Shown piece after piece: positions 1-64,000 of a stretch of DNA of 64,000 bases. Each line of letters begins with the position of its first letter. Position 1 is the first letter of the stretch. The stretch comes from a virus: the UHGV virus genome UHGV-1440165, one strand, 5' to 3'. The position numbers and the translations under genes are program-made. The notes under the pieces were generated by a model. It made no database searches. It saw only the letters and a program-made list of their open reading frames with translations, and was not told where the DNA came from.

Positions 1-96
1 GTTGACGCAGCCGACGAAGGTGAATACTGGTGTGTTGTTTCCGACGCCGACGGTCATTCTGTGACCTCCACCCGTTGTGAAATGGCTGTGGTCTAA
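1..96 (+). CDS. 3' end of an upstream ORF, truncated by the window edge
   Basis: Open frame running from the window start to TAA at 94-96, immediately before the next gene; no start visible. Confidence 0.3.
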   Translation, partial: VDAADEGEYWCVVSDADGHSVTSTRCEMAVV

Positions 97-98
97 TC

Positions 99-329
99 AT
101 GAAGGGCTTCCAGGACTTTCTTGAAGACTCGGCAGCCCCTGGCACCACTACCGCCGATGTGGGGAAACCCGAAGGCGGTATGGTGAAAGAGCCTGTCAAG
201 AAACCCAAGGATCTCGAGGAAGAACAAGAGAAGACCGACTTCCAAAAGATCTTTGGAAACATCTTCAAAGACCTGGATCTGAAGAATGCACGAAAGTGGA
301 ACTTCAGGACAGGAAAATATGAAGACTAA
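99..329 (+). CDS. Small internal-protein-like (IP-like) virion protein candidate
   Basis: N-terminus MKGFQDFLED resembles the T4 internal-protein capsid-targeting sequence (MKTYQEFIAE type); lysine/glutamate-rich 76 aa; followed by a terminator. Confidence 0.45.
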   Translation: MKGFQDFLEDSAAPGTTTADVGKPEGGMVKEPVKKPKDLEEEQEKTDFQKIFGNIFKDLDLKNARKWNFRTGKYED

Positions 330-350
330 AGAGGCTTCGGCCTCTTTTTT
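330..350 (+). terminator. Rho-independent terminator hairpin
   Basis: agaggc-ttcg-gcctct stem-loop followed by a T run (ctctttttt). Confidence 0.6.
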
Positions 351-417
351 CATTTCCAGCATTCGGTGTATAATGGACCCGTTCCCCATGAGCGGAACCT
401 AACTGAGGATACACCAA

Positions 418-897
418 ATGAAATCTATGGTTAAACGCGATGTGAACATCGCCATCACCCCACATATCGAACTCATCACTCAGATGATCCTTGATGCCGT
501 TGAAGTTGTTGAATTTCGTCGTGGTAAATCAAAAACTGATTTTTTACGGCGTGATGATGCGATCTATCATCGATTTCTGCGCCAGACAGGCCACTCCACA
601 GCCCTGAAACATATTCTTTCAAAACAATTCTTGGAAGAAACTGGACTCGAAGTCATAGCTATGTTCGCGAAAGAGCAGACAATCAAACTCACTTTGAATC
701 GTGAAGAAGTGGGTATGAACAATGCGTTCACCACATTTCAGTTTGAAAAGGGTGATGTGCTTATCGGCAGAAATCCGAAAGTCCTGATCGTATCAGACTC
801 TTTACATGATCCGGCATATCAATCTAAAGTCTGGAGTATCATCCAAAATAACCCAGGTCTGCAAACTAGTTTGACTTTAGTAGTGTTTCTGGGCTAG
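418..897 (+). CDS. Hypothetical protein
   Basis: 159-aa ORF, no recognisable motif. Confidence 0.45.
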   Translation: MKSMVKRDVNIAITPHIELITQMILDAVEVVEFRRGKSKTDFLRRDDAIYHRFLRQTGHSTALKHILSKQFLEETGLEVIAMFAKEQTIKLTLNREEVGMNNAFTTFQFEKGDVLIGRNPKVLIVSDSLHDPAYQSKVWSIIQNNPGLQTSLTLVVFLG

Positions 898-942
898 ATA
901 GTTACAGGGGAGGAAACTCCCCGCTTCAACCAGGAGGCACAT

Positions 943-1140
943 ATGTACAAGTTCAAGATCAACAAAGAACGAAATTCGTTCAAATTAGGTGTCGTCGCTG
1001 GAGTGTGTTTCTTCCTGACGATCGAAAACGTGATCGGGCTGCTCACAATATCACAAATGCAGATCACCCGGTTCCTTCTTGCCATTGTATTCGCCGCTAT
1101 CGGCCTGGCCTGCAGTTATGCGGGTTGTATGAAGAAGTAA
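943..1140 (+). CDS. Small hydrophobic (membrane) protein, hypothetical
   Basis: 65-aa ORF with two hydrophobic stretches (GVVAGVCFFLTI / LLAIVFAAIGLA). Confidence 0.3.
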   Translation: MYKFKINKERNSFKLGVVAGVCFFLTIENVIGLLTISQMQITRFLLAIVFAAIGLACSYAGCMKK

Positions 1141-1168
1141 TTTCACTACACACAGCAATACCCCTGAT

Positions 1169-1672
1169 TTGAGAGACTATATCATGATGCTGTTAATGAG
1201 TGTTCCACAGAACAAGATGACCCCTGCAACAGAGGGCAAGAATCACTTCAACATCTACAGTCGGAGCAACACCGAACTCGGTCGCTTTTTGTCGCATTTC
1301 ACTCACCATCCCACAGCCACTTACGAACATGGTGTGTTTAACTCCATGGAGGGCTACTGGTATTGGCTGAAGTACCGGGACGACAACCTGCGTCTGCTCG
1401 ACGGCTACGAGGCCAAGCAGTATGGCCAGGAGTTGGCGGCCACCCGTGTCATCGTCCTGGACCCGTCTACCGAAGAATTCAAGCGAGACATCCTGTTTGC
1501 GACCAGCATGAAACTCCAGACAATGCCAGACCTGCTGAAAATCAGATTGGCATACAGTCGACTTCCCCTGATCCATGCATACGTTCGGAACGGGAAATAC
1601 AGTTTTCAAAACTCTATGGACTTTATCATAGATCACATTAATCGTCTCCGCATACAAGGAACTTTGAAATGA
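1169..1672 (+). CDS. NADAR/YbiA-like (DUF1768-like) protein, putative ADP-ribose-processing enzyme
   Basis: FNIYSRS...LGRFLSHF...PTATYEHGVF...SMEGYWYWLKY resembles the YbiA/NADAR core (FYS..GxFSNF..PTSEHYFQAxK); true start may be an internal Met. Confidence 0.4.
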   Translation: MRDYIMMLLMSVPQNKMTPATEGKNHFNIYSRSNTELGRFLSHFTHHPTATYEHGVFNSMEGYWYWLKYRDDNLRLLDGYEAKQYGQELAATRVIVLDPSTEEFKRDILFATSMKLQTMPDLLKIRLAYSRLPLIHAYVRNGKYSFQNSMDFIIDHINRLRIQGTLK

Positions 1673-2250
1673 AATTTCTACACACTGTCGTTGGCACTTC
1701 CTATGATTGCACTGCGCACGAGCCGAACCGCTCGCCTGTGTTTGTTCTGAACAAACTGGGTGAAGAGATCTGTGAACTGTCCGATGTGTTTCACGGCATA
1801 GCCTCTTCTGAACCGTTGAATGGCGAAGTTGCTGACGTCATTATCTCTGCCATTGACCTTCTGTACGTCATGGATTTCACAGACCAGCAGCTGCATGGTT
1901 GCATGACCAAAGAAGAGTTGATTGACTCGGTGCAGACGCGTTTGGGGTTGCACAGCAATTGTTCACCTGAATATCTTGAAGAAGATTGGTTCCGACTGAT
2001 TGACCGTGATCCCCAGAAGCATCTGAACCTCATTCACCATTACCATGGTCGGATCATCCGATTGTGTAATCAGCCTTATCGCAGTGAAGATGTTCTGGAA
2101 AGACTTGTCGCCCAACTGATTACACAAGTCGCACGCATGGCATGCGGAGAAGGGGCGCTGCACAGCAATTGCACGATGGCCACCCGTATCAAAGTGGAGC
2201 AAGCATTTAACCACAAAGTTGAAAAATGGCGTATTAAATTTGGTCTATAA
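1669..2250 (+). CDS. MazG-like nucleoside triphosphate pyrophosphohydrolase (putative)
   Basis: LGEEICELSDV ... GEVADVIISAIDLL acidic helix pairs typical of MazG/HisE all-alpha NTP-PPases. Confidence 0.4.
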   Translation: MKFLHTVVGTSYDCTAHEPNRSPVFVLNKLGEEICELSDVFHGIASSEPLNGEVADVIISAIDLLYVMDFTDQQLHGCMTKEELIDSVQTRLGLHSNCSPEYLEEDWFRLIDRDPQKHLNLIHHYHGRIIRLCNQPYRSEDVLERLVAQLITQVARMACGEGALHSNCTMATRIKVEQAFNHKVEKWRIKFGL

Positions 2251-2299
2251 GCCAACCCCATACATAATCTTGTGTGTTTACCATTGACGGGATAGGCCG

Positions 2300-4210
2300 A
2301 TGTCCAACAAAATTGATATTGAACGCAAGTACAAGAAGCTCACTCACGTTGAGCATATCCTACTCCGCCCAGAGCGTCATCTGGGCAGTATTCGTTCGTC
2401 TGTGGGGACGGTCTGGGTGTATGACCCAAACAAAGACAAAGTCATCTTCCGTGACAACTTTGAGTACTCCCCCGCGCTGATCAAACAGTTTGATGAAATC
2501 ATCACCAACTGTGTCGACCACAGCAAGACCCCTGAGGGCAAATCCCTGACGGAAATCACTGTCACGGTTTCCCCTATGAACGGTCAAATCATCGTTGCTG
2601 ACAACGGGGGCATCCCTGTGGTCAAGCATGGTGTCACCAATGAGTGGCTCCCTGAGATGTTGTTTGGCTCGCTCTATGCGGGCAGCAACTTCAACGATGA
2701 AGACGAAGAGTACAACAACCAGAAGTCCGGCGGCCAGAATGGTGAAGGGGCTTCGTTGGTCAACGTGTTCTCAAAGTGGTTCCGCGTTACGACCAACGAC
2801 GGCAAGAAATCTTATGCTCAGACGTTTGAAGACAACATGAGCAAGAAGTCTAATCCGGTCATCAGCAACATGAACAGCCCTGGCACTTCCATCGCATGGA
2901 TCCCTGATTATGCTCGCCTGGGCGTCAAGGGGCTTGACCAGAACAACCTGCTCATGATCTATCGCCGCGCATTCGAAGTCGCTGCATGCAACCCGCGCCT
3001 GAAGATTGTGCTCAACGGCAAGCAAATCCGCATTGACCGCTTTGGCCATTTTGTTGATTACTTCTGTGCTGGCTCCGCTGTCGATGAAACCGGGGACTGG
3101 TCTGTTGCTGTAGCCCCTTCATCCGGTACGTTCATGCATGCTTCATACGTGAACTCAATCGCCACCCACATCGGTGGTCCGCACGTTGATTATGTGGCTG
3201 ATCAGATCGTGGCGGCGATTCGTCCTCAGCTGGTTAAGAAGTTCAAGACTGAGCTGAAGCCAGCGATGATCAAGAACCACATGTCCTTGTTCATCGCTGC
3301 CGACATCAACAACCCGCGCTTTGATAGCCAGACCAAGGAGCGCATGACGACTCCTGTCAGCCAGTTCGGTACATCCTACAAGCCCAGCGATAAGCTGATC
3401 CGCAAGGCGCTGGAGTTCGTTACAGCTGGCCTGAGCAAAGAACTGGCGGCTCTGCGTAATGACCAGGATGATGCCGAGTTTGAAAAGGCCAAGAAGGATA
3501 TCAGCAAGCGCGATTACCGTGAGATTGAGAAGTATTACCCGGCGACTGCCCGTGGCGATCGTAGCGGATGCTCCCTGCTGCTGACTGAGGGTGATAGTGC
3601 CTCCAACCCTATTCTGAACGCCCGTGACACTAAGAAGATCGGGTTGTTCCCACTTCGTGGTAAGTTCATCAACTGCCTGAACGCCCCGCGCTCAAAGGTG
3701 ATGGCGAACGAAGAGTTCAAGAACCTGTGCACAATCCACGGCGGCGCAGTACCCGGTCAGCCGCTTGACATCAGCCGCTATCCACAGACTGTTGTGGCTA
3801 CCGATGCGGACGATGACGGCATTCACATCCGTGGTCTACTGATCACCTTGTATTGCACCTACTGGCCGGAGTACGTCCGTCAGGGCAGGCTCAAGCTCCT
3901 GCGCACCCCTTACATGCGTGTGTGGTGTGGTAAGGTGATGCATGAGTTCATGAACAACGCTGAGTATGAGGAATTCCTGAAGACACCTGATGCCAAGAAG
4001 ATCACGAAGAAGAAATATCTGAAAGGTCTGGGCGGTAACAGCACTGAAGACTTCAAACGTATTCTAAACAACCTGGATGCGTATACTACGACGGTCACGC
4101 TGGACGACGGCTACAAACAGTCACTGAAGAATGGCTTCGGTGATGAGGCCGCCGATTACCGCAAAACCTGGTTTAGCGATGTTTGCCTGTTTGAAACCGA
4201 GGATGAATAA
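2300..4210 (+). CDS. 39: DNA topoisomerase II large subunit (GyrB-like ATPase/TOPRIM; T4 gp39 plus gp60-equivalent in one ORF)
   Basis: 636 aa; GHKL ATPase region (DNGGGIPV), TOPRIM region (LLLTEGDSA ... ATDADDDG); length consistent with a fused gp39+gp60. Confidence 0.9.
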   Translation: MSNKIDIERKYKKLTHVEHILLRPERHLGSIRSSVGTVWVYDPNKDKVIFRDNFEYSPALIKQFDEIITNCVDHSKTPEGKSLTEITVTVSPMNGQIIVADNGGIPVVKHGVTNEWLPEMLFGSLYAGSNFNDEDEEYNNQKSGGQNGEGASLVNVFSKWFRVTTNDGKKSYAQTFEDNMSKKSNPVISNMNSPGTSIAWIPDYARLGVKGLDQNNLLMIYRRAFEVAACNPRLKIVLNGKQIRIDRFGHFVDYFCAGSAVDETGDWSVAVAPSSGTFMHASYVNSIATHIGGPHVDYVADQIVAAIRPQLVKKFKTELKPAMIKNHMSLFIAADINNPRFDSQTKERMTTPVSQFGTSYKPSDKLIRKALEFVTAGLSKELAALRNDQDDAEFEKAKKDISKRDYREIEKYYPATARGDRSGCSLLLTEGDSASNPILNARDTKKIGLFPLRGKFINCLNAPRSKVMANEEFKNLCTIHGGAVPGQPLDISRYPQTVVATDADDDGIHIRGLLITLYCTYWPEYVRQGRLKLLRTPYMRVWCGKVMHEFMNNAEYEEFLKTPDAKKITKKKYLKGLGGNSTEDFKRILNNLDAYTTTVTLDDGYKQSLKNGFGDEAADYRKTWFSDVCLFETEDE

Positions 4211-4211
4211 G

Positions 4212-4658
4212 ATGGAATACCCGCTAACTCACCAGATACAACCAACAGCCGACACGTGTATGTCAACGTGTCTGGCGATGTTGCTTGATCGCCCGGTTGC
4301 CCAGGTTGCCGAAACTTGGCATGAAAGTTTCGCAAATTGGGAAACCACTATCGGTGATGTTCTTTGTATGGAGGGGGTTCCGTTCTTGTACGGGAAGGGA
4401 ATCAACCAAACCGCCACCATATATCATGATTATGTCTATCTTCTTTGCGTGCCAAGTCCGGCAACACCAGGAATATTGCATCAGATCATTATGGATACCC
4501 GAGGCGACAAAGTTGTCATACACGACCCACTGAAGGGTACTGGTAAAAGATACTACACCCTGGATGAAGACGACAAATCTCCTCTGGCGGTGAAACTTGA
4601 AACTTGGGTGGTGGACTACATTGTCGACCCGTATGAAGTAGGAGGTTATCGTGGGTAA
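4212..4658 (+). CDS. Hypothetical protein with C39/papain-like cysteine peptidase motif
   Basis: Q-x6-CMSTCLAML matches the C39 active-site signature (Q..C...CLxM); downstream His/Asp candidates (VVIHDP); GGAGG-like SD 9 nt upstream of ATG 4212. Confidence 0.35.
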   Translation: MEYPLTHQIQPTADTCMSTCLAMLLDRPVAQVAETWHESFANWETTIGDVLCMEGVPFLYGKGINQTATIYHDYVYLLCVPSPATPGILHQIIMDTRGDKVVIHDPLKGTGKRYYTLDEDDKSPLAVKLETWVVDYIVDPYEVGGYRG

Positions 4659-5991
4659 GATGGTTGCCAAGAGCATTACTGTAACGGACTTTGTCAACAC
4701 GGACCACAAGGAGTTCTCGGTGGTCAACAGCATCCGTCAAATCCCTCAGCTGATTGACAGCCTCAAGCCAAGCCAGCGCAAGATCCTCTTCGCGGCTCTT
4801 GAGTACAACAAGGAGGAGATTGTTGACCGCCTTGGTATGTTCGCCGCCGCCCGCACGAACTACAAGTCTGGTGGCGAGAACATGAGCGGCACTATCGTGA
4901 ACATGGCTCAGGGCTTCCCAGGTACGAACAACATCCCGTACTTCGACCGCGATGGCCAGTTTGGTTCTATCATGGGGCGCGAAGCGTCGTCGGCTCGTTA
5001 TATTTCGGTTGCTGTATCTGATGTTATCCGCAAGATCTTCCGTAAGGAGGATGAGGGTATCTTGGAATACAACTACCTTGGTGAAGAGAAACTGGAACCG
5101 AAGTTCTTCCTGCCCATCCTTCCCATGTTCCTGGTGAATGGCATTAACGGTATCGGCTCCGGTTATGCCACCGACACCCCGTGCCATTGTGTTAAGTCCG
5201 TGCTGAACGCCCTGAGAGCACTTCTCCGTGGCGATAACCCGACGGACTTAAAACCGTACTGGAACGGCTACAAAGGAGAGACAGGCTATACTGAGGAAGG
5301 AAGAGCATACAGTCGCGGCATCTTCCGTCGCGTCAATGCCACGACCCTGCATATCACCGAAGTCCCAGTGGGCTGGTTCGCCAAGACCTATGAGACCAAG
5401 GTGTTGCTGCCTCTGTATAAGGCTGGTATCCTCACTGAGTACGCCAACGACACGACTGAAGACGGCTGGGACATCACCGTTGTGTTCAAGCGGGGCGAGC
5501 TGTCTAAGCTGGATGACGATCAGGTTGAGCAGATGTTCAAGTTGTACTCTGCTAACAAGCCTGTTTGGACAGCCTGGGATGAAGACGGTGTTATCCATCG
5601 CTATTCGGGTTGGCAGGATATGCTGCTGCCGTTCTTCAACTATCGCCTTTCCCGCTATGAAGACCGCCGCCAGTACATGCTGAAGGATATGGCCGACAGG
5701 ATCAGCAAGCTGGGTGACCGGGCAGTGTTCATTGAATGGGCGACGCGTGTTGATCTCCGCCAAAAGATTGATGTGCTGAAGTCTCTGTTCATGCAGGATT
5801 ACCCAGACTTCGGTGGTGACCTTGACGAGTTGTTCAAGATGCCGCTGTCATCAATCACCCTGGATGCTCGTGAGCGGCTGCTCAAGCAGATAGAGAACCT
5901 TGAAGCACAGCACAAGGAATTAAGTAAGAAAGAGGACATTGACCTCTACAACGAAGACCTTGATGACCTTGAAAAGGCTCTTGGTCTGTAA
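4651..5991 (+). CDS. 52: DNA topoisomerase II medium subunit (GyrA-like; T4 gp52)
   Basis: SVVNSIRQIPQLIDSLKPSQRKILFAALE and GyrA-like breakage-reunion region; ORF-track start 4651 is GTG, ATG at 4660 is the likelier start. Confidence 0.9.
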   Translation: MGKMVAKSITVTDFVNTDHKEFSVVNSIRQIPQLIDSLKPSQRKILFAALEYNKEEIVDRLGMFAAARTNYKSGGENMSGTIVNMAQGFPGTNNIPYFDRDGQFGSIMGREASSARYISVAVSDVIRKIFRKEDEGILEYNYLGEEKLEPKFFLPILPMFLVNGINGIGSGYATDTPCHCVKSVLNALRALLRGDNPTDLKPYWNGYKGETGYTEEGRAYSRGIFRRVNATTLHITEVPVGWFAKTYETKVLLPLYKAGILTEYANDTTEDGWDITVVFKRGELSKLDDDQVEQMFKLYSANKPVWTAWDEDGVIHRYSGWQDMLLPFFNYRLSRYEDRRQYMLKDMADRISKLGDRAVFIEWATRVDLRQKIDVLKSLFMQDYPDFGGDLDELFKMPLSSITLDARERLLKQIENLEAQHKELSKKEDIDLYNEDLDDLEKALGL

Positions 5992-5995
5992 CACC

Positions 5996-6013
5996 GGAGG
6001 GGTTCGCCCCTCC
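5996..6013 (+). terminator. GC-rich hairpin after gp52 (weak terminator candidate)
   Basis: ggagggg-ttcg-cccctcc stem-loop; no clear T run. Confidence 0.3.
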
Positions 6014-6033
6014 TCACCTGCGAGGATTGTGCT

Positions 6034-6324
6034 ATGTTCTATCTCCGTACTGCAGCGCCTATCTTGTTCCTTGTGTTCCTCTTTGATTTCCTGGTTCCTC
6101 GCTTCATCAAAGAAGAGGTTGCCTTCGGCCTCTATGGTGAGACAGAAGACCCAGAGGTTGATGAATACTTCCCGATGTGTGCACTGAAAGACGTCGTTGA
6201 GGGTGAGCCGGGGGTTGTAATGGTCGGCACCATGCGTTCTTTCAACTTGTTTGGCTTCGCACTCTTCCCGAAACTGATCGGTGAACTGCGCCCATACGAT
6301 CCCGAAGCCACTGTAGAGGGTTAA
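6034..6324 (+). CDS. Hypothetical small membrane protein
   Basis: 96-aa ORF with hydrophobic N-terminus (AAPILFLVFLFDFLV). Confidence 0.35.
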   Translation: MFYLRTAAPILFLVFLFDFLVPRFIKEEVAFGLYGETEDPEVDEYFPMCALKDVVEGEPGVVMVGTMRSFNLFGFALFPKLIGELRPYDPEATVEG

Positions 6325-6326
6325 TC

Positions 6327-6641
6327 ATGTCACAGCTTCTGAGTCCTAAACTTCTGTCCATGGGTGACTCCCTGTATTTTCATTGTCCTGGGTGCGATAT
6401 GCTTCACCCATACCGCGTGAAGGGATCCCCAGAACAAGGTCCGGTGTGGTCGTGGAACCACAATGTTGTTGAGCCTACGTTCACACCGAGTCTGCTGGTG
6501 AATGCATCTGATCCAGCATCACGTTGCCATCTATTCCTGACCGACGGCAAAATACAATTCCTCGGCGACTGTTTCCACGATCTGAAGAACCAGACAGTGG
6601 ATATGGTCGACATCCCTGAACCTGAAATTTGGATTGAATAG
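6327..6641 (+). CDS. Hypothetical small Cys/His-rich (zinc-binding?) protein
   Basis: HCPGCDMLHP ... SRCHLF ... GDCFHDL cysteine/histidine pattern; 104 aa. Confidence 0.45.
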   Translation: MSQLLSPKLLSMGDSLYFHCPGCDMLHPYRVKGSPEQGPVWSWNHNVVEPTFTPSLLVNASDPASRCHLFLTDGKIQFLGDCFHDLKNQTVDMVDIPEPEIWIE

Positions 6642-6644
6642 ATT

Positions 6645-7055
6645 ATGAAATTACTGGGTTATTTCCGCGAACTCCCAACAGGCTCTGAAGGCAAGTTGTT
6701 CTCACAGGTGAAGGGGAATGACATCGGTGATACGATGGTTCCCTTGTACACCCGTGACCTTCCTGCTGAAGGTGCCTGGGAGCGTCGTGTTGTCGCTGCT
6801 GCCAACAAATATGGTGATGTGATCGTCGTTGCCGACCGCCACCACAGCCGATTCATGAACAGTCAGCTCAAGATCCTGAAAGAGGCTGGCGTCATTAAAT
6901 CCACCCATACCCGCGAACAGGGCTTCATAGACAACCAGGGCAACTTCCTCACTCGTGAAGAGGCTTGCGTCGTAGCCCGTGAAGCCGGACAGATCAACCA
7001 GGTGCGCCTGAAGACAACCCCATTTCACGAACTCTTTTCCGAAGACCTCTATTGA
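6645..7055 (+). CDS. Hypothetical protein
   Basis: 136-aa ORF coupled to the upstream gene. Confidence 0.45.
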   Translation: MKLLGYFRELPTGSEGKLFSQVKGNDIGDTMVPLYTRDLPAEGAWERRVVAAANKYGDVIVVADRHHSRFMNSQLKILKEAGVIKSTHTREQGFIDNQGNFLTREEACVVAREAGQINQVRLKTTPFHELFSEDLY

Positions 7056-7062
7056 AGAAAAA

Positions 7063-7080
7063 GGCGGTATTATTACCGCC
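7063..7080 (+). terminator. Hairpin, candidate terminator
   Basis: ggcggta-ttat-taccgcc stem-loop just after the 6645-7055 stop. Confidence 0.4.
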
Positions 7081-7105
7081 TCGACCCCTTGTTTGGTAAC
7101 AACAA

Positions 7106-7348
7106 ATGAACCCAGAATTTGAAAATCTGTTCGAGCGCTGCTTTGAACCAGGTTCTGTATCCGGTTACATGGACCGCCTTTGCACTGACATTGTAACACG
7201 CCTTGCTGCCAAGGGTATCGTTGTCAACACCATTATTCGCAATGGGAACAACTTTATCTTGCAGATAACCGATTATCGCCACCGCACAGGCATCTTTCAA
7301 GTGTCGTGTGTTGACAACAGCATCATTGAATGGAGACGTTACGCATGA
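7106..7348 (+). CDS. Hypothetical protein
   Basis: 80-aa ORF. Confidence 0.35.
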   Translation: MNPEFENLFERCFEPGSVSGYMDRLCTDIVTRLAAKGIVVNTIIRNGNNFILQITDYRHRTGIFQVSCVDNSIIEWRRYA

Positions 7349-7944
7349 CCACATATGTAATCAACGGCGGCGATTTACTGAAAGCCGCCTGTAGCTTCAA
7401 CCTGATCAACATCTTTGCCCACGGTGCCAACTGCTGGTCTACCATGGGTGCGGGTATCGCCCTACACATCGCCCACAACTTTCCAGCCCTGCGCGAAGCC
7501 GATGCCAACGATCCTCGCGGTCCAGAGCAACGCCTGGGTGGTATGTCCTATGCTTTCGACCACAGCAAAGGTGTCTGGGGCGCGAACCTCTACACTCAGT
7601 TCTATCCAGGTCCGAACGCCCGCATGCCATCTGTCATCAGTTCTGTTCAGATGTTATTCGAGCAGGTGCATGAGATTGTTGAGGCGACCGATGACGAAAC
7701 CGTCTATGTCGGTCTGCCCGCTATCGGCTGTGGCATCGGTGGTCTGAAGCTATTCAGCGTTGTCTGTCAGATCAACAAGGTGGCAGTATCCGTGTTTGAA
7801 GAAACGCGCCGCCGGGTTGTGCCTGTGTTCTACATCCGGGAGGAAGACGGGTTCGATGATGATCTGATGGATCTGTCAGATCTGATTGAAGATGGTATCA
7901 TGATTGTCGAAGATGAGCAAGAAATCATCGACGAGGAGGCGTGA
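7330..7944 (+). CDS. Macro-domain-like protein (putative ADP-ribose binding/hydrolase)
   Basis: INIFAHGANCWSTMGAGIALHIAHNF resembles the macro-domain NAAN...GGG..AI core; acidic C-terminal tail. Confidence 0.45.
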   Translation: METLRMTTYVINGGDLLKAACSFNLINIFAHGANCWSTMGAGIALHIAHNFPALREADANDPRGPEQRLGGMSYAFDHSKGVWGANLYTQFYPGPNARMPSVISSVQMLFEQVHEIVEATDDETVYVGLPAIGCGIGGLKLFSVVCQINKVAVSVFEETRRRVVPVFYIREEDGFDDDLMDLSDLIEDGIMIVEDEQEIIDEEA

Positions 7945-8336
7945 TGCGCAAACCCGTTACCGAGGAGATGCTGGCGAAAGCCGCTCTCCGCCCCAAAGAG
8001 AAGTTTGCATTCTTCCCAGTACGCTTGCATGACGGAAGCTGGATCTGGCTCCAGCCGTATGTTCGTGCTCCTATCGGCCTGTATGCAAACTGCGAGTCCG
8101 ACATTTTCGAATATGCAGCCTTTGCGAGAGGGGAAATCCCTGCTGTAGAAAGGAAGTATACTCTAAAGCAGTATCGAGTTGGCGGTGATTGGGCTGATGA
8201 TGGGGAATACTTTCCACATCGAAACTTCAGAACCTTCGACAACTCATACCAATCCGTGGATTATGCTTCTGAGTTCGGAAGGACTTCACTGCAGATCCTC
8301 TTAGAAAAGGCAGGAGAAATCGATGTACAAGTCTAA
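7941..8336 (+). CDS. Hypothetical protein
   Basis: 131-aa ORF. Confidence 0.4.
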   Translation: MMRKPVTEEMLAKAALRPKEKFAFFPVRLHDGSWIWLQPYVRAPIGLYANCESDIFEYAAFARGEIPAVERKYTLKQYRVGGDWADDGEYFPHRNFRTFDNSYQSVDYASEFGRTSLQILLEKAGEIDVQV

Positions 8337-8955
8337 CTTCCTTGCAGTGGCCGACAGTGAAACCCTGGGGCGCTGGGATGATGCTGTCATGCTGTCATGG
8401 GCGCATACCATCGCAGATCTGACCAAGCGTTATACTCTCCAACAGCTGGTCGAAGAGCGCACGACGTTCATTAAGCTAGACAGCAGAGAACAACTTGAAC
8501 TCGGTCGAGTAAAAGACCAAGGGACGGTTGAATGGTGGTTTGGCACGGGCAAACGCAATCCGTGTGATGCCGCTCGTGCTGTTAGTTTGTTCCCGAGAGA
8601 AGGTGATATCTCTGTCTTCCAGCTGGCTGACGAAATCCGCAAGGGTTGTCATCGTCTTGGGGTGGACCCGCGCTCGGTTGACTGGTGTGATCGTAACTTG
8701 TTCGACCTGCGCAAGGCTCAACACATCATTGAGGTGACGTGCAAGCAGGACTCCAACGAGCCATGGGATTACCACCACACCTTCGACATCGTGAGCTGGC
8801 TGAAGGGCGTTGGGCAGCAGGACCGCTATGCTGGCATCAAGGCATGGGAACTGGAAGGCATGGTCTATCATGATCCTCGTTATGACGCCGCGCTTGACTG
8901 GCTGCGTATTCAGAAGACCATGGAAGATCTGATGGGGCTGGAGGTGAAAGAATGA
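8323..8955 (+). CDS. dexA: DEDDh 3'-5' exonuclease (T4 DexA-like exonuclease A)
   Basis: Exo motif I AVADSETLG, VEWWFGTGKRNP and H-x4-D (HDPRYD) resemble T4 DexA (IIDFETMG ... MEWW). Confidence 0.65.
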   Translation: MYKSNFLAVADSETLGRWDDAVMLSWAHTIADLTKRYTLQQLVEERTTFIKLDSREQLELGRVKDQGTVEWWFGTGKRNPCDAARAVSLFPREGDISVFQLADEIRKGCHRLGVDPRSVDWCDRNLFDLRKAQHIIEVTCKQDSNEPWDYHHTFDIVSWLKGVGQQDRYAGIKAWELEGMVYHDPRYDAALDWLRIQKTMEDLMGLEVKE

Positions 8956-9254
8956 TATTCTTCACAGTTATTGGCGCTATCGTAACAGCTGGGGTGTTCG
9001 CAGCCATATTGGGCTACCTGTACTTCATGTTCCTTCATCCGTTATTTCAGGCGTTCAGTCTCACGAATTGGTACTTGACCTGCCTAAAGGCCGACGGCGG
9101 CGTGAACATGGCCTCTCTTCCTTACTGGCGGCTGGTGGCGCATTACTACACGGTCGGTGGCTGGCCTGGGGAAAGGACATGGAACTCTATCGGTGAGTGG
9201 TATGGAATAGGTCGATGGCGTATATTCCCAGATGATGAAGACAAAGCCCCGTGA
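8952..9254 (+). CDS. Membrane protein, hypothetical
   Basis: Two hydrophobic helices at the N-terminus; 100 aa. Confidence 0.45.
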   Translation: MIFFTVIGAIVTAGVFAAILGYLYFMFLHPLFQAFSLTNWYLTCLKADGGVNMASLPYWRLVAHYYTVGGWPGERTWNSIGEWYGIGRWRIFPDDEDKAP

Positions 9255-9263
9255 GGGGCTTTT
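9245..9263 (+). terminator. Rho-independent terminator
   Basis: agcccc-gtga-ggggct hairpin followed by TTTT. Confidence 0.6.
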
Positions 9264-9317
9264 CTATATCCGGGATAGAGTATCATTGGTTCACCAACGA
9301 ATCCTCGGGAAACTGCT

Positions 9318-9530
9318 ATGACAATCGCAAGAAGTTACAGAAAGAACTTCAACATCGAAGGGATTGAGTTCTATCACCATTATGCTCAGGACGCCCATGG
9401 CACTGTATGTAACACATACATGCTTGACGGTCGTCCTGTGAGTTCAGACGAGTTCCATCGTGTTCTGCGTGAGTCTACAGAAGAATCCCTTCCGTACATC
9501 ATCAACGCCAACGGATTGATTAAACCATGA
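9318..9530 (+). CDS. Hypothetical protein (first gene of coupled operon)
   Basis: 70-aa ORF, stop overlaps next start. Confidence 0.4.
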   Translation: MTIARSYRKNFNIEGIEFYHHYAQDAHGTVCNTYMLDGRPVSSDEFHRVLRESTEESLPYIINANGLIKP

Positions 9531-9823
9531 CAGACAAAGAGATCATTCAGGTGTGCATCAGGCTGAAGACTTTGAAGCCTCTCTTGCAAGCGCTGCGGTT
9601 CAATGCCATTAAGTTTGAGAAACTGCCTCGCACTGCCGCAACGTACTTTGCCATGAAGTCGGTCGGCGGTGCTATCTTCTTCGAGCACGACATTTACTTC
9701 TACACAAAACTGGATGGCAAAGATTTAGATGATATGGTATTTGCCAACGACTCCGGCGACACCATGAAAACGAAAGTTGAAAATGAGCTTCGCCGTATCA
9801 ATGACGGCCTGAGAGGGATGTAA
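9527..9823 (+). CDS. Hypothetical protein
   Basis: 98-aa ORF, translationally coupled. Confidence 0.4.
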   Translation: MTDKEIIQVCIRLKTLKPLLQALRFNAIKFEKLPRTAATYFAMKSVGGAIFFEHDIYFYTKLDGKDLDDMVFANDSGDTMKTKVENELRRINDGLRGM

Positions 9824-10518
9824 TGATCAACGTATCAATAAACGACCGTGATTTCGTTCGCGACGTCCTGACAAACAACAAAGACCCTCTTGCGTACAAT
9901 GGCAAGAAGGTCACCCTGTTTTGGTCCGGCGGCGTGGACAGCACATACATGCTCTTCTGGCTGCTGGCCCATGGGTACGAAGTACACACGATCTATTGCG
10001 AACTGGAGAACAACTTCTTCAAGGTGAAGCGCGAGAACTGGGCACGCAATAAGATCAGGGAATGGGTGACCGCCAATTCACCGAGGTTGAACAATCATTG
10101 GCATCACAGGAAAGAGCCGATCAGCAGAATAAAAATCCCTTCAGGCGATTTCAGGGCATGCCTGGCGCAAGCCCCTTTGTGGTTGGTGAACACGCAATTT
10201 GTAGGCGGAGAGTTCAGCAGAGAGTTGCCAAGAACTTATGTGATGGCATACGTCAACGGTGACGACGCTCTCCACTGGATCCCGGCCTTCAACAAGATCG
10301 TGGAGGGCTATAACATGTTGGCCAAAGACGGGCATGAGATCACCGTTCTCTTCCCTCTCGCCAGCATGAAGAAGACATGGTTCTACGAAGCCCTGTCGCC
10401 AATCTACGGGCTGATGACCTGGTGTGAATATCATGTCCTGAAGAAGAACTGCAAATGTCCCGCCTGCGTTCGTCATCGTCATGAGCTGTCTGTATTCGAG
10501 CAACAGATCTCTAAGTGA
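9823..10518 (+). CDS. queC: QueC-like PP-loop ATPase (7-cyano-7-deazaguanine synthase family)
   Basis: PP-loop SGGVDST, 231 aa, C-terminal Cys cluster CKCPAC (QueC zinc site is C-x-C-x2-C); resembles E. coli QueC N-terminus (VFSGGQDST). Confidence 0.6.
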   Translation: MINVSINDRDFVRDVLTNNKDPLAYNGKKVTLFWSGGVDSTYMLFWLLAHGYEVHTIYCELENNFFKVKRENWARNKIREWVTANSPRLNNHWHHRKEPISRIKIPSGDFRACLAQAPLWLVNTQFVGGEFSRELPRTYVMAYVNGDDALHWIPAFNKIVEGYNMLAKDGHEITVLFPLASMKKTWFYEALSPIYGLMTWCEYHVLKKNCKCPACVRHRHELSVFEQQISK

Positions 10519-10525
10519 GGGTAGC

Positions 10526-10867
10526 ATGAAACCGTCTGTTGTGGTGAATGACATCACTGTGTTGATAAACCTTGTCAAGGATGTGTTCCCACAACAGGTG
10601 GATGCTGAGTATGTGGGGAAGAACGGGAAGTGCTATCAGGTTGCTCTGCTGTTGAAGCACGTGTACCCTGAAGCGGAGATCCATTACAGTCAGATTGAAG
10701 GTCATGTGTATACTCTGATTGATGGGCATTACTACGACATCGACGGCATCCACTTCAGTGTCCCACCAGACACTTGTTTGCTGGAACACAACAGAGGCCA
10801 CAAACCGCATCGCTGGCATAAGGGGTTTGTGAACGTACCGATTTTAGAATGGCTGAGGAAACCATAA
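10526..10867 (+). CDS. Hypothetical His-rich protein
   Basis: ATG 10526 with SD GAGGG upstream; HxxH-rich C-terminus (HNRGHKPHRWH). Confidence 0.4.
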   Translation: MKPSVVVNDITVLINLVKDVFPQQVDAEYVGKNGKCYQVALLLKHVYPEAEIHYSQIEGHVYTLIDGHYYDIDGIHFSVPPDTCLLEHNRGHKPHRWHKGFVNVPILEWLRKP

Positions 10868-11316
10868 TGCACCTGTCACAAATCGAACGGGATGAGATCA
10901 TCACTGCCCTCGAAAAAGAATGGAAATACATGTTCCAGGCCGGGTTCGCTACGCCATTGGTCTCCCGGCTACAGGAAGCGACAGCATATCATTCCAATTC
11001 TCCTTATTACGGAACCCCGAATTCTCTAGAGACCCGCATGAGAATAGAAAGGGAATTGTCTACAATCCTGGAACAATGGTGTGATGAAACTGCGTCCAAG
11101 TACGTACATGTTGCTCACAAATTGTTGGATAAAGATTTGTTCTGGTTAACGGTGGAGGAAGGTGAAGACCGCAACTCGATAGAAATCAAACTTTCACCAA
11201 CCATATTAGAACTATACAACGGAGTGAGTCCGATTAATGTGTTCAATTGGACTAGCTGGTCGGATGCCATGTTGAAGAACGCTTATGACGACCTAGTGAA
11301 GAAAGAGAGGATATAA
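10849..11316 (+). CDS. Hypothetical protein
   Basis: 155-aa ORF in the coupled operon. Confidence 0.45.
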
Positions 11317-11876
11317 TGGCAGGAATTGTAAAGTACCTGGGCGACCCTCACCTTGGGCACAAGAAAATCTTCAAGCCCCGTGGATTCGATACCCAAGAGG
11401 CGCACGATGCTGCAGTCATCGATACGATCTTTCAGGGGCTGAAGTCCCGGGATGTACTGGAACTCGCAGGTGACATCTGCTTCATCGGGGCTGAGGGGTT
11501 CATCCGTCTGATGCGCGAGGGTGCCAAGCGGAATATCGACGAGTTTAAGCGCCGCCCGGTTCCCGATGATTGGCGTCCGAACTTTATCATCAGGGTGGCA
11601 CAGGGCAACCATGACAGCTTCAAGATGTTGTTGCAGCTGTATCAAGAGGGATGGATTAGCTCCTTCGGTGCCATGTACGAGCGTGACACTTCGGTTGGTC
11701 GTGTGTTGACGACGCACGTCCCTTATCAATTAGACCGCTGGGCGTATAATATCCATGGACATCTTCATGACAAACTCCGTGAAGAACGTGAATACCTGAA
11801 CTGCAGCTGGGAACAATTCAAGCGTCCCGTGACGCTGGCCGAGCTGCTCTATACCAATCTGGGGATTGAATTATGA
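11316..11876 (+). CDS. Calcineurin-like metallophosphoesterase
   Basis: Motifs GDPHLGH, QGNHD, HGHLHD. Confidence 0.6.
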
Positions 11877-12259
11877 CACAAAAAGTTCTTTTGAAGGTCT
11901 ATGTTGGAAAGGGTGAGAAGATCACCTTCGACAAGGCCGAATCCTACAAGCAAACGCCAAAGTTGCTGAAGGATATTGTCTTCAACTGTGATCGTTATGG
12001 CGACCGCTACCCGAACAAACAGGTTCGGATCGAAGACATGATGAAATTTAACGTCGGTTTTAGCAGTTCCCCTTCTTCTGGCTGCGTGTATTGCTTTGAA
12101 GAAGATCTCGAAGAGGCCAAGAAAATCTTGGTGGATGTCATCAACAAGCGCGTCCAGGGCATGCTTAACCGTTTTAAATTCGATGTTGAAGAGCATAACC
12201 GACAGACAGCAAACGCTGAAGGTGTGCAACGGATCAAGCTGGAGTGGGAGATTTTATGA
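11873..12259 (+). CDS. Hypothetical protein
   Basis: 128-aa ORF, coupled. Confidence 0.45.
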
Positions 12260-12627
12260 TCATTGCAGTGGATTTTGATGGGACTTGTGTAACCCACGAG
12301 TACCCAAAGATCGGGCGGGACATCGGTGCTGATGCCTGCCTGAAGAGGCTCTTTGCCAAAGGGCATCAGCTGATTTTGTTCACGATGCGTTCTGGTGCGG
12401 AATTGGAGCAAGCGAAAACATGGTTCCATGTCCGTGGCATCCCTCTGTATGGAGTTAATACAAACCCATCGCAGAAGACTTGGACGGAGTCTCCAAAGGC
12501 ATATGCCCAGGTTTACATCGATGACGCCGCTCTTGGCTGTCCTCTGATATGGGATGAAGTTTCCAATCGCCCCTACGTGAACTGGCCAGAGGTGGAACGC
12601 ATGTTGAAGAAGAGAGATATATTATGA
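12256..12627 (+). CDS. HAD-superfamily phosphatase-like protein
   Basis: HAD motif I DFDGT, motif IV YIDDAALG; ATG 12256 overlaps upstream stop (ATGA). Confidence 0.55.
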   Translation: MIIAVDFDGTCVTHEYPKIGRDIGADACLKRLFAKGHQLILFTMRSGAELEQAKTWFHVRGIPLYGVNTNPSQKTWTESPKAYAQVYIDDAALGCPLIWDEVSNRPYVNWPEVERMLKKRDIL

Positions 12628-12962
12628 AAAAGCCGCGCATCACAGGACATCAACTCTTTGTTCTTTGCGGGATAGAGAACTTTGAGAAAGGTCATCGCCG
12701 TTATGGTGAATGGTACTTGCATCCCAAGTCCTGGGCCAATGACAAGGGAAACACCGTCTGGACTTTCCAGGTATGTGCGAACGCTGGTGGGTTCACCTCC
12801 GTCAAAGGCGACCCATGGGATACCCGCACTGGGGCTTCCCTGTTGGCCAAGGGTCTGATCGAACCAGCTGGCTCGATGGTCCATGACGGTTCGTATGCGA
12901 ACTGGCCGAACACTGAGGTGACGTTCTACCGTCTGACCGAACTCGGCAAGTCTTACCTCTGA
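12624..12962 (+). CDS. Hypothetical protein (last gene of operon)
   Basis: 112-aa ORF followed by a terminator. Confidence 0.45.
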   Translation: MKKPRITGHQLFVLCGIENFEKGHRRYGEWYLHPKSWANDKGNTVWTFQVCANAGGFTSVKGDPWDTRTGASLLAKGLIEPAGSMVHDGSYANWPNTEVTFYRLTELGKSYL

Positions 12963-12986
12963 ATAAAGAATTAGCGGTTATTGAAG

Positions 12987-13010
12987 AAGGGGGAGTATAT
13001 ACTTCCCCTT
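12987..13010 (+). terminator. Terminator hairpin
   Basis: aaggggg-agtatatact-tcccctt stem-loop followed by T-rich sequence. Confidence 0.5.
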
Positions 13011-13032
13011 AGTTTATTAAGAGGAACAGGAA

Positions 13033-13380
13033 ATGACCCCATTAAAAGATATGTACGAGCGCCTTGCTGAACTGCAGGCGAAGGAAAAGCGCTTCTCTGA
13101 GGAAGAGGCAGAGTTATCCGAGCTGAATGCTCTGATCGCCACTCGTGAGAAGTATCTTCAACGTTACATCAACCACCCACCTCACATTGTTGAGCGTGTG
13201 AACGTTGAACTGGAAACCCTGTCCCCAATCACGTATGATAAATTGGGTATGGATAAAGTCCACACGGCTATCTCTGGTGTTGTGAACTCTATGGTGGCGT
13301 TGGGGCAGGTATTTGGTCGCGCCGACCATGACGACCTGTTGTTCTACATAGAACGAAACGTGAGGTTGGACCGCCCATGA
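13033..13380 (+). CDS. Hypothetical protein
   Basis: 115-aa ORF. Confidence 0.45.
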   Translation: MTPLKDMYERLAELQAKEKRFSEEEAELSELNALIATREKYLQRYINHPPHIVERVNVELETLSPITYDKLGMDKVHTAISGVVNSMVALGQVFGRADHDDLLFYIERNVRLDRP

Positions 13381-13877
13381 TTAAGCCTCGTATGATGTTT
13401 GCGCATATGCGCTCGGCTCATGCATACGCTCTGTCCAGCTATGCTCAGCGCCTGAAGGTTGGCTGTGTTATCGTTGACCCAAATATTGACCAACCTGTTG
13501 CCATCGGCTGGAATGGAACCGCCCCCGGCGCTCCCAATGTATGTGAGCAGGAAATAGACGGTCAGCTGGTAAGTCTTGAAAGTGTTATCCATGCTGAAGA
13601 GAACGCTCTGGATAATATCCAAAAGGCTCGCATCGGGCTTGTGATGTTCGTGACGCACAGCCCCTGCCCAAGATGTACGAAAAAGATAATCGAAAGTGGC
13701 AATATCGACAAGGTGTTCTACAACGTTCCGTACCGCATTACAGACGGTATTGTTGAGATGATGAACGCTGGGATTGAAGTTTACCGTATGGTCGACCAAT
13801 ACGCCGTCGCCAGACATTGTTTTGACGCTGAAGGCAAATTAATATCCGTTCCGGTTTTATTGAACCCTGACAAGTAA
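13377..13877 (+). CDS. cd: dCMP deaminase (T4 cd-like)
   Basis: Zinc-binding HAEENA and PCPRCTKK motifs of the cytidine/dCMP deaminase family. Confidence 0.8.
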   Translation: MIKPRMMFAHMRSAHAYALSSYAQRLKVGCVIVDPNIDQPVAIGWNGTAPGAPNVCEQEIDGQLVSLESVIHAEENALDNIQKARIGLVMFVTHSPCPRCTKKIIESGNIDKVFYNVPYRITDGIVEMMNAGIEVYRMVDQYAVARHCFDAEGKLISVPVLLNPDK

Positions 13878-13887
13878 GGAATTTATC

Positions 13888-14295
13888 ATGCGTTATGTAG
13901 ATCGTATGCTCGGCAAAGACGAGCACGTTATTGCCTTCACCCGCCCGACCTGGTGGAGCGGCTTCTGGATGTATGTGCTGGTTGTGCTGCTGTTTGTGCC
14001 AACCTTCGGTGTCAGTCTGTTGTTCCTGATTCCGACTGTGCTGAACGTGTTGACCACTGAATTCGCTGTGACCAACAAGCGTGTAATCGTCAAGCGCGGG
14101 TTCATCCGTCGTGATGCCGACGAACTGCGGATTGGTAAGGTTGAAACAGTGAAGGTCGATCAGTCCATCACAGGCCGCATCCTGGGCTTCTCGACCATCA
14201 GTGTGATCGGTACGGGTGGCACTCGCCTACTGGCCACGGGTTGTGCTGGCGGTAATGCCTTCCGCCAGAAGATCTATGACCACCTGGACGACTGA
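13888..14295 (+). CDS. Membrane-anchored protein, bacterial PH-domain (YdbT/DUF304-like) candidate
   Basis: N-terminal two TM helices then a beta-rich domain; motif-level call only. Confidence 0.4.
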   Translation: MRYVDRMLGKDEHVIAFTRPTWWSGFWMYVLVVLLFVPTFGVSLLFLIPTVLNVLTTEFAVTNKRVIVKRGFIRRDADELRIGKVETVKVDQSITGRILGFSTISVIGTGGTRLLATGCAGGNAFRQKIYDHLDD

Positions 14296-14297
14296 TT

Positions 14298-14510
14298 ATG
14301 ATTACTTCAGGTTACACCATTGACCTGTATTGTGAATGCTCTGACTGCAAGTCATGCAGCTGGGCTTGGGAAGAGCATCACCCCAAGTGTGGGTTCAAAC
14401 AATACGCTGGTGAGACTTGGGGTGAGTGTGTCAGACAGGCACGGGCTGATGGTTGGCAAATCGGGCGTGACAGGCATACCTGTTACGCCCCTGGGCACAA
14501 AAGAAGTTAG
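14298..14510 (+). CDS. Small Cys-rich protein, hypothetical
   Basis: 70 aa with CECSDCKSC ... HPKC ... HTC. Confidence 0.35.
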   Translation: MITSGYTIDLYCECSDCKSCSWAWEEHHPKCGFKQYAGETWGECVRQARADGWQIGRDRHTCYAPGHKRS

Positions 14511-15121
14511 GGCAGCAACAGTCCATCATCCCGCTCCGTTGGGGCGGGTCTTACTTCCTTCATCATCTGTTCTTTCAAGAATCTGACACGTTCGGCTCTA
14601 CGACGGTCTTCCATCTCCATATCCCGTTTCTTCTTCGACTTCAACTCGAACTGTTTCCTCACATCAGGATCTTCACCGGGTACGAGGTGCTCTTCAGTCC
14701 AGATAATGAACTTCCAGTTCTTCTTCGCACACAGCTCGCGGGTGGCCTCCCACTTGGCAGAGTTGACCAGCCAGGTTCGCATCGCATTGTTGAAGGTTGA
14801 TTCCTTCATAGATGGCGTCTTCTTCGGCTGCTTGATCTGATCCTTGGGCTTGATCTCAATGAGGGTGACCTGCAGTTCTTCCTGCCCTTCGCGGTGTGTC
14901 CACACTTTGAGGTCCATGAAGTAACGATGGGTGCGCCCGTCTACTGGCGACACATAGGGGATTACAGTCTCCTCGTTTTCCCAGAAAATGACAGCAGGAT
15001 TAGTGTCGCAAAATTTAAAGGCGACAAGTTCCAAAGAAGAACGAAATACAATTTTATTCAGATTACCTTTGTACTTTTTAGGATTGACAGGAACATATTT
15101 TCCTTGAAGATACTGTGCCAT
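14507..15121 (-). CDS. PD-(D/E)xK-like nuclease candidate
   Basis: D...ExK pattern (FMDLKVW ... TLIEIKP); ATG 15121 with GGAGG SD; ORF-track N-terminus is a TTG extension. Confidence 0.35.
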   Translation of the reverse strand: MAQYLQGKYVPVNPKKYKGNLNKIVFRSSLELVAFKFCDTNPAVIFWENEETVIPYVSPVDGRTHRYFMDLKVWTHREGQEELQVTLIEIKPKDQIKQPKKTPSMKESTFNNAMRTWLVNSAKWEATRELCAKKNWKFIIWTEEHLVPGEDPDVRKQFELKSKKKRDMEMEDRRRAERVRFLKEQMMKEVRPAPTERDDGLLLP

Positions 15122-15855
15122 TATGCTTTCCTCCAACCTTTATGCTGTATATAACGCCCTTTACTCACGTGTCGCATAGAACCTTCATTTAATCCATTCT
15201 CTTTACAAAATTTTGCCAGATTCACGATTGCCACGACATAACCTTCAGGATTGATGAATTTAAACTCTCTGGAGTTTGCTTTGGCTATTGATTCCCTGCC
15301 TTCCTTTGACATGTCTCCAGGACCTTTGAAATTCCACCTTCCTTCTTCTATGGCTTTCCTCTGCCCTGCTTTAACTCTGGATTTCAGATCTTCATCCAAC
15401 TTGACACCAAATCTTGGGTTATTTTCCCCTGAACGATCTTTCCCAAACCAAAAATTCCTAGAACCATTTAATGCCCTTGAACGATAAATCCTTTCCAGTT
15501 CTTCTTTTGGTTTGGAGAGCAATGTGTTCAATGCCTTGATGGACGCATGTTTTCTAGCCTCTGGGTTTGAATTAATGTGGTCGAATGATCCATATCCACC
15601 CAGCGTTAAATTGTATGTGTCTTCCCTTTTGATAAATTCTTTGGTCACTATTCTGGCTTCTTCCAGGTACATTTGTTCCTGGGTTTCACACTCCAACAAG
15701 ATGTCCTTTCTGAAGTTATCGACACCGTGTTTCCTGATTGCTCTCATTATCATATTGCCGGATCCCATATAACCATCATCCGGTTCACCTTTGTGAGCAC
15801 CAACATATATCTTGCCGTTTAGAAGATTCGTTATTTGGTAGACAAAGTATCTCAT
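15121..15855 (-). CDS. GIY-YIG homing endonuclease (Seg-like)
   Basis: N-terminal GIY-YIG module FVYQITNLLNGKIYVGAH ... R ... E; 244 aa; free-standing between unrelated genes. Confidence 0.8.
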   Translation of the reverse strand: MRYFVYQITNLLNGKIYVGAHKGEPDDGYMGSGNMIMRAIRKHGVDNFRKDILLECETQEQMYLEEARIVTKEFIKREDTYNLTLGGYGSFDHINSNPEARKHASIKALNTLLSKPKEELERIYRSRALNGSRNFWFGKDRSGENNPRFGVKLDEDLKSRVKAGQRKAIEEGRWNFKGPGDMSKEGRESIAKANSREFKFINPEGYVVAIVNLAKFCKENGLNEGSMRHVSKGRYIQHKGWRKA

Positions 15856-15905
15856 AATCTAGTCCTAAATAGCCATAACACTCTATCTATTTAAGGGCTG
15901 AGACC

Positions 15906-16874
15906 ATGGCCGACTTCAAGAAGACAATCGATAAGATCAAGGTTCTGAACACGAAGGGGTTGTCCCAGGCTCAGAAGCAATTGGCTTATCCCCTGGACAT
16001 CACGGGCGGCAAAACGCTTGGGCATTATGTGTTGTTCAACATCAACCGCATTTCCGGATCATCTTATGGTGACACGGCGACACAGACTATTGAGAACCCG
16101 ATCAAGAACCCGATCGGGAACACGCCTGTCGTCTACGGTGCCAAGTCCGGCTCCATCACCAAGTATGCCTGGGCGCGTCACGTTCGTTCCAACGAGTCCA
16201 TCGTCCTGTGTATGCCAGAGTCTATCACAACCAACTATGGTGTGGGCTGGAACGGTAGCGAACTCGGCCTGGCAGGTATGGGAGCGCAATTCCTGTCCCG
16301 CGCCGCCCAGGATATGACTCAGTTCAAGCTGGGTGATGCCCTGAACGTCGGGAAGGAGATGGGGCGCTTCGCTGCGACAAAGGCAGTTCAGTCTGCATCT
16401 GAGGCCATACCATTCCTCCCCACCATCAACGCCCACGACACGCTGGAGTTGTTCACTGGCACGATGACGAACCCGTATGTCGAGATGATCTTCCAGGGTG
16501 TGCGCAACCGTGAGATCCCATTCACATTCAAGTTCACGCCGCGCTCTCAGAAGGAAGCGAAGATGGTCCGTGAGATCATCCGGTTGTTCAAGTTGCACAT
16601 GTATCCAGAGTACAAGTACAACAAGAACTCCAGCGCATTCTACTTGCACCCGTCGACGTTCGATATCACCTTCATGGTGCAGGGTGAACGTAACAAGTGG
16701 CTGCATCGCATTTCCACTTGCGTTCTGTCTAACATGTTCGTGAACGAAACGCCGGATAGCTCTTATGCGGTTCACAAAGATGATGGCATCGTGTCCACAC
16801 AGGTTGACATGACCTTCATCGAACTCGAGCCTCTCCACAAAGGGCGCTTTGACACCGAAGGCGATAGCTTCTAA
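15906..16874 (+). CDS. Baseplate/tail-associated structural protein (gp48/gp54-like?)
   Basis: 322 aa; first gene of a + strand structural block ending with gp27- and gp29-like genes. Confidence 0.4.
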   Translation: MADFKKTIDKIKVLNTKGLSQAQKQLAYPLDITGGKTLGHYVLFNINRISGSSYGDTATQTIENPIKNPIGNTPVVYGAKSGSITKYAWARHVRSNESIVLCMPESITTNYGVGWNGSELGLAGMGAQFLSRAAQDMTQFKLGDALNVGKEMGRFAATKAVQSASEAIPFLPTINAHDTLELFTGTMTNPYVEMIFQGVRNREIPFTFKFTPRSQKEAKMVREIIRLFKLHMYPEYKYNKNSSAFYLHPSTFDITFMVQGERNKWLHRISTCVLSNMFVNETPDSSYAVHKDDGIVSTQVDMTFIELEPLHKGRFDTEGDSF

Positions 16875-16885
16875 GGGAGGATGGC

Positions 16886-17440
16886 ATGAAATACTTTGAG
16901 AAATTCCCCCTCGTCTGGCATCAGCTGGTTGATGTACAGGAGGATGACACTGTCCTGTTGCAGAACCTAACGCGACGGGTGATGATCTTACAGAAAATTA
17001 AGGACATCGAAGGGCTTCTCCTGCCTTATACGATCTTTGAGGGGGAAACCCCAAGATCCTTTGCCGAACGCGTCTACGGATCCTTCGAGCTGTTTTGGAT
17101 CCCTTGCCTTATCAATGGCATTATGGACATCAATAAGGACTGGCCGAAACCTGAGCAGCGGATCGTTGAAGAACTGATGGCCGACTATGGCATCGATGGG
17201 ATGTGGGACACTGCCTACTATGTCGACCAGTTCAACAACGTGACCGATGCTCGGGCGATAAAATTCGCATATGGCCTCGATCTGGATGAGCCGTCCATCA
17301 TTGCTAACTATGGTCTGACAGCAGTTTCATATCATGATGATGCAATCAGCAAGAACGAAGCCAAGAGGTCCATCAAAGTTCTGGATCCGGACTATGTGTC
17401 CAGCTTTGTGAATCAGCTTGAGCAGGAGTTGGCGAAATGA
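16886..17440 (+). CDS. Baseplate hub-associated protein (gp51/gp28-like?)
   Basis: 184-aa ORF coupled to the gp27-like gene. Confidence 0.3.
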   Translation: MKYFEKFPLVWHQLVDVQEDDTVLLQNLTRRVMILQKIKDIEGLLLPYTIFEGETPRSFAERVYGSFELFWIPCLINGIMDINKDWPKPEQRIVEELMADYGIDGMWDTAYYVDQFNNVTDARAIKFAYGLDLDEPSIIANYGLTAVSYHDDAISKNEAKRSIKVLDPDYVSSFVNQLEQELAK

Positions 17441-18825
17441 TCGAAAACAGAGAGACCCAAGACGGTATCGTAACGCCGTCGACAACATTTGACCTGAAGT
17501 ACATGGCGATCCTCCCTCACACCCCTCAGGGCGGTACACCAACGCCATATGACCTGACGGCGTTGTTTGAGGAGTTCAACGTCTTCCAGGATCTGGGTCT
17601 TGAGGGGCAGGCTTCCCCGTCTCTGACAGCCAACATCCTGATCAAAGAAGGTTGGGACATCCTGGACACAATGCCTATCCTGGGTGGTGAAGAGGTTGTG
17701 GTGTCGTTCAAGAGTCCGGCGGCCTCCGATTACACCACTCTCTCCCTGCGTGTCAGCCGGGTAGGGCGCGTGGCCGATGAATCCAACAGTTCGTCCAAGA
17801 AGGCATTCTGGCTTCACCTCGTGACGTCTGATGCCTACAAGGACAGTATGATCCGTTGCTCTCTTGGACTGAGTGGTTCATACTCTGAGATGGCACTGAC
17901 GATATTCAATCAGCTGGAGTCTCGTACGAAGTTTGAAGACATCGACCCAACGTATGGCATCCAAGAGCGGTTCGCCACCCCTCTTTGGCCTGTACTGCGG
18001 TCCATCGACTACATGGCAAGCCGTTCTTATGACGAGTTGTTCATGCCGTTCGTGTTCTATGAGGACTTCAATGGCTACCACTTCAAAAGCCTGACGACAT
18101 TGTTCAATCAGGGTAGCCAGTCACTGACAGCCGAAGAGAAGCAGGAGCTGGCTCAGCAGAACAAATTGTTCCGTGATCCTCAGGACGCGCCGCTCATGCA
18201 GGACAACAACTTCAACTCTGAGCGCTTCATGCGCACGATCATCAAGGCAGAGAAGAAGCTGGCACGTGACCAGTACATGGCCAACTACCGTGACATCCTG
18301 GCAGTGAACGAACGTGTTTACGACTTTGAGACCAAGACTGTAACGCCGACCCAGCGCATCTACACCGAGTGGTTCGCAGAGACTGCTCACCTGGATCCGT
18401 TCCCAATGTTCTCCGATGAATTTGATCGCCAGAACGTCCGTTACATCGAAGCGCAGCCGGACGGCGCGGAGCAGATCGATTATGCGCGCCGGGTGATTAA
18501 CTTCAGTCTTGGCAGCACTGCGATGCGTCTGCTGTTGGTGGGTGATAACCGCCTGAACGTTGGTCGTGTGTTCTATATCGAAGATCAGTCCAACCGTCCT
18601 AAGAAGAATGAAAACCTGGCAGAGTTAAGTAAGTTATCGACAGGTCATTATATCGTGACGAAGGTTCGTCACAAGATATCAAGGCTGACCAAGGACTATC
18701 AGTGTATCGCTGAAATCGCCAAAGACAGTATGCTGGAGCAGGTGTTGCCACCACAAACCAATCAGACCACCGCTTCCACCACTACTCCGACGCCGATTGA
18801 AAAAGGGCAGTCTCAGAAAGTTTAA
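17437..18825 (+). CDS. 27: Baseplate hub protein (gp27-like)
   Basis: 462 aa; FMPFVFYEDFNGY motif and Ser/Thr-rich C-terminus as in T4 gp27; precedes a gp29-like gene. Confidence 0.5.
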   Translation: MIENRETQDGIVTPSTTFDLKYMAILPHTPQGGTPTPYDLTALFEEFNVFQDLGLEGQASPSLTANILIKEGWDILDTMPILGGEEVVVSFKSPAASDYTTLSLRVSRVGRVADESNSSSKKAFWLHLVTSDAYKDSMIRCSLGLSGSYSEMALTIFNQLESRTKFEDIDPTYGIQERFATPLWPVLRSIDYMASRSYDELFMPFVFYEDFNGYHFKSLTTLFNQGSQSLTAEEKQELAQQNKLFRDPQDAPLMQDNNFNSERFMRTIIKAEKKLARDQYMANYRDILAVNERVYDFETKTVTPTQRIYTEWFAETAHLDPFPMFSDEFDRQNVRYIEAQPDGAEQIDYARRVINFSLGSTAMRLLLVGDNRLNVGRVFYIEDQSNRPKKNENLAELSKLSTGHYIVTKVRHKISRLTKDYQCIAEIAKDSMLEQVLPPQTNQTTASTTTPTPIEKGQSQKV

Positions 18826-18836
18826 TGAGGTGAATC

Positions 18837-20783
18837 ATGGCAGATCCGGCACAGAACACACAAGCCGACGTCGTCAAAGTTCTAGACAAGATCAAAGCGG
18901 AGATGATGCAACGCAAACAACTCCGCGCCCAGAACGAGACGAACAAACAATTGGAGAGGATGAATCGTAACCTCTCCAAGCTGGAGTCGGCCTCCAAACA
19001 GGACAAGAAAGCGGCTGAGAAGCCGTTTGAGATCCGCTTCCCGACTGTCGCTGAGATTGTGTCGGGCTTCGCTCGCATGTCCCCTATCTTCACCAGGGAC
19101 TTCGGCGCGTGGATGAAGGACACCACCGACATCGGGGCTGAAGGCAACCGTGAACTGGAAAACATCGCTGGCAAGATCGATCGCCTGGGTGACATCACGC
19201 GCATGCCGACAGACGACACGTCCCTGGAATATCTGAACCTGATTTCAGATCAGCTCAAGTCTGCAAACGATGATACGCTGAAGCGCATGGATGAACAGGG
19301 GCAGTCTCTCACTCGCACCAGTTCGTTCTTGAATATGATCGATGGCGTGTTGATCGAAATCCGTGATGACGCTGCCGACCTCAAAAAGAACTCTGACGAG
19401 AGCCTGACTCGCCTGTCCAGCATTGAAAACAAGATCGGGCGCGTTGGCGGTCACATCGTTGGAGCGCTTCAGCGCATCTTTGATAGCGATGAAAAGGCAC
19501 GTGAAAAAGAAGAGATGCGTCAGGGTGAGACCAGTAAAGAAACAGGAGGCCACCCACAGGCGGGTTCCGTCATTCCAAAGGATGATGATCAGAAAGACAA
19601 TTCTTCCGGCGGCGGAGCACTGGCGGCGATTGCTGGGTTGCTCGGCCTGAATGCTATCAAAGGTCTGCTGACCAAGCCGATGGGCATGTTCCTGCGCTTC
19701 TTCAAAGGGTTTGGCAAAATGGAGTTCGGTATCAGCAAACTCCTTGGACCTCTGGGTAAGGTCACCAGGTTCCTCAAAGTTGGACCACTGGCGCTCCTAT
19801 CATCCGCTATTGACTTCGGTAAAGGGTTCATCAATGCCAAAGAGATCCTTGGCAAGTCTGAGGTAACGATTGTCGACAGAGTCCGAGCGGGTTCTGTAGA
19901 AATCATGGGAGGGTTCGGAGACCTGGTAGACTGGGTGGCGGGTATCTTCGGATTCAACACGACGTTCGGAAAAGACTTCCGTAACATCTGGCTGAAGATC
20001 ACAGAGGCTCCAACCAAATGGGCACAGTCTATCGTTGACTGGTTCTCTAATGGTCTGTTCTCGGGAATTACCAAGGATACATCCTTAACCGATATCCCTG
20101 GCAAACTGGCTGACAACCTGCAGACCGAGCTGAAGAAATTGGTTGATTGGATCTCTGGGGGCATCAGTTCTTTCGTTGATGAAGGTATTGGTGTCGCCAA
20201 CAAAGTGATCGACGATATCAAGAAAGGATTCGCCGAGAACGTGAAGAAGCCGTTCTTCAACATGTTGAACGCTATCACGAATGCCATGTTTGACATCGTG
20301 GACAAGTTCGTCAGTATCATCCCTGATTCACTGGGTGGCAAGGCGGCACAGCAGAAGATGGACGAGGCTCGCAAGTCAATGCAGATCGGCGTGGACGAAA
20401 CTCCTCCGGCAAACGCGCCTGTTGAATCTCAACCGCAGACACCGCCTCAGCCGAATATTGATCCACAGACGCTGACTCCGATGCCAACTGGGGTGTCTTC
20501 AGATTACAAGAATGTGACTGACGAACGCGCCTCTCAGCTGAAGGAAGCGTATGGTTCTATCGGCGGGGGTTCACTGGGCGCGGCCATGCCAACACAAGGC
20601 AGAGCGCTATCCAACATTGAGCAGGTTCAGGGTGGATATGCTCCGCCTCCGGCAAGCGTTGTCATGCCTGTGCAGCAGAACGTCGATGCGTCCAAGAAGG
20701 TCAACACGACGAACAACTTCAACAGCAGTACTCTGGAGCCGACCAACAAGACAGACAATGGTCGAATCCTCTGGGATTGGTGA
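18837..20783 (+). CDS. 29: Baseplate hub / tail length tape-measure-like protein (gp29-like)
   Basis: 648 aa; N-terminal coiled coil, Gly-rich hydrophobic segments (SSGGGALAAIAGLLGL), Pro/Gln-rich C-terminus. Confidence 0.5.
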   Translation: MADPAQNTQADVVKVLDKIKAEMMQRKQLRAQNETNKQLERMNRNLSKLESASKQDKKAAEKPFEIRFPTVAEIVSGFARMSPIFTRDFGAWMKDTTDIGAEGNRELENIAGKIDRLGDITRMPTDDTSLEYLNLISDQLKSANDDTLKRMDEQGQSLTRTSSFLNMIDGVLIEIRDDAADLKKNSDESLTRLSSIENKIGRVGGHIVGALQRIFDSDEKAREKEEMRQGETSKETGGHPQAGSVIPKDDDQKDNSSGGGALAAIAGLLGLNAIKGLLTKPMGMFLRFFKGFGKMEFGISKLLGPLGKVTRFLKVGPLALLSSAIDFGKGFINAKEILGKSEVTIVDRVRAGSVEIMGGFGDLVDWVAGIFGFNTTFGKDFRNIWLKITEAPTKWAQSIVDWFSNGLFSGITKDTSLTDIPGKLADNLQTELKKLVDWISGGISSFVDEGIGVANKVIDDIKKGFAENVKKPFFNMLNAITNAMFDIVDKFVSIIPDSLGGKAAQQKMDEARKSMQIGVDETPPANAPVESQPQTPPQPNIDPQTLTPMPTGVSSDYKNVTDERASQLKEAYGSIGGGSLGAAMPTQGRALSNIEQVQGGYAPPPASVVMPVQQNVDASKKVNTTNNFNSSTLEPTNKTDNGRILWDW

Positions 20784-21443
20784 TTAGATTCCGTGGGCTT
20801 GGATTAGCTCACGGAGTCTCACTTTCGAGTACGTCGTATCCTCATCCGGCACCACAGCATTCGTCTTCCTGAGCAAGAACGCCTCAGAGTTCCAGTAGAT
20901 GTCCTCCCGCAGTTGTGTGTCATACAGGTGGATGAACCCCACGATCTTATTCAGGCCAACCAGGAACCACATCGGGAACCGCTTGGTGATGATGTCTGTC
21001 AGTAGCGCCGGGTGCCCCTGGCCTGTACCCTTCACATAATCAATGAACGACAGGTTGCGCTCTTTGATAGCCGGGATCATCTCCCGCTCGAACTCCTCAA
21101 GGAAGTTGTACGTGAAGTTGTCGTACAGCTTGCGGTATTCATCATAATTCGATTGCGCCTGACGGGTAAGCAACGTCGTCACCCAGGTCTTTGGAGACTT
21201 GATGAAGTTGGCAATGATGTAGTTCTCCACCACTTCACCCTGGGATGTTTCGAACCGACGAGCGAGGCGAGCAAACTGTTTGCACACGGCTTCCTTCGCC
21301 AAGAAGGTTTCGAACTTGTAGTTCATCGGCCCATACAAACTGTAGTCGAAGTCCTTAGTGGTGAAGTGCAGCTTAATCGCCATGAAGACACAATACACGT
21401 TGAACGCCCGTTCATATTCCATCTTCTGCCACTCTGTCAGCAT
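20784..21443 (-). CDS. 59: Helicase loader (T4 gp59-like)
   Basis: 219 aa; N-terminal AFNVYCVFMAIKLHFTTKDFD resembles gp59 (KSVYKLYLMIKQHMNGKYD). Confidence 0.6.
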   Translation of the reverse strand: MLTEWQKMEYERAFNVYCVFMAIKLHFTTKDFDYSLYGPMNYKFETFLAKEAVCKQFARLARRFETSQGEVVENYIIANFIKSPKTWVTTLLTRQAQSNYDEYRKLYDNFTYNFLEEFEREMIPAIKERNLSFIDYVKGTGQGHPALLTDIITKRFPMWFLVGLNKIVGFIHLYDTQLREDIYWNSEAFLLRKTNAVVPDEDTTYSKVRLRELIQAHGI

Positions 21444-21604
21444 TCGCGTTTCCTCAGGTTATTGGCGGCGCGGCGTTTTTGGTTTCGTGCCCTGCAGTAT
21501 TCTTCAAATTCTGCACGCAGACCTTTCAACTGAATGAACGCGTATGCATCGGCCAACATACGAACCAGTTTGCGAGGATTGTAAGATTTATCTTTGATCA
21601 GCAT
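21437..21604 (-). CDS. Small basic protein, hypothetical (below ORF-track cutoff)
   Basis: 55-aa ORF MLIKDKSYNPRKLVRML...; ATG overlaps upstream stop and its TGA overlaps the gp59 start. Confidence 0.25.
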   Translation of the reverse strand: MLIKDKSYNPRKLVRMLADAYAFIQLKGLRAEFEEYCRARNQKRRAANNLRKREC

Positions 21605-21939
21605 TTGCGCTTCCTCTTATTTCGCCCAGCTTCTACATCATTTAATTTTAGCCAGTTGGTCTCCTTGATATCAGAAGACCCCCAGCCCTGAGATTCATGG
21701 TGTTTGATGTATTTCATCAACTCTGACATGAGGTTCAGTTCGTGAATAAACCGCAACACCAGCATGAACCGCTTGAAGGAAACAGGAATCTGGCGATATC
21801 CCATCACCCAATGGTTCACCACGTTAGAGCATGACAACGCCCTTGTCAGTGCGCTCTGGTTCATCCCCATCATCTTCAGGAATTTCAATAGGAACAAAGA
21901 GTCGTTATTTTCCTTGACTTTCCGGAGTTCTGAAATCAT
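21598..21939 (-). CDS. Hypothetical protein with HTH-like segment
   Basis: MNQSALTRALSCSNVVNHWVMGY resembles an XRE-type helix-turn-helix; start may be internal (about 21873). Confidence 0.35.
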   Translation of the reverse strand: MISELRKVKENNDSLFLLKFLKMMGMNQSALTRALSCSNVVNHWVMGYRQIPVSFKRFMLVLRFIHELNLMSELMKYIKHHESQGWGSSDIKETNWLKLNDVEAGRNKRKRKC

Positions 21940-22162
21940 GATATCGTTCCGCTAATGTCTTGTAATGTTTGTCAGGATTATACTCCTGTTTGGAATAGTG
22001 AAGAGTAAGGGAAGCACTCAGACCGATGATCATCACGGCAATGAGCACCTTGTGGTTCTTGATGTCAGGAATAGCTATCCACACCAGCACCATCACAAGC
22101 GAGCTGACAATCAAGGACAGCAGGAAAGTTAATGACAACACCAATGCGAATAGCTCGTCCAT
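21905..22162 (-). CDS. Small membrane protein
   Basis: Two predicted TM helices; 85 aa. Confidence 0.35.
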   Translation of the reverse strand: MDELFALVLSLTFLLSLIVSSLVMVLVWIAIPDIKNHKVLIAVMIIGLSASLTLHYSKQEYNPDKHYKTLAERYHDFRTPESQGK

Positions 22163-22166
22163 CAGA

Positions 22167-22424
22167 TCACCCTTGTGTGCGATGTGTTAGCAAGAGACTT
22201 CTGCGATCGATTTTCTTAGAAGACTCTACCATGTCAGCCAAGCGCTGTCGAAGGACTTCTTCGCCAGGGATTGGACCAGCTTTCAAGAATTCACGGGCTT
22301 CCGGGAACTCAGTTTCGGGCAGTGTATCCAGGATCTGCTTCAGGAAACAGATTGCCTGCATACGATGGCCATCGAACTGGAGGGCAAGATCCCTCCATTT
22401 CAGTTCAGTGCTGTCTTTGCTCAT
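22167..22424 (-). CDS. Hypothetical protein
   Basis: 85-aa ORF coupled (ATGA) to the ligase stop. Confidence 0.4.
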   Translation of the reverse strand: MSKDSTELKWRDLALQFDGHRMQAICFLKQILDTLPETEFPEAREFLKAGPIPGEEVLRQRLADMVESSKKIDRRSLLLTHRTQG

Positions 22425-23848
22425 GTTGCAGACTCCAACAGGAACGCGATGTTTTCGATGTATGCTTTCTGAATCGCGTAGACTTCATCCAGCGTGTTGG
22501 CCACTTTCTTGTCGATGCGGATTTCGGCAAGGCGTGGCAGGAACAGGGACTTCAGTGCATCATCTGTCTTATCCTGTACGCCATTAGAGAGCACTGCGGC
22601 GATCTTACCAATGTAGTCGCCCTGGTTCTCCCACATACGGAGTCTCAGCTCATCTGAGATCCCTGAGACGCCAACGACGAGCAAGCCATCGGAAGTCTTA
22701 CACAGCAGGGAGCCAAAGGTCTTGGCGTGTTTGCCTTTCTTGTCGGCATCATTGAAGCCCACGATTTCAAGGTCACACTCAACCTCCATCTTCAGCTTCA
22801 GACCTTCGGAGGAAGTCCCATCTTCCCACGGCATGTCAGCAGCCTTACAGATCGTGCCTTCTTCTTTACGAGCCAGCGCGTCTTTGAAGTGATCGACAGC
22901 TTCGGCAAACGAGTGAACAACACGGGTTTCCTGGACCTGAACCAGGCCGTCTTCTTCATCAAACAGCTGCTGGATGATATCGAAGCGGCGCTCATACGGA
23001 GTGTCCACGCGCTGGGCATTGAACCATTGTTCGTAAGGAACAACGTCCCACACCCGGTAGATCACCTGGTAACGATCTTCTAGAGGCTCACCCGTCTGGA
23101 TCACGCTGTTGAGTTTGCCGTTGCCAACAGCGCGAGGCAGGATTGTATTGGCCTTGAGGTCGATGACCAACAGCTCACCATGGAAGACGCTTTCACCAAT
23201 CCCTGCGTCGTAGATGATGTCCTTGAACACCAGTGACAGATTGTCGACCGAACCGCCTGCGATAAGCGAACCGGAGCGAGAGCGGATTTCAGGCGCTTTG
23301 TTGTAACGACAGATGATGTTGGCGAACATGCCGTCTGACTTCAGCTGGCTGTAGACGCCGCGCTTGAAGTCCATCTTCTTGAGCAGTTCAATCGTCATGT
23401 TGTCGTAACGATGATACGGAAGGATGTTGATCAGGCGACCTGTGCCCCCGGCGGCGTTAAATGCGGCGTTGATACCCTTCTCGGCAATACCCGCCTTGAT
23501 ATCACGGTCCAGGATCATCTGGATGAGTTCGTGATACTGTGGGTCCATCTTCAGGGCAACCGACGCCAGCAGGGAGTCGGCCTTTTGGCCACCGACAAGG
23601 CGCTGTGCCATCTGGTCGAGGACGTCATAGACTTCGCTGATGTCATCAGTCTTTTCACGCACGAGCATGCGAGGGTACGCGCTGAGTTTCAGTTCAGTGC
23701 GATAGAAAGACGTCATTGGGTCATAGACGTATTGCAGGAAGTCTGCCATGTCTGGACAATTCTTGAACGCTTCGGTCAACACAGCTTTCTTCGCATTGCT
23801 GCCTTTGGCTTCTCGAAGTCGGTGAACTGTTGCAAGGATAGGGATCAT
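22421..23848 (-). CDS. 30: ATP-dependent DNA ligase (T4 gp30-like)
   Basis: 475 aa; adenylation motif KSDG (YSQLKSDGMF) and nucleotidyltransferase/OB architecture. Confidence 0.85.
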   Translation of the reverse strand: MIPILATVHRLREAKGSNAKKAVLTEAFKNCPDMADFLQYVYDPMTSFYRTELKLSAYPRMLVREKTDDISEVYDVLDQMAQRLVGGQKADSLLASVALKMDPQYHELIQMILDRDIKAGIAEKGINAAFNAAGGTGRLINILPYHRYDNMTIELLKKMDFKRGVYSQLKSDGMFANIICRYNKAPEIRSRSGSLIAGGSVDNLSLVFKDIIYDAGIGESVFHGELLVIDLKANTILPRAVGNGKLNSVIQTGEPLEDRYQVIYRVWDVVPYEQWFNAQRVDTPYERRFDIIQQLFDEEDGLVQVQETRVVHSFAEAVDHFKDALARKEEGTICKAADMPWEDGTSSEGLKLKMEVECDLEIVGFNDADKKGKHAKTFGSLLCKTSDGLLVVGVSGISDELRLRMWENQGDYIGKIAAVLSNGVQDKTDDALKSLFLPRLAEIRIDKKVANTLDEVYAIQKAYIENIAFLLESAT

Positions 23849-23903
23849 GTAATGTCTCCAGGGTTATATGTGCTGCTATTATAACCCTGGGGACTTCAAT
23901 AGA

Positions 23904-24089
23904 TTATTGGCGGCGGGATCTTGCCTGGCTGACAATGATGTCGATGTTCGATTGTGGTTTCTTTTTCTTTTTCTTACGAGGCATCAGAGAGTGATATGCG
24001 ACGTAGAGGAACAAGAACATAATCAGACCACAACCGGTGAGTGCGCAACCGACCAGACCCGCAGTCAAAACCATTTCAAAAGTCGTCAT
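23904..24089 (-). CDS. Small single-pass membrane protein (tandem paralog 3)
   Basis: MTTFEMVLTAGLVGCALTGCG... TM helix plus poly-Lys tail; SD GAGGAAG; internal Met of the 127-aa ORF-track read-through. Confidence 0.4.
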   Translation of the reverse strand: MTTFEMVLTAGLVGCALTGCGLIMFLFLYVAYHSLMPRKKKKKKPQSNIDIIVSQARSRRQ

Positions 24090-24253
24090 TTGCGTCTTCC
24101 TCGAGCTTTGTTCACTATGTGGTCGATACTTTCCTTCCGAAACTTCGATTTCAGAACACCGATAGCCCCAGATGCGTGGAGTGCTATAGCAATCGCCACT
24201 AATATGGCCGGAGAAGCCCCGACCAGACCCGCCAAAAAGTGTTCCAGCGTCAT
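24086..24253 (-). CDS. Small single-pass membrane protein (tandem paralog 2)
   Basis: 55-aa ORF MTLEHFLAGLVGASPAILVAIAIAL...; near-identical RBS/start region to the 24089 start; ATGA coupling. Confidence 0.4.
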   Translation of the reverse strand: MTLEHFLAGLVGASPAILVAIAIALHASGAIGVLKSKFRKESIDHIVNKARGRRK

Positions 24254-24429
24254 CTGCGTCTCCTCCGAGCGTTCTCCACAATCGCATAGATGTCCCAGCC
24301 AGTACGGCGGTTTTTGCGCTTAATGCGCCACTCGTGGAACTTTGCGTCCAGGTTGTGGGAATTCAGCATTACCATCACGATACACACAGCTGTGGTGATC
24401 AATGAGAACAACTTCATATATTCCATCAT
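24250..24429 (-). CDS. Small single-pass membrane protein (tandem paralog 1)
   Basis: 59-aa ORF MMEYMKLFSLITTAVCIVMVM... with Arg-rich tail; SD GGAGGGG; overlaps both neighbours. Confidence 0.4.
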   Translation of the reverse strand: MMEYMKLFSLITTAVCIVMVMLNSHNLDAKFHEWRIKRKNRRTGWDIYAIVENARRRRR

Positions 24430-24989
24430 AACCCCTCCGCCCAGACAAACCCATACTTGTTCAGCAGATCCACGTTCTGTCCACGGGCGCGAGCCACGAT
24501 GGTTTCAATGGCTTCTTCTACCTCGAGTGGCGGGCACCCGGCGTCCACGTATGTGTTGAATAAGTGTTCTAATTCCTTTATGAACCCGGATTGTTCGTCT
24601 TTACCAAAGAACCAAACCCTGGCATCAGTTTCCTTGCCATCTTGGTCGATGGAGGCCATGTACATATACAAATGCGTTTTTCTTTGGGTGATACCCCTTA
24701 CTTCAGGCCAGTGCAATCCGTTCATGACATAATTGAAAAACTCTACGGGAGTGATGTCATCTGATACATAATAAAGCCGGAAGTCTGTGTCCGTTTCACC
24801 ATGCTTGGAAATCCTTCCGCTCAATAATTTAGAGATATTCACCCTTCGGCGAGTCCCATAAAATGTCTTGGATTTGAATTTACTGATGCCATCGGAAATG
24901 AAGCGACGCCCGAATACAATGACGGACATAACCCAAATAACACCCAAGATTATGGTGCTGAGGTCAACGTTGAACATAAGATCCCCCAA
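24426..24989 (-). CDS. Membrane-anchored protein, hypothetical
   Basis: N-terminal TM helix (LSTIILGVIWVMSVIVFG) then a soluble domain; 187 aa. Confidence 0.45.
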   Translation of the reverse strand: MGDLMFNVDLSTIILGVIWVMSVIVFGRRFISDGISKFKSKTFYGTRRRVNISKLLSGRISKHGETDTDFRLYYVSDDITPVEFFNYVMNGLHWPEVRGITQRKTHLYMYMASIDQDGKETDARVWFFGKDEQSGFIKELEHLFNTYVDAGCPPLEVEEAIETIVARARGQNVDLLNKYGFVWAEGL

Positions 24990-25019
24990 AATGATTGAGG
25001 GGCTTTCGCCCCTCTGGTG

Positions 25020-25631
25020 TTACTTGGCAGCCAGGCTGGCGAGGTAGTTGTCGGCTTCGATAGACGACGGGCTGTTGGCCGAGTAGCTCGAGTCGGCGAT
25101 TTCGGTTTCGCGCAGGATGGCATCGATATCGATAGTGGTCATGCCAGCAGCATAATCGATGTCTTCAGGGAGTACCAGACCCATATTGCTGGTTTCTTTC
25201 TGAACACGGACCAGCTCGAGGTTGGACTTCACTTCGTCCAGTTTGTCACCCAGCTGGATGATCGCTTCGTTCAGCTTGCCGCTGCTCGCTTCGATGTCCT
25301 TCACCTGAGCCAACAGGGCTTCGCCAATACGGCGGCGATGCAGAACGATCAGGGCTTCTGAACGTGCGGGCTTGCCACCACGGGCGATAGCGTCTTTCAG
25401 AATCTGCTCACGCTTGGTGGCCTCACCCAGGTTCTCTTCGGCGGTCTTCTTCAGCTTGACGCCGTTGCGGACGTTGGCGACACGGGCTTCTTCCAGGCGA
25501 CGGATTTCATCAGACAGCTTACGAGCAGCCAGGTTCAGGCGCTTTTCGGTGTCGGTCAGTTTATCCAGACCTGCAGTGACGTTGGCTTCAACAGTGGTGA
25601 AGATGCGTTTCAGTAAGTTTTTCAGTGACAT
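25020..25631 (-). CDS. PspA/IM30-like coiled-coil protein (candidate)
   Basis: IFTTVEANVTAGLDKLTDTEKRL resembles the PspA N-terminus ([26 protein letters not shown]); helical coiled-coil composition; about 200 aa. Confidence 0.45.
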   Translation of the reverse strand: MSLKNLLKRIFTTVEANVTAGLDKLTDTEKRLNLAARKLSDEIRRLEEARVANVRNGVKLKKTAEENLGEATKREQILKDAIARGGKPARSEALIVLHRRRIGEALLAQVKDIEASSGKLNEAIIQLGDKLDEVKSNLELVRVQKETSNMGLVLPEDIDYAAGMTTIDIDAILRETEIADSSYSANSPSSIEADNYLASLAAK

Positions 25632-25690
25632 TAGTGTAGTCCTCGTTTGTGTAAGTTCCCATGTATTATATGGGCGAATCGTTTATTGAA

Positions 25691-26038
25691 TTATTTGTTA
25701 TGAAATCCCAGAGTCTTGCGGACTTCTTCCCGGCATTTGGTGTCGAGCTGAACCGCCGCGCGATTAATCCGACGCCTGTAGTGTCGGGTAAGAGCTTTAT
25801 ACACAGCCTTGGATTCATGGTATGGCAGACAGTTGGAACAGAACCCGATATCGACCCTGTAGCCTGCGTTGCTGTTAACCGTGTAAGCATATACTCTGAC
25901 ACCGTTATAGATCACAGCGTCGATCCCGACCAGCCGCTCTCCGTTCCATTCAACGTCATCAGCGTCGATCGCATCAATCAGACAACGGATTTCGGCGCTC
26001 AGAGGCTTGCCCAACAACCAGTTGAAATACTTGCGCAT
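25691..26038 (-). CDS. Hypothetical protein
   Basis: 115-aa ORF. Confidence 0.4.
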   Translation of the reverse strand: MRKYFNWLLGKPLSAEIRCLIDAIDADDVEWNGERLVGIDAVIYNGVRVYAYTVNSNAGYRVDIGFCSNCLPYHESKAVYKALTRHYRRRINRAAVQLDTKCREEVRKTLGFHNK

Positions 26039-26039
26039 G

Positions 26040-26255
26040 TCACTTCCTCATCAGTGAAAGCAGGTTGACCGTAGCAGGGCGCGCATCAGGGGCGTAGAAG
26101 ACGTCCTGAGAGTGCCTCTTACAGCACGGGCAATCCTTCGTGGCGATTACACAGGGAGCCTTGTCCACGGCAAACCCGGCGGCTTCGGCTTCCTTCACGG
26201 TGGTGAATGGCAGGTAAGCACTTGTGCCCTGCCCTCCGCATGAACATTCCATCAA
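26040..26255 (-). CDS. Small Cys-rich protein, hypothetical
   Basis: 71 aa with CSCGG ... CPCCK. Confidence 0.35.
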   Translation of the reverse strand: MMECSCGGQGTSAYLPFTTVKEAEAAGFAVDKAPCVIATKDCPCCKRHSQDVFYAPDARPATVNLLSLMRK

Positions 26256-26364
26256 CGTTTCCTCTTAAAGGGGATGATCAGAGCTATGATGACAAGCATA
26301 GCTGTAATCACCCCGCATGCTATCAGACCAAAGGCGAACGACTTCAGAACAAACTCAATCAAAT

Positions 26365-27558
26365 TCATAACTTCCTCAATTTGGCTCGGGTGACCTGAGT
26401 TTGTTTAACACCGTTGTACTCGGTCAGTTCTTTGACACGACCTCTGATGATCATATCGCCCTGTAAGAACTCAGTATCCATATAAGAGGTCTTCCAGGTA
26501 ATTGTATTGCCTTCTGCTGTTTTGAAAGTAAACAGGTAGCTGTCACCGTATTCATTGGAGAAGAGGAAGGTGCGCTTGTCGAACCTGACTTGCACTTCCA
26601 GCATCTCCCCGACTTCGCCCACCCATTTGTTCTCTGTCTTGCGGTCGGCGCGAGGGCGATGGATGTAATCGTAATACTTCTTGGCACCCCAGCGGACTGT
26701 GTTATCGTCCTTGATCAGGTGGTAGCCCGGTTCGCACATGCGTTTCAGGCGAACGTTGAACTCGTTGGATTCAGACAGCGCTGCGATGAAGAGCTTCATG
26801 TGGTACATTTCTGACTCGGCATCTTCACGATATTCACGAGCCTTGATCAGAAAAATCTCGGCGTCAGAACCAGCCTTTGGTCTCTGGCCAGCACGGAGGT
26901 AGCCCAGAACCTCACCAAACAGATCTGATTTGATGTCCACGCCAGCCAGCAGCACCTGGAAGCATGCGCGCAGGTAACTGTGGGTGTCGGTGAAGCGTTC
27001 GTTCTGGACGCGATAGATCCCATCCGGGTCGTCTTCATCCGGCATGAAGAACTCGGTGATACCCAGATAGTAAGACATAATCGCGTCAAGAGACTTCTGA
27101 TGTGGTACGTAATGATGCATACAGGTACTGCCGATCAGCATCTGGGTGTGGCTCTGCTCATTCTCGATCACATATGTGTTCTTGCGACGGATGAGCAGAT
27201 TACAGTGCTGACACCAAGAGACGTTCTCTCCCTCGAAGCGACGGATGAAGTCGGCATTGATGTTGTCGGACAGTTTGTTCAGGATGACCTTTGGGTACTC
27301 GTGATTGAACTGCCCAATGATCTTCCAGCCACCATAAGAAACCGGGCGGTCGATACCTTCGCCTTCGAGGGTGACGGGTTTCCACCAATGAGTAAGGATC
27401 TCACCAGTGAAGTCACGGGTATGGGTTTTGAAGGGTTCACCATAAGTCACAGTCGGGAACGGGATACCCAATCTTTCGGCAGTGCGCTCGAGCTTCTTCA
27501 GTCGCTCAACCACCAGTTCTTCATTGTCGATCGGAATGTTGAATGTCTTGGCGTCCAT
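26365..27558 (-). CDS. Hypothetical protein with Cys/His cluster and OB-fold-like C-terminus
   Basis: 397 aa; WCQHCN...STCMHH cluster; C-terminal beta-rich segment ends RGRVKELTEYNGVKQTQVTRAKL. Confidence 0.5.
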   Translation of the reverse strand: MDAKTFNIPIDNEELVVERLKKLERTAERLGIPFPTVTYGEPFKTHTRDFTGEILTHWWKPVTLEGEGIDRPVSYGGWKIIGQFNHEYPKVILNKLSDNINADFIRRFEGENVSWCQHCNLLIRRKNTYVIENEQSHTQMLIGSTCMHHYVPHQKSLDAIMSYYLGITEFFMPDEDDPDGIYRVQNERFTDTHSYLRACFQVLLAGVDIKSDLFGEVLGYLRAGQRPKAGSDAEIFLIKAREYREDAESEMYHMKLFIAALSESNEFNVRLKRMCEPGYHLIKDDNTVRWGAKKYYDYIHRPRADRKTENKWVGEVGEMLEVQVRFDKRTFLFSNEYGDSYLFTFKTAEGNTITWKTSYMDTEFLQGDMIIRGRVKELTEYNGVKQTQVTRAKLRKL

Positions 27559-27647
27559 GTTTGAGCCTCATGATTTAGTAACAACTCTTCAATAGAGATT
27601 AAATAATAAGCGCTTTATTCTTGAAAGTAAAGTTATTGAAATTAAAA

Positions 27648-27668
27648 AGCCCAGTACTTGACTGGGCT
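27648..27668 (-). terminator. Rho-independent terminator (minus strand)
   Basis: agcccagt-acttg-actgggct hairpin; T run on the minus strand. Confidence 0.55.
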
Positions 27669-27686
27669 TCTTGGTGTTCAATCGGC

Positions 27687-28007
27687 TTATTCTTCAGCCG
27701 AATCAACGTTCGGGTCACGATCCGGCTTGGCGTTCGGGAACAGGGATTCGTACAGATCCTGATACTTCTCGCTCGTTTCGATCGTTTTCTGGTAGGTGCC
27801 ATTGGCACGGTCAGATACAACCTTACGCAGGTCGCTCGCCTTGATGCCCGTTTCCTTCGCCAGCTCGGCCAGGGTCTCAGTGATGAAGGTCTGTTCTGAC
27901 TTGATGCGGACTTGAGCAGCGCGGCAGTTTTCAATCGCACCCATCAGCTTGCGACGGGATTCAGGATCAGATGGCAGTGCATAAAAACCGATTTGTTCTA
28001 CAGACAT
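27687..28007 (-). CDS. Hypothetical protein
   Basis: 106-aa ORF with SD AAGAGGAA upstream. Confidence 0.45.
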   Translation of the reverse strand: MSVEQIGFYALPSDPESRRKLMGAIENCRAAQVRIKSEQTFITETLAELAKETGIKASDLRKVVSDRANGTYQKTIETSEKYQDLYESLFPNAKPDRDPNVDSAEE

Positions 28008-28023
28008 GTGTTATTCCTCTTGA

Positions 28024-28380
28024 TTAGGCTCTGGTGCCTTGTGGGATCAGATTAGCCCCACGACGGCGTAAAAAGAAGTTTACGATGGAGTGATACTGGA
28101 ACTTCGGGATGATCTCAACACCGTCTTCCGTCGTATACCATTCCACTGTGTTGGTGCGCACTGGAAGGGGGAATGAAGGCAAGTCCAGCTGTACGAGTTC
28201 ACCCTCTTGGCAGATCATGCCAATACCATATTCCTCCCAGATTTTACGATTGTCAAAGAACTCCAGAGTCTGCTCTGGGCTCAGTTCAATCGTTTGTTCG
28301 GTGTGGCACACCTGTTTGGCGGCCTGCACCAGGCCAGCCATAAAATCATTGTGTAACATGATGTGCTCCTGGTTTAACAT
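28024..28380 (-). CDS. Hypothetical protein
   Basis: 118-aa ORF. Confidence 0.45.
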   Translation of the reverse strand: MLNQEHIMLHNDFMAGLVQAAKQVCHTEQTIELSPEQTLEFFDNRKIWEEYGIGMICQEGELVQLDLPSFPLPVRTNTVEWYTTEDGVEIIPKFQYHSIVNFFLRRRGANLIPQGTRA

Positions 28381-28424
28381 TCAGATCATAGAATTATACC
28401 CTATGACCTGCTTTATTGAATTAC

Positions 28425-29849
28425 CTAGAATTTCCAATTATTGACTGTTTGGGCTTTCTGCTCATCGCTGGCGATAGCCCCGGACTTGTTGAGGTCATGT
28501 TTGATGTGCACGTTCTCAACATACTTCGCCTCAGATTCAGTCAGGTCTTTCTTCACCTCGTTCCAGTCAAGATCAAACAGGATCTGCTTGTCCTGGTCCA
28601 TGCCGAACAGGAATGACTTGAGCTTTTGCTTGTTGGCATAACGGTTCTTAAGGATTGATGCTCGGGCTTTCTTAACAGCAGCCAGTTCATCCGGAGCATA
28701 GAATGCCATGATGAAGTCGGCCACCTTAGGGATACCGATAGCATCTGCCAGGTCACTGATCCCACCATCCGTGCTATTCTGGTTCTCACGGTTGAACTGC
28801 ATACCAGTCCAAACAGGAACATCAAACTCGAAGCCCAGGGCGCGGAACTCACGAGCCACGGACGTGTAATAGACGTTCGTGTTCTGCATCAGATGAGCTG
28901 GCAGGCGCGAGGAAGCGGCTTCACCAAGGTAGTCGATAACGATGACATCAGGAGCACGGCCTGTTGCCTGGATGTACTCAAGGATGTCACGACGGAACAA
29001 CCCTGTATGACCTGTGCCGGACGGATACTCCTTGATGACAATATCACCCTTGGGTGCACCATCCTGCTTGTGACGGAGCTTCTCTATCGTGGCGATGTAC
29101 TCGTGTCTTGGGAGCTTCTCTAAGGACTCAAAGTCCCGGCGCATAATACGGGCATCAAGGCGGTGACGCCAGACGTTCTCGGCCACTTCCAGGGTGAATA
29201 CAAAGACGTTCAACCCCTGCTCCGAGTACCCTGCAGCCAGGTCAATCAGCGTTGTGGTCTTACCTGCGTTGATCGCACCTGTTACGATGTTCAGGGTCTT
29301 CTTACCAACGCCGCCACGGGTCGCCTTGTTGAAGATCTCAACCGCGAACGGGATCTTGGCTTCGTTGGAGTTCATGTGGTCATACTGCTCTGCCGCCATC
29401 TCCCAATAGATGTGGCCGAGGTATGAGTCGAACCGGATCGCCAGTGCTTCCTGCAACAAGGTCGGGATGTTGTTCATCTCATCCTTGCGCTTTTCGTCCC
29501 CATAGATGTTGACGGCGGTCTTGATCGCGTTGTGTACAGCCTTTTGCCGCGCCCAGGTCTCCGTTTCCTTCACCAACCACTCTTCATTGAAGGTGTTGTC
29601 GTTGATGTTCTCCAGGGCAGACACCGCCTGGTCAAACACATATTCGTTCAGCTTTGTCCGTTCAAGAATGATGGACAGCGCTTCGATAGACGGGCGGGCA
29701 TTGTACTCTGCGGCATAACTGTCAATCAGGCCAAAGATGACCTTTTCGCCTTCGTTGTCAAAATAATCGGCTTTCAGATACGGCAGGATCTTTCTTTGAT
29801 AATCTTCATTGTAAATCAACTGTGAAAGCACGACAGATTCGAGTAACAT
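28425..29849 (-). CDS. 41: Replicative DNA helicase (DnaB-like; T4 gp41)
   Basis: 474 aa; Walker A GAINAGKTT; N-terminus resembles gp41. Confidence 0.9.
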   Translation of the reverse strand: MLLESVVLSQLIYNEDYQRKILPYLKADYFDNEGEKVIFGLIDSYAAEYNARPSIEALSIILERTKLNEYVFDQAVSALENINDNTFNEEWLVKETETWARQKAVHNAIKTAVNIYGDEKRKDEMNNIPTLLQEALAIRFDSYLGHIYWEMAAEQYDHMNSNEAKIPFAVEIFNKATRGGVGKKTLNIVTGAINAGKTTTLIDLAAGYSEQGLNVFVFTLEVAENVWRHRLDARIMRRDFESLEKLPRHEYIATIEKLRHKQDGAPKGDIVIKEYPSGTGHTGLFRRDILEYIQATGRAPDVIVIDYLGEAASSRLPAHLMQNTNVYYTSVAREFRALGFEFDVPVWTGMQFNRENQNSTDGGISDLADAIGIPKVADFIMAFYAPDELAAVKKARASILKNRYANKQKLKSFLFGMDQDKQILFDLDWNEVKKDLTESEAKYVENVHIKHDLNKSGAIASDEQKAQTVNNWKF

Positions 29850-29889
29850 ATTGCGTTCCTAAATTATCTGGTTTGACAGAGACCAAACA

Positions 29890-30372
29890 CTAACCTTGAT
29901 AAAATTCTCCGAACAATTCTTTGTAGGCTTTGTCTGCCATTTCCTTTGCTTCTTCGAATTCATCGTAATGCCCAAACGACCTGTATTTCCCATCAACTCT
30001 GATTTGCACACACCATCTACCCTTGTATCGAAATACACCCCTCGCGCCTGTGGTGTTGTGGCTATACAAATCTGTGTTGACGGCGTTCTGGCTTTTATTG
30101 GATTCTCTAAGGTTCAACCAGCGGTTGTCGTCTCTTATACGATTTTTGTGGTCGACCAATTTCTTTGGCCATGAACCAGTTTTATAGAGAAATGCCAACC
30201 TGTGTTCTAAATGCTTCTTCTCGCCGATTCTTATAGCCCTGTATCCGTCAGGTTTTAAAGACCCAGCTCTTGTTCCGGCTTTGGCAGTACCACCACGATC
30301 CGTCAACCATGTAAACCACCCAGTGTCTTCGTCGTAATGCAGAATTTCTTTAAGAGACTGTTGTGTTAACAT
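29890..30372 (-). CDS. HNH homing endonuclease with AP2-like DNA-binding domain
   Basis: YDEDTGWFTW N-terminal motif, HKNRIRDDNRWLNL HNH core, AP2-like GVFRYKGRWCVQIRVDGKYRSFGHYDEFEEA. Confidence 0.7.
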   Translation of the reverse strand: MLTQQSLKEILHYDEDTGWFTWLTDRGGTAKAGTRAGSLKPDGYRAIRIGEKKHLEHRLAFLYKTGSWPKKLVDHKNRIRDDNRWLNLRESNKSQNAVNTDLYSHNTTGARGVFRYKGRWCVQIRVDGKYRSFGHYDEFEEAKEMADKAYKELFGEFYQG

Positions 30373-30384
30373 AGGACTCCTCGG

Positions 30385-30714
30385 TCATCCCACCAAAAAT
30401 TTATTGTATTCCTGAGCATTACGCTGCATGAGGTCTACAAGGATATCCCCTGTCACCTCAGTGAACAAGTCATTTTCTTTCAAATTCACAAACACCAGAC
30501 GCAATGGTTTCTTCAATATATCGGTCACGAAAGACAGGCGGGGTTCGCCGTCCACTTCGTTGATGGCCACCTTGCCGAACCGGAATTGAACGCCACGGAA
30601 TTTGCCAGAAGTGATCTTGACGATCGCCAGCTGATCAGCACCAGGGTCGATGATTGCGTAGTTATTGGGGGAGTTGCCTCCCCCTCCGTTGTCACTCGGT
30701 TGTTTTGATAACAT
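30385..30714 (-). CDS. Hypothetical protein
   Basis: 109-aa ORF, Gly-rich N-terminus; overlaps the uvsX start. Confidence 0.4.
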   Translation of the reverse strand: MLSKQPSDNGGGGNSPNNYAIIDPGADQLAIVKITSGKFRGVQFRFGKVAINEVDGEPRLSFVTDILKKPLRLVFVNLKENDLFTEVTGDILVDLMQRNAQEYNKFLVG

Positions 30715-31783
30715 CGTCGAATTTCTCCAACATGTCAGCTGGCATCACCGGACCAGTGGAAATACCGTACATGGAGTGAATGTCGTCGCAGAATTGTGGG
30801 TTCTCGAGCAGAGGATACCAGAAGTCATCACCCAGCTGGGATTTACGCAGCTTGGTTTCCTTCTCTTGATTGAAACCACCTTTGGCAGTGCGCTGATACC
30901 AAGAACCGCTCACCAACTCAACATAACCGAGGGCACGGGCGATCTCAAGTAAACCTGACCACTTGTCAATACCGCCCTCATACAGCACGGTTACAGGGAA
31001 CTTGGCTTTCTCTTTGACATGACGACCTTTCATGATGTTGATCACGAACTGCCAACCACGGATCTCTTTGTCGCCATCTTCTTTAACCTGGCGACGAGTG
31101 ATGAACCAGATCAGATCGCAAGACAAGAAGCCCTGTTTGCCGCCCTTCAGATTAGGCTCGGCATATTCATTACCGATCTCATCATAGTAGGAGTTGATCC
31201 AAACCATGAGCAGGTTCTTCATGTTAAGCTGGACTGTAACAGTACGCCAAAAGCTGTTGAGGGCGCGGGCGCGGGTCATATCCTGCTTGTCTTCGCCTTT
31301 TATCGCATCGTTAACTTCCTTGGTGGAAGGTAACTGGCTGATGGAGTCGATGAAGAAGATAATGTGCTCACCACGCTGAGCATCATTCAACATCTGCATG
31401 AATACGATCTGCATGTTCTCCACCGATACAATCGGCACGTGAACAACACGGTTCATGTCAATGCCTATGGCATCCCAATACTTCTGATTGGCACCGAACT
31501 CAGAATCACCAAACACGCAAATCGCGTCTTCGTGCTTGTCTAGATATGCCTTCACGTCCACCAGACCGAACATGGTCTTAAATGTACGAGAATCCCCAAC
31601 CAGCTGCTTAGAACCCGAGTGGATACCACCATCAGGGCGGCCTGTCCAAGCAATGTTTAGCAGAGGGATACCAGTGGATGCAATTACTTGTTTGTCCAGC
31701 AGCGTTGTCTTGCTCAGAACTTCCGCTTCAGGGGAATGTTTCTTCGCAGTCTTCAGCATGCGTTCCATTAATGAACTGGCCAT
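30692..31783 (-). CDS. uvsX: RecA-like recombinase UvsX
   Basis: 363 aa; PLLNIAWTGRPDGG...GSKQLVGDSRTFKT...FIDSISQLPSTKE matches T4 UvsX. Confidence 0.9.
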   Translation of the reverse strand: MASSLMERMLKTAKKHSPEAEVLSKTTLLDKQVIASTGIPLLNIAWTGRPDGGIHSGSKQLVGDSRTFKTMFGLVDVKAYLDKHEDAICVFGDSEFGANQKYWDAIGIDMNRVVHVPIVSVENMQIVFMQMLNDAQRGEHIIFFIDSISQLPSTKEVNDAIKGEDKQDMTRARALNSFWRTVTVQLNMKNLLMVWINSYYDEIGNEYAEPNLKGGKQGFLSCDLIWFITRRQVKEDGDKEIRGWQFVINIMKGRHVKEKAKFPVTVLYEGGIDKWSGLLEIARALGYVELVSGSWYQRTAKGGFNQEKETKLRKSQLGDDFWYPLLENPQFCDDIHSMYGISTGPVMPADMLEKFDDVIKTTE

Positions 31784-32310
31784 TTCACTTCCTCTTTATT
31801 GTTGATCGTCGTTAATAATTCTACACCCATAACCTTCTGGGACAAAATGTTGACCGCCTCTTGGATACTCTTCAGAGACATCATCTCAACAGGCGACGCC
31901 GCATCATTATGTCGGTCGGTTAGGTACATATTGCGCAGATTGTTGTAGTTCGTGCGGTTGATGCACGCAGCGTTCAGCGCAATATTCAGGATATACATCA
32001 TCTGTTCAATGGTTACATCCTTCGGCATGGCGTGGATGTAATAGATCGAGCCTTCGAAGTAGACGTCCACCAGTTCATCTGGTATCTCGACGCCACCACT
32101 GGCATACTCTTCGATCATCCTGAACAGAGACTCTGGTTGCTCGCTGGCGATCTTATGCGTAACAGTCGCCGAAAGACCGTCGCCCGGTTTAACAGGCCTG
32201 GTGTATTCAGTGAGGAATACATTATGGCCGCTGCCGATGATGTGCTCGGCGAATTTGGAGGACGCCTCAGCAGCGTTCTCCGCATGGTAAGAAACGACGA
32301 CTGTAAACAT
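31768..32310 (-). CDS. Hypothetical protein
   Basis: 180-aa ORF coupled to uvsX. Confidence 0.45.
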   Translation of the reverse strand: MFTVVVSYHAENAAEASSKFAEHIIGSGHNVFLTEYTRPVKPGDGLSATVTHKIASEQPESLFRMIEEYASGGVEIPDELVDVYFEGSIYYIHAMPKDVTIEQMMYILNIALNAACINRTNYNNLRNMYLTDRHNDAASPVEMMSLKSIQEAVNILSQKVMGVELLTTINNKEEVKWPVH

Positions 32311-32852
32311 TAGAACTCCAGGGTCAGAGGGGTTTCTGCGGACTTGTCGTAATCCGCGCCGCCAGCAGCGCGCAGACGATTGCGATCGTTCTTGCGTTTG
32401 TGTGCCAGCATGTACGTCTCAATGTCGATCTCCATATAAGAACACGCAGCGTTCAGGAAGAACATGAGAGTCTCAACGCAAGGATCGTTCATGAACTGCC
32501 CAAGGCGGTATGTAACATCGCGATGCCCGGCAACGTATGGTTTGAATCCTTCAATTAGGATTTCAAATTCTTCTTCGATCTCGCCTTTGGTCCGATCCAA
32601 TAGCACGAAGCACAGCATGAAGTGAACCACGTCCACCAGTTCATAAACTGCGTTCGCATGATGAAACCCGATGTCATTGCCATAGACCTTCCAGTCACGG
32701 GTAGTTTCGTCAAGGAACTCTGCCCACTCACGATAGATGGAGTTGATGACTGCGTTCTGACTCCATACGTTCTTCCACTCTTCCCCAAAGTAGGCCACGT
32801 TGGTGGCCTTTTGGAGTTCGAGCAGGCTTTTGATATGCCCTGCTGTGATCAT
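32310..32852 (-). CDS. MazG-like all-alpha NTP pyrophosphatase (gp56 dCTPase-like candidate)
   Basis: Acidic helix motifs EWAEFLDE ... ELVDVVHF; position next to the dNMP-kinase-like and TS-family genes. Confidence 0.4.
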   Translation of the reverse strand: MITAGHIKSLLELQKATNVAYFGEEWKNVWSQNAVINSIYREWAEFLDETTRDWKVYGNDIGFHHANAVYELVDVVHFMLCFVLLDRTKGEIEEEFEILIEGFKPYVAGHRDVTYRLGQFMNDPCVETLMFFLNAACSYMEIDIETYMLAHKRKNDRNRLRAAGGADYDKSAETPLTLEF

Positions 32853-33418
32853 TTACGTTCTCCGTAGAATTTAACGAACGGTGCCCAACCATCAAATGGA
32901 TTGAGGAATTCGTAGTCCACTTTCATCTGGTCAATGAAAGCCTCTATATCGTCCTCTATGATACCAGCGCGGTCGGCCTTTGAAATGCGGGTGATAGGGC
33001 ATTTCGTACTCAGCGCCCATTCATATTCCTGAGGGGTGCGCAGATCGCTCACGATATAATGGACGTCAGGGTTCTGCTCTACCAGAGGAAGCTGGAAGCG
33101 CTTGAAGAATGCCAGGAACAGATCAGGCTGTACGTAACGCAAGCCCGTATCGCTGCCTAGATGAAGCCAGATCTGCCGTGGGGTTAAGCCCTTGGGGTTA
33201 TCAGGGTGGACGTAAGGAACGTCCTTCACGGCATCCTCCACCTCCGCTGGAAGCCATGGATAGATGAAGTTGGCAACCCGGCGCAGTTCGTCTGAGAACG
33301 AAAGGCGCTGGATATCCATATCGCCCTGTAGATGGTGATAGCTGATGAGGGACTCCAAACAGAAGTCCTTACCGGAGCGCTTGCGCCCCGTAAAGAATTC
33401 AAGGTTAGGATACATCAT
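32849..33418 (-). CDS. Deoxynucleoside monophosphate kinase-like P-loop protein (T4 gp1-like)
   Basis: P-loop GRKRSGKD resembles T4 gp1 GVKRSGKD. Confidence 0.5.
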   Translation of the reverse strand: MMYPNLEFFTGRKRSGKDFCLESLISYHHLQGDMDIQRLSFSDELRRVANFIYPWLPAEVEDAVKDVPYVHPDNPKGLTPRQIWLHLGSDTGLRYVQPDLFLAFFKRFQLPLVEQNPDVHYIVSDLRTPQEYEWALSTKCPITRISKADRAGIIEDDIEAFIDQMKVDYEFLNPFDGWAPFVKFYGERK

Positions 33419-34464
33419 TCTTTATCACCCAGGAACTTAGGATCAACAATCTTGCGGTCAACCGGGGAATGGGTGAGCGCGACGTTCAGGGACTGGTCAC
33501 TGACGTTATCCAGATTGATGAGCTTACCACTCAGCTTGCACCACAGGCAGTATGCCATATCCAGAATTAACCCGGCATCGGCTCCGTGTTCGTGTAGAGT
33601 TTTCATAACGTCTAACCATGATGAACCTTTGGAAATCACTTCAACGATATCGGCGAACATGACTCGGATACGTGTTTGATTCCCAGGGACACCAAACAAA
33701 ATAGGGGAGAAGTAAGAACCCGTGTGGAATACACTGGTGGCAGGAGTAATTTTACCCAGCTGCTTCTGGCTGACTTCATTGTTGTAATAATGAAGGTTGT
33801 TAGAGAAGAGGCGGTACAGCCCAACTTCCACATTCAGCACCCTAGCGACGATCTCTTGGAGGATGGAGAATTCAATGAAATTGATTGAACTCATGCCCCA
33901 CAGAACATCCTGAGATCGGTTGATGACTGTTAGGTTCAGGCGACCATCCACGATAGAGAACAAAAGGGCTAGGTTACACACCATATCCTTGGTCTTTGGT
34001 TCCCCGCTTTCGTTGGACCAGATCAGACCAGAGTCCGAGTCAAGAGCAGGGTCATAGATGGTGAGGTATGCTTGGCGACTGTTTGGATTTTCTTTCAAGC
34101 GGCGAATCACACTGTCAATCTGACCATAGGCGTACAGGCGCGGTCCATAAGCAGCTCGCCATGTAGTGCCGTTATCAGAGAAGTTGACAGCGCGAGGTAA
34201 TACACGGGAAAGGAACTCAACGTCATTGCGCCCAGCAAGCACCCAGAAAGTCTCACCAATGGCAGCAACAGCAGAAGAGTTGCGCCCTTCCACGGATAAC
34301 CAACGGTCGCGTGGGTTCTGCACGGTGATCGTCACACCGTCAAGGAAGCGGGTGCCGTCAGTGTTGATCTCCGCGTTACCAGGATCAGATTCAATCCCGT
34401 GCTCACGGATAGCCAAGACAGCCTGTTTCAGCATGTCATTGTTGTTTATTGCTTTGATTTCCAT
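33415..34464 (-). CDS. Thymidylate synthase family enzyme (ThyA / pyrimidine hydroxymethylase) with C-terminal extension
   Basis: TS-fold motifs: ETFWVLAGRND, candidate nucleophile in MVCNL, RSQDVLWGMSSIN aligns to TS RSCDVFLGLPFN with Asn at the specificity position; 349 aa. Confidence 0.7.
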   Translation of the reverse strand: MEIKAINNNDMLKQAVLAIREHGIESDPGNAEINTDGTRFLDGVTITVQNPRDRWLSVEGRNSSAVAAIGETFWVLAGRNDVEFLSRVLPRAVNFSDNGTTWRAAYGPRLYAYGQIDSVIRRLKENPNSRQAYLTIYDPALDSDSGLIWSNESGEPKTKDMVCNLALLFSIVDGRLNLTVINRSQDVLWGMSSINFIEFSILQEIVARVLNVEVGLYRLFSNNLHYYNNEVSQKQLGKITPATSVFHTGSYFSPILFGVPGNQTRIRVMFADIVEVISKGSSWLDVMKTLHEHGADAGLILDMAYCLWCKLSGKLINLDNVSDQSLNVALTHSPVDRKIVDPKFLGDKE

Positions 34465-35126
34465 TAATCGATACTCCCAAAATCACGACAGAGGAATGCC
34501 ATCACAGCCTGGTCTACTGTTAGACCGTGAGACTTCATCATACCTGCAGCCACCGTAGGGAACAAGCCCTTATGGCGCTGGCGGTGGTCTTGAACGCGCT
34601 CCCACTTCTCGACCACCAGGCTTTCATTGAAGTCCGCGCCGCCGTTGCGTGATTTAACACGGGCGATGCAGGTTTCAAGAGGCGTGTCCATGAAGAGCAC
34701 AACCAGTTCGCGCGGTGGGCGCGTCAGGCGAGGGATCCAGGAACTCAGCAGAGTTGAAGGAATGATGCCTTCGAAGATCACATCGTATCCCAGATACTCT
34801 GGCTGATCAGCGATGCTCAGGGCGAAGAGCATTTGTTCAGTATCCTTCAGGGAATCAACTCCCTTGGACTTCGACTTGTCATATTTGCCGATGCAGACCA
34901 CATTGAAAGAAGGGCAGACGGTCAGCATAATCTTTCCGTTGTGGGTCACGACATATGCCTGAGGATCCCTCTCCGCCAGCTGGGAAGGCACGGTAGATTT
35001 ACCGCTACCATTCGAGCCTTTGACGTAATAGAGTTGCCCTCGTGCTGGGTATATGCCCTTGACGACAGGCGGCTTAAAGAATGTGTGGACGGGGCGCTTC
35101 AACAGCCCCTTCAGGGAATAGGACAT
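34464..35126 (-). CDS. P-loop kinase (nucleotide or polynucleotide kinase-like)
   Basis: Walker A GSNGSGKST; ATG 35126 with GGAG SD; ORF-track start is a TTG extension. Confidence 0.5.
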   Translation of the reverse strand: MSYSLKGLLKRPVHTFFKPPVVKGIYPARGQLYYVKGSNGSGKSTVPSQLAERDPQAYVVTHNGKIMLTVCPSFNVVCIGKYDKSKSKGVDSLKDTEQMLFALSIADQPEYLGYDVIFEGIIPSTLLSSWIPRLTRPPRELVVLFMDTPLETCIARVKSRNGGADFNESLVVEKWERVQDHRQRHKGLFPTVAAGMMKSHGLTVDQAVMAFLCRDFGSID

Positions 35127-35201
35127 AGACTGCTCCAATAAACAAAAGGAGCTGCTATTATAGCAGCCCCTTCATCTATTGAACAGCTTCTGAACTTAAA
35201 T

Positions 35202-36116
35202 TTAAGCAGCAGCTTTCGCTTCGGCCAGCGCCTGTGGCAGCCATTCATTGATCGCCTTAACCAGAGACTCAGCATCGGTCTCTTTGATTTTCTGGCGCTT
35301 GGTGAAGGACTTGCCGTTCACGTACAGGCTGAAGCCCCAGCCGCCGGAAACGATAGGCGCGACATCAACGTATGTGTTGGTGCGGGCATGCAGGTTATCC
35401 GGGTTGGCCAGTTCGGTGACCGGGAACTGGAACCAGCGCATGTCTGGGTTCACGTAGCTCAGGAAGACGCCTGGGACAACGCCTGCTTCAATAGCAGCCA
35501 GAATCGGACCGTGGGTAGATGCGCGAGCCGCTTCAACCATTTCTTCACGTTTGGTGTGGCGACGTTTACGCTCTTCAAGAGCGGCCTGCGGAGTGAGGGT
35601 CTTACCCTTCGCCGCTTCTTTCAGCATTGAGGAAGCCAGGGAACCCACTTTGGCGTCGGACGGTTGATCACCTTCAGCCAGAGCAGCATTCACCGCATCT
35701 TTGACGGCATCGGTTGGTTCCGCCGGATCAGCTGGCTCCTGTGCCGCGCCGTCAACGGTTTCAGCCGCTTCTTCACCACCTTCACTACCTGCCACGCCGC
35801 CAGCGTCGGCATTGGTGTTGTCGGCAGATACCGGGACGTCTTTGGTCACGTCTTCGGCGTCTTTCAGGGCTTGCTCGGAATCAGCCTGCTCTTTAGCACG
35901 AGCCAGCGCTTCGGCTTGCTCTTCCTGCTCTTCTTCGCTCAGGCTGGCGATAACTTCGAAGCCGTTGGCGGACTGAAGAACACCTTCCACCATACGGCGC
36001 AGGGTGACGTTGCCGATGATCAGGCCAGCTTCTTTGATTTCAGCCTGGATGGCAGAGACGTCTTTACCTTCAAGATCAAATTTAGAACCAGATTCTACAT
36101 GAAGAATATATGACAT
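35202..36116 (-). CDS. Hypothetical protein with long acidic low-complexity linker
   Basis: ATG 36116 (MSYILHVESG...) with AAAGGG SD; Glu/Asp/Ala-rich central region; upstream part of the ORF-track N-terminus lies upstream of a predicted promoter. Confidence 0.45.
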   Translation of the reverse strand: MSYILHVESGSKFDLEGKDVSAIQAEIKEAGLIIGNVTLRRMVEGVLQSANGFEVIASLSEEEQEEQAEALARAKEQADSEQALKDAEDVTKDVPVSADNTNADAGGVAGSEGGEEAAETVDGAAQEPADPAEPTDAVKDAVNAALAEGDQPSDAKVGSLASSMLKEAAKGKTLTPQAALEERKRRHTKREEMVEAARASTHGPILAAIEAGVVPGVFLSYVNPDMRWFQFPVTELANPDNLHARTNTYVDVAPIVSGGWGFSLYVNGKSFTKRQKIKETDAESLVKAINEWLPQALAEAKAAA

Positions 36117-36186
36117 AATAAAAACCCTTTCGTTATTAAGACCGTCTTCGCGGCATATTGCTGTTCTGACTGTGTAGTGAGAACAT

Positions 36187-36214
36187 AATATACTGCATTT
36201 TTCATAGATGTAAA
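36187..36214 (-). promoter_or_regulatory. Sigma70-like promoter candidate (minus strand)
   Basis: TTTACA-N16-TATATT read on the minus strand, upstream of the 36116 start. Confidence 0.3.
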
Positions 36215-36235
36215 CCACTTTTTATTGAAAAGAAG

Positions 36236-36253
36236 TTAACACCATCGTGTTAA
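36236..36253. promoter_or_regulatory. Inverted repeat (candidate operator)
   Basis: TTAACAC-CATC-GTGTTAA, 7-bp perfect arms, next to the promoter candidate. Confidence 0.3.
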
Positions 36254-36322
36254 ACAGCGCCCAGCCAAGCGGGGCGCGAACTTGCGTGAATAATAACTTT
36301 CAACGTCGATATTGAAAACAAA

Positions 36323-37075
36323 TTATTCTTTGGTCAGATAGAAGTTCGGAACTTCAGGACATGCCTCTGGGAGATAGTACCCCACGACACCCTGCTTCAC
36401 TTTCTTCTCAATGTCATCACGGATTTTGCGAACAACTTCTTCCTTCTGCTCGTTGGCCATAACTTCCTCCATGGCACTGTACAGAGAATCAACGATGACG
36501 CTGACATAGTTGTGGATGGCGCGACAAGTGTTCTGGTCATAAACCATATCCGGATCGATCTTGAGATCAACCTGATCGCGTCCGACCAGCAAATGCCCGC
36601 CAGACACGTTAACAGTGTGTTTGAACACATCACTAGATTTCATGACCACGCCATCGGCCTGTGCCAGGTAGAACTCAGTTTTAGAGAAATTCTCCAGAAC
36701 TTCGGCCGGGAAATCGATTTGGATGTCACTACGGTGGCGGCCAAGGTAGTACAGGCAATGTGATAACTTGGAACACGCTTCTTGCGCCATCTTCATGTGC
36801 GCTTTGGCATGTTCATAACCAGCCAGGACGTCGCGGACAAAGTCTGCAACTTCTTGGTTTCCGTATTTGACTTCGTCTTCGAAGTCCATAGCAGTAGGAC
36901 TGTCCGGCTCAATACCCAGCATGTCGAACAGGTTGCGTTCGCGAACAGATTTACCCTGGCGGTCGAAGCCGAGTTTACAACCGACTTCAAACCCGGTTGG
37001 TTCGAAGGTGGTCAGTTTCACATCAAGGCGAGCTGGTGTAAAGTCCAGCCCGAACAGACGATATAGTTGTGACAT
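36323..37075 (-). CDS. Hypothetical protein
   Basis: 250-aa ORF with GAGG SD. Confidence 0.5.
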   Translation of the reverse strand: MSQLYRLFGLDFTPARLDVKLTTFEPTGFEVGCKLGFDRQGKSVRERNLFDMLGIEPDSPTAMDFEDEVKYGNQEVADFVRDVLAGYEHAKAHMKMAQEACSKLSHCLYYLGRHRSDIQIDFPAEVLENFSKTEFYLAQADGVVMKSSDVFKHTVNVSGGHLLVGRDQVDLKIDPDMVYDQNTCRAIHNYVSVIVDSLYSAMEEVMANEQKEEVVRKIRDDIEKKVKQGVVGYYLPEACPEVPNFYLTKE

Positions 37076-37139
37076 GTTATAGCCTCATGGTTGAAGGAAT
37101 TACCCGTTCGCGAATTATCACTCGGAACGGGTTATAGAA

Positions 37140-37841
37140 CTATTTCTTGTGTACTCGGCGGGCATCTTTCCAGACAGACATCTGGCTCTGTTTCTGGAAG
37201 CGAGCGGTGCGCATGAAGAGCACGATTTCCCAGTATTGTGGCTCAATCTCATAAAGCTGAGAGCGGAACTGATCGGCGCGGTACAGCTTCACACAGTGAT
37301 TGTACAGCGGGTGGTTGGCGAAGCGCTTCAGGGCATCCCAGGTGAGTTTCAGACGCGTCTTTGAGCGGTATGCCCGTTCGTTGCGCAACTTGATCAGATC
37401 CTCGAACACCAACAGCCTGAGCTTCGGTGGCAGGTAGTGCATGTTGAGTCCCCAGAGATAGGTCACACCCCTCTCCCCGAAGTTAATGCCGTCGCCCTTC
37501 GCAAAGTTGAAGAAGAACACCAGTGGATACATGTCCCAGTACGGCAGTTCATTCTTCGTCAGCGCATCGTATTTGAAATAGAACATACGCCCGATCATGT
37601 ACCGCACACCCTGTACCGGGCGCTTGTGATCAGCGAACGCCTGCTTCATGTGGTTTGGCGACAGGTTTGCATCCTTGGACACACGTTCCATGAACCACAC
37701 GTGCGAACGGCGGATGTTGCGCTTCGCCTCTGGACCGAAGTGTTGACGGTACTTGCGGATGTAACGCTTCACCAACTCGGGGGCGTCCATCTCGGCCGGG
37801 AACAGCAACGGATCTTCTTCGCCAGCTGTGTTCTTTGCCAT
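37140..37841 (-). CDS. Hypothetical protein (possibly head completion / DNA end-protector gp2/gp4-like)
   Basis: 233-aa basic protein; sits divergent from a baseplate gene, as gene 4 does in T4; AGGAG SD. Confidence 0.4.
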   Translation of the reverse strand: MAKNTAGEEDPLLFPAEMDAPELVKRYIRKYRQHFGPEAKRNIRRSHVWFMERVSKDANLSPNHMKQAFADHKRPVQGVRYMIGRMFYFKYDALTKNELPYWDMYPLVFFFNFAKGDGINFGERGVTYLWGLNMHYLPPKLRLLVFEDLIKLRNERAYRSKTRLKLTWDALKRFANHPLYNHCVKLYRADQFRSQLYEIEPQYWEIVLFMRTARFQKQSQMSVWKDARRVHKK

Positions 37842-37852
37842 TTGTCAACTCC

Positions 37853-37860
37853 TATAAATA
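37853..37860 (+). promoter_or_regulatory. T4-type late promoter candidate (TATAAATA)
   Basis: Exact TATAAATA about 35 nt upstream of the 37895 structural gene ATG. Confidence 0.45.
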
Positions 37861-37894
37861 ACAACAGTTATCATATTTAAGTGGAGTCCTCATC

Positions 37895-38842
37895 GTGGAA
37901 GACTATCGCAATTTCATCACCCAATTGTTGCAGCGCGGGATATCGCGGAAGAACCGTTTCCGCGTCACCATCCCCCTGCCACCGGGCGTGTTCGATTCAA
38001 ACGCCACCCTGAGCAATGACGGGGATGCTTACAAATCAAGTTCATCATCGTTTGGCGACTTGTTTAAGGAGTCAGCCCGTATTGTAAACGCTTTCTTTGG
38101 AGGGACAAACCAGACGGCGCGTTCCCTTCAGATGATGTGTATGGTCGCAGGTCTGCCGGGGGTCGGCGTCGACACCACCCCAATGAACAACAACGGCAAC
38201 CACATCAAGATGCCAAACAACAAGTCCAACGTCGATCTGGATCTAACATTCCTCATTGCCAACGACTACTATGAGAAGTCGGTCATGGACAAATGGAAGA
38301 ATCTGATCTTTGATCCGTACACAACTAAGATGGGTTATTACGAAGACTTCGTGACTGACATCTGTATCGAGCAGATGGATACAGAAGACCAGGTTGTGCA
38401 CCGGGTGTACATCGTGGAGGCGCATCCGATCAACTTCAGCACGATTGACCTTGACAAGGGTGCAACAGATCAGTTCAACCAATACAACATCACATTCTCT
38501 TACAACAAAGTGTTATCGGAGACTGAGTATGAAACACGCAGCCTTGCCAGCGATTTTCTTCCTCTTGGGATTACTGACGCTCTTGCCAGTGGAGATTGGG
38601 AAACTGCGGCCTCAAAAGCCGGGCAACTTTATCGCAAGGTGAAGGAAGGCAACTTCACAGGGGAAGCGCTCCTGGCGTACAAGCAGCTGGATCAACTGGT
38701 AAACAATCTGGCTGGCATCAGCCTGCAGGACTTCGAGCGCATCTCTATCGGCATCTCTCGTGACATCATGGGGAATGATAACCTGACTGCAGCTGAAAAG
38801 ACCAGCCTGCTGGGTATCCTCCAGGACGTCATGGGCAAATAA
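37895..38842 (+). CDS. Baseplate/tail structural protein candidate (gp53/gp54/gp48-like?)
   Basis: 315 aa; N-terminus RKNRFRVTIPLPPG resembles the tail-tube-family start; late-promoter motif upstream. Confidence 0.4.
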   Translation: MEDYRNFITQLLQRGISRKNRFRVTIPLPPGVFDSNATLSNDGDAYKSSSSSFGDLFKESARIVNAFFGGTNQTARSLQMMCMVAGLPGVGVDTTPMNNNGNHIKMPNNKSNVDLDLTFLIANDYYEKSVMDKWKNLIFDPYTTKMGYYEDFVTDICIEQMDTEDQVVHRVYIVEAHPINFSTIDLDKGATDQFNQYNITFSYNKVLSETEYETRSLASDFLPLGITDALASGDWETAASKAGQLYRKVKEGNFTGEALLAYKQLDQLVNNLAGISLQDFERISIGISRDIMGNDNLTAAEKTSLLGILQDVMGK

Positions 38843-38844
38843 AA

Positions 38845-38863
38845 AGCCCCTCACGGGGCTTTG
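38845..38863. terminator. Bidirectional terminator between convergent genes
   Basis: agcccc-tcac-ggggct hairpin flanked by an A run upstream and T-rich sequence downstream. Confidence 0.55.
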
Positions 38864-39255
38864 TCTTCTGAATACTTCTTGTATTCTTGTCTAGTTCCGT
38901 ACTCCACTATGCGATACAACAGAATCACAACAGCATGGGACACCGCCAAGAAGGTGTAACCTGCCCAAGCAAGCAGAATGAAAATGATGATCGCCTTCAC
39001 AGTTCTTGCAACCCATTTGTACGGCTTCCCCAACTCTGTCATCTTCAACAACGCGCTCGGGTCGGTCTTGGCATGGGAAGAAACGCAGAGATAGAGAAAA
39101 GACAGAACTATCAGCAGAATAATATTCAGACAAGTAACTGCTACTGCGACTGTCGGGAAAGGCGTTATTCCCAATGGTGCGATAGCGGATAGAAGAGATG
39201 AGACCAACAATAAGAAGATCAGTTGTCGAAGAACAGACAAGAACAAAGTTTTCAT
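38851..39255 (-). CDS. Polytopic membrane protein, hypothetical
   Basis: 134 aa with 3-4 hydrophobic helices. Confidence 0.45.
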   Translation of the reverse strand: MKTLFLSVLRQLIFLLLVSSLLSAIAPLGITPFPTVAVAVTCLNIILLIVLSFLYLCVSSHAKTDPSALLKMTELGKPYKWVARTVKAIIIFILLAWAGYTFLAVSHAVVILLYRIVEYGTRQEYKKYSEDKAP

Positions 39256-39275
39256 GGTATAGATGCCTCAGAGAA

Positions 39276-39293
39276 AGCCCTCCGAAGAGGGCT
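39276..39293 (-). terminator. Terminator hairpin downstream of gp32
   Basis: agccctc-cgaa-gagggct stem-loop. Confidence 0.5.
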
Positions 39294-39300
39294 TTGTGGT

Positions 39301-40344
39301 TTAGTTGTTTTTCAGGAACTGCTCGAATTCTTCAATTGAACCAGTTTCTTTCGGGTTCGGTTGAGCACCCGGATTGTTCACAGCGGCCTGGGACGGCTGA
39401 GCCTGCTGTTGGTTCAGGCTGTCTTGAGCAGTTGGCTGCTGATTGACAGACTGTTGAGCCGGAGCCTGGTTGGTAGGGGCATGGGCCATAGTGGCCGCAC
39501 CACCTTCAACCAGAGGCTGGCCGTCAGGGATTGCCAGCACTTTGCGCAGACGTTTTTCCAGATCTTCGTAGCTCTTGAAGTTCGCCGGATTGAAGAACTC
39601 AAACAGGCTGTGTTCACGAGACCAAACGTCTTCCATGTAGGCTTCGTCTTCGCTCAGTGGAGCCGGAGCAGCCCAGCTGACGTTGGAGAAGTTGGCCACC
39701 AGACCTTCCCAGTTCCCGAACTTCTTCTGCTCGCCGAAGAGCTTGAGGTTCAGGTTCGCACCTTCCCACAGATCGAACGGGTCGAATTTAGGGTCGGTTG
39801 GGAACTTAGGATTCTGCGCCTGGTCCAGGATTTTCTTGATGGCGTTACCAAACTCCAGCAGGAAGACCTTGCCGTTGTTTTCCGGTACGTTGACATCTTC
39901 GATCACCAGGATGTTGGCGTAGTATTTGGTGTCCGGCAGACGTTTCTTCAGCACGTCCTTCAGCTTTTCGTCGTTCGTTTCTTTCTGTTGCGCCCACAGC
40001 GGACGGTCATGGTCACGCACCGGATCGTCGTTGCCGAACGTCTGAGGTGAGTTCTCAATGTACCAACCACCAGCGCCCTGGAACTGGTGCTTCATGATCA
40101 TGGCGCAAGGGGTCAGGATCTGATCTTTATCGATCGTACCTTCTTCCTGTGCCTTGAGGTCTACCAGCGGAACTGGCAGGAAGCGGATGGTGTTCTGAGA
40201 GATACCATCTTTGTTCCACGTCCATTTCCAGATGCGAGGATCCTTCTGGAAACCAGACTTCTGACCTTGCTGAGCCAGACGCGCTTGCATCGCGTCGGTC
40301 TGCTGGCCACGGGACTGTTTCAGACGATCGAATAAATTACCCAT
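39301..40344 (-). CDS. 32: Single-stranded DNA-binding protein (T4 gp32-like)
   Basis: IRFLPVP, WYIENS and DLWEGANLNLKL match gp32 (IRFLPSK, WYIETCSS, CPWEGANFVLKV); Gln/Pro-rich acidic C-terminus. Confidence 0.85.
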   Translation of the reverse strand: MGNLFDRLKQSRGQQTDAMQARLAQQGQKSGFQKDPRIWKWTWNKDGISQNTIRFLPVPLVDLKAQEEGTIDKDQILTPCAMIMKHQFQGAGGWYIENSPQTFGNDDPVRDHDRPLWAQQKETNDEKLKDVLKKRLPDTKYYANILVIEDVNVPENNGKVFLLEFGNAIKKILDQAQNPKFPTDPKFDPFDLWEGANLNLKLFGEQKKFGNWEGLVANFSNVSWAAPAPLSEDEAYMEDVWSREHSLFEFFNPANFKSYEDLEKRLRKVLAIPDGQPLVEGGAATMAHAPTNQAPAQQSVNQQPTAQDSLNQQQAQPSQAAVNNPGAQPNPKETGSIEEFEQFLKNN

Positions 40345-40441
40345 TTCTTAATTCCTCTGTTTCCGCCCCTCGGGGCTATTCTGTTGCATGTATTTTCAGT
40401 TTGTTTCAAGCGGGGTAATTATACCCCGATACTACATTGAA

Positions 40442-40681
40442 TTAACCCTTAAGCACTTGATTCGCTGGGTCAATTTCAATAATGTCATACACGTCTGAGA
40501 ACGTCTTTTTGCCCTCATCGTGCGTATGGTACTCAACCACATATGAGCGACCATCAGGGGTGACATAACGAATACGATCCGTGTTGTCGGCGTTTTCGTT
40601 CAGACTACCCACGCGCCAGCGCATTGAGCCTGGCAGGAACTCTTGGACTTTCATTGCACTGTAAATTGATTCTTTGCTCAT
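40442..40681 (-). CDS. Hypothetical protein
   Basis: 79-aa ORF. Confidence 0.4.
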   Translation of the reverse strand: MSKESIYSAMKVQEFLPGSMRWRVGSLNENADNTDRIRYVTPDGRSYVVEYHTHDEGKKTFSDVYDIIEIDPANQVLKG

Positions 40682-40688
40682 AATATGC

Positions 40689-40934
40689 CTACACTAATTT
40701 CTTCGATTTCAGCACATCTTTTATCAGACGTGCATCGGAGCACTCAGCTGTCAGTCGGGACAGAAGAGGTGCTGTGATCATTTTTCTGACCTTCGTTTCG
40801 TCTATGTCGTTTTCTTCACAGACGGCGACGAGGGTCTCAAGGATTGTTTCCCTGGTACGGGCGGCGCGGAGCAGAACGGCTTCTGAGAAGGAGTCTGCGG
40901 TCAGCACCTGGGCGGGTGATTTATCGTCAGACAT
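40689..40934 (-). CDS. Hypothetical protein
   Basis: Internal Met start MSDDKSPAQ...; ORF-track N-terminus overlaps the upstream zinc-ribbon gene. Confidence 0.35.
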   Translation of the reverse strand: MSDDKSPAQVLTADSFSEAVLLRAARTRETILETLVAVCEENDIDETKVRKMITAPLLSRLTAECSDARLIKDVLKSKKLV

Positions 40935-41172
40935 CGATCGTGTTCTCCTTGCCAGAACCCTTCTTGATCGTGCGCAGAACGTCCTTGAAACCGTCCGGCG
41001 CAGACTGTGGTCCCTTAACCCCAGACACGATCTTAGGAGCACCCACCACCATTTTAATCTCCCCTCCACACTCAGTGCAAGGGTTGGATTCAGGCTTGTG
41101 GCGATCAGCGATAGATTTACGCAATGTCATCTCGTTGCCACAGCCTTTGCATTGATAATCATACAGCGGCAT
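40927..41172 (-). CDS. FmdB-family zinc-ribbon protein
   Basis: MPLYDYQCKGCGNEM ... CTECGG: two CxxC pairs with the characteristic YDYQC start. Confidence 0.5.
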   Translation of the reverse strand: MPLYDYQCKGCGNEMTLRKSIADRHKPESNPCTECGGEIKMVVGAPKIVSGVKGPQSAPDGFKDVLRTIKKGSGKENTIDV

Positions 41173-41473
41173 GGAACACCCCCACAGTTGTCAGCACAAA
41201 ACGAACCATAATGATAACCAGCAGCGCCACTGTAGAAAACACGATGCGTTTGATCATTTTGTCACGGATCTGAATGAACTGATAGGAGAGGATGGCCTCT
41301 GCCTGTTGATCAGCACGCACGTTCGTGTCACGATGAGGCGACAACGTGTAGAAGTTGATCTGGTACACATATGCGTGAACCAGAGTGAAGAATGTCTTCA
41401 CCCAGACCAACACAACCACCAACAACAAGGCGAACGTCAAAAAGTTCGCCAACAACCAGTAATCGACCATCAT
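41159..41473 (-). CDS. Membrane protein, hypothetical
   Basis: 104 aa, hydrophobic helices at both ends. Confidence 0.4.
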   Translation of the reverse strand: MMVDYWLLANFLTFALLLVVVLVWVKTFFTLVHAYVYQINFYTLSPHRDTNVRADQQAEAILSYQFIQIRDKMIKRIVFSTVALLVIIMVRFVLTTVGVFHAAV

Positions 41474-42060
41474 ACACCTCTGTTGAAGTCTGGATTATTC
41501 TCAATGAAGTAAGAGCCGCAAGACATGATTGCAAACGAATCCACGAGGTCATCGATTGGCTTGGGATCCTTAACTTCCAACATGTCCATTATACCGCGCA
41601 TATTAACATTGAACAGCGACTCGAAGTGGGAGATCATGGCGAGTTTATCCGCGTTGCCCTTGTCCGTGAACATCTTTTTCACATGTGTCGGCGTGACGAT
41701 CTGGAAGTCGAAATTGTTCCGGCGCAGGGCTTGCTTCAAAAGAGAAGTGTTCTCTGCGGTCTGACAGATATTGTTGGAGTTCTTTGAGTTCCCCATGGCA
41801 TACCCTTCGAGGGTAATGACATCAGGCTTCTCAGTCAGCAGTACAGCCTCAGCCCATTTGCAAATGTTGTAGAAGCGCTCTTCTGGCGTCTCCCACTTCG
41901 GTTGCTTGAGGATCAGGATGTTCTGGCGAATTTGGCTGCAGTACTTCTCCACGGTGTAATACGCGTAGAAGTTCAGGTGGTCAAAATCAAGAGGGTCTTT
42001 GTCGTCCCAGATACAGATGGACGGGCAACCGTATGAGTAGTCAATTCCGCAATATTTCAT
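41470..42060 (-). CDS. RuvC-like Holliday junction resolvase (candidate)
   Basis: GIDYSYG (Asp), ITLEGYAMG (Glu), IDDLVDSFAI (Asp pair) in RuvC-like spacing. Confidence 0.45.
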   Translation of the reverse strand: MKYCGIDYSYGCPSICIWDDKDPLDFDHLNFYAYYTVEKYCSQIRQNILILKQPKWETPEERFYNICKWAEAVLLTEKPDVITLEGYAMGNSKNSNNICQTAENTSLLKQALRRNNFDFQIVTPTHVKKMFTDKGNADKLAMISHFESLFNVNMRGIMDMLEVKDPKPIDDLVDSFAIMSCGSYFIENNPDFNRGV

Positions 42061-42111
42061 GTAAATAGCCCATAACGAAGTTTCATTGGTGTATGGGCTA
42101 TTTACGCCGGA

Positions 42112-42603
42112 TTAACGGGTGATGATTTTACCTTCAGGCAGGATCAGGCCTGGATGGTCCAGGTTCTTCTGCATCTGCTGGATGCTCTGGAGGATCACGG
42201 TGGTGTCAATATGGCGTTTCACTTTACGCGCTTCCTCGCCATAAGAAATCTGCCCCTGGGGGTCGATGTAATGAGCTGACACAACCCGCAGATCATAGCC
42301 ACATTTCAACATATACTTGGCAATGTTGCTAACTTCCAGCGACAGTGATTCACCATCCACGCCGATGTTAGCCGAATAGATGACCGCGCCGTTTTCTGCC
42401 GCCTCTGGATCGAACATCACCATACCAGCGATCGTCTGGATCAAAGGAACTCCCTCGGTATCGAAAGCTACCTGATCGAACGCGCCGATGAACTCATCCG
42501 GCACTTTACCTTCGGCGTCAGAAACTGTATGTTTCATCAGGTCCAGAACGTGTTGCTGTACTTCCTCAATCGGAGCACGTTCAACGGGTTTTTCGTTTTG
42601 CAT
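42112..42603 (-). CDS. Hypothetical protein
   Basis: Internal Met start MQNEKPVE...; ORF-track N-terminus overlaps the upstream gene. Confidence 0.4.
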   Translation of the reverse strand: MQNEKPVERAPIEEVQQHVLDLMKHTVSDAEGKVPDEFIGAFDQVAFDTEGVPLIQTIAGMVMFDPEAAENGAVIYSANIGVDGESLSLEVSNIAKYMLKCGYDLRVVSAHYIDPQGQISYGEEARKVKRHIDTTVILQSIQQMQKNLDHPGLILPEGKIITR

Positions 42604-43111
42604 TACTTTTCTCCAGTTCATAATCGCGCTCCACAACATATTGGTAGACACGCATCTTAATATAGTCGGCACCGCCTGCTGAAGACAGCACCCTCCATCC
42701 ACTACTGAGGGCATTCATCTTATATTGACCAACACCCTCTTGAAAATAACTTTTAATCTGTTCCAGCTTTCGCCCACGATGATAATAAGAGATGAGTTCG
42801 CCGATGACAATACATTCTGGATAATGTTTGTCCAATGTATTGATGTTGCGGTGGACATACACGGGCAAAACTTCCTCATCATCGATAGGGCTGTACAATG
42901 GGTCGACGATGATTACATTCAGACCATAACGCAGCAGATCTTTGACGCCCAGTCGACAGAACTTATAATCTTCGTGCTTCATCGCCACATATTCGATATT
43001 CTCTTTCTGAGCATAATCCGTCAAGAAAATAAAGAAGTCTGTGTTGGGATCTGGATATTGTATCGACAATTCCTTGCCGATTTCACTAAAACAAAATCCG
43101 CGCATTTTCAT
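42581..43111 (-). CDS. Hypothetical protein
   Basis: 176-aa ORF. Confidence 0.45.
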   Translation of the reverse strand: MKMRGFCFSEIGKELSIQYPDPNTDFFIFLTDYAQKENIEYVAMKHEDYKFCRLGVKDLLRYGLNVIIVDPLYSPIDDEEVLPVYVHRNINTLDKHYPECIVIGELISYYHRGRKLEQIKSYFQEGVGQYKMNALSSGWRVLSSAGGADYIKMRVYQYVVERDYELEKSNAKRKTR

Positions 43112-43118
43112 TCCTCGT

Positions 43119-43126
43119 TATAAATA
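43119..43126 (+). promoter_or_regulatory. T4-type late promoter candidate (TATAAATA)
   Basis: Exact TATAAATA about 30 nt upstream of the 43156 ATG. Confidence 0.4.
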
Positions 43127-43155
43127 TCTGTACAACTATACTGTGGAGACATATT

Positions 43156-43962
43156 ATGAAATTGCCTTCATTGCCCAGAACGGAAAAGACGTTCAAAAGT
43201 GATTTTTGGCCGAGTGTTATCAAATACCGCGCTTTCACTGCCGGGCAACAAACCCTCATGCTGCAGGTGGCAGATCCAAACACTCCGGTAGCCGAACGCG
43301 CCGAGATCATGGAGAGCCTGTTTGCAGATTGTGTTGAAGCTGGAGCACCGTTCAACAAATTACCCATCGGTGTGGTTGAAGAAGTGTTCATCCGCATGCG
43401 CAGTATCGCTATTGGCGAGCTGATGAAGATTCGTTACAAGTGCAATAACCCTATCGAAGAAACAACCGACCTCGGTGATGGCGAATCCAGAAAAGAAATG
43501 GTTCCGTGTGGGCAAGAACTGACTCTGCCGATCCCCCTCTTGAACGTGAAATGCGTGGCAAAGGAAGGGTTCAAAGAGGTCTTCGACCTGCCTGGTGGTT
43601 ATCACCTGAAGATGCGCCAGCCGTCCTTCGCTGATGCCACCGCGCTGTCCGAATCGGCAAGTGTTGAGCAAATGCTGGCCACCTTTATCGACTGCTTGTA
43701 CGATGACGACGGCCAGGTGTGGAGTGTTGAGAACCCTGATGAACCGGGTATCAAGCCGGAAGATGCTATCGAGCGCCGTCGTGTCAAAGAAGCGTTTATC
43801 GAATGGGTGAAAGATAACCTCGAATCAGATGTCATCGAGGATATCACCAAGAACTTCTTCCATAAGATTCCTCGCATCCACTACAAGAACAAGATCAAGT
43901 GTCCAAAATGTGGTAAAGAACACCCGATCGAGTTCAACAGCATTAATGAAATTTTCATCTAA
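43156..43962 (+). CDS. Putative baseplate protein with C-terminal zinc ribbon (gp26/gp53-like?)
   Basis: 268 aa; late-promoter motif upstream; lies just upstream of the gp5-like gene; C-terminal CPKCGKEH. Confidence 0.4.
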   Translation: MKLPSLPRTEKTFKSDFWPSVIKYRAFTAGQQTLMLQVADPNTPVAERAEIMESLFADCVEAGAPFNKLPIGVVEEVFIRMRSIAIGELMKIRYKCNNPIEETTDLGDGESRKEMVPCGQELTLPIPLLNVKCVAKEGFKEVFDLPGGYHLKMRQPSFADATALSESASVEQMLATFIDCLYDDDGQVWSVENPDEPGIKPEDAIERRRVKEAFIEWVKDNLESDVIEDITKNFFHKIPRIHYKNKIKCPKCGKEHPIEFNSINEIFI

Positions 43963-44117
43963 TGTTTGAAACTGATTTGCTATCCTACTTCGTGATGTGT
44001 GATGAATTGAAGTTACACGGCTATAACATATTCGAAATCAACGAGTCGATGCCATGGCACCTTGACTTGTTAACCGAAGCCCTCCGGGTCAGGTTATCTA
44101 AGAAGAACCCCGCATAA
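43962..44117 (+). CDS. Small ORF (51 aa), hypothetical
   Basis: ATG overlaps the upstream TAA (TAATG); its TAA stop lies in the loop of the 44108-44128 terminator. Confidence 0.3.
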   Translation: MFETDLLSYFVMCDELKLHGYNIFEINESMPWHLDLLTEALRVRLSKKNPA

Positions 44118-44128
44118 GCGGGGTTTTT
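44108..44128 (+). terminator. Rho-independent terminator
   Basis: ccccgc-ataa-gcgggg hairpin followed by TTTTT. Confidence 0.65.
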
Positions 44129-44177
44129 ATTGGCTTAACTGTAAAACAGGTTAATGCCGCTCCTCTTTACCCGAAAT

Positions 44178-44186
44178 TGTTATAAT
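44178..44186 (+). promoter_or_regulatory. Extended -10 promoter candidate (TGTTATAAT)
   Basis: TGn immediately upstream of TATAAT; no good -35; about 280 nt upstream of gp5. Confidence 0.3.
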
Positions 44187-44468
44187 AGGCGTGTTCCTGA
44201 GTTAACAATTGGCGGTCTCTGGTTTTGAATCAGATTGTCAATTAAAAACCATTTTTCAAGGGATGTTCTGAGGTGTACAGTTATTGCCTCGCTCTTATGC
44301 CTCCATGGCATTGGAATGGTGCTGCCTGCATAAGGCGGTCTGATGAGCGAAGCGAATAGGATCGAATAAGACAATAACGGAACGGAAGCAGAGCTTCCTA
44401 TAGTATATAAGGCAAAATCCGTTGCGCATAAATACCTTCAAATCCTTGTTTGACAACTGGAACACAAC

Positions 44469-46079
44469 ATGTTAGACAAAATGAAATGGTTTTATGGCAC
44501 GGTTGAAGACGTCAACGATCCGGACCAAAACGGGCGCGTGGCCGTCCGCATCTATGGCGTACACACAGACGATCCAGTCCTCCTGCCTACCGATAAACTC
44601 CCATGGGCGAAGGTGTTAATGCCTGCATCGAATGCCTCCTCGGCTGGTTTAGGCTGGTCACCGACTGGTATTATCGTTGGCACTGAGGTCATGGGGTTCG
44701 CCCTGGACGATGCGTATCAGAATCTGCGTATCACTTGGACATGGCCGGGGGCTTCTCCTACCGATGGGGCAGACACAAACCCGCTGGCTCTGGGGCAGGT
44801 TGTGCAATCTGTCGAACGTCAGGCGTACAATGCTGTGACGGACGTGCCTGTGAAGGAAGAAGACACACCGCCACCGGACCCCCAGCCTCCTGTTGGTGGA
44901 TATGATCCTGAAAAATGGATGACTATCGCTCGTGGTGAATTGGGTGTCAAAGAGTACGCTGGCAAGTTCAATAACAACCCACGAATCGTTGAGTACCACA
45001 AGACCACCTCCCTCGGCGCATCTGAAGATGAGGTGTCATGGTGTGCGGCGTTCGTCGGTTGGGTTATGCTCAAGGCCGGATTTACGTCTACGCGCTCTGC
45101 TCTTGCCCGATCATACCTGACATGGGGTAGTCCACTGTCAGGACCACAATATGGCGCTATCGTAGTGTTCCGGCGCGGGAACAACCCTACGTTCGGTCAC
45201 GTGGCGTTTGTACAGAAGTTCGATGCCAACTATGTGTGGTGTCTTGGTGGCAACCAGTCTGACTCCGTGAAGGTGAGCCGTTTCAGCCGATCTTCAGTTC
45301 TGGGCTACCGCTGGCCGGGTCCGACTAACACTACCGCAGCAGCCCCAGCACAACAGAACGGGAAGTGGTCTGAACCTATCCCAGACCGTACTCCAAAAGA
45401 GCAGACGACTCCGCCTCCTTCCGGGCGTGTGCAGGATATTGACAACACTGGCGAGACTATGGTTCCGGCAGCGGGTGGTTCCAAATATCCGTACAACAAT
45501 GTCATGGCTTCACGTGCGGGGCACATCATGGAAGTGGACGACACTCCTGGTGGTGAACGTCTCCACTGGATGCACATGTCAGGCTCGTACAAGCAGATGC
45601 TGCCGGACGGGGATGTTGTCAACAAGTCGGTCAAAGACCACTATGACCTGACTATGTTCAACAAACGCTATTATGTTGGCGGCGATCACAACCTGACTAT
45701 CAAAGGGACTGAGGTGCAGCGCAAGAACGGTGAAGTCTATCACCTGCACTCCAGCAATTACTCAAATGTGGTTGCAGGCACGGCGCTATTAAAGTTCAGC
45801 GATCTGGTCGAAATGCAGGCACAGAAGATCTTGCGTATCATCTGTGAGACTCTTGAAGTTGGCGGTGTTCTGAAAGTTCCTAAGCTGCTGGTCACAGAGA
45901 TCATCGCCGATAAACTGACGGTGGCACAGACAATCAACGGCAACATCATATATGCTGAAGGTGCTGGTCGTGCTTCTTCTCTGTCGGGTGCAACCCCGGC
46001 CAGCCCTACGGGTCCGGGTGAGATAGATATCAAGGCAGAGCTAAAAGACAATGGTGGTAATTTCTCCTCAGGGGAATAA
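44469..46079 (+). CDS. 5: Baseplate central spike (gp5-like) with CHAP/NlpC-P60-type peptidase domain
   Basis: N-terminus WFYGTVEDVNDPDQNGRVAVRIYGVHT matches the gp5 OB domain; middle has a Cys/His pair (SWCAAFVGW ... FGHVAFV); C-terminal beta-helix-like repeats. Confidence 0.75.
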   Translation: MLDKMKWFYGTVEDVNDPDQNGRVAVRIYGVHTDDPVLLPTDKLPWAKVLMPASNASSAGLGWSPTGIIVGTEVMGFALDDAYQNLRITWTWPGASPTDGADTNPLALGQVVQSVERQAYNAVTDVPVKEEDTPPPDPQPPVGGYDPEKWMTIARGELGVKEYAGKFNNNPRIVEYHKTTSLGASEDEVSWCAAFVGWVMLKAGFTSTRSALARSYLTWGSPLSGPQYGAIVVFRRGNNPTFGHVAFVQKFDANYVWCLGGNQSDSVKVSRFSRSSVLGYRWPGPTNTTAAAPAQQNGKWSEPIPDRTPKEQTTPPPSGRVQDIDNTGETMVPAAGGSKYPYNNVMASRAGHIMEVDDTPGGERLHWMHMSGSYKQMLPDGDVVNKSVKDHYDLTMFNKRYYVGGDHNLTIKGTEVQRKNGEVYHLHSSNYSNVVAGTALLKFSDLVEMQAQKILRIICETLEVGGVLKVPKLLVTEIIADKLTVAQTINGNIIYAEGAGRASSLSGATPASPTGPGEIDIKAELKDNGGNFSSGE

Positions 46080-46096
46080 CCTGGTATAGTTTAGCG

Positions 46097-46121
46097 GCAG
46101 AGAGGCAGCACGTCTCTCTGC
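46097..46121 (+). terminator. Hairpin after gp5 (terminator candidate)
   Basis: 8-bp stem gcagagag / ctctctgc with a 9-nt loop; weak T tract. Confidence 0.4.
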
Positions 46122-46151
46122 TCCTTCTAGGCATCCTCAGGGGGTGTGTAA

Positions 46152-46532
46152 ATGAAAGAGTACAAAGATGTCGATCTGAAGTTTGGGATGCACCCGGTCA
46201 CCAAGGACGTCACCATGAAGTCTGGGGTGTATGCTGTGCTTCAATCCGTGAGGAATATCACGATGTCCGCTGTTGGTGACTGGCCGACATATCCTGGTAT
46301 CGGTGCAGGGCTTTACGGTCTTCTGGGTGAGAACACGAACCCGACGATTCAGGTGGACGTGGCGAAGAAAGTAGAGGACGCCATTGCCCTGTATGAGCCT
46401 CGAGCAGAGGTGGATGATGTGAGCGTGTCCCTGTCAGATGATTATCATTCTCTGGGCGTGACCATCAGATTCTATGTGGTCAACAACCCAGAGCCGATAA
46501 CAGACACAGTCTGGTTGAAGCGGACGAACTGA
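46152..46532 (+). CDS. 25: Baseplate wedge protein (gp25/GPW-like)
   Basis: 126 aa; GPW/gp25-family pattern (AVGDWPTYPGIGAGLYGLLGE). Confidence 0.6.
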   Translation: MKEYKDVDLKFGMHPVTKDVTMKSGVYAVLQSVRNITMSAVGDWPTYPGIGAGLYGLLGENTNPTIQVDVAKKVEDAIALYEPRAEVDDVSVSLSDDYHSLGVTIRFYVVNNPEPITDTVWLKRTN

Positions 46533-46922
46533 TTAACTGGCGTTGGGTGGTGTGAACATAGGCTTCAGGACGATAGTCATTTTGAAACCCACCAACAACG
46601 CAAATCTGTACTTCACGCCATCCTCCCGGAATTCGTGTGCGACTGGTTCTAAGAACAGGTCATATTTCTGAAGATCGACTGGCTTGTCAATCATGAACCT
46701 CATCATCATTGACGATTCTCTTGGCTTGAAATTCTCCGTGCGATTGAAATCAAATGCCCAGTATTCACTGTCATCAATCGCACATGAGACTCCCTTCCCA
46801 ACTTTCTTCCCACCCTCGTACACTGGGATTGTTTCCCCGGCGGCCAAGAGTTGGTGCAGAACACGGAAAGTGTTCAATTCTGATCTTGGAAGAATAAACT
46901 TCGCGTCAAGAGGATAGTTCAT
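46533..46922 (-). CDS. Hypothetical protein
   Basis: Internal Met start MNYPLDAKF...; ORF-track N-terminus is Arg/Pro-rich and overlaps the upstream gene. Confidence 0.4.
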   Translation of the reverse strand: MNYPLDAKFILPRSELNTFRVLHQLLAAGETIPVYEGGKKVGKGVSCAIDDSEYWAFDFNRTENFKPRESSMMMRFMIDKPVDLQKYDLFLEPVAHEFREDGVKYRFALLVGFKMTIVLKPMFTPPNAS

Positions 46923-46927
46923 GATGG

Positions 46928-47389
46928 TTACTCCGCGAGGGTGATCACAACCATATTTAAGACAGTGTCGACAGCGCGGCCTGTTTCCTCTTCGTGGAGG
47001 GTTTCGGCGCGGAGGTGAACGTCGGTGATGAAATTGTCTATGTGCATTGACGTCAGGTACGGGCGGTGCTGACATACAGGTCGATTAATCAGAACGTATT
47101 CGCGCAGAATGCCAAAATCTTTCTGCGAGCACCCGGTGGTATCGATGCGCAGGAAGCGCTCATTGTGACTCGTCTTTAGTTCAGTCACTTTGCCGAGGTA
47201 GACCAGAGGTCCATTGAGACCGATACGGAACATGACATCAACCACAGACTTGAAGATTTCGCGTTCAATCAGTGCGGTGGGTGACCAGCAGATCTCTTCT
47301 TTGTCGTCGGCGTACAGGGTGTCGATCACCAGAGGGAGCTGAATGTAACCGAAGTTGTGCAGTGGGTTGGTGAGTACTTTGTTTGTCAT
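46928..47389 (-). CDS. Hypothetical protein
   Basis: 153 aa; leader AAGGAACTATATC before ATG. Confidence 0.45.
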   Translation of the reverse strand: MTNKVLTNPLHNFGYIQLPLVIDTLYADDKEEICWSPTALIEREIFKSVVDVMFRIGLNGPLVYLGKVTELKTSHNERFLRIDTTGCSQKDFGILREYVLINRPVCQHRPYLTSMHIDNFITDVHLRAETLHEEETGRAVDTVLNMVVITLAE

Positions 47390-47400
47390 GATATAGTTCC

Positions 47401-47634
47401 TTATTTCACATATTCAAGGGCTTTGGACAGGCCAAAGCGAAGACGTTCACGAGCAACCTTCAATTCCTCTCGGTCTTCCCCTTTGTTGTCGTGGTTCATG
47501 ATAATTTGGTAGTTAACCGCCGCACGAAGGGCACGGAGTTCCCCCACCCAGTAGGCTTTGTCGGCAGCACAGCCTTTCTTGGCAACTTTGGCGTGATAAG
47601 TCATTGAGGCATTGTAGACTTCGGAGTCTGTCAT
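47401..47634 (-). CDS. Hypothetical protein
   Basis: ATG 47634 with leader AGGAACTACACC; ORF-track start is a TTG extension. Confidence 0.4.
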   Translation of the reverse strand: MTDSEVYNASMTYHAKVAKKGCAADKAYWVGELRALRAAVNYQIIMNHDNKGEDREELKVARERLRFGLSKALEYVK

Positions 47635-47712
47635 GGTGTAGTTCCTGCTGTTCAATTTGTGGCGAATGCCAATGAATTACTGGGAAGTATAGGGGAGGGT
47701 GTTTCAAAAGTA

Positions 47713-47733
47713 AAGCCCCTCATTGAGGGGCTT
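47713..47733 (-). terminator. Terminator hairpin
   Basis: aagcccctc-att-gaggggctt stem-loop. Confidence 0.55.
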
Positions 47734-47740
47734 TGGCAGA

Positions 47741-47965
47741 TCAGCGTTTGAGGCTGGCGGCGAGTCCACTAACGTCGGTCACGGTCTGGTCAGCGAGGAC
47801 GATAACAGGCATCGACATGCGCTGCTTACCCGTCAACTTCTGAAGTTCTTCCAGCTGATAATCCTTGTCCAGCTTCAGAATCTTGTGGTCCAGCCCTTTC
47901 ATCTTGCACAGATTTTCAGCTGTAACACACTGCGCGCAACCTTGTTTAGAGTAGATCGTAATCAT
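47741..47965 (-). CDS. nrdC: Glutaredoxin/thioredoxin-like redoxin (NrdC/NrdH-like)
   Basis: 74 aa; N-terminal MITIYSKQGCAQCV (CxxC); adjacent to nrdB. Confidence 0.65.
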   Translation of the reverse strand: MITIYSKQGCAQCVTAENLCKMKGLDHKILKLDKDYQLEELQKLTGKQRMSMPVIVLADQTVTDVSGLAASLKR

Positions 47966-47974
47966 TTCTCACCT

Positions 47975-49078
47975 TTAAGCGAATTTGAGACCGTCGGATA
48001 CTGAACCAGTCAGTACACCCATCAGATAATCAGGAGCTTCCGCTTCCTGCAACGCGTACTGCATTGTCTTATTATTTAGCCACTCGTTGATCCATGGCAC
48101 TGGGCATTCCTTACGTGGTTCCCCAGGATATGGGTGTCCGATAGCGCCCATGCGGTGGGTGAGCAACCAGTCTACCATATGGTGTAGGATCTTCGCGTTC
48201 AGGCCAAGCATGGAGCCGTCCTGGAACAGATAGTCAGCCCATTGCTTCTCCTGATTACCCACGTCCAAGAACATCTGGGTCATCTCACCACGCAGTTCCT
48301 CACGGATGATTTCGAAGTCAGGGTCCATACCAGGCAGGCGGTTCAGCAGAGTCTGGGTAAGGATCAAGTGGTCTTGCTCATCACGGGCGATCTGGCGGAT
48401 GATTTTAGCGTTGCCTTCCATCTTCTTCTGGAACTGCGTGAACGCCCAAGAGCATGCAAAGGACACGTAGAAGCGGATGCCTTCCAGTGTGTTGGCAGCA
48501 AACAGAGCACGCCAGAATGCGCGTTTGGCATTCATAATGTCTTCACGAGTAAAGGCGCGACCAGCCATACGCATACCACTGTAACGAACCATATCGTCAT
48601 AGTGAGTACTAATCTGATGAGCGCAGTCCACGATCTCTGCAACGTCTAACACGTGGTCAAACACGATACCAGGATCGTTCACAGTGTTTCGCAGGATGTG
48701 GGTGTACGACAGGGAGTGAATGGCTTCTTGACGTGTCCACTCAAGGACGGCGAACTGCATTTCAGGGGTAGACGCCCATGGACCAAACGCCTCGAACGGA
48801 GCCGCGCCCTGGATAGAATCCAGCATGGTCTGGCGCTTCAGGTTGCTTTCATAGATGCGCTTTTCAGCAGGTGTGAGTGTTGCATAGTCGGCCTTGTCCT
48901 TAGTGATGTCTACTTCTTCCGGACGCCAGAACTGGCTGAGGCCTTTCTCATACCACTTCTGTACGAATGGCCAAGCTACGATGTCATAGCGCTGAATGCT
49001 CACCGGATCGCCGAAGAACGGCAGGCCAGTGTTGTCAGAGCTTGGGTCGAATACGGAGAATTGTTTCTGTTCGCTCAT
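47975..49078 (-). CDS. nrdB: Ribonucleotide reductase small subunit NrdB (class Ia)
   Basis: 367 aa; ferritin-like di-iron pattern; adjacent to nrdA. Confidence 0.85.
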   Translation of the reverse strand: MSEQKQFSVFDPSSDNTGLPFFGDPVSIQRYDIVAWPFVQKWYEKGLSQFWRPEEVDITKDKADYATLTPAEKRIYESNLKRQTMLDSIQGAAPFEAFGPWASTPEMQFAVLEWTRQEAIHSLSYTHILRNTVNDPGIVFDHVLDVAEIVDCAHQISTHYDDMVRYSGMRMAGRAFTREDIMNAKRAFWRALFAANTLEGIRFYVSFACSWAFTQFQKKMEGNAKIIRQIARDEQDHLILTQTLLNRLPGMDPDFEIIREELRGEMTQMFLDVGNQEKQWADYLFQDGSMLGLNAKILHHMVDWLLTHRMGAIGHPYPGEPRKECPVPWINEWLNNKTMQYALQEAEAPDYLMGVLTGSVSDGLKFA

Positions 49079-49148
49079 GTTTCTTTCCTGATGAATAAGG
49101 GGTGATCTCTCACCCCTGATGATATAACGGTAGCAGGTTTAGACCAAC

Positions 49149-51428
49149 TCAGACAACACAGGTGTCACAAACTTCTTCAGCCTGTTTCAGCTCTTCGTCT
49201 TCCTTGGCGTCCTTGTTCGTGTTGTAATACAGAGTCTTGCCGCCCCACATATAGAAGGACAGGATATCCTGCATCATCTTGGCACGAGGAATTTTGCCAC
49301 CCGGGAACTTCTCTGGGTCATACCAGGTGTTGGTGCTGATGGCCTGGTCAACCCAGCGCTGAATAACAGCAGCGGTCTTCAGGTACTCGATGCATTCCAG
49401 GTCCCACTTCAGGTCATACAGCGGTCCAAGGGTCTCTACATCCGGAACAACCTGCTTGTAAGTGCCGTCCTTGCTACCCTTAATGCTTACCAAGCCCTTC
49501 GGCGGCTCAATGCCGTTCGTTGCGTTGAGGACTTGTGAGGAGCTTTCGGTAGGGGCTACTGCCAGCAGGGTGGCGTTGCGGATACCATAGGTCTTCAGAT
49601 CATCCTTCAGTTCTTCCCAATCCAGACCGTATGCCATGCCTTCCGGCTTCTTACCATTCGGCAGGATATCAAGTGGAAGCGGCTGAAGATCGGCAGTCAC
49701 CTGACCCATACCATGAATGGTCGCACGTTTGCATGCACCGAACTTCATCGCCAGACGGTTGGATGCCTTGACCAGATAGTAGTGTAGGTGCGCCATCCAC
49801 GCATCCAACATCTCGAGACCAGCTGGTGAGCCGTACCCCGTGAAGTTCTTGGCCAGGAAGTGAGCCACGTTCACGATACCAACACCCAGAGGGCGATAGT
49901 CTTCAACAGCTTTACGAGCCTGGATTGCCGGATAGTCTTGATATTCCAACAGCATGTCCAGCGCAGACACCAACACGAACGCCACGTCTTCCATCTCAGT
50001 CGGGTCTTCGAACGCCGTCAGGTTAAAGGAAGCCAGGGTACACAGAGCCACGCGCCCGTTTTCATCGTTGTACTGCTCAAACTCACGGGTCGGCAGGGCG
50101 ATTTCAAGACACAGGTTGGAGCTGTAGATGGTGTCGAGGTTGAATGGGCTGTATTCATTCATGTGATCGACAAATGCGATATAGATGCGGCCTGTGTCTG
50201 AACGCTGGTCTAACAGCATCTGGAACACTTCTTCAGCCTGCAGCTTCTTAGAACGCACCAGACCAGCATCGGCGGCCTTGATCATGTTCTCATACAGAGT
50301 ACGGAACTTGTCAACGTCGGCGAAGTATGCTTCGTACATTTCGCGGTTGTCTTTCGGGTCGAACAGATACAGAGGCTGCTTGGCAACCAGGCGCTCAAAC
50401 ATTACACGATTGATCTGAATACCGTAGTCGATACGACGTTCGCGGTTCTCTTCAGTACCACGGTTGTTCTTCAGAACAACGACGTCATCGAACTGGTAAT
50501 GCCACAGAGGGATATAAGCTGTTGCTGCACCACCACGAATGCCGCCCTGAGAGCACGACTTCAGCGCCCCAGTGAGGTACTTGATGAACGGGATCAGGCC
50601 TGTGTGAACCATCTCTCCGCCGCGAATAGGACTGCCAATCCCACGGATAGCCCCGATGTCGAAGCCGATACCCGCACGTTTGGACACATAGTCAACGATG
50701 GTCTTGGCTGTTGCGTTGATAGAATCCAGGGTGTCACCAGTTTTGATCAACACACAGGAACTGAACTGACGGGTTGGCGTACGAACGCCTGCCATGATCG
50801 GGGTTGGAAGACTGAACTTGCCTGTGCTGGCATATTCATAGAACTTCTTCACCATATCCAGGCGGCTGTCTTTGTCCCAGTTGGAGAACAACGCCATGGC
50901 GATGCCCATGTACATGACCTGTGGGGTTTCATAGAAGATCTTGCTGTCCTTCTTGGAACGGTCACGCAGCAGATACTTCTCTGTCAGCTGGCCCATGGCC
51001 GCCCAGGTGAAGTTCTTGTCACGTTTGTGGTTGATAACATCGTTCAGCTCGTTGAACTCTTCGGTAGTGTAGAGATCAAGGAACTCACGATCATACACGC
51101 GCTGTTTGATGTTCTTGGCGAAGATATCCAGCAGGTGAGGCGGCTTGTACTGGCCATAGGCGCTCTTACGCAGATCATATGACTTCAGACGAGCAGCCAC
51201 ATACTGGTAATTGGGTTTGTCTACGGAGATCAGTGAAGCCGCAGCCTGGATGAGGATATCCTGAATGCGATCTGTTCTCATGTTATCGGTGAACTGGATC
51301 TTCGATGCAGCAATCACCTCTGACATTGATACCCCAGGCAGACCATCACACGCACGGTCTACGACAGTGTGGAGTCTTTCAATATCAAAGGGGACAGAAG
51401 ATCCGTCCCGCTTAATGACGTTAATCAT
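49149..51428 (-). CDS. nrdA: Ribonucleotide reductase large subunit NrdA (class Ia)
   Basis: 759 aa; N-terminal ATP-cone (VIKRDGSSVPFDIERL), catalytic barrel, C-terminal Cys pair (CDTCVV). Confidence 0.9.
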   Translation of the reverse strand: MINVIKRDGSSVPFDIERLHTVVDRACDGLPGVSMSEVIAASKIQFTDNMRTDRIQDILIQAAASLISVDKPNYQYVAARLKSYDLRKSAYGQYKPPHLLDIFAKNIKQRVYDREFLDLYTTEEFNELNDVINHKRDKNFTWAAMGQLTEKYLLRDRSKKDSKIFYETPQVMYMGIAMALFSNWDKDSRLDMVKKFYEYASTGKFSLPTPIMAGVRTPTRQFSSCVLIKTGDTLDSINATAKTIVDYVSKRAGIGFDIGAIRGIGSPIRGGEMVHTGLIPFIKYLTGALKSCSQGGIRGGAATAYIPLWHYQFDDVVVLKNNRGTEENRERRIDYGIQINRVMFERLVAKQPLYLFDPKDNREMYEAYFADVDKFRTLYENMIKAADAGLVRSKKLQAEEVFQMLLDQRSDTGRIYIAFVDHMNEYSPFNLDTIYSSNLCLEIALPTREFEQYNDENGRVALCTLASFNLTAFEDPTEMEDVAFVLVSALDMLLEYQDYPAIQARKAVEDYRPLGVGIVNVAHFLAKNFTGYGSPAGLEMLDAWMAHLHYYLVKASNRLAMKFGACKRATIHGMGQVTADLQPLPLDILPNGKKPEGMAYGLDWEELKDDLKTYGIRNATLLAVAPTESSSQVLNATNGIEPPKGLVSIKGSKDGTYKQVVPDVETLGPLYDLKWDLECIEYLKTAAVIQRWVDQAISTNTWYDPEKFPGGKIPRAKMMQDILSFYMWGGKTLYYNTNKDAKEDEELKQAEEVCDTCVV

Positions 51429-51513
51429 AGCGATCCTCGGTTTGTGTTATAAGCAGGTTTTATTATACGCCGCCCTCGTAGATTGAAGGCGGCGGGGAGT
51501 GTTGATGAGTTAC

Positions 51514-52389
51514 TTAAATGTCGTACAGATCGTTGACTTCCAGCATCAGGCGGGTGAAGTCGCCGCGCCCGTTGCGATCAGACTTGTCGAACTCGATGAT
51601 GCTGAACGGCTGAACCCATTCAGGATATTCATCACCGACGCCAACACCATCGATCTTCAGGGTTCCGGCCTCCAGCTTGGTGTTGAAGTCACGGAAGGAC
51701 TGAACGTACTTCTCAAGAGCACTGTCACGCAGGCGCTTGTTGGGCTGTTTGATGTCACCGTTGACAAAGATGTAAGTCGAATCGGAAGCACGGGTCAGCA
51801 GGTTCTTCAGCTGCTCCATATCGCATTCCTGGGCTTCTTCAATGATCAGGAAGGTGTCATCAAAGGTCATACCCTTGATGGTCTCCAGATCCTGGATCTC
51901 AATGATCCGCTTCTCCCACAGATAGTTGAAGAACCCGTCGCTGCCCGTATCTGTCTTCAGCACCTTCTTCAGAGTCTGAATCAGGGGCATCAGATATGGC
52001 ATCAGCTTTTCGTATGTATCACCGGGGCGGAAGCCTGCAGTCTGGCCTGTTGGCAGCGGAGAGCGCGTGATGACGATCTTGCTGACGACTTTATCGATCA
52101 GGAGCTTGGCGGCGGCTGAGGCACCACAGTATGATTTACCTGTACCAGCAGGACCGATTGCGATGGTGAGGTTTTCTTCAAGAGCAGATTGATAAGCGAG
52201 GTTCTGATTCTCTGAGAGGCCATTGAACGGAGCGATTCTGAAGTCACCTTTGGAGAACTTCATCCAGTCATCTTCTTTCTGGACAGTTTCTTTCCGACGT
52301 GCTGACTTGGTTTTGCCCGCTGGCTTCATACTTACAACTTTGGTGGCAGATTGCATGGGAACCTTCCTATATCTAAGGGGTGTCATCAC
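51514..52389 (-). CDS. phoH: PhoH-like P-loop ATPase
   Basis: Walker A GPAGTGKS, Walker B FLIIEEAQ. Confidence 0.8.
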   Translation of the reverse strand: MMTPLRYRKVPMQSATKVVSMKPAGKTKSARRKETVQKEDDWMKFSKGDFRIAPFNGLSENQNLAYQSALEENLTIAIGPAGTGKSYCGASAAAKLLIDKVVSKIVITRSPLPTGQTAGFRPGDTYEKLMPYLMPLIQTLKKVLKTDTGSDGFFNYLWEKRIIEIQDLETIKGMTFDDTFLIIEEAQECDMEQLKNLLTRASDSTYIFVNGDIKQPNKRLRDSALEKYVQSFRDFNTKLEAGTLKIDGVGVGDEYPEWVQPFSIIEFDKSDRNGRGDFTRLMLEVNDLYDI

Positions 52390-52435
52390 CTTTAATTAAG
52401 GCGACACACCCAGCATACCCGAGGCTTGGATAAAG

Positions 52436-52454
52436 AAAAAGGCCGTTTCCGGCC
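52436..52454 (-). terminator. Rho-independent terminator (minus strand)
   Basis: ggccg-tttc-cggcc hairpin with a T run on the minus strand, just downstream of the endolysin stop. Confidence 0.6.
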
Positions 52455-52460
52455 TTTGAG

Positions 52461-53255
52461 TTAACTGAAGCTTTTGTATGCCGCTGCGAGCTTCGTGTCG
52501 TACTGGTTCTTGGCGTATGCTGGGCCATTGTAGCGCCGCGCAAACTCCGCCCAGTTCTTGTCTTTCAGAGCCTGCCAGAGCTTGGCATCGGCCTTGATGA
52601 ACTTCACGAATGCCAACAGATGAGCGCGTTCGCCTGTCAGGAAGTCATTGAACATCTCCTTGGCGTTGGCATACCCACAGACCTGGCAGTTGAAGCCCAT
52701 GATCTGGAAGAGGCCGTAAGAGGCGCTCTCGTACGCACAATCCTCATCGATGTTGATGGCCGCATGGAGTCGATCCAGTTCTGCGTCGCCGCCCGTGTAC
52801 CCGCCCGCAGCCGGACTGACCAATGTTGGATACATCTGACCCATGGCATTCGCCCGAGCCTGACCGAACTTCGCCATCAGTTTTTTGTACATGATGTGAC
52901 GTTCGAACAACGTTTTTATCTTGCCTGACTTGGTGAAGCCCGTGCCACGGGATTCGACCTGGTTGACCGCCTTCACAGAAGCGAGGTCGACACCCAGCTG
53001 ATTGGCCGCCTCGATAAGGTCGGCCTCAGTCAGGTGATCCTGATGCGCTTCCCCGGCGTTGCGAATGGCATAGGAGGTCTTTGGACCCACGATACCATCA
53101 ATGACAAGCCCCGCACCCGCCTGAACAGTCTTCACAGCGTTCTCTGTTGCCTTACCAAAGATGCCGTCAGCGACGAGAGTGAAGCCGATTTTGTTGAGGC
53201 TATCCTGAAGTGCCTTCACTTCAGTGCCACGGTTGCCAAGTTTTAGAATGGCCAT
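52461..53255 (-). CDS. Endolysin: peptidoglycan-binding domain plus N-acetylmuramidase-like catalytic domain
   Basis: PG_binding_1-like N-terminus (GTEVKALQDSLNKIGF...DGIFGKATENAVKTVQ); ATG 53255 with GGAGG SD. Confidence 0.7.
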   Translation of the reverse strand: MAILKLGNRGTEVKALQDSLNKIGFTLVADGIFGKATENAVKTVQAGAGLVIDGIVGPKTSYAIRNAGEAHQDHLTEADLIEAANQLGVDLASVKAVNQVESRGTGFTKSGKIKTLFERHIMYKKLMAKFGQARANAMGQMYPTLVSPAAGGYTGGDAELDRLHAAINIDEDCAYESASYGLFQIMGFNCQVCGYANAKEMFNDFLTGERAHLLAFVKFIKADAKLWQALKDKNWAEFARRYNGPAYAKNQYDTKLAAAYKSFS

Positions 53256-53314
53256 AAGAAAATACCTCCGCAATGAATGCGAAGGTATTTAAAGTGAAAG
53301 TGAACTACTTGAGA

Positions 53315-53593
53315 TTACATTCCAGATAAGAAGTGCGATATTTTCTCGACCATATGGCGAAGTCGGATATATGCTTCTGCTGCCGAAGGTTCGGATCTCA
53401 ACTCTAGAGGGATCCCGACGATATGAGCCGACCAGCGTTTGGTGGTTTGATGGTATGTTAACAGAACCCCAGAACGCCCCATCTTGATGTCTCGCCCTTC
53501 GACATTCATCAATACAAGCCAGTCATCGTGTCCTAACGATACTTTCAAATCCCATTTAGCCTGCCTGATCAATTCAATGTTAGCCATTTTCAT
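53315..53593 (-). CDS. Hypothetical protein
   Basis: 92-aa ORF. Confidence 0.4.
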   Translation of the reverse strand: MKMANIELIRQAKWDLKVSLGHDDWLVLMNVEGRDIKMGRSGVLLTYHQTTKRWSAHIVGIPLELRSEPSAAEAYIRLRHMVEKISHFLSGM

Positions 53594-53778
53594 CTTGCTA
53601 CCACCACAGGCATGACTTCGTTGAAGGACGTACGAACTTCAGTGTCGTACCCGTATTTTTCCAGGACTGCTAACATCGCCTGCTCGAGTTCCTCTTGGAA
53701 CTGAGGGAAGACTTTGTTCGGAATGCGGTCGGCAACCCAGAGAGCGCCTGAAGAGGCTTGAATGACCACACGGCTCAT
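53590..53778 (-). CDS. Hypothetical protein
   Basis: 62-aa ORF, coupled. Confidence 0.35.
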   Translation of the reverse strand: MSRVVIQASSGALWVADRIPNKVFPQFQEELEQAMLAVLEKYGYDTEVRTSFNEVMPVVVAR

Positions 53779-53975
53779 GCTACTTCCTCCCTCTGGAGTT
53801 TAGCGACAGCAGAGGCGATGTCCATCACTACTTCCTGGGCGTCCTTACAGAAGCCTACTGCCAGCCCGAGGGAGAAATCGAACGCGCTCGGGGAGCTTGA
53901 GTTCACCATGTTCGGGTTCCGGTTGAACAAAGTGAACGCGATATTGTTGATGCACATTTCGTATGCGGTCATCAT
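53775..53975 (-). CDS. Hypothetical protein
   Basis: 66-aa ORF, coupled. Confidence 0.35.
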   Translation of the reverse strand: MMTAYEMCINNIAFTLFNRNPNMVNSSSPSAFDFSLGLAVGFCKDAQEVVMDIASAVAKLQREEVA

Positions 53976-54025
53976 GACCTCCTACCAAAAATCTGAATAA
54001 GGAGGGGAGTTTCCTCCCCTTTCGA

Positions 54026-54514
54026 TTAAGCCAGTTTGCTTACCAGGGTCTGAACGTCTTTGGCGGTCAGTTTACCCATTTTGACGTACTGAGCTTTTGC
54101 TTCGCCACCAGCAGCTTTCACGATGTCGGTGTTGTCGTAGCCCTTCTTAGGGAAGACCATCACAGAGAAGGAACCGTTGTTCAGCGGGTTCAGCTGGATG
54201 CGACCTTTGCCGACTACGATGGTGCCGTAAGTTTCGGTGTTCGCTTCGACAACGTGGATGTCGTGGCCCAGGTCTTTCAGCATGCCAACTTTGTCGGCAG
54301 TCTTAGAAACCACAGCTTTGTCAACCACAACCTGCTCTACCAGGGTGAAGCCGTTAGTCGCTTTCACTTTACCGTTCAGCAGGTTCATGAAGGAAGTCTT
54401 GCCACCAGTGAAGCCAGCTGCCTGAGCGATGCGGAACATTTCAACTTTAGCAACTTCGGTGTTCAGTTCGAAAGAGATGGTGCCGTTGGTGATCAGAGTT
54501 TTGGTAGTAGCCAT
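54026..54514 (-). CDS. Hypothetical protein (possibly abundant virion or nucleoid protein)
   Basis: ATG 54514 (MATTKTL...) with AGGAATTACATC leader; 162 aa, Gly/Lys/Thr-rich. Confidence 0.5.
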   Translation of the reverse strand: MATTKTLITNGTISFELNTEVAKVEMFRIAQAAGFTGGKTSFMNLLNGKVKATNGFTLVEQVVVDKAVVSKTADKVGMLKDLGHDIHVVEANTETYGTIVVGKGRIQLNPLNNGSFSVMVFPKKGYDNTDIVKAAGGEAKAQYVKMGKLTAKDVQTLVSKLA

Positions 54515-54660
54515 GATGTAATTCCTCATAATGTAGTTGGTTCGTTTCACTTTTCATTCGGCGGTGTGTTGCCGCCCTATGTGAACTATAATAGGGCACC
54601 ATTATTGAAGAGTAAAGTCTTTTTCAATAATTTTTTAAAATATTTTTGAAGTATTTTAAA

Positions 54661-54681
54661 AGGCCTCATTCGACGAGGCCT
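54661..54681 (-). terminator. Terminator hairpin
   Basis: aggcctc-attcgac-gaggcct stem-loop. Confidence 0.5.
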
Positions 54682-54710
54682 GGAGGGAAGGTGATGTGAA
54701 GTAAAAAGTT

Positions 54711-54917
54711 TTAGCTCGGACGAAATCTTACAAACTCGCGAGCCAATTCGGCCTGCTCAGCACTGATGGGAACCCCATGAAAGTCTACCTGACCATTCTT
54801 CCAGCCGTGGATGAAACTCGGGGATTCATCGCCAGACAGGGCATACCCCTTGCGGGACATCTCATACCCGCGCTGGATCTCACTGTCGTCCAGCTTGTTC
54901 AGTTCTTCTAGAGTCAT
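54711..54917 (-). CDS. Hypothetical protein
   Basis: 68-aa ORF coupled to the primase stop. Confidence 0.4.
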   Translation of the reverse strand: MTLEELNKLDDSEIQRGYEMSRKGYALSGDESPSFIHGWKNGQVDFHGVPISAEQAELAREFVRFRPS

Positions 54918-55975
54918 CGTACTTTCCTCAGTTCGGCAAATTGTAATGATGCGGCCATACCCTGGTAGACGTTCTGAGCAATCAGCTTCAGGAGGTCTCG
55001 TATGGCCATGTTACCCTTCGAAGGCATAACCATATCGTTGATGTCCTTCCACGGAATGTTCGGTGGGAAGAGGACGACCTTGACACCTTTATCTATCATC
55101 TTCTGAATACCGTCGCACACTTGAGGGTTTCGGTACTGGTTGTCAGGGATATAGATGTCTCCCTTCACGCTCAGCAAATCCGCATCAGCTGATGCAAGAC
55201 AGTTGGGTAGGAACAGACTGTCAATCGGACCTTCCACGACCAGCTTGGTCTTGTGAATGTTCACCCGGTCTTCACCATACACCTTCGTGTCTTCATCGCG
55301 GGGCTTGACAGTAGAATACCGGAGCACACCATCACGCACTTCAAATGCACGCCCCTGAACGACCTTCATGCGACCATCCTGAGTCCAGAATGGGATTACC
55401 AGGCGCTCGTCATCGGGGATTTTCAGCTGCTTCTCAGGGTTCGTTTCGAACTGGAGTAGATCCTGGCGGAAGTGCTGGGTGTAATACAGGAGGGGCAACG
55501 TGCTCTCCGGCATTCCCCTGCCCTGTACGTACTGTCGAGCCTTATGGTCAGGCGGTAGCAGATCAAGTCTGAGCATATTGCCGAGGAGGCTCTCGTCGCG
55601 TTTAGCCTCCATTGAACCGATACGGGCTGTCTGTGTCAGCTTTGGCAAAGGCTTCAGCGCCGGGAGCGGCTTGGAAGATGAATCACCCAGCAGACGGAAC
55701 TTCTCCATGTTGTACTCGGTGGACAAGCGTTCATCAAACTTCTTCAGCCAGAACTCAAACGCCCAGCCGTTCATCTGGTTGCAGTTGTGGCACTTGAACC
55801 GGAAGCAGTCATGGTCCCGGTCGAAAAAGAAGTACCCACGACGCTTGTTGGCAGACTTCGTGGAGTCACCACACAGGGGGCAGCGGAAGTTCGCAACCGA
55901 TCCCACGCGCTCCCACTTGAACTTGTCAAGGCGCGGTGACACGTTGTTGATAAATTGCTCGTCAAGAAATTTCAT
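54914..55975 (-). CDS. 61: DNA primase (T4 gp61-like)
   Basis: Zinc ribbon RCPLCGDS...CHNC and TOPRIM VVEGPIDSLF as in gp61; ATG 55975 overlaps the upstream stop (TAATG). Confidence 0.85.
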   Translation of the reverse strand: MKFLDEQFINNVSPRLDKFKWERVGSVANFRCPLCGDSTKSANKRRGYFFFDRDHDCFRFKCHNCNQMNGWAFEFWLKKFDERLSTEYNMEKFRLLGDSSSKPLPALKPLPKLTQTARIGSMEAKRDESLLGNMLRLDLLPPDHKARQYVQGRGMPESTLPLLYYTQHFRQDLLQFETNPEKQLKIPDDERLVIPFWTQDGRMKVVQGRAFEVRDGVLRYSTVKPRDEDTKVYGEDRVNIHKTKLVVEGPIDSLFLPNCLASADADLLSVKGDIYIPDNQYRNPQVCDGIQKMIDKGVKVVLFPPNIPWKDINDMVMPSKGNMAIRDLLKLIAQNVYQGMAASLQFAELRKVR

Positions 55976-56586
55976 TAGATCTTCGGCCTCTGGAACACTT
56001 CGGTCACAGTATAGTCTACACCACGACTTTGAGCTATACACAGTTGTCGCCAAGCCCCATACAGGATATTCTGCTCCCCGGCAGTGTTGCGCTCAAAGTG
56101 GGCGAAGCCGTCAAGGAGTTCCATGTAGCTGCGCATATGCCGGGTAACGGTTCTTCCTCTCTTGATCTGTTCATCAAGATACTTCTGATAATGCTCTGGT
56201 GATGACAATGAAGAGTACTGCATGTCTGGCACATGAACTGGCATCAGGGACTTGCGGGGTGTGAAGTAGAACAACCCCCACTTTGGTGGCAGGTCTTCAA
56301 CCCTGATCACGTCCTGAGGGCAGACATAAAAGCGGTATGCGCCCATTCCTGTTGTGGGGTCCATCCGATGGGGCTTCTTCTTGTCAGTGAGGAAGTCGGC
56401 GCGGGACACCTTCACTTCCATCAGGACAGAGCACCCACCTGAACGAAACCCGATGGCATCAGGTGATTCTTTGTTGTCAAACGAATTTGGCTCGATGAAG
56501 ACAGCGCCGCAGTTCATGCGACCGCGCAGGTAGTTGGCCGCGATCTCACATCCTTCACGATGTGTCGGGGTAAAGATTTTGCTCAT
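55975..56586 (-). CDS. PD-(D/E)xK nuclease-fold protein (candidate)
   Basis: DAIGF ... VLMEVKV (D...ExK) pattern; ATG 56586 with AAGGAAAGGA SD. Confidence 0.4.
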   Translation of the reverse strand: MSKIFTPTHREGCEIAANYLRGRMNCGAVFIEPNSFDNKESPDAIGFRSGGCSVLMEVKVSRADFLTDKKKPHRMDPTTGMGAYRFYVCPQDVIRVEDLPPKWGLFYFTPRKSLMPVHVPDMQYSSLSSPEHYQKYLDEQIKRGRTVTRHMRSYMELLDGFAHFERNTAGEQNILYGAWRQLCIAQSRGVDYTVTEVFQRPKI

Positions 56587-56643
56587 TGTCCTTTCCTTTC
56601 GGTGAATAATGAGCAAAATTATATGCCTTTATTTTGTATTGAC

Positions 56644-56997
56644 TTACGACAGCTGCTTCAGTTTGTAGATCGTCTGATAACACAGCGTCTTGATTTCATC
56701 AAGCGTGTTCTGAAGGTGGGAGTCACACTGCCTGTAGATGCCATCGACGTCTATCACCACGCTGTTGACATAGGAGATAGGGTCTGGGTTATAGAGCTTG
56801 ATGTTCTCAAACGACGGAACGTACTGGCCACCCGCACCGATGTATGCTTCGGTAAACGTGTCCAGCAAGTCCTCCAGTTCCCCGTAGAACTCCCCGAGAG
56901 CTTTGTGCTTGGCGTAGGACGTTGTAACGAAGTGCAGGGCATGAGAGTGGGCTATAGCAAGCAGTCCACGGTTGATGAAAATACTCGCGTTAACCAT
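56644..56997 (-). CDS. Hypothetical protein
   Basis: 117-aa ORF. Confidence 0.45.
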   Translation of the reverse strand: MVNASIFINRGLLAIAHSHALHFVTTSYAKHKALGEFYGELEDLLDTFTEAYIGAGGQYVPSFENIKLYNPDPISYVNSVVIDVDGIYRQCDSHLQNTLDEIKTLCYQTIYKLKQLS

Positions 56998-57086
56998 GAT
57001 TTGTTTCCTGTATTGTGAACCATCTAGTATTTAGTGTTAATGGGTCCATGAGGTACTATATAGAATAATATAACTGGAGAACGAAA

Positions 57087-57692
57087 ATGAAAACTTTTCA
57101 AGACTTTCTGACCGAAGCCGCGCCGCCGATGTTTGTTCATATCAAGGCAGACAAGATCGGCAAATCCACCGAAGACAATATCGGTACTTTCTTGCGAGTT
57201 AGTGTTAGTGGCGACAAAGCCACCTTTGAAACCCCTGACGGTCGCAAGATAATCCTGACGGGTGCTAAAGACATCATCTCGGCATCTGGCCTGAAAGATG
57301 GGCAGTTTGCCAGTGCCCAGATGATTGACAAGGTTGATACTGACACCGCTGTCAAGTACAACAAATCAGGCAAATATATTGACTTGTTGGATGTCAAATC
57401 AGGTATGGGTAATTCCTTTATCTCCATTGACGGTAACAAGCAATGGAAAGAAATGACCGAAGGTGGTTGGTATGCGTATAAAGGCGGTCGCCCCGGCTTG
57501 GCTCGTTATAAGATCGCTATGGTTATGGGACCTCATGCGGGTATGCCATCTCCTGGGGAAGATATTGAATACGAGTTACCGAATGGCGGCAAAGAACGCG
57601 GAACCGTCATGAAACTGAATGGTGCATCCAAGCTGATGGATGTCAAAAACGAAAAAGGTAAGAAAGTACAAGTCAGTATGTATGTGAAATAA
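57087..57692 (+). CDS. IP-like internal head protein candidate
   Basis: N-terminus MKTFQDFLTEAAPP matches the T4 IP capsid-targeting consensus and the 99-329 N-terminus; Lys/Gly-rich 201 aa. Confidence 0.5.
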   Translation: MKTFQDFLTEAAPPMFVHIKADKIGKSTEDNIGTFLRVSVSGDKATFETPDGRKIILTGAKDIISASGLKDGQFASAQMIDKVDTDTAVKYNKSGKYIDLLDVKSGMGNSFISIDGNKQWKEMTEGGWYAYKGGRPGLARYKIAMVMGPHAGMPSPGEDIEYELPNGGKERGTVMKLNGASKLMDVKNEKGKKVQVSMYVK

Positions 57693-57697
57693 CAAAA

Positions 57698-57722
57698 CCC
57701 CGCGAAAAGCGGGGTTTATTTT
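57698..57722. terminator. Bidirectional rho-independent terminator
   Basis: ccccgc-gaaaa-gcgggg hairpin flanked by A and T runs. Confidence 0.65.
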
Positions 57723-57752
57723 ACGACTCACCCGGTTGCAAAGTTCACCCTT

Positions 57753-58322
57753 CTACACAGGCTTGACGCCGAGGAACTTGGCGATATCAGCAGCCAGGTT
57801 TTTACCCTTGCTGATGTCGTGTTCTTTACCGCCGACAGTAACGATTACATATGGATCGTCTTCACCGCCGAAGTTCACAGACACAGCCTTACCATGGCCA
57901 GGGATGCCAGAGTATTCGAACTCAGTACGACCACTCTTGCGAGACTTGCCAACACCCAGTGCTTTACCGATCATCTTGTCCATGTTCGCCAGTTCCTGAG
58001 CATAGGCTTCAGTCACCTGGCCTTTGTCAGCAGACTTGCCAAAGAAGAATTCGAAACCGTCATGGACAGCAACGACTTCCTGACCTTGGGAGATACCGTG
58101 AGTCTGGTCTGGGGTCAGTTTCACCTTGATGGTGTTGCCGTTGGTTAACTCCAGGTTGTAGACATCCGCCTGATTGTCAGGAGTGATCTGGGTCACGGTA
58201 GCACCGGAGCACCACTGAGTGCCATCGGCCTGTTTGGTGATGGATACGCTTTTGCCTTGGACACCAGCATGGGTCTGAGGCTGTGCAGCTTGCTCTTTAA
58301 AATATTCGATAAAAGGTTTCAT
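57753..58322 (-). CDS. IP-like internal head protein candidate
   Basis: ATG 58322 gives MKPFIEYFKEQAAQP (capsid-targeting-like) with GAGGAGA SD; Gly/Lys-rich. Confidence 0.45.
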   Translation of the reverse strand: MKPFIEYFKEQAAQPQTHAGVQGKSVSITKQADGTQWCSGATVTQITPDNQADVYNLELTNGNTIKVKLTPDQTHGISQGQEVVAVHDGFEFFFGKSADKGQVTEAYAQELANMDKMIGKALGVGKSRKSGRTEFEYSGIPGHGKAVSVNFGGEDDPYVIVTVGGKEHDISKGKNLAADIAKFLGVKPV

Positions 58323-58394
58323 TGGATCTCTCCTCGGGGATTTAGATGTAATTAGCCCCCGGAGGGGCTTTATTCTGTTCAAGACCAGCTAGTT

Positions 58395-60398
58395 TCACCA
58401 AACATTCAGAAATAGTGCATGACCCATACCGCCGTTTGACTGAAGAGACCATTTTCCTGTTTCTCTTCCCAGGCGTTCTATGTTGTTGAGTTGGTTTATC
58501 GACAATTCAGAAGAGTCGAATAATACCACATCACGTTTTTTGGGTTCTCTCAAATAAGGTCCGAGATCAATATCAATCATCCGGTTTATAAATTCTACTA
58601 CTTCGGCTTGTTTCTTTGGTAATGTGATATCCGGCCTGTTTGTCACTTTCTCCAAGCGTCTATTTTCTGCGCTTATCATGGACAGCATAATTTGTGTAAC
58701 TTTGCCGTCAGACAAGTTGTAATCGTTCCAAATCACTTCACCTTTATCCGTGATGGTTATATCATTCAAGAAAACCTGGTTTGGGTTGTATGTCTGACTT
58801 TTCAACTGTTGGAGGTTTCTGGAAAGATATTCCATTTTTGATGAGATTTCATCGATCATGGATTGAACAATATCTTTCTTCAAAGTAAGTTCATAGGTCT
58901 TCGGATTGTTCAGGGTACGCCCTTTCTGGGAGACAATTGGGGTGAATGCAACTTTGCCTTTGTCATGATAATAGGTTACGTTGGTTATCATAGAAGTACC
59001 GGCATATTTTCCGGTTTCAGGGAAATTGATTCCAGACCAAGTGATGGACATGCCGTTCTCTGTTTCCCCGAACACTGATGCGTTTTTCGGGATTCGCAGA
59101 TCTTTAGAACTGATTGCATTTGGATTCGGTTCTGCTGCTTTCGCCTGAGGAGCCAACTGATCGATAGCACCCTGTACCACTCCAGTCAATTTGGATGGTT
59201 TGGTGATGTCGATGTCACGGATTACGATAGGCTGGCCGATGGTTTGCCCACCAGGTCCCAATTCTGTAACTGCCTTGACTGTCAAGACAATCGGATCACT
59301 CCCTTTGATGATGCCACGGTTGATTGTGGCCACCACTGCAGATTTACCGCCGAATGTCAAGCTACCAGAGGCCATTGTCATAGAGGATACGCCGCGAAGA
59401 TCATTCACTTTGTAGAATGCGTTCACCAGAGCACGCCAGCGGTCTGTTGTGAGTTCGGCTGCCGTGGTTTGAGCAGGAGCCACAGCCCCAACGCCAAATT
59501 CAACATAAGCCACAATCTTACCACCAGACTTCAGTTCCCAACCCATGCCCTGGCGGTCAGAAGCCGCCATGATTTTGCGATCCACTTCCCCACGACCAAC
59601 ATACTCTTTGTCGAACACAGTTACCTGGGCGATGGTTTGGGTGCGGGCAATCTTCGCCATTGCGCCATCTTTGACCATGATGGCCAGGTCGTTGGAACTC
59701 AGAGTCACATCGTTGGCACCGACCACCTTCACAACAGAACTGAAGATGCCGTTGGATTTTGCCATGACGGAAATGTTCCAGTCTGGATTGTTGGGCGAAG
59801 CCCCCACATCCGGAGTATTGTTCTGAACCGGAACGTCGCCGACCTTGTCTGGATCATCCCAGGTGATGCCCTGCATCTTCGGACCGTCGAATACCTGAGC
59901 CGGATCTTTGCCCTTGCGGACCAGCCACACATAACCACGGTCAGGGACAGGCGCGTAAGTCAGGTCCATGACGTTCAGTTTCTGTTTCAAACCAGACTGA
60001 CGGATGATCTTTGGAATCAGGGTCATACCGCGATCCAGGGCTTTCTTGGAGAAGTTCACAGCATAGCCATCGATAGTCTTGCCAAGAGGAGTCGCCATGA
60101 ATTGTTTGGTCGCTTCGATCATGGAGGCGATGACGCGCATTGGGTTCTTGAAGCGAGCAATAGCGTCAGGGTAGACGGAGCCGCGCTTCTGGCCTATGAA
60201 GACCTGGCGGACATTCTTGCCCAACCCCTGTGGGGTATAGAACTGGATGCGGTATTCTTTTTCATCTTCGTCGATGAAGGTGAAGAACACATCGCCTGCG
60301 TTCTTCTTGCCCATGGTCAGCTCATACGGAGCGGAGTTGAACGCTTCGTCCAACTGATCTCTTTCCTGCATGAACTGGAGGAAACTTGGCTTTGACAT
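58395..60398 (-). CDS. Large hypothetical protein, possibly virion-packaged
   Basis: 667 aa; N-terminus MSKPSFLQFMQERDQLDE has L-x-E sites reminiscent of prohead-protease targeting; no catalytic motif identified. Confidence 0.5.
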   Translation of the reverse strand: MSKPSFLQFMQERDQLDEAFNSAPYELTMGKKNAGDVFFTFIDEDEKEYRIQFYTPQGLGKNVRQVFIGQKRGSVYPDAIARFKNPMRVIASMIEATKQFMATPLGKTIDGYAVNFSKKALDRGMTLIPKIIRQSGLKQKLNVMDLTYAPVPDRGYVWLVRKGKDPAQVFDGPKMQGITWDDPDKVGDVPVQNNTPDVGASPNNPDWNISVMAKSNGIFSSVVKVVGANDVTLSSNDLAIMVKDGAMAKIARTQTIAQVTVFDKEYVGRGEVDRKIMAASDRQGMGWELKSGGKIVAYVEFGVGAVAPAQTTAAELTTDRWRALVNAFYKVNDLRGVSSMTMASGSLTFGGKSAVVATINRGIIKGSDPIVLTVKAVTELGPGGQTIGQPIVIRDIDITKPSKLTGVVQGAIDQLAPQAKAAEPNPNAISSKDLRIPKNASVFGETENGMSITWSGINFPETGKYAGTSMITNVTYYHDKGKVAFTPIVSQKGRTLNNPKTYELTLKKDIVQSMIDEISSKMEYLSRNLQQLKSQTYNPNQVFLNDITITDKGEVIWNDYNLSDGKVTQIMLSMISAENRRLEKVTNRPDITLPKKQAEVVEFINRMIDIDLGPYLREPKKRDVVLFDSSELSINQLNNIERLGRETGKWSLQSNGGMGHALFLNVW

Positions 60399-60443
60399 TT
60401 TATATCTCCTGATGGGAATATGGCGGTTTCCCTTAATTAGCGA

Positions 60444-60671
60444 TCAGCCGCGCAATTGATACTGCATGATTCGTGAAAAGCTATCGCTTGTCAGGACGCA
60501 TCCTTCAACGATTTCCACAGAAAGATCCTGATCCACCCGATAACGCTTGCCATTCAAATCAAAGTAAACATAGAAATAACCGCGACGTTCCACCATATCC
60601 AGATTACTGATGCTTGAAACTTCTGGCAATTTGGTGATGATCGACTGAACGATATAAGACAACACATTCAT
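60444..60671 (-). CDS. Hypothetical protein
   Basis: ATG 60671 with leader CCGAAGGAACTATATC; ORF-track start is a TTG extension. Confidence 0.4.
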   Translation of the reverse strand: MNVLSYIVQSIITKLPEVSSISNLDMVERRGYFYVYFDLNGKRYRVDQDLSVEIVEGCVLTSDSFSRIMQYQLRG

Positions 60672-60693
60672 GATATAGTTCCTTCGGTTCAAA

Positions 60694-60927
60694 TTAAAGA
60701 GAGGCTTCAGATTTCACAACAGCTACCAGGGCGGCAATTTTCTTGCTGCTGGTAATCTTTTTACGGCTACCCTGGTTGCCCGCTTTCGGGGTGTTCAGCT
60801 GTACTACTGGGGTGTCAGTCTCGGCACCGTAAACGTGGTAAAAACCTTCACCTTCAACAGTAAATGTAGCGTGGGAAGCAAAGCGGCTAACTGCTGGTAC
60901 AAAGTAAAAACCGGTTACTGTAGTCAT
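60694..60927 (-). CDS. Hypothetical protein
   Basis: ATG 60927 with leader CGAAGGAACTACACC. Confidence 0.4.
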   Translation of the reverse strand: MTTVTGFYFVPAVSRFASHATFTVEGEGFYHVYGAETDTPVVQLNTPKAGNQGSRKKITSSKKIAALVAVVKSEASL

Positions 60928-61003
60928 GGTGTAGTTCCTTCGTTTCAAGTTGGTGTCGTACTGCTTATGTATTGAAGTATAGGGAAGGTTATTGAAGAAG
61001 TAA

Positions 61004-61024
61004 AGGGGCAAAAGCCCCTTTTAT
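61004..61024. terminator. Bidirectional terminator hairpin
   Basis: aggggc-aaaa-gcccct stem-loop followed by TTTTA. Confidence 0.55.
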
Positions 61025-61034
61025 TGAATTATTT

Positions 61035-61673
61035 TTACGGTGTTGGGTTCACAACAGGAATATGGAATCTGATTCCAGCGATGATGTCCTTCAGCTGAGG
61101 TTTCCAGCCAGCCACCAAGCGAGGGAGAGCGACAGAACCGGGCTGAACTAAAATGATGTCGCTGCCTGTGATGTTGTGCTGAGGGAATTGGGCAAGATAT
61201 TGCTCCATTGTGACGCCCGGATCAATCAGAACAGGACCAACATCAGATGATGCATAAGTCGCACCCAGACCGTCAACACCCCATGCCAAGATACCCCAGT
61301 CAGGGATGTTGGCTTCAGATGTGATGGTGAACCCAAACACGGTGTTCAGCGAGGTGAAGGAGTAGACGTCGTGAGTGATGTCATACACCAGATACCCCTT
61401 GGCCAGCATATCGGCAAAGATCGCGTCTGTGTCTCCCGCCGCTGGAGTCGGTACGGTAAACAACAGCTCACCAGCCGGAGGAACAGGATACGTGCCGAGG
61501 GCATAGAGGCACCATGCGTCAATGCACTTCTTAATGAATGTCTCTGACGCCACATAATCGGCAAGGCGAACCGTGCCTGAGTACTCGGATACGATGATGC
61601 CTTCCTTCGCGCCCTGTAGAGCAATGAAGACCAAGATATGTTCATATCCGGTCTGGGATGGAGTGATGTTCAT
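61035..61673 (-). CDS. Hypothetical protein
   Basis: 212-aa ORF. Confidence 0.5.
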   Translation of the reverse strand: MNITPSQTGYEHILVFIALQGAKEGIIVSEYSGTVRLADYVASETFIKKCIDAWCLYALGTYPVPPAGELLFTVPTPAAGDTDAIFADMLAKGYLVYDITHDVYSFTSLNTVFGFTITSEANIPDWGILAWGVDGLGATYASSDVGPVLIDPGVTMEQYLAQFPQHNITGSDIILVQPGSVALPRLVAGWKPQLKDIIAGIRFHIPVVNPTP

Positions 61674-62287
61674 TATCTTGTCCTCTTCAGTTTCTCTATT
61701 GTGCGCTTGTTCATGGCGATCACCTGAGGGTCCACCTCAGAGATTGAGCGCCCTTTGAAGGACACACATTTCTGAAGATATTTAGCTTTCTTCACGACGT
61801 CAGCAGCATATGCATTGGACGCAGAATTACGGGCGAAGCCAGCATTGTACGAGGAGAGGGATTTGCGGACATTCTGTTTGTGATAGGTCAACCAGAACTG
61901 CATCTCATCGAGGGCGGCCTGAGCAGCATATTCCTGATCAGTCAGCAGCTTGACAGCAACATTGGCATAACACTTGCGATTCTTACAACCTTCGCGATCA
62001 CCAACAGTCTTCACCTTATTCTGAAAGGCTCCCATGTTGGCCGCCTTGAGGCCGTATCGCATTGACACTACATCTTCACCAGCGCGGCTCTCTCGCCAGG
62101 ATATGGCAGCCAGGGTGTAACCAAGATCTTGTGTCTTGCCTATGTGATAGGCAGTTGCCAGCGTATTAAGTTGTTGCTCAGAGAAATCATAAACACATTG
62201 ACTTGTATTTTGGGAAGCGTGCACATTCCCGCTGGCAATGGTAAAGGTCACGGATAAGGCCATGGCCTTCAACGTTGTCATCGTCAT
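61673..62287 (-). CDS. Secreted lytic transglycosylase-like (SLT domain) protein
   Basis: Signal-peptide-like N-terminus; SLT-type motifs ISWRESRAG, MGAFQ, SYNAGF. Confidence 0.5.
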   Translation of the reverse strand: MTMTTLKAMALSVTFTIASGNVHASQNTSQCVYDFSEQQLNTLATAYHIGKTQDLGYTLAAISWRESRAGEDVVSMRYGLKAANMGAFQNKVKTVGDREGCKNRKCYANVAVKLLTDQEYAAQAALDEMQFWLTYHKQNVRKSLSSYNAGFARNSASNAYAADVVKKAKYLQKCVSFKGRSISEVDPQVIAMNKRTIEKLKRTR

Positions 62288-62356
62288 GATGGCGTTCCTT
62301 ATGTGGTTTGTCGACTTGCAGCTCGATTGAGCCTCCTGACAGGGGTTAAAAGATAA

Positions 62357-62380
62357 AGGGCACGTGATATTTAGTGCCCT
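62357..62380 (-). terminator. Hairpin, terminator candidate
   Basis: agggcac ... gtgccct stem-loop downstream of the 62387 gene. Confidence 0.4.
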
Positions 62381-62386
62381 TCAGCC

Positions 62387-62671
62387 TCATTCGTAGATGA
62401 GGTGGTAGGATTCCTCGATACACTCCAGCCAGCCATAGACGAACTCCATCGGGTCATCCCAGGCCGTATTGGTCGCGACGGTGAAGTTGCCGTCCAGGAT
62501 CTGCATATCGTGGTACTTGTTGAAAGCGAGCACAGCGTCAACCACAATCAGGCCGCCTTGCTCAAGATAACGATTCGGATTGACCGTCACCTGATAATGC
62601 GGGTTCCGGCGGTTCCATATCTCCACAGCAATGTCACAGGATTCCTGAATTTCATCTTTGTTTTCTGACAT
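62387..62671 (-). CDS. Hypothetical protein
   Basis: 94-aa acidic ORF. Confidence 0.45.
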   Translation of the reverse strand: MSENKDEIQESCDIAVEIWNRRNPHYQVTVNPNRYLEQGGLIVVDAVLAFNKYHDMQILDGNFTVATNTAWDDPMEFVYGWLECIEESYHLIYE

Positions 62672-62981
62672 ATGTTTGTCTCAGGTGTTCAGTAAAGGAT
62701 TTACCCAGCTTGCGGAATAGTTTAATACGCCCGATGACTTTGACGTAAACATCTCCGTGACAGGGGTGCGGCTTACACCAGCACCCCAGGATCTTCCCAT
62801 CAAGCTCAAGGAGTTCATCCTCGGTGATATCCCCTTCAATCAGGCGCACATACAGATCGTCCTCAAACAACTCTATGCAGTTGCCCCGCCCGTGGTCTTT
62901 GACCTCGAATGGGTTCCCCCATTTACCGGGACGACCGATGTAGATGTCGTATGGCTCCTTCTTGAAGTGGACGACTTTCAT
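62652..62981 (-). CDS. DUF4326-like protein
   Basis: YDIYIGRPGKWGNPF ... GKILGCWCKPHPCHG matches the DUF4326 signature as recalled. Confidence 0.5.
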   Translation of the reverse strand: MKVVHFKKEPYDIYIGRPGKWGNPFEVKDHGRGNCIELFEDDLYVRLIEGDITEDELLELDGKILGCWCKPHPCHGDVYVKVIGRIKLFRKLGKSFTEHLRQTYVRKQR

Positions 62982-63142
62982 TTCAGGATTTGACCTGCAA
63001 GTAGATAACAGAACCAGACAGAGAACCCGAGATACCCCAGTGCTTTCAGGTAGTTTTTCCTTTCGGTTTCACGAGAAAATGCAATGATGTCAATGATGCA
63101 TGCAAAGATCAGAATAGCCAGTTTAATTTGTTCGTAGTTCAT
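62978..63142 (-). CDS. Small membrane protein (54 aa, below ORF-track cutoff)
   Basis: MNYEQIKLAILIFACIIDIIAF...; start sits 2 nt after the gp46-like stop and its stop overlaps the DUF4326 start. Confidence 0.3.
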   Translation of the reverse strand: MNYEQIKLAILIFACIIDIIAFSRETERKNYLKALGYLGFSVWFCYLLAGQILK

Positions 63143-63144
63143 GA

Positions 63145-64000
63145 TCAATCCTTCTTGATAACTTCGGTCAGGCCGTTGCGCAGGCCATAGCGAATATTGT
63201 GTTGGAAGTATTCCTGGAACTCCTGCTCACGCTGGCTGATGACAAACAGGTTGTTTCCGCCGAACTTATGCTTCAGCATCTCAACCGATTCCTGCACCCC
63301 GCGCTCACTCATGTTCTCAAGGATTTCGTCCAGGACAAACAGATTACATTGCACCGATGCCTTGAGGTTAGCCACGTCACGCAGAGCTAGTGTCACCGCC
63401 AGGTTCAGGCGGCTCCGCTGGCCAGTAGACAGGGAGAAGATGCTCTGCCCCTTGCGGCCTGCTGCACTCATGGTGATCTCAAAGGTATCGTCAACAACGA
63501 TGTCCAGGAACATATTGAGGGCTTCAAGATACTCGTTGATCTTGCTATTGAGGAATGGCAAGTACAGGGCGATGATGCGCGCCTTGGTCTGATCATCCTT
63601 CAGGAAGAACAACAGGTGCTGTAAGTCCTGGAGTTCCTGGTCAGCATCCTCGCCGCGCTGGTATAGATCTTCCAGTTCACCCTCAATCGAGGAGATGGCA
63701 TTCTCCAGGTCGGCGGTAGGCGTCGGCTGTACGGCCAGTTTACGCTCCAGGTCGGCAATGGACGCCACGAGAGGAGCACGACGGGCTTTCATCTCGGCGA
63801 TCTTATCATCGACGGCTTTAATCCCGCTGACGGCATTCTCTCGCGTTTGTTGTAGTGACGCAGTGATATCATCGAAGCGCACATTCAGTGCCTTGCGGAT
63901 ATCAAGGATCTTCTGCTGGCATTCACGATTCAGAGAGTTGCACTCAATCGTGGCTGCATCATGGAATCCCTGAATGTCACGGCGCAGTTGCTTGATGTTA
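63145..64000 (-). CDS. 46: SbcC/Rad50-like recombination ATPase (T4 gp46-like), C-terminal part; N-terminus beyond window
   Basis: ABC signature LSTGQRSRL and Walker B LFVLDEIL with coiled-coil region; Walker A expected upstream of the window edge. Confidence 0.6.
   Translation of the reverse strand, partial: NIKQLRRDIQGFHDAATIECNSLNRECQQKILDIRKALNVRFDDITASLQQTRENAVSGIKAVDDKIAEMKARRAPLVASIADLERKLAVQPTPTADLENAISSIEGELEDLYQRGEDADQELQDLQHLLFFLKDDQTKARIIALYLPFLNSKINEYLEALNMFLDIVVDDTFEITMSAAGRKGQSIFSLSTGQRSRLNLAVTLALRDVANLKASVQCNLFVLDEILENMSERGVQESVEMLKHKFGGNNLFVISQREQEFQEYFQHNIRYGLRNGLTEVIKKD

Follow-up and report, generated by a model that had tools for sequence, protein, structure and literature searches.

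L/I-x-E↓A/S (arrow, cleavage site) is the recognition motif of prohead proteases of the T4 gp21 type. In T4, the scaffolding core contains about 40 copies of gpAlt, which loses a small N-terminal peptide to gp21 and is injected (PMC9958956). The T-even internal proteins (IPs) are free-standing, measure 8–20 kDa, and each bear a capsid-targeting sequence (CTS) of 10 residues. Polyvalent and MuF-fused effectors (Iyer et al. 2017, PMC5512222; PMC9503650) join a virion-incorporation module to several fast-evolving, swappable modules that enter the host along with the DNA, and the same literature does not count Alt/VIP2-clade proteins as genuine polyvalent proteins. In phiKZ-like and SPN3US-like phages, the ejection or inner-body paralogues have an N-terminal region in common and undergo processing by a T4-like prohead protease. 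The Ackermannviridae encode a protease for head maturation as well as core or scaffold proteins of the prohead (Table 5, PMC10892097).

Here we describe a 667-aa protein encoded in a 64,000-nt stretch (the window) of UHGV-1440165, the genome of a Vi01-like phage of the genus Agtrevirus (Ackermannviridae). A first-pass annotation, made from the nucleotide sequence alone, had listed the ORF, likened its product to T4 Alt in size, and pointed to L-x-E sites near the N-terminus. The ORF was confirmed as a real, complete CDS on the minus strand, running from an ATG at 60398 to 58395 (667 aa plus stop), and occurs as a single copy inside the window. Its product compares with 682 aa for T4 Alt, and both M-Q-E12 and L16-D17-E18↓A19 are present. 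The start cannot be shifted further 5′, because an in-frame TAA lies 42 nt upstream of the ATG. The late-promoter motif CTAAATAcCcc was not found directly 5′ of the gene, and is present ahead of two downstream genes. The predicted protein (73.6 kDa, pI 9.2) belongs to phrog_3867, and is the Agtrevirus orthologue of Sajous1 gp214, EspM4VN gene 182, ChubbyThor gp130 and Det7 gene 73. LPS triggers DNA ejection by Det7 in vitro. Databases name the family hypothetical or 'tail completion protein', the latter wrongly according to our analysis. The protein is laid out as follows:

60406..60410, minus strand: Shine-Dalgarno sequence AGGAG, 8 nt 5′ of the ATG
60345..60398, minus strand: residues 1–18, MSKPSFLQFMQERDQLDE, predicted to be a helical propeptide, closed by the prohead-protease motif of T4 type, L16-x-E18↓A19
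59829..60344, minus strand: residues 19–190 (N-domain), conserved basic alpha/beta domain with the predicted fold of the non-catalytic N-terminal domain of Alt, presumed prohead-loading module
59778..59828, minus strand: residues 191–207, acidic Pro/Asn-rich linker at the border of the conserved and variable parts
59469..59777, minus strand: residues about 208–310, cassette B, independently gained and lost among relatives
59124..59468, minus strand: residues about 311–425, cassette C, with a helix (318–331), four strands (341–393) and a long helix (401–421)
58641..59123, minus strand: residues about 426–586, cassette D, in which an antiparallel sheet and a long helix precede two short strands and another helix
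58398..58640, minus strand: residues 587–667, cassette E, Ip9-like over residues 591–664 (58407–58628)

The orthologues of this protein are abundant, major virion proteins. In the published virion proteome of Sajous1, gp214, which is syntenic with the 667-aa protein and 88% identical to it in the N-domain, was represented by 196 spectra, a number exceeded only by the major capsid protein (924) and VriC (311). In the published proteome of EspM4VN, the product of gene 182 was the sole protein of band 5 in Coomassie-stained SDS-PAGE, and MS detected 28 peptides spanning residues 32–545 of 546. A homologue in Dickeya phage XF4 carries the annotation 'unknown structural protein'. Virion proteomics, named by the first-pass annotation as a check on its proposal of a large injected effector, thus places the orthologues in purified virions of two phages, as for an Alt-type protein. 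This is the opposite of absence from virions combined with assignment to a structural family, the outcome that it had named as speaking against its proposal. T4 gpAlt, too, is found in virions, and the genes of both it and the 667-aa protein lie apart from the main cluster of head genes. Compared with the about 40 copies of T4 Alt, the 667-aa protein seems to be present in far larger amounts, which suggests that its role is partly structural.

Structure prediction, the other check that had been named, related the N-domain (net charge +7, pI 9.5) to Alt. An AF2 model of the N-domain (pLDDT 87.9, pTM 0.80) was compared with BFVD using Foldseek, and matched Alt of the T4-like phages phiAS5, HY03, SP18, Henu6 and 50AhydR13PP (TMq 0.58–0.61, E 1.7e-6 to 8e-5, probability 1.0 for the five); this is a comparison of prediction with prediction, because no solved Alt structure exists. 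The list showed a step in E-value after rank 41, from 2.6e-4 to 9e-3. Alignment with hhalign against residues 1–198 of T4 Alt gave 173–177 collinear columns (E 1.3e-4 local, 2.2e-6 global), a weak link with a probability of 54–78% and a template profile of two sequences. In the shuffle control the alignment reached 34.1 vs 13.2 ± 2.7 for column shuffles (maximum 21.1), about 7.7 sd above them. The sequence identity with T4 Alt is about 21%. By prediction, residues 19–190 fold like the N-terminal domain of Alt, whose length in T4 gpAlt is about 170–190 aa, and the two share weak but significant sequence similarity. Pfam family PF26846 is assigned by the sources to Alt N-terminal fragments. Homologue searches starting from the T4 Alt N-terminus returned 4 matches only, and those starting from a paralogue in Vibrio phage YC returned none.

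The N-domain is nearly invariant across 48 homologues, and lies at the N-terminus in all 90 representative proteins. The cargo behind it differs among relatives, being an Alt-type ADP-ribosyltransferase (ART), an anthrax-LF-like domain, or an unrecognized C-terminus. Six family members contain PF03496, the Pfam family of the T4 Alt ART, with E-values of 1e-18 to 1e-9 (5.8e-36 for T4 Alt itself). Vibrio phage YC encodes three paralogues that have the N-domain and differing C-termini, an arrangement comparable to the ejection paralogues of phiKZ-like and SPN3US-like phages, to which no sequence or fold match of the 667-aa protein was found. A zeta-toxin fusion in Agrobacterium phage Atu_ph07 was matched by the full-length model and was absent from the search with the N-domain model, and zeta toxin was for this reason not counted as N-domain cargo.

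Ahead of the N-domain, residues 6–19 form a helix in the AF2 N-domain model, and the leader ends in the L-x-E site. This site is the most conserved feature across the whole family and is invariant or nearly so among divergent members, the form L/I-x-E-[AS]-[FL] occurring in 89 of the 93 members with the Glu at position 4–54 and a freely variable middle residue. In the hhalign alignment, L-D-E↓A is in register with I4-T5-E6↓L7 of T4 Alt, so that both proteins have a short leader ending in L/I-x-E, with a length of 18 residues in the 667-aa protein vs 6 in T4 Alt. The leader does not conform to the canonical CTS, MKT[YF][QK]EF[IL]xE↓A, to which its sequence is only loosely similar.

The EspM4VN data are consistent with removal of the leader. 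For gene 182, trypsin would in theory give 18 peptides of 11 aa or more; 16 of them were seen, and the two missing ones (1–13 and 14–31) lie upstream of, or across, the L-x-E site; this is negative evidence from a strict-trypsin search. We infer that the 667-aa protein is cleaved at LDE↓A, which would yield a peptide starting at Ala19 with the sequence AFNSAPYELTMGK, or AFNSAPYELTFGK in Sajous1. A polyprotein divided at internal L/I-x-E sites into pieces the size of IPs was also considered, and rejected because the gene 182 peptides span the whole chain. In addition, gene 182 gave a single band that ran between the markers of 65 and 50 kDa, and one of its peptides crosses the I-D-E44 site uncut.

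At the place where T4 gpAlt has its ART (PF03496), the 667-aa protein instead has four non-catalytic cassettes of about 80–160 aa, which are shuffled, gained and lost among Ackermannviridae. Family proteins measure 541, 654, 767, 873, 980 and 1090 aa, with a variable number of modules of about 100–120 aa. Cassette B is 93–95% identical in Vi01, PhiSH19 and other Kutterviruses, and its structure is poorly predicted. Cassette C, 75% identical to homologues in Limestonevirus (Dickeya phages), is missing from most Kutterviruses. Cassette D, for which the full-length model is at its best (pLDDT 80–94), occurs in 240 phage records from Salmonella, Klebsiella, Escherichia and related enterobacterial phages, and diverges strongly among them, at 30–96% identity.

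Homology to a named IP was found for cassette E only. It matched phrog_7673 'internal head protein' (E 2e-8), and in tblastn annotated ip9 genes of T-even phages. Residues 591–664 align with residues 17–89 of RB15 Ip9 at 36% identity over 74 aa (E 3e-11), and judged by sequence comparison cassette E is homologous to the mature part of T-even Ip9 (RB15, IME08, VR20). Among the products of the T-even IP locus (IPI, Ip5–Ip12; Ip9 of RB15, K3 and IME08), it is thus mature Ip9 that these residues match, along its whole length. Plasticity is common to that locus and to the cassettes. The IPs differ in being free-standing with a CTS of their own, whereas the IP-like module of the 667-aa protein is the last cassette of a 73.6-kDa chain carried by an Alt-type domain. 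Compared with polyvalent proteins, the 667-aa protein follows a like logic, but has neither MuF nor their enzymatic domains, its carrier being the putative Alt N-terminal domain.

Self-BLAST of the 667-aa protein and nine longer homologues detected no internal repeats, and hhalign comparisons of cassette profiles with one another gave probabilities of 4% or less, so the cassettes are not detectable duplicates of each other. The beads-on-a-string layout with a variable module number, together with the high copy number, would suit a capsid-surface decoration or fiber protein analogous to Hoc, in which a capsid-binding N-domain displays exposed adhesive modules. We regard this as improbable, because the N-domain matches that of Alt, an internal protein, core proteins typically have such a leader and conserved protease site, and one of the cassettes has an internal protein as its homologue. 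Moreover, no Ig-like or other adhesion Pfam matches were found, and the modules, which are basic, include long helices and show no sequence relationship to one another.

The full-length model has a mean pLDDT of 62, with residues 182–342 poorly modeled. Foldseek of this low-confidence model against the PDB gave weak matches to Whirly, PUR-alpha and CapZ-like structures (E > 3e-3, about 4e-3 to 3e-2), and a Whirly- or PUR-alpha-like fold in cassettes B–D is a lead, not a result. Whirly and PUR-alpha proteins bind ssDNA or RNA. This weak likeness, the basic character of the N-domain and cassettes B–D (pI 8.8–9.5), the high virion abundance and the lack of an enzyme domain would all fit a protein that is internal without being an injected effector. 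Such an abundant DNA-organizing or core-remnant protein, histone-like or of the inner-body kind, would stay in the head or escort the DNA, with the cassettes serving as spacers or DNA binders. We consider this unlikely, though it is an alternative to be taken seriously: the fast turnover of the cassettes vs the near-invariant N-domain suits a host-directed arms race better than housekeeping packaging, toxin-type cargo (ART, LF-like) occupies the same position in relatives, and the Ip9-like cassette belongs to the polymorphic T-even IP locus, whose characterized member IPI is injected.

The first-pass annotation had recognized no ART motif, and our searches agree with it. Pfam (at E ≤ 0.01, in a version without PF26846), NCBIfam and PADLOC gave no match to the 667-aa protein, a single-sequence search of the PDB found none, and the 64-kb window gave nothing in tblastn with the ART domain of T4 Alt as query; the C-terminal R-S-E ADP-ribosyltransferase domain (PF03496) was not detected in the protein. 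A TAF1 bromodomain, matched in the PDB by the family profile (E about 0.01), was weak and judged spurious. The label 'effector' is not established, since neither a catalytic nor a binding activity can be ascribed to the protein. ART and LF-like metalloprotease domains follow the same N-domain in relatives, and the poorly modeled residues 182–342 could hide a fold, so that an injected enzyme with an unrecognizably divergent catalytic domain (a cryptic ART, nuclease or peptidase) in cassettes B–D might be supposed. There is little chance of this in our view, given the lack of meaningful matches in these searches, including the PDB by sequence and by profile, the small size of the cassettes, each of which can be lost individually, and the restriction of invariant residues outside the N-domain to P619 and D623.

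The surroundings of the gene contain the following features:

57087..57692, plus strand: neighbor gene, 201 aa, with MKTFQDFLTEA, a canonical T-even CTS
57695–57717: good bidirectional hairpin
57753..58322, minus strand: neighbor gene, 189 aa from the ATG at 58322, starting MKPFIEYFKEQA, orthologue of Sajous1 gp215
58336–58345: CTAAATCCCC, similar to the Vi01-like late-promoter motif CTAAATAcCcc, after the hairpin and ahead of the next gene
58354..58369, minus strand: GC-rich hairpin AGCCCC-TCCG-GGGGCT, just 3′ of the stop of the 667-aa gene, with a weak coding-strand T-tail
60999–61025: hairpin two small ORFs upstream of the 667-aa gene

IP-like genes and terminators had been proposed on the flanks. 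The former are borne out by the N-termini of the two neighbors, of which the first, placing a canonical CTS on an ORF beside the 667-aa gene, is a sporadic accessory gene found in 15 phage records. As for the terminators, which are only partly confirmed, hairpins are present at the three positions, but the T-tail of the one at 58354–58369 is weak, and the count over the whole region, 16 found vs 9.0 ± 3.5 expected, is not strongly above chance. Sajous1 gp215, the orthologue of the second neighbor, was found in virions (32 spectra).

The family has also been placed in a 'ferrojan horse' iron/molybdate entry operon (gp214–217; cf. PMC10892097), as a tail completion or tail-associated protein. 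The co-detection in virions with TOBE-like and ferritin-like proteins and the database label 'putative tail completion protein' (e.g. FrontPhageNews, Guerrero) agree with such a role. It is nevertheless very improbable. The protein shows no likeness in Pfam, PHROG or NCBIfam to tail completion families (T4 gp3/gp15 or other), Sajous1 has other annotated tail completion proteins (gp146 and gp168), and the TOBE match of the neighbor is below threshold (E 0.009). PMC10892097 itself found no dependence on TonB or FeoB, and every positive homology detected in our analysis points to head-internal proteins.

We propose that the 667-aa protein is probably a major internal virion protein on the plan of T4 Alt, without the enzyme, and that it most likely travels within the head and is injected along with the DNA. 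The interpretation of the first-pass annotation is thereby largely supported: for a large, head-packaged, injected protein of Alt type, the presence in virions, the predicted Alt N-terminal fold, the L-x-E site and the Ip9-like cassette were found, whereas the head-internal location and the ejection are what we infer. In the proposed mechanism, the leader and the Alt-like domain would co-assemble the protein into the prohead scaffolding core, where a gp21-like protease would cut off residues 1–18 at LDE↓A to give a mature protein of about 71 kDa. This basic protein would remain in the DNA-filled head and, on infection, exit through the tail together with the DNA. In the cell, the variable cassettes may act stoichiometrically rather than catalytically, by binding to host targets or to the hypermodified DNA as it enters, for example to block restriction or defense nucleases, as T4 IPI* does.

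More tentatively, and with doubt outweighing confidence, the Alt N-domain and the L/I-x-E leader before it could together serve as a general, portable prohead-loading adaptor used by Ackermannviridae, T4-like and other large myoviruses to deliver polymorphic cargo. In Ackermannviridae the cargo would be a high-copy, injected 'cassette array' of stoichiometric anti-defense modules, some of them common to the T-even IP locus, re-assorted through recombination at cassette boundaries. If true, this would bear on the way in which proteins lacking a CTS, Alt among them, reach a T4-type scaffolding core, and would provide a natural means of loading foreign proteins into phage heads. A recent review of the T4 head calls the localization of core proteins 'mysterious'. 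The non-catalytic N-terminal part of Alt appears as a separable, widespread module that is always N-terminal, behind the protease site, and its function as a head-targeting signal is a directly testable hypothesis.

For the Ackermannviridae, a family widely used in biocontrol and therapy, the proposal gives a reasoned identity to a virion protein that ranks among the most abundant and is still unannotated, and this identity argues against the labels 'tail completion' and 'ferrojan horse operon'. If the cassettes prove to be anti-defense modules, their variation would join the tail spikes as a second factor that determines host range.

The window is part of an Agtrevirus genome (Ackermannviridae), with nucleotide identity of about 92-95% to Shigella phages MK-13 and ChubbyThor and Salmonella phages SKML-39 and pSal-SNUABM-02. 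Inspection of the ORF confirmed its position (60398->58395, minus strand), ATG start and length of 667 aa. AGGAG lies 8 nt upstream of the ATG; with an in-frame stop 42 nt upstream, the ORF has no room to begin further 5'. The predicted protein (73.6 kDa, pI 9.2) contains the N-terminal L-x-E sites reported earlier, M-Q-E12 and L-D-E18; the terminators described around the gene were convincing in part only. The protein belongs to phrog_3867, present in essentially all enterobacterial Ackermannviridae, whose records are labelled hypothetical, with a few named 'putative tail completion protein'.

The virion evidence for the family comes entirely from orthologues in other phages, which are included in two published proteomes. 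Sajous1 (Kuttervirus) gp214 is syntenic with the gene described here and shares 88% identity with its product in the first 190 residues. It accounted for 196 spectra in CsCl-purified virions, exceeded only by the major capsid protein (924) and VriC (311), under the name 'tail completion protein' (PMC10892097). The second proteome is that of EspM4VN (Agtrevirus), whose gene 182 product shares 72% identity overall with the 667-aa protein and about 95% within the first 400 residues. Coomassie band 5 from purified virions yielded this orthologue alone, as 28 peptides spanning residues 32-545 of 546 (PMC7283392 Table S3), so it is essentially full length in the particle. The homologue in Dickeya phage XF4 is annotated 'unknown structural protein'. 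In phage AG3 virions, an SDS-PAGE band known by size alone ran at 60.4 kDa (PMC3121705), where the processed form of the 573-aa AG3 homologue would be expected. The first-pass annotation, which proposed a large injected effector, had named absence from virions, together with a confident assignment to a structural family, as the outcome that would speak against it; orthologues are present in purified virions, and at a high level. The rival readings as a decoration protein, or as a tail-associated or 'ferrojan horse' protein, have no positive homology support.

In an alignment of 48 homologues, the N-terminal 190 residues were nearly invariant and the rest highly variable. Pairwise mapping resolved the variable part into cassettes, mostly of about 100-120 aa. 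Because each is individually present or absent, the homologues form a length ladder (541, 654, 767, 873, 980 and 1090 aa) with recurrent breakpoints.

Segments of the 667-aa protein (cassette boundaries approximate)
Residues 1-18, leader
Residues 19-190, conserved domain
Residues 191-207, acidic linker
Residues 208-310, cassette B
Residues 311-425, cassette C
Residues 426-586, cassette D
Residues 587-667, cassette E

Vi01-type Kutterviruses have cassette B at 93-95% identity, Dickeya Limestoneviruses have cassette C at 75%, and cassette D is present in 240 phage records at 30 to 96%. No repeats were detectable among the cassettes, and the full-length model was poor from residue 182 to 342.

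A phmmer search with residues 1-195 against 1.84 billion representative proteins gave 90 matching clusters. The conserved domain was N-terminal in all of them, in proteins of 280-1677 aa save for one 50-aa fragment, and the C-terminal parts were mostly without a Pfam match. Six members carry ADPrib_exo_Tox (PF03496) downstream of the domain, and others an anthrax-lethal-factor-like domain (one) or a DinI-like domain (one). The T4 Alt catalytic domain, an ADP-ribosyltransferase (ART), belongs to PF03496 as well, scoring 5.8e-36 over residues 374-614. In the 667-aa protein neither ART nor another catalytic family was detectable, in agreement with the first-pass annotation; a cryptic enzyme is a rival reading, but one lacking positive homology support.

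Alignment of the domain profile with T4 Alt residues 1-198 by hhalign gave 173-177 collinear columns (E = 1.3e-4 local, 2.2e-6 global; probability 54-78%). The score was 34.1, versus 13.2 ± 2.7 (maximum 21.1) in 40 column-shuffled controls and about 10 with reversed Alt or other parts of Alt. An AlphaFold model of the domain from a 64-sequence alignment was confident (pLDDT 87.9, pTM 0.80), with the order helix, four strands, helix, strand, two helices, two strands. In a Foldseek search of predicted viral structures the domain's own family came first, followed at probability 1.0 by the Alt proteins from Aeromonas phages phiAS5 and 50AhydR13PP, Escherichia HY03, Shigella SP18 and Acinetobacter Henu6. 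These Alt matches had query-normalised TM of 0.58-0.61, rmsd of about 4 Å over 171-184 columns and E of 1.7e-6 to 8e-5, with a jump in E-value after rank 41; as there is no solved Alt structure, the comparison sets prediction against prediction. Proteins named deaminase-domain and ParB/sulfiredoxin were also matched. Profile alignment and predicted fold make the conserved domain an N-terminal domain of the Alt type.

Vibrio phage YC (MH375644; Ackermannviridae) encodes three paralogues sharing the domain (3769-5862, 7977-9725 and 11832-13730), with an L/I-x-E|A site in common and unrelated C-terminal parts, and other Vibrio phage records have two places each with the family, which indicates that this carrier family has expanded in marine Ackermannviridae. 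According to the T4 record (NC_000866, 5066-5451), alt.-1 and alt.-2 go back to an old duplication of the beginning of alt; even in T4, then, the Alt N-terminal module has been duplicated separately from the ART. BFVD lists 'split' Alt proteins (Henu6) and proteins consisting of this domain only.

At the position of L16-D17-E18-A19-F20, 89 of 93 family members have [LIVMF]-x-E-[AS]-[FL]. The middle position is unconstrained (T, N, D, L, K, V, Q, A, S, G, C, M or E), and the Glu lies 4 to 54 residues from the start. L/I-x-E| is the recognition motif of the T4 gp21 prohead protease, and the family motif aligns with I4-T5-E6|L7 of T4 Alt in hhalign. T4 gp21 trims small N-terminal peptides off internal proteins (IPs) I-III and gpAlt, scaffolding-core components that are injected afterwards (PMC9958956); genes for a head maturation protease and for prohead core and scaffold proteins are present in Ackermannviridae (PMC10892097). 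In theory, trypsin gives 18 peptides of at least 11 residues from the EspM4VN gene 182 product, and 16 were observed. The other two, 1-13 and 14-31, are the only ones upstream of or across the site (chance of exactly this pair if two were missed at random, 1 in 153). A peptide beginning at Ala19 would be semi-tryptic and invisible to the search used. The missing peptides thus fit cleavage at LDE|A, short of proof.

Residues 591-664, in cassette E, match phrog_7673 'internal head protein' (E 2e-8) and, by tblastn, annotated ip9 genes of T-even phages; the match to RB15 Ip9 covers its whole mature part (36% identity, E 3e-11). Ip9 is a member of the polymorphic IP locus of T-even phages.

Several neighbouring genes correspond to Sajous1 virion proteins.

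Neighbouring genes and spectra of their counterparts in Sajous1 virions
61673..62287 (-), counterpart gp211, 31 spectra
57753..58322 (-), counterpart gp215, 32 spectra
57087..57692 (+), replacing gp216, 20 spectra
56644..56997 (-), counterpart gp217, 10 spectra

The flanking IP-like genes noted earlier are real: the 201-aa product of 57087..57692 (+), on the strand opposite to the effector candidate, opens with a canonical T-even capsid-targeting sequence (CTS), MKTFQDFLTEA, compared with MKTFKEFINEA in RB15 Ip7 and MKTYQEFISEA in Ip9. This start was the only place in the window matched by RB15 IPs in tblastn; the match to phrog_2667 'internal head protein' was weak (E 0.038). The gene was found in only 15 phage records and stands where Sajous1 and ChubbyThor have a small gp216-type gene; it has the look of a mobile accessory gene of the IP type, in a locus that is plastic. 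Gene 57753..58322 (-) starts at ATG 58322 (MKPFIEYFKEQA), not at TTG 58382. Ahead of it, at 58336..58345, lies CTAAATCCCC, a sequence similar to the Vi01-like late promoter motif; TOBE/molybdate-binding similarity of the gene product was below threshold (E 0.009). The 204-aa product of 61673..62287 (-) begins like a signal peptide and gave a borderline match to SLT lytic transglycosylases (E 2.6e-4), and the 'RegB endoribonuclease' annotation on its relatives looks mistaken. Its conserved neighbour 61035..61673 (-) encodes a full-length DUF7270 protein (E 1.5e-112). The product of 56644..56997 (-) is DUF5856/ferritin-Dps-like (phrog_858 'starvation-inducible transcriptional regulator'), with a late-promoter-like motif, CTAAATACT, upstream at 57026-57034.

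Three independent lines point to the head interior as the place of the 667-aa protein: its carrier domain is of the Alt type, its leader and site are of the core-protein type, and one cassette is of the IP type. Head-packaged injected proteins and modular virion-borne effectors are established (Alt, IPs, MuF fusions and polyvalent proteins; PMC5512222, PMC9503650). The literature searched contained no description of the Alt N-terminal domain as a separable carrier with polymorphic cargo, of the ART-less, cassette-bearing, highly abundant Ackermannviridae version, or of the cassette link to Ip9. Since the protein lacks the defining catalytic feature of Alt, and differs from IPs in size and CTS, we place it in neither family.

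We conclude that it is probably an Alt-like head-packaged protein, with an array of swappable non-catalytic modules in place of the enzyme. By analogy with T4 Alt and the IPs, it would be loaded into the head via its N-terminal module, trimmed at LDE|A and ejected with the DNA. It could instead be internal and not injected, but that reading, too, is without positive homology support. For the cassettes, the most economical guess is a stoichiometric anti-defence or DNA-escort role, because cassette turnover is rapid against an invariant carrier, relatives carry toxin-type cargo, IPI* provides a precedent, and the conserved domain and cassettes B-D are basic.
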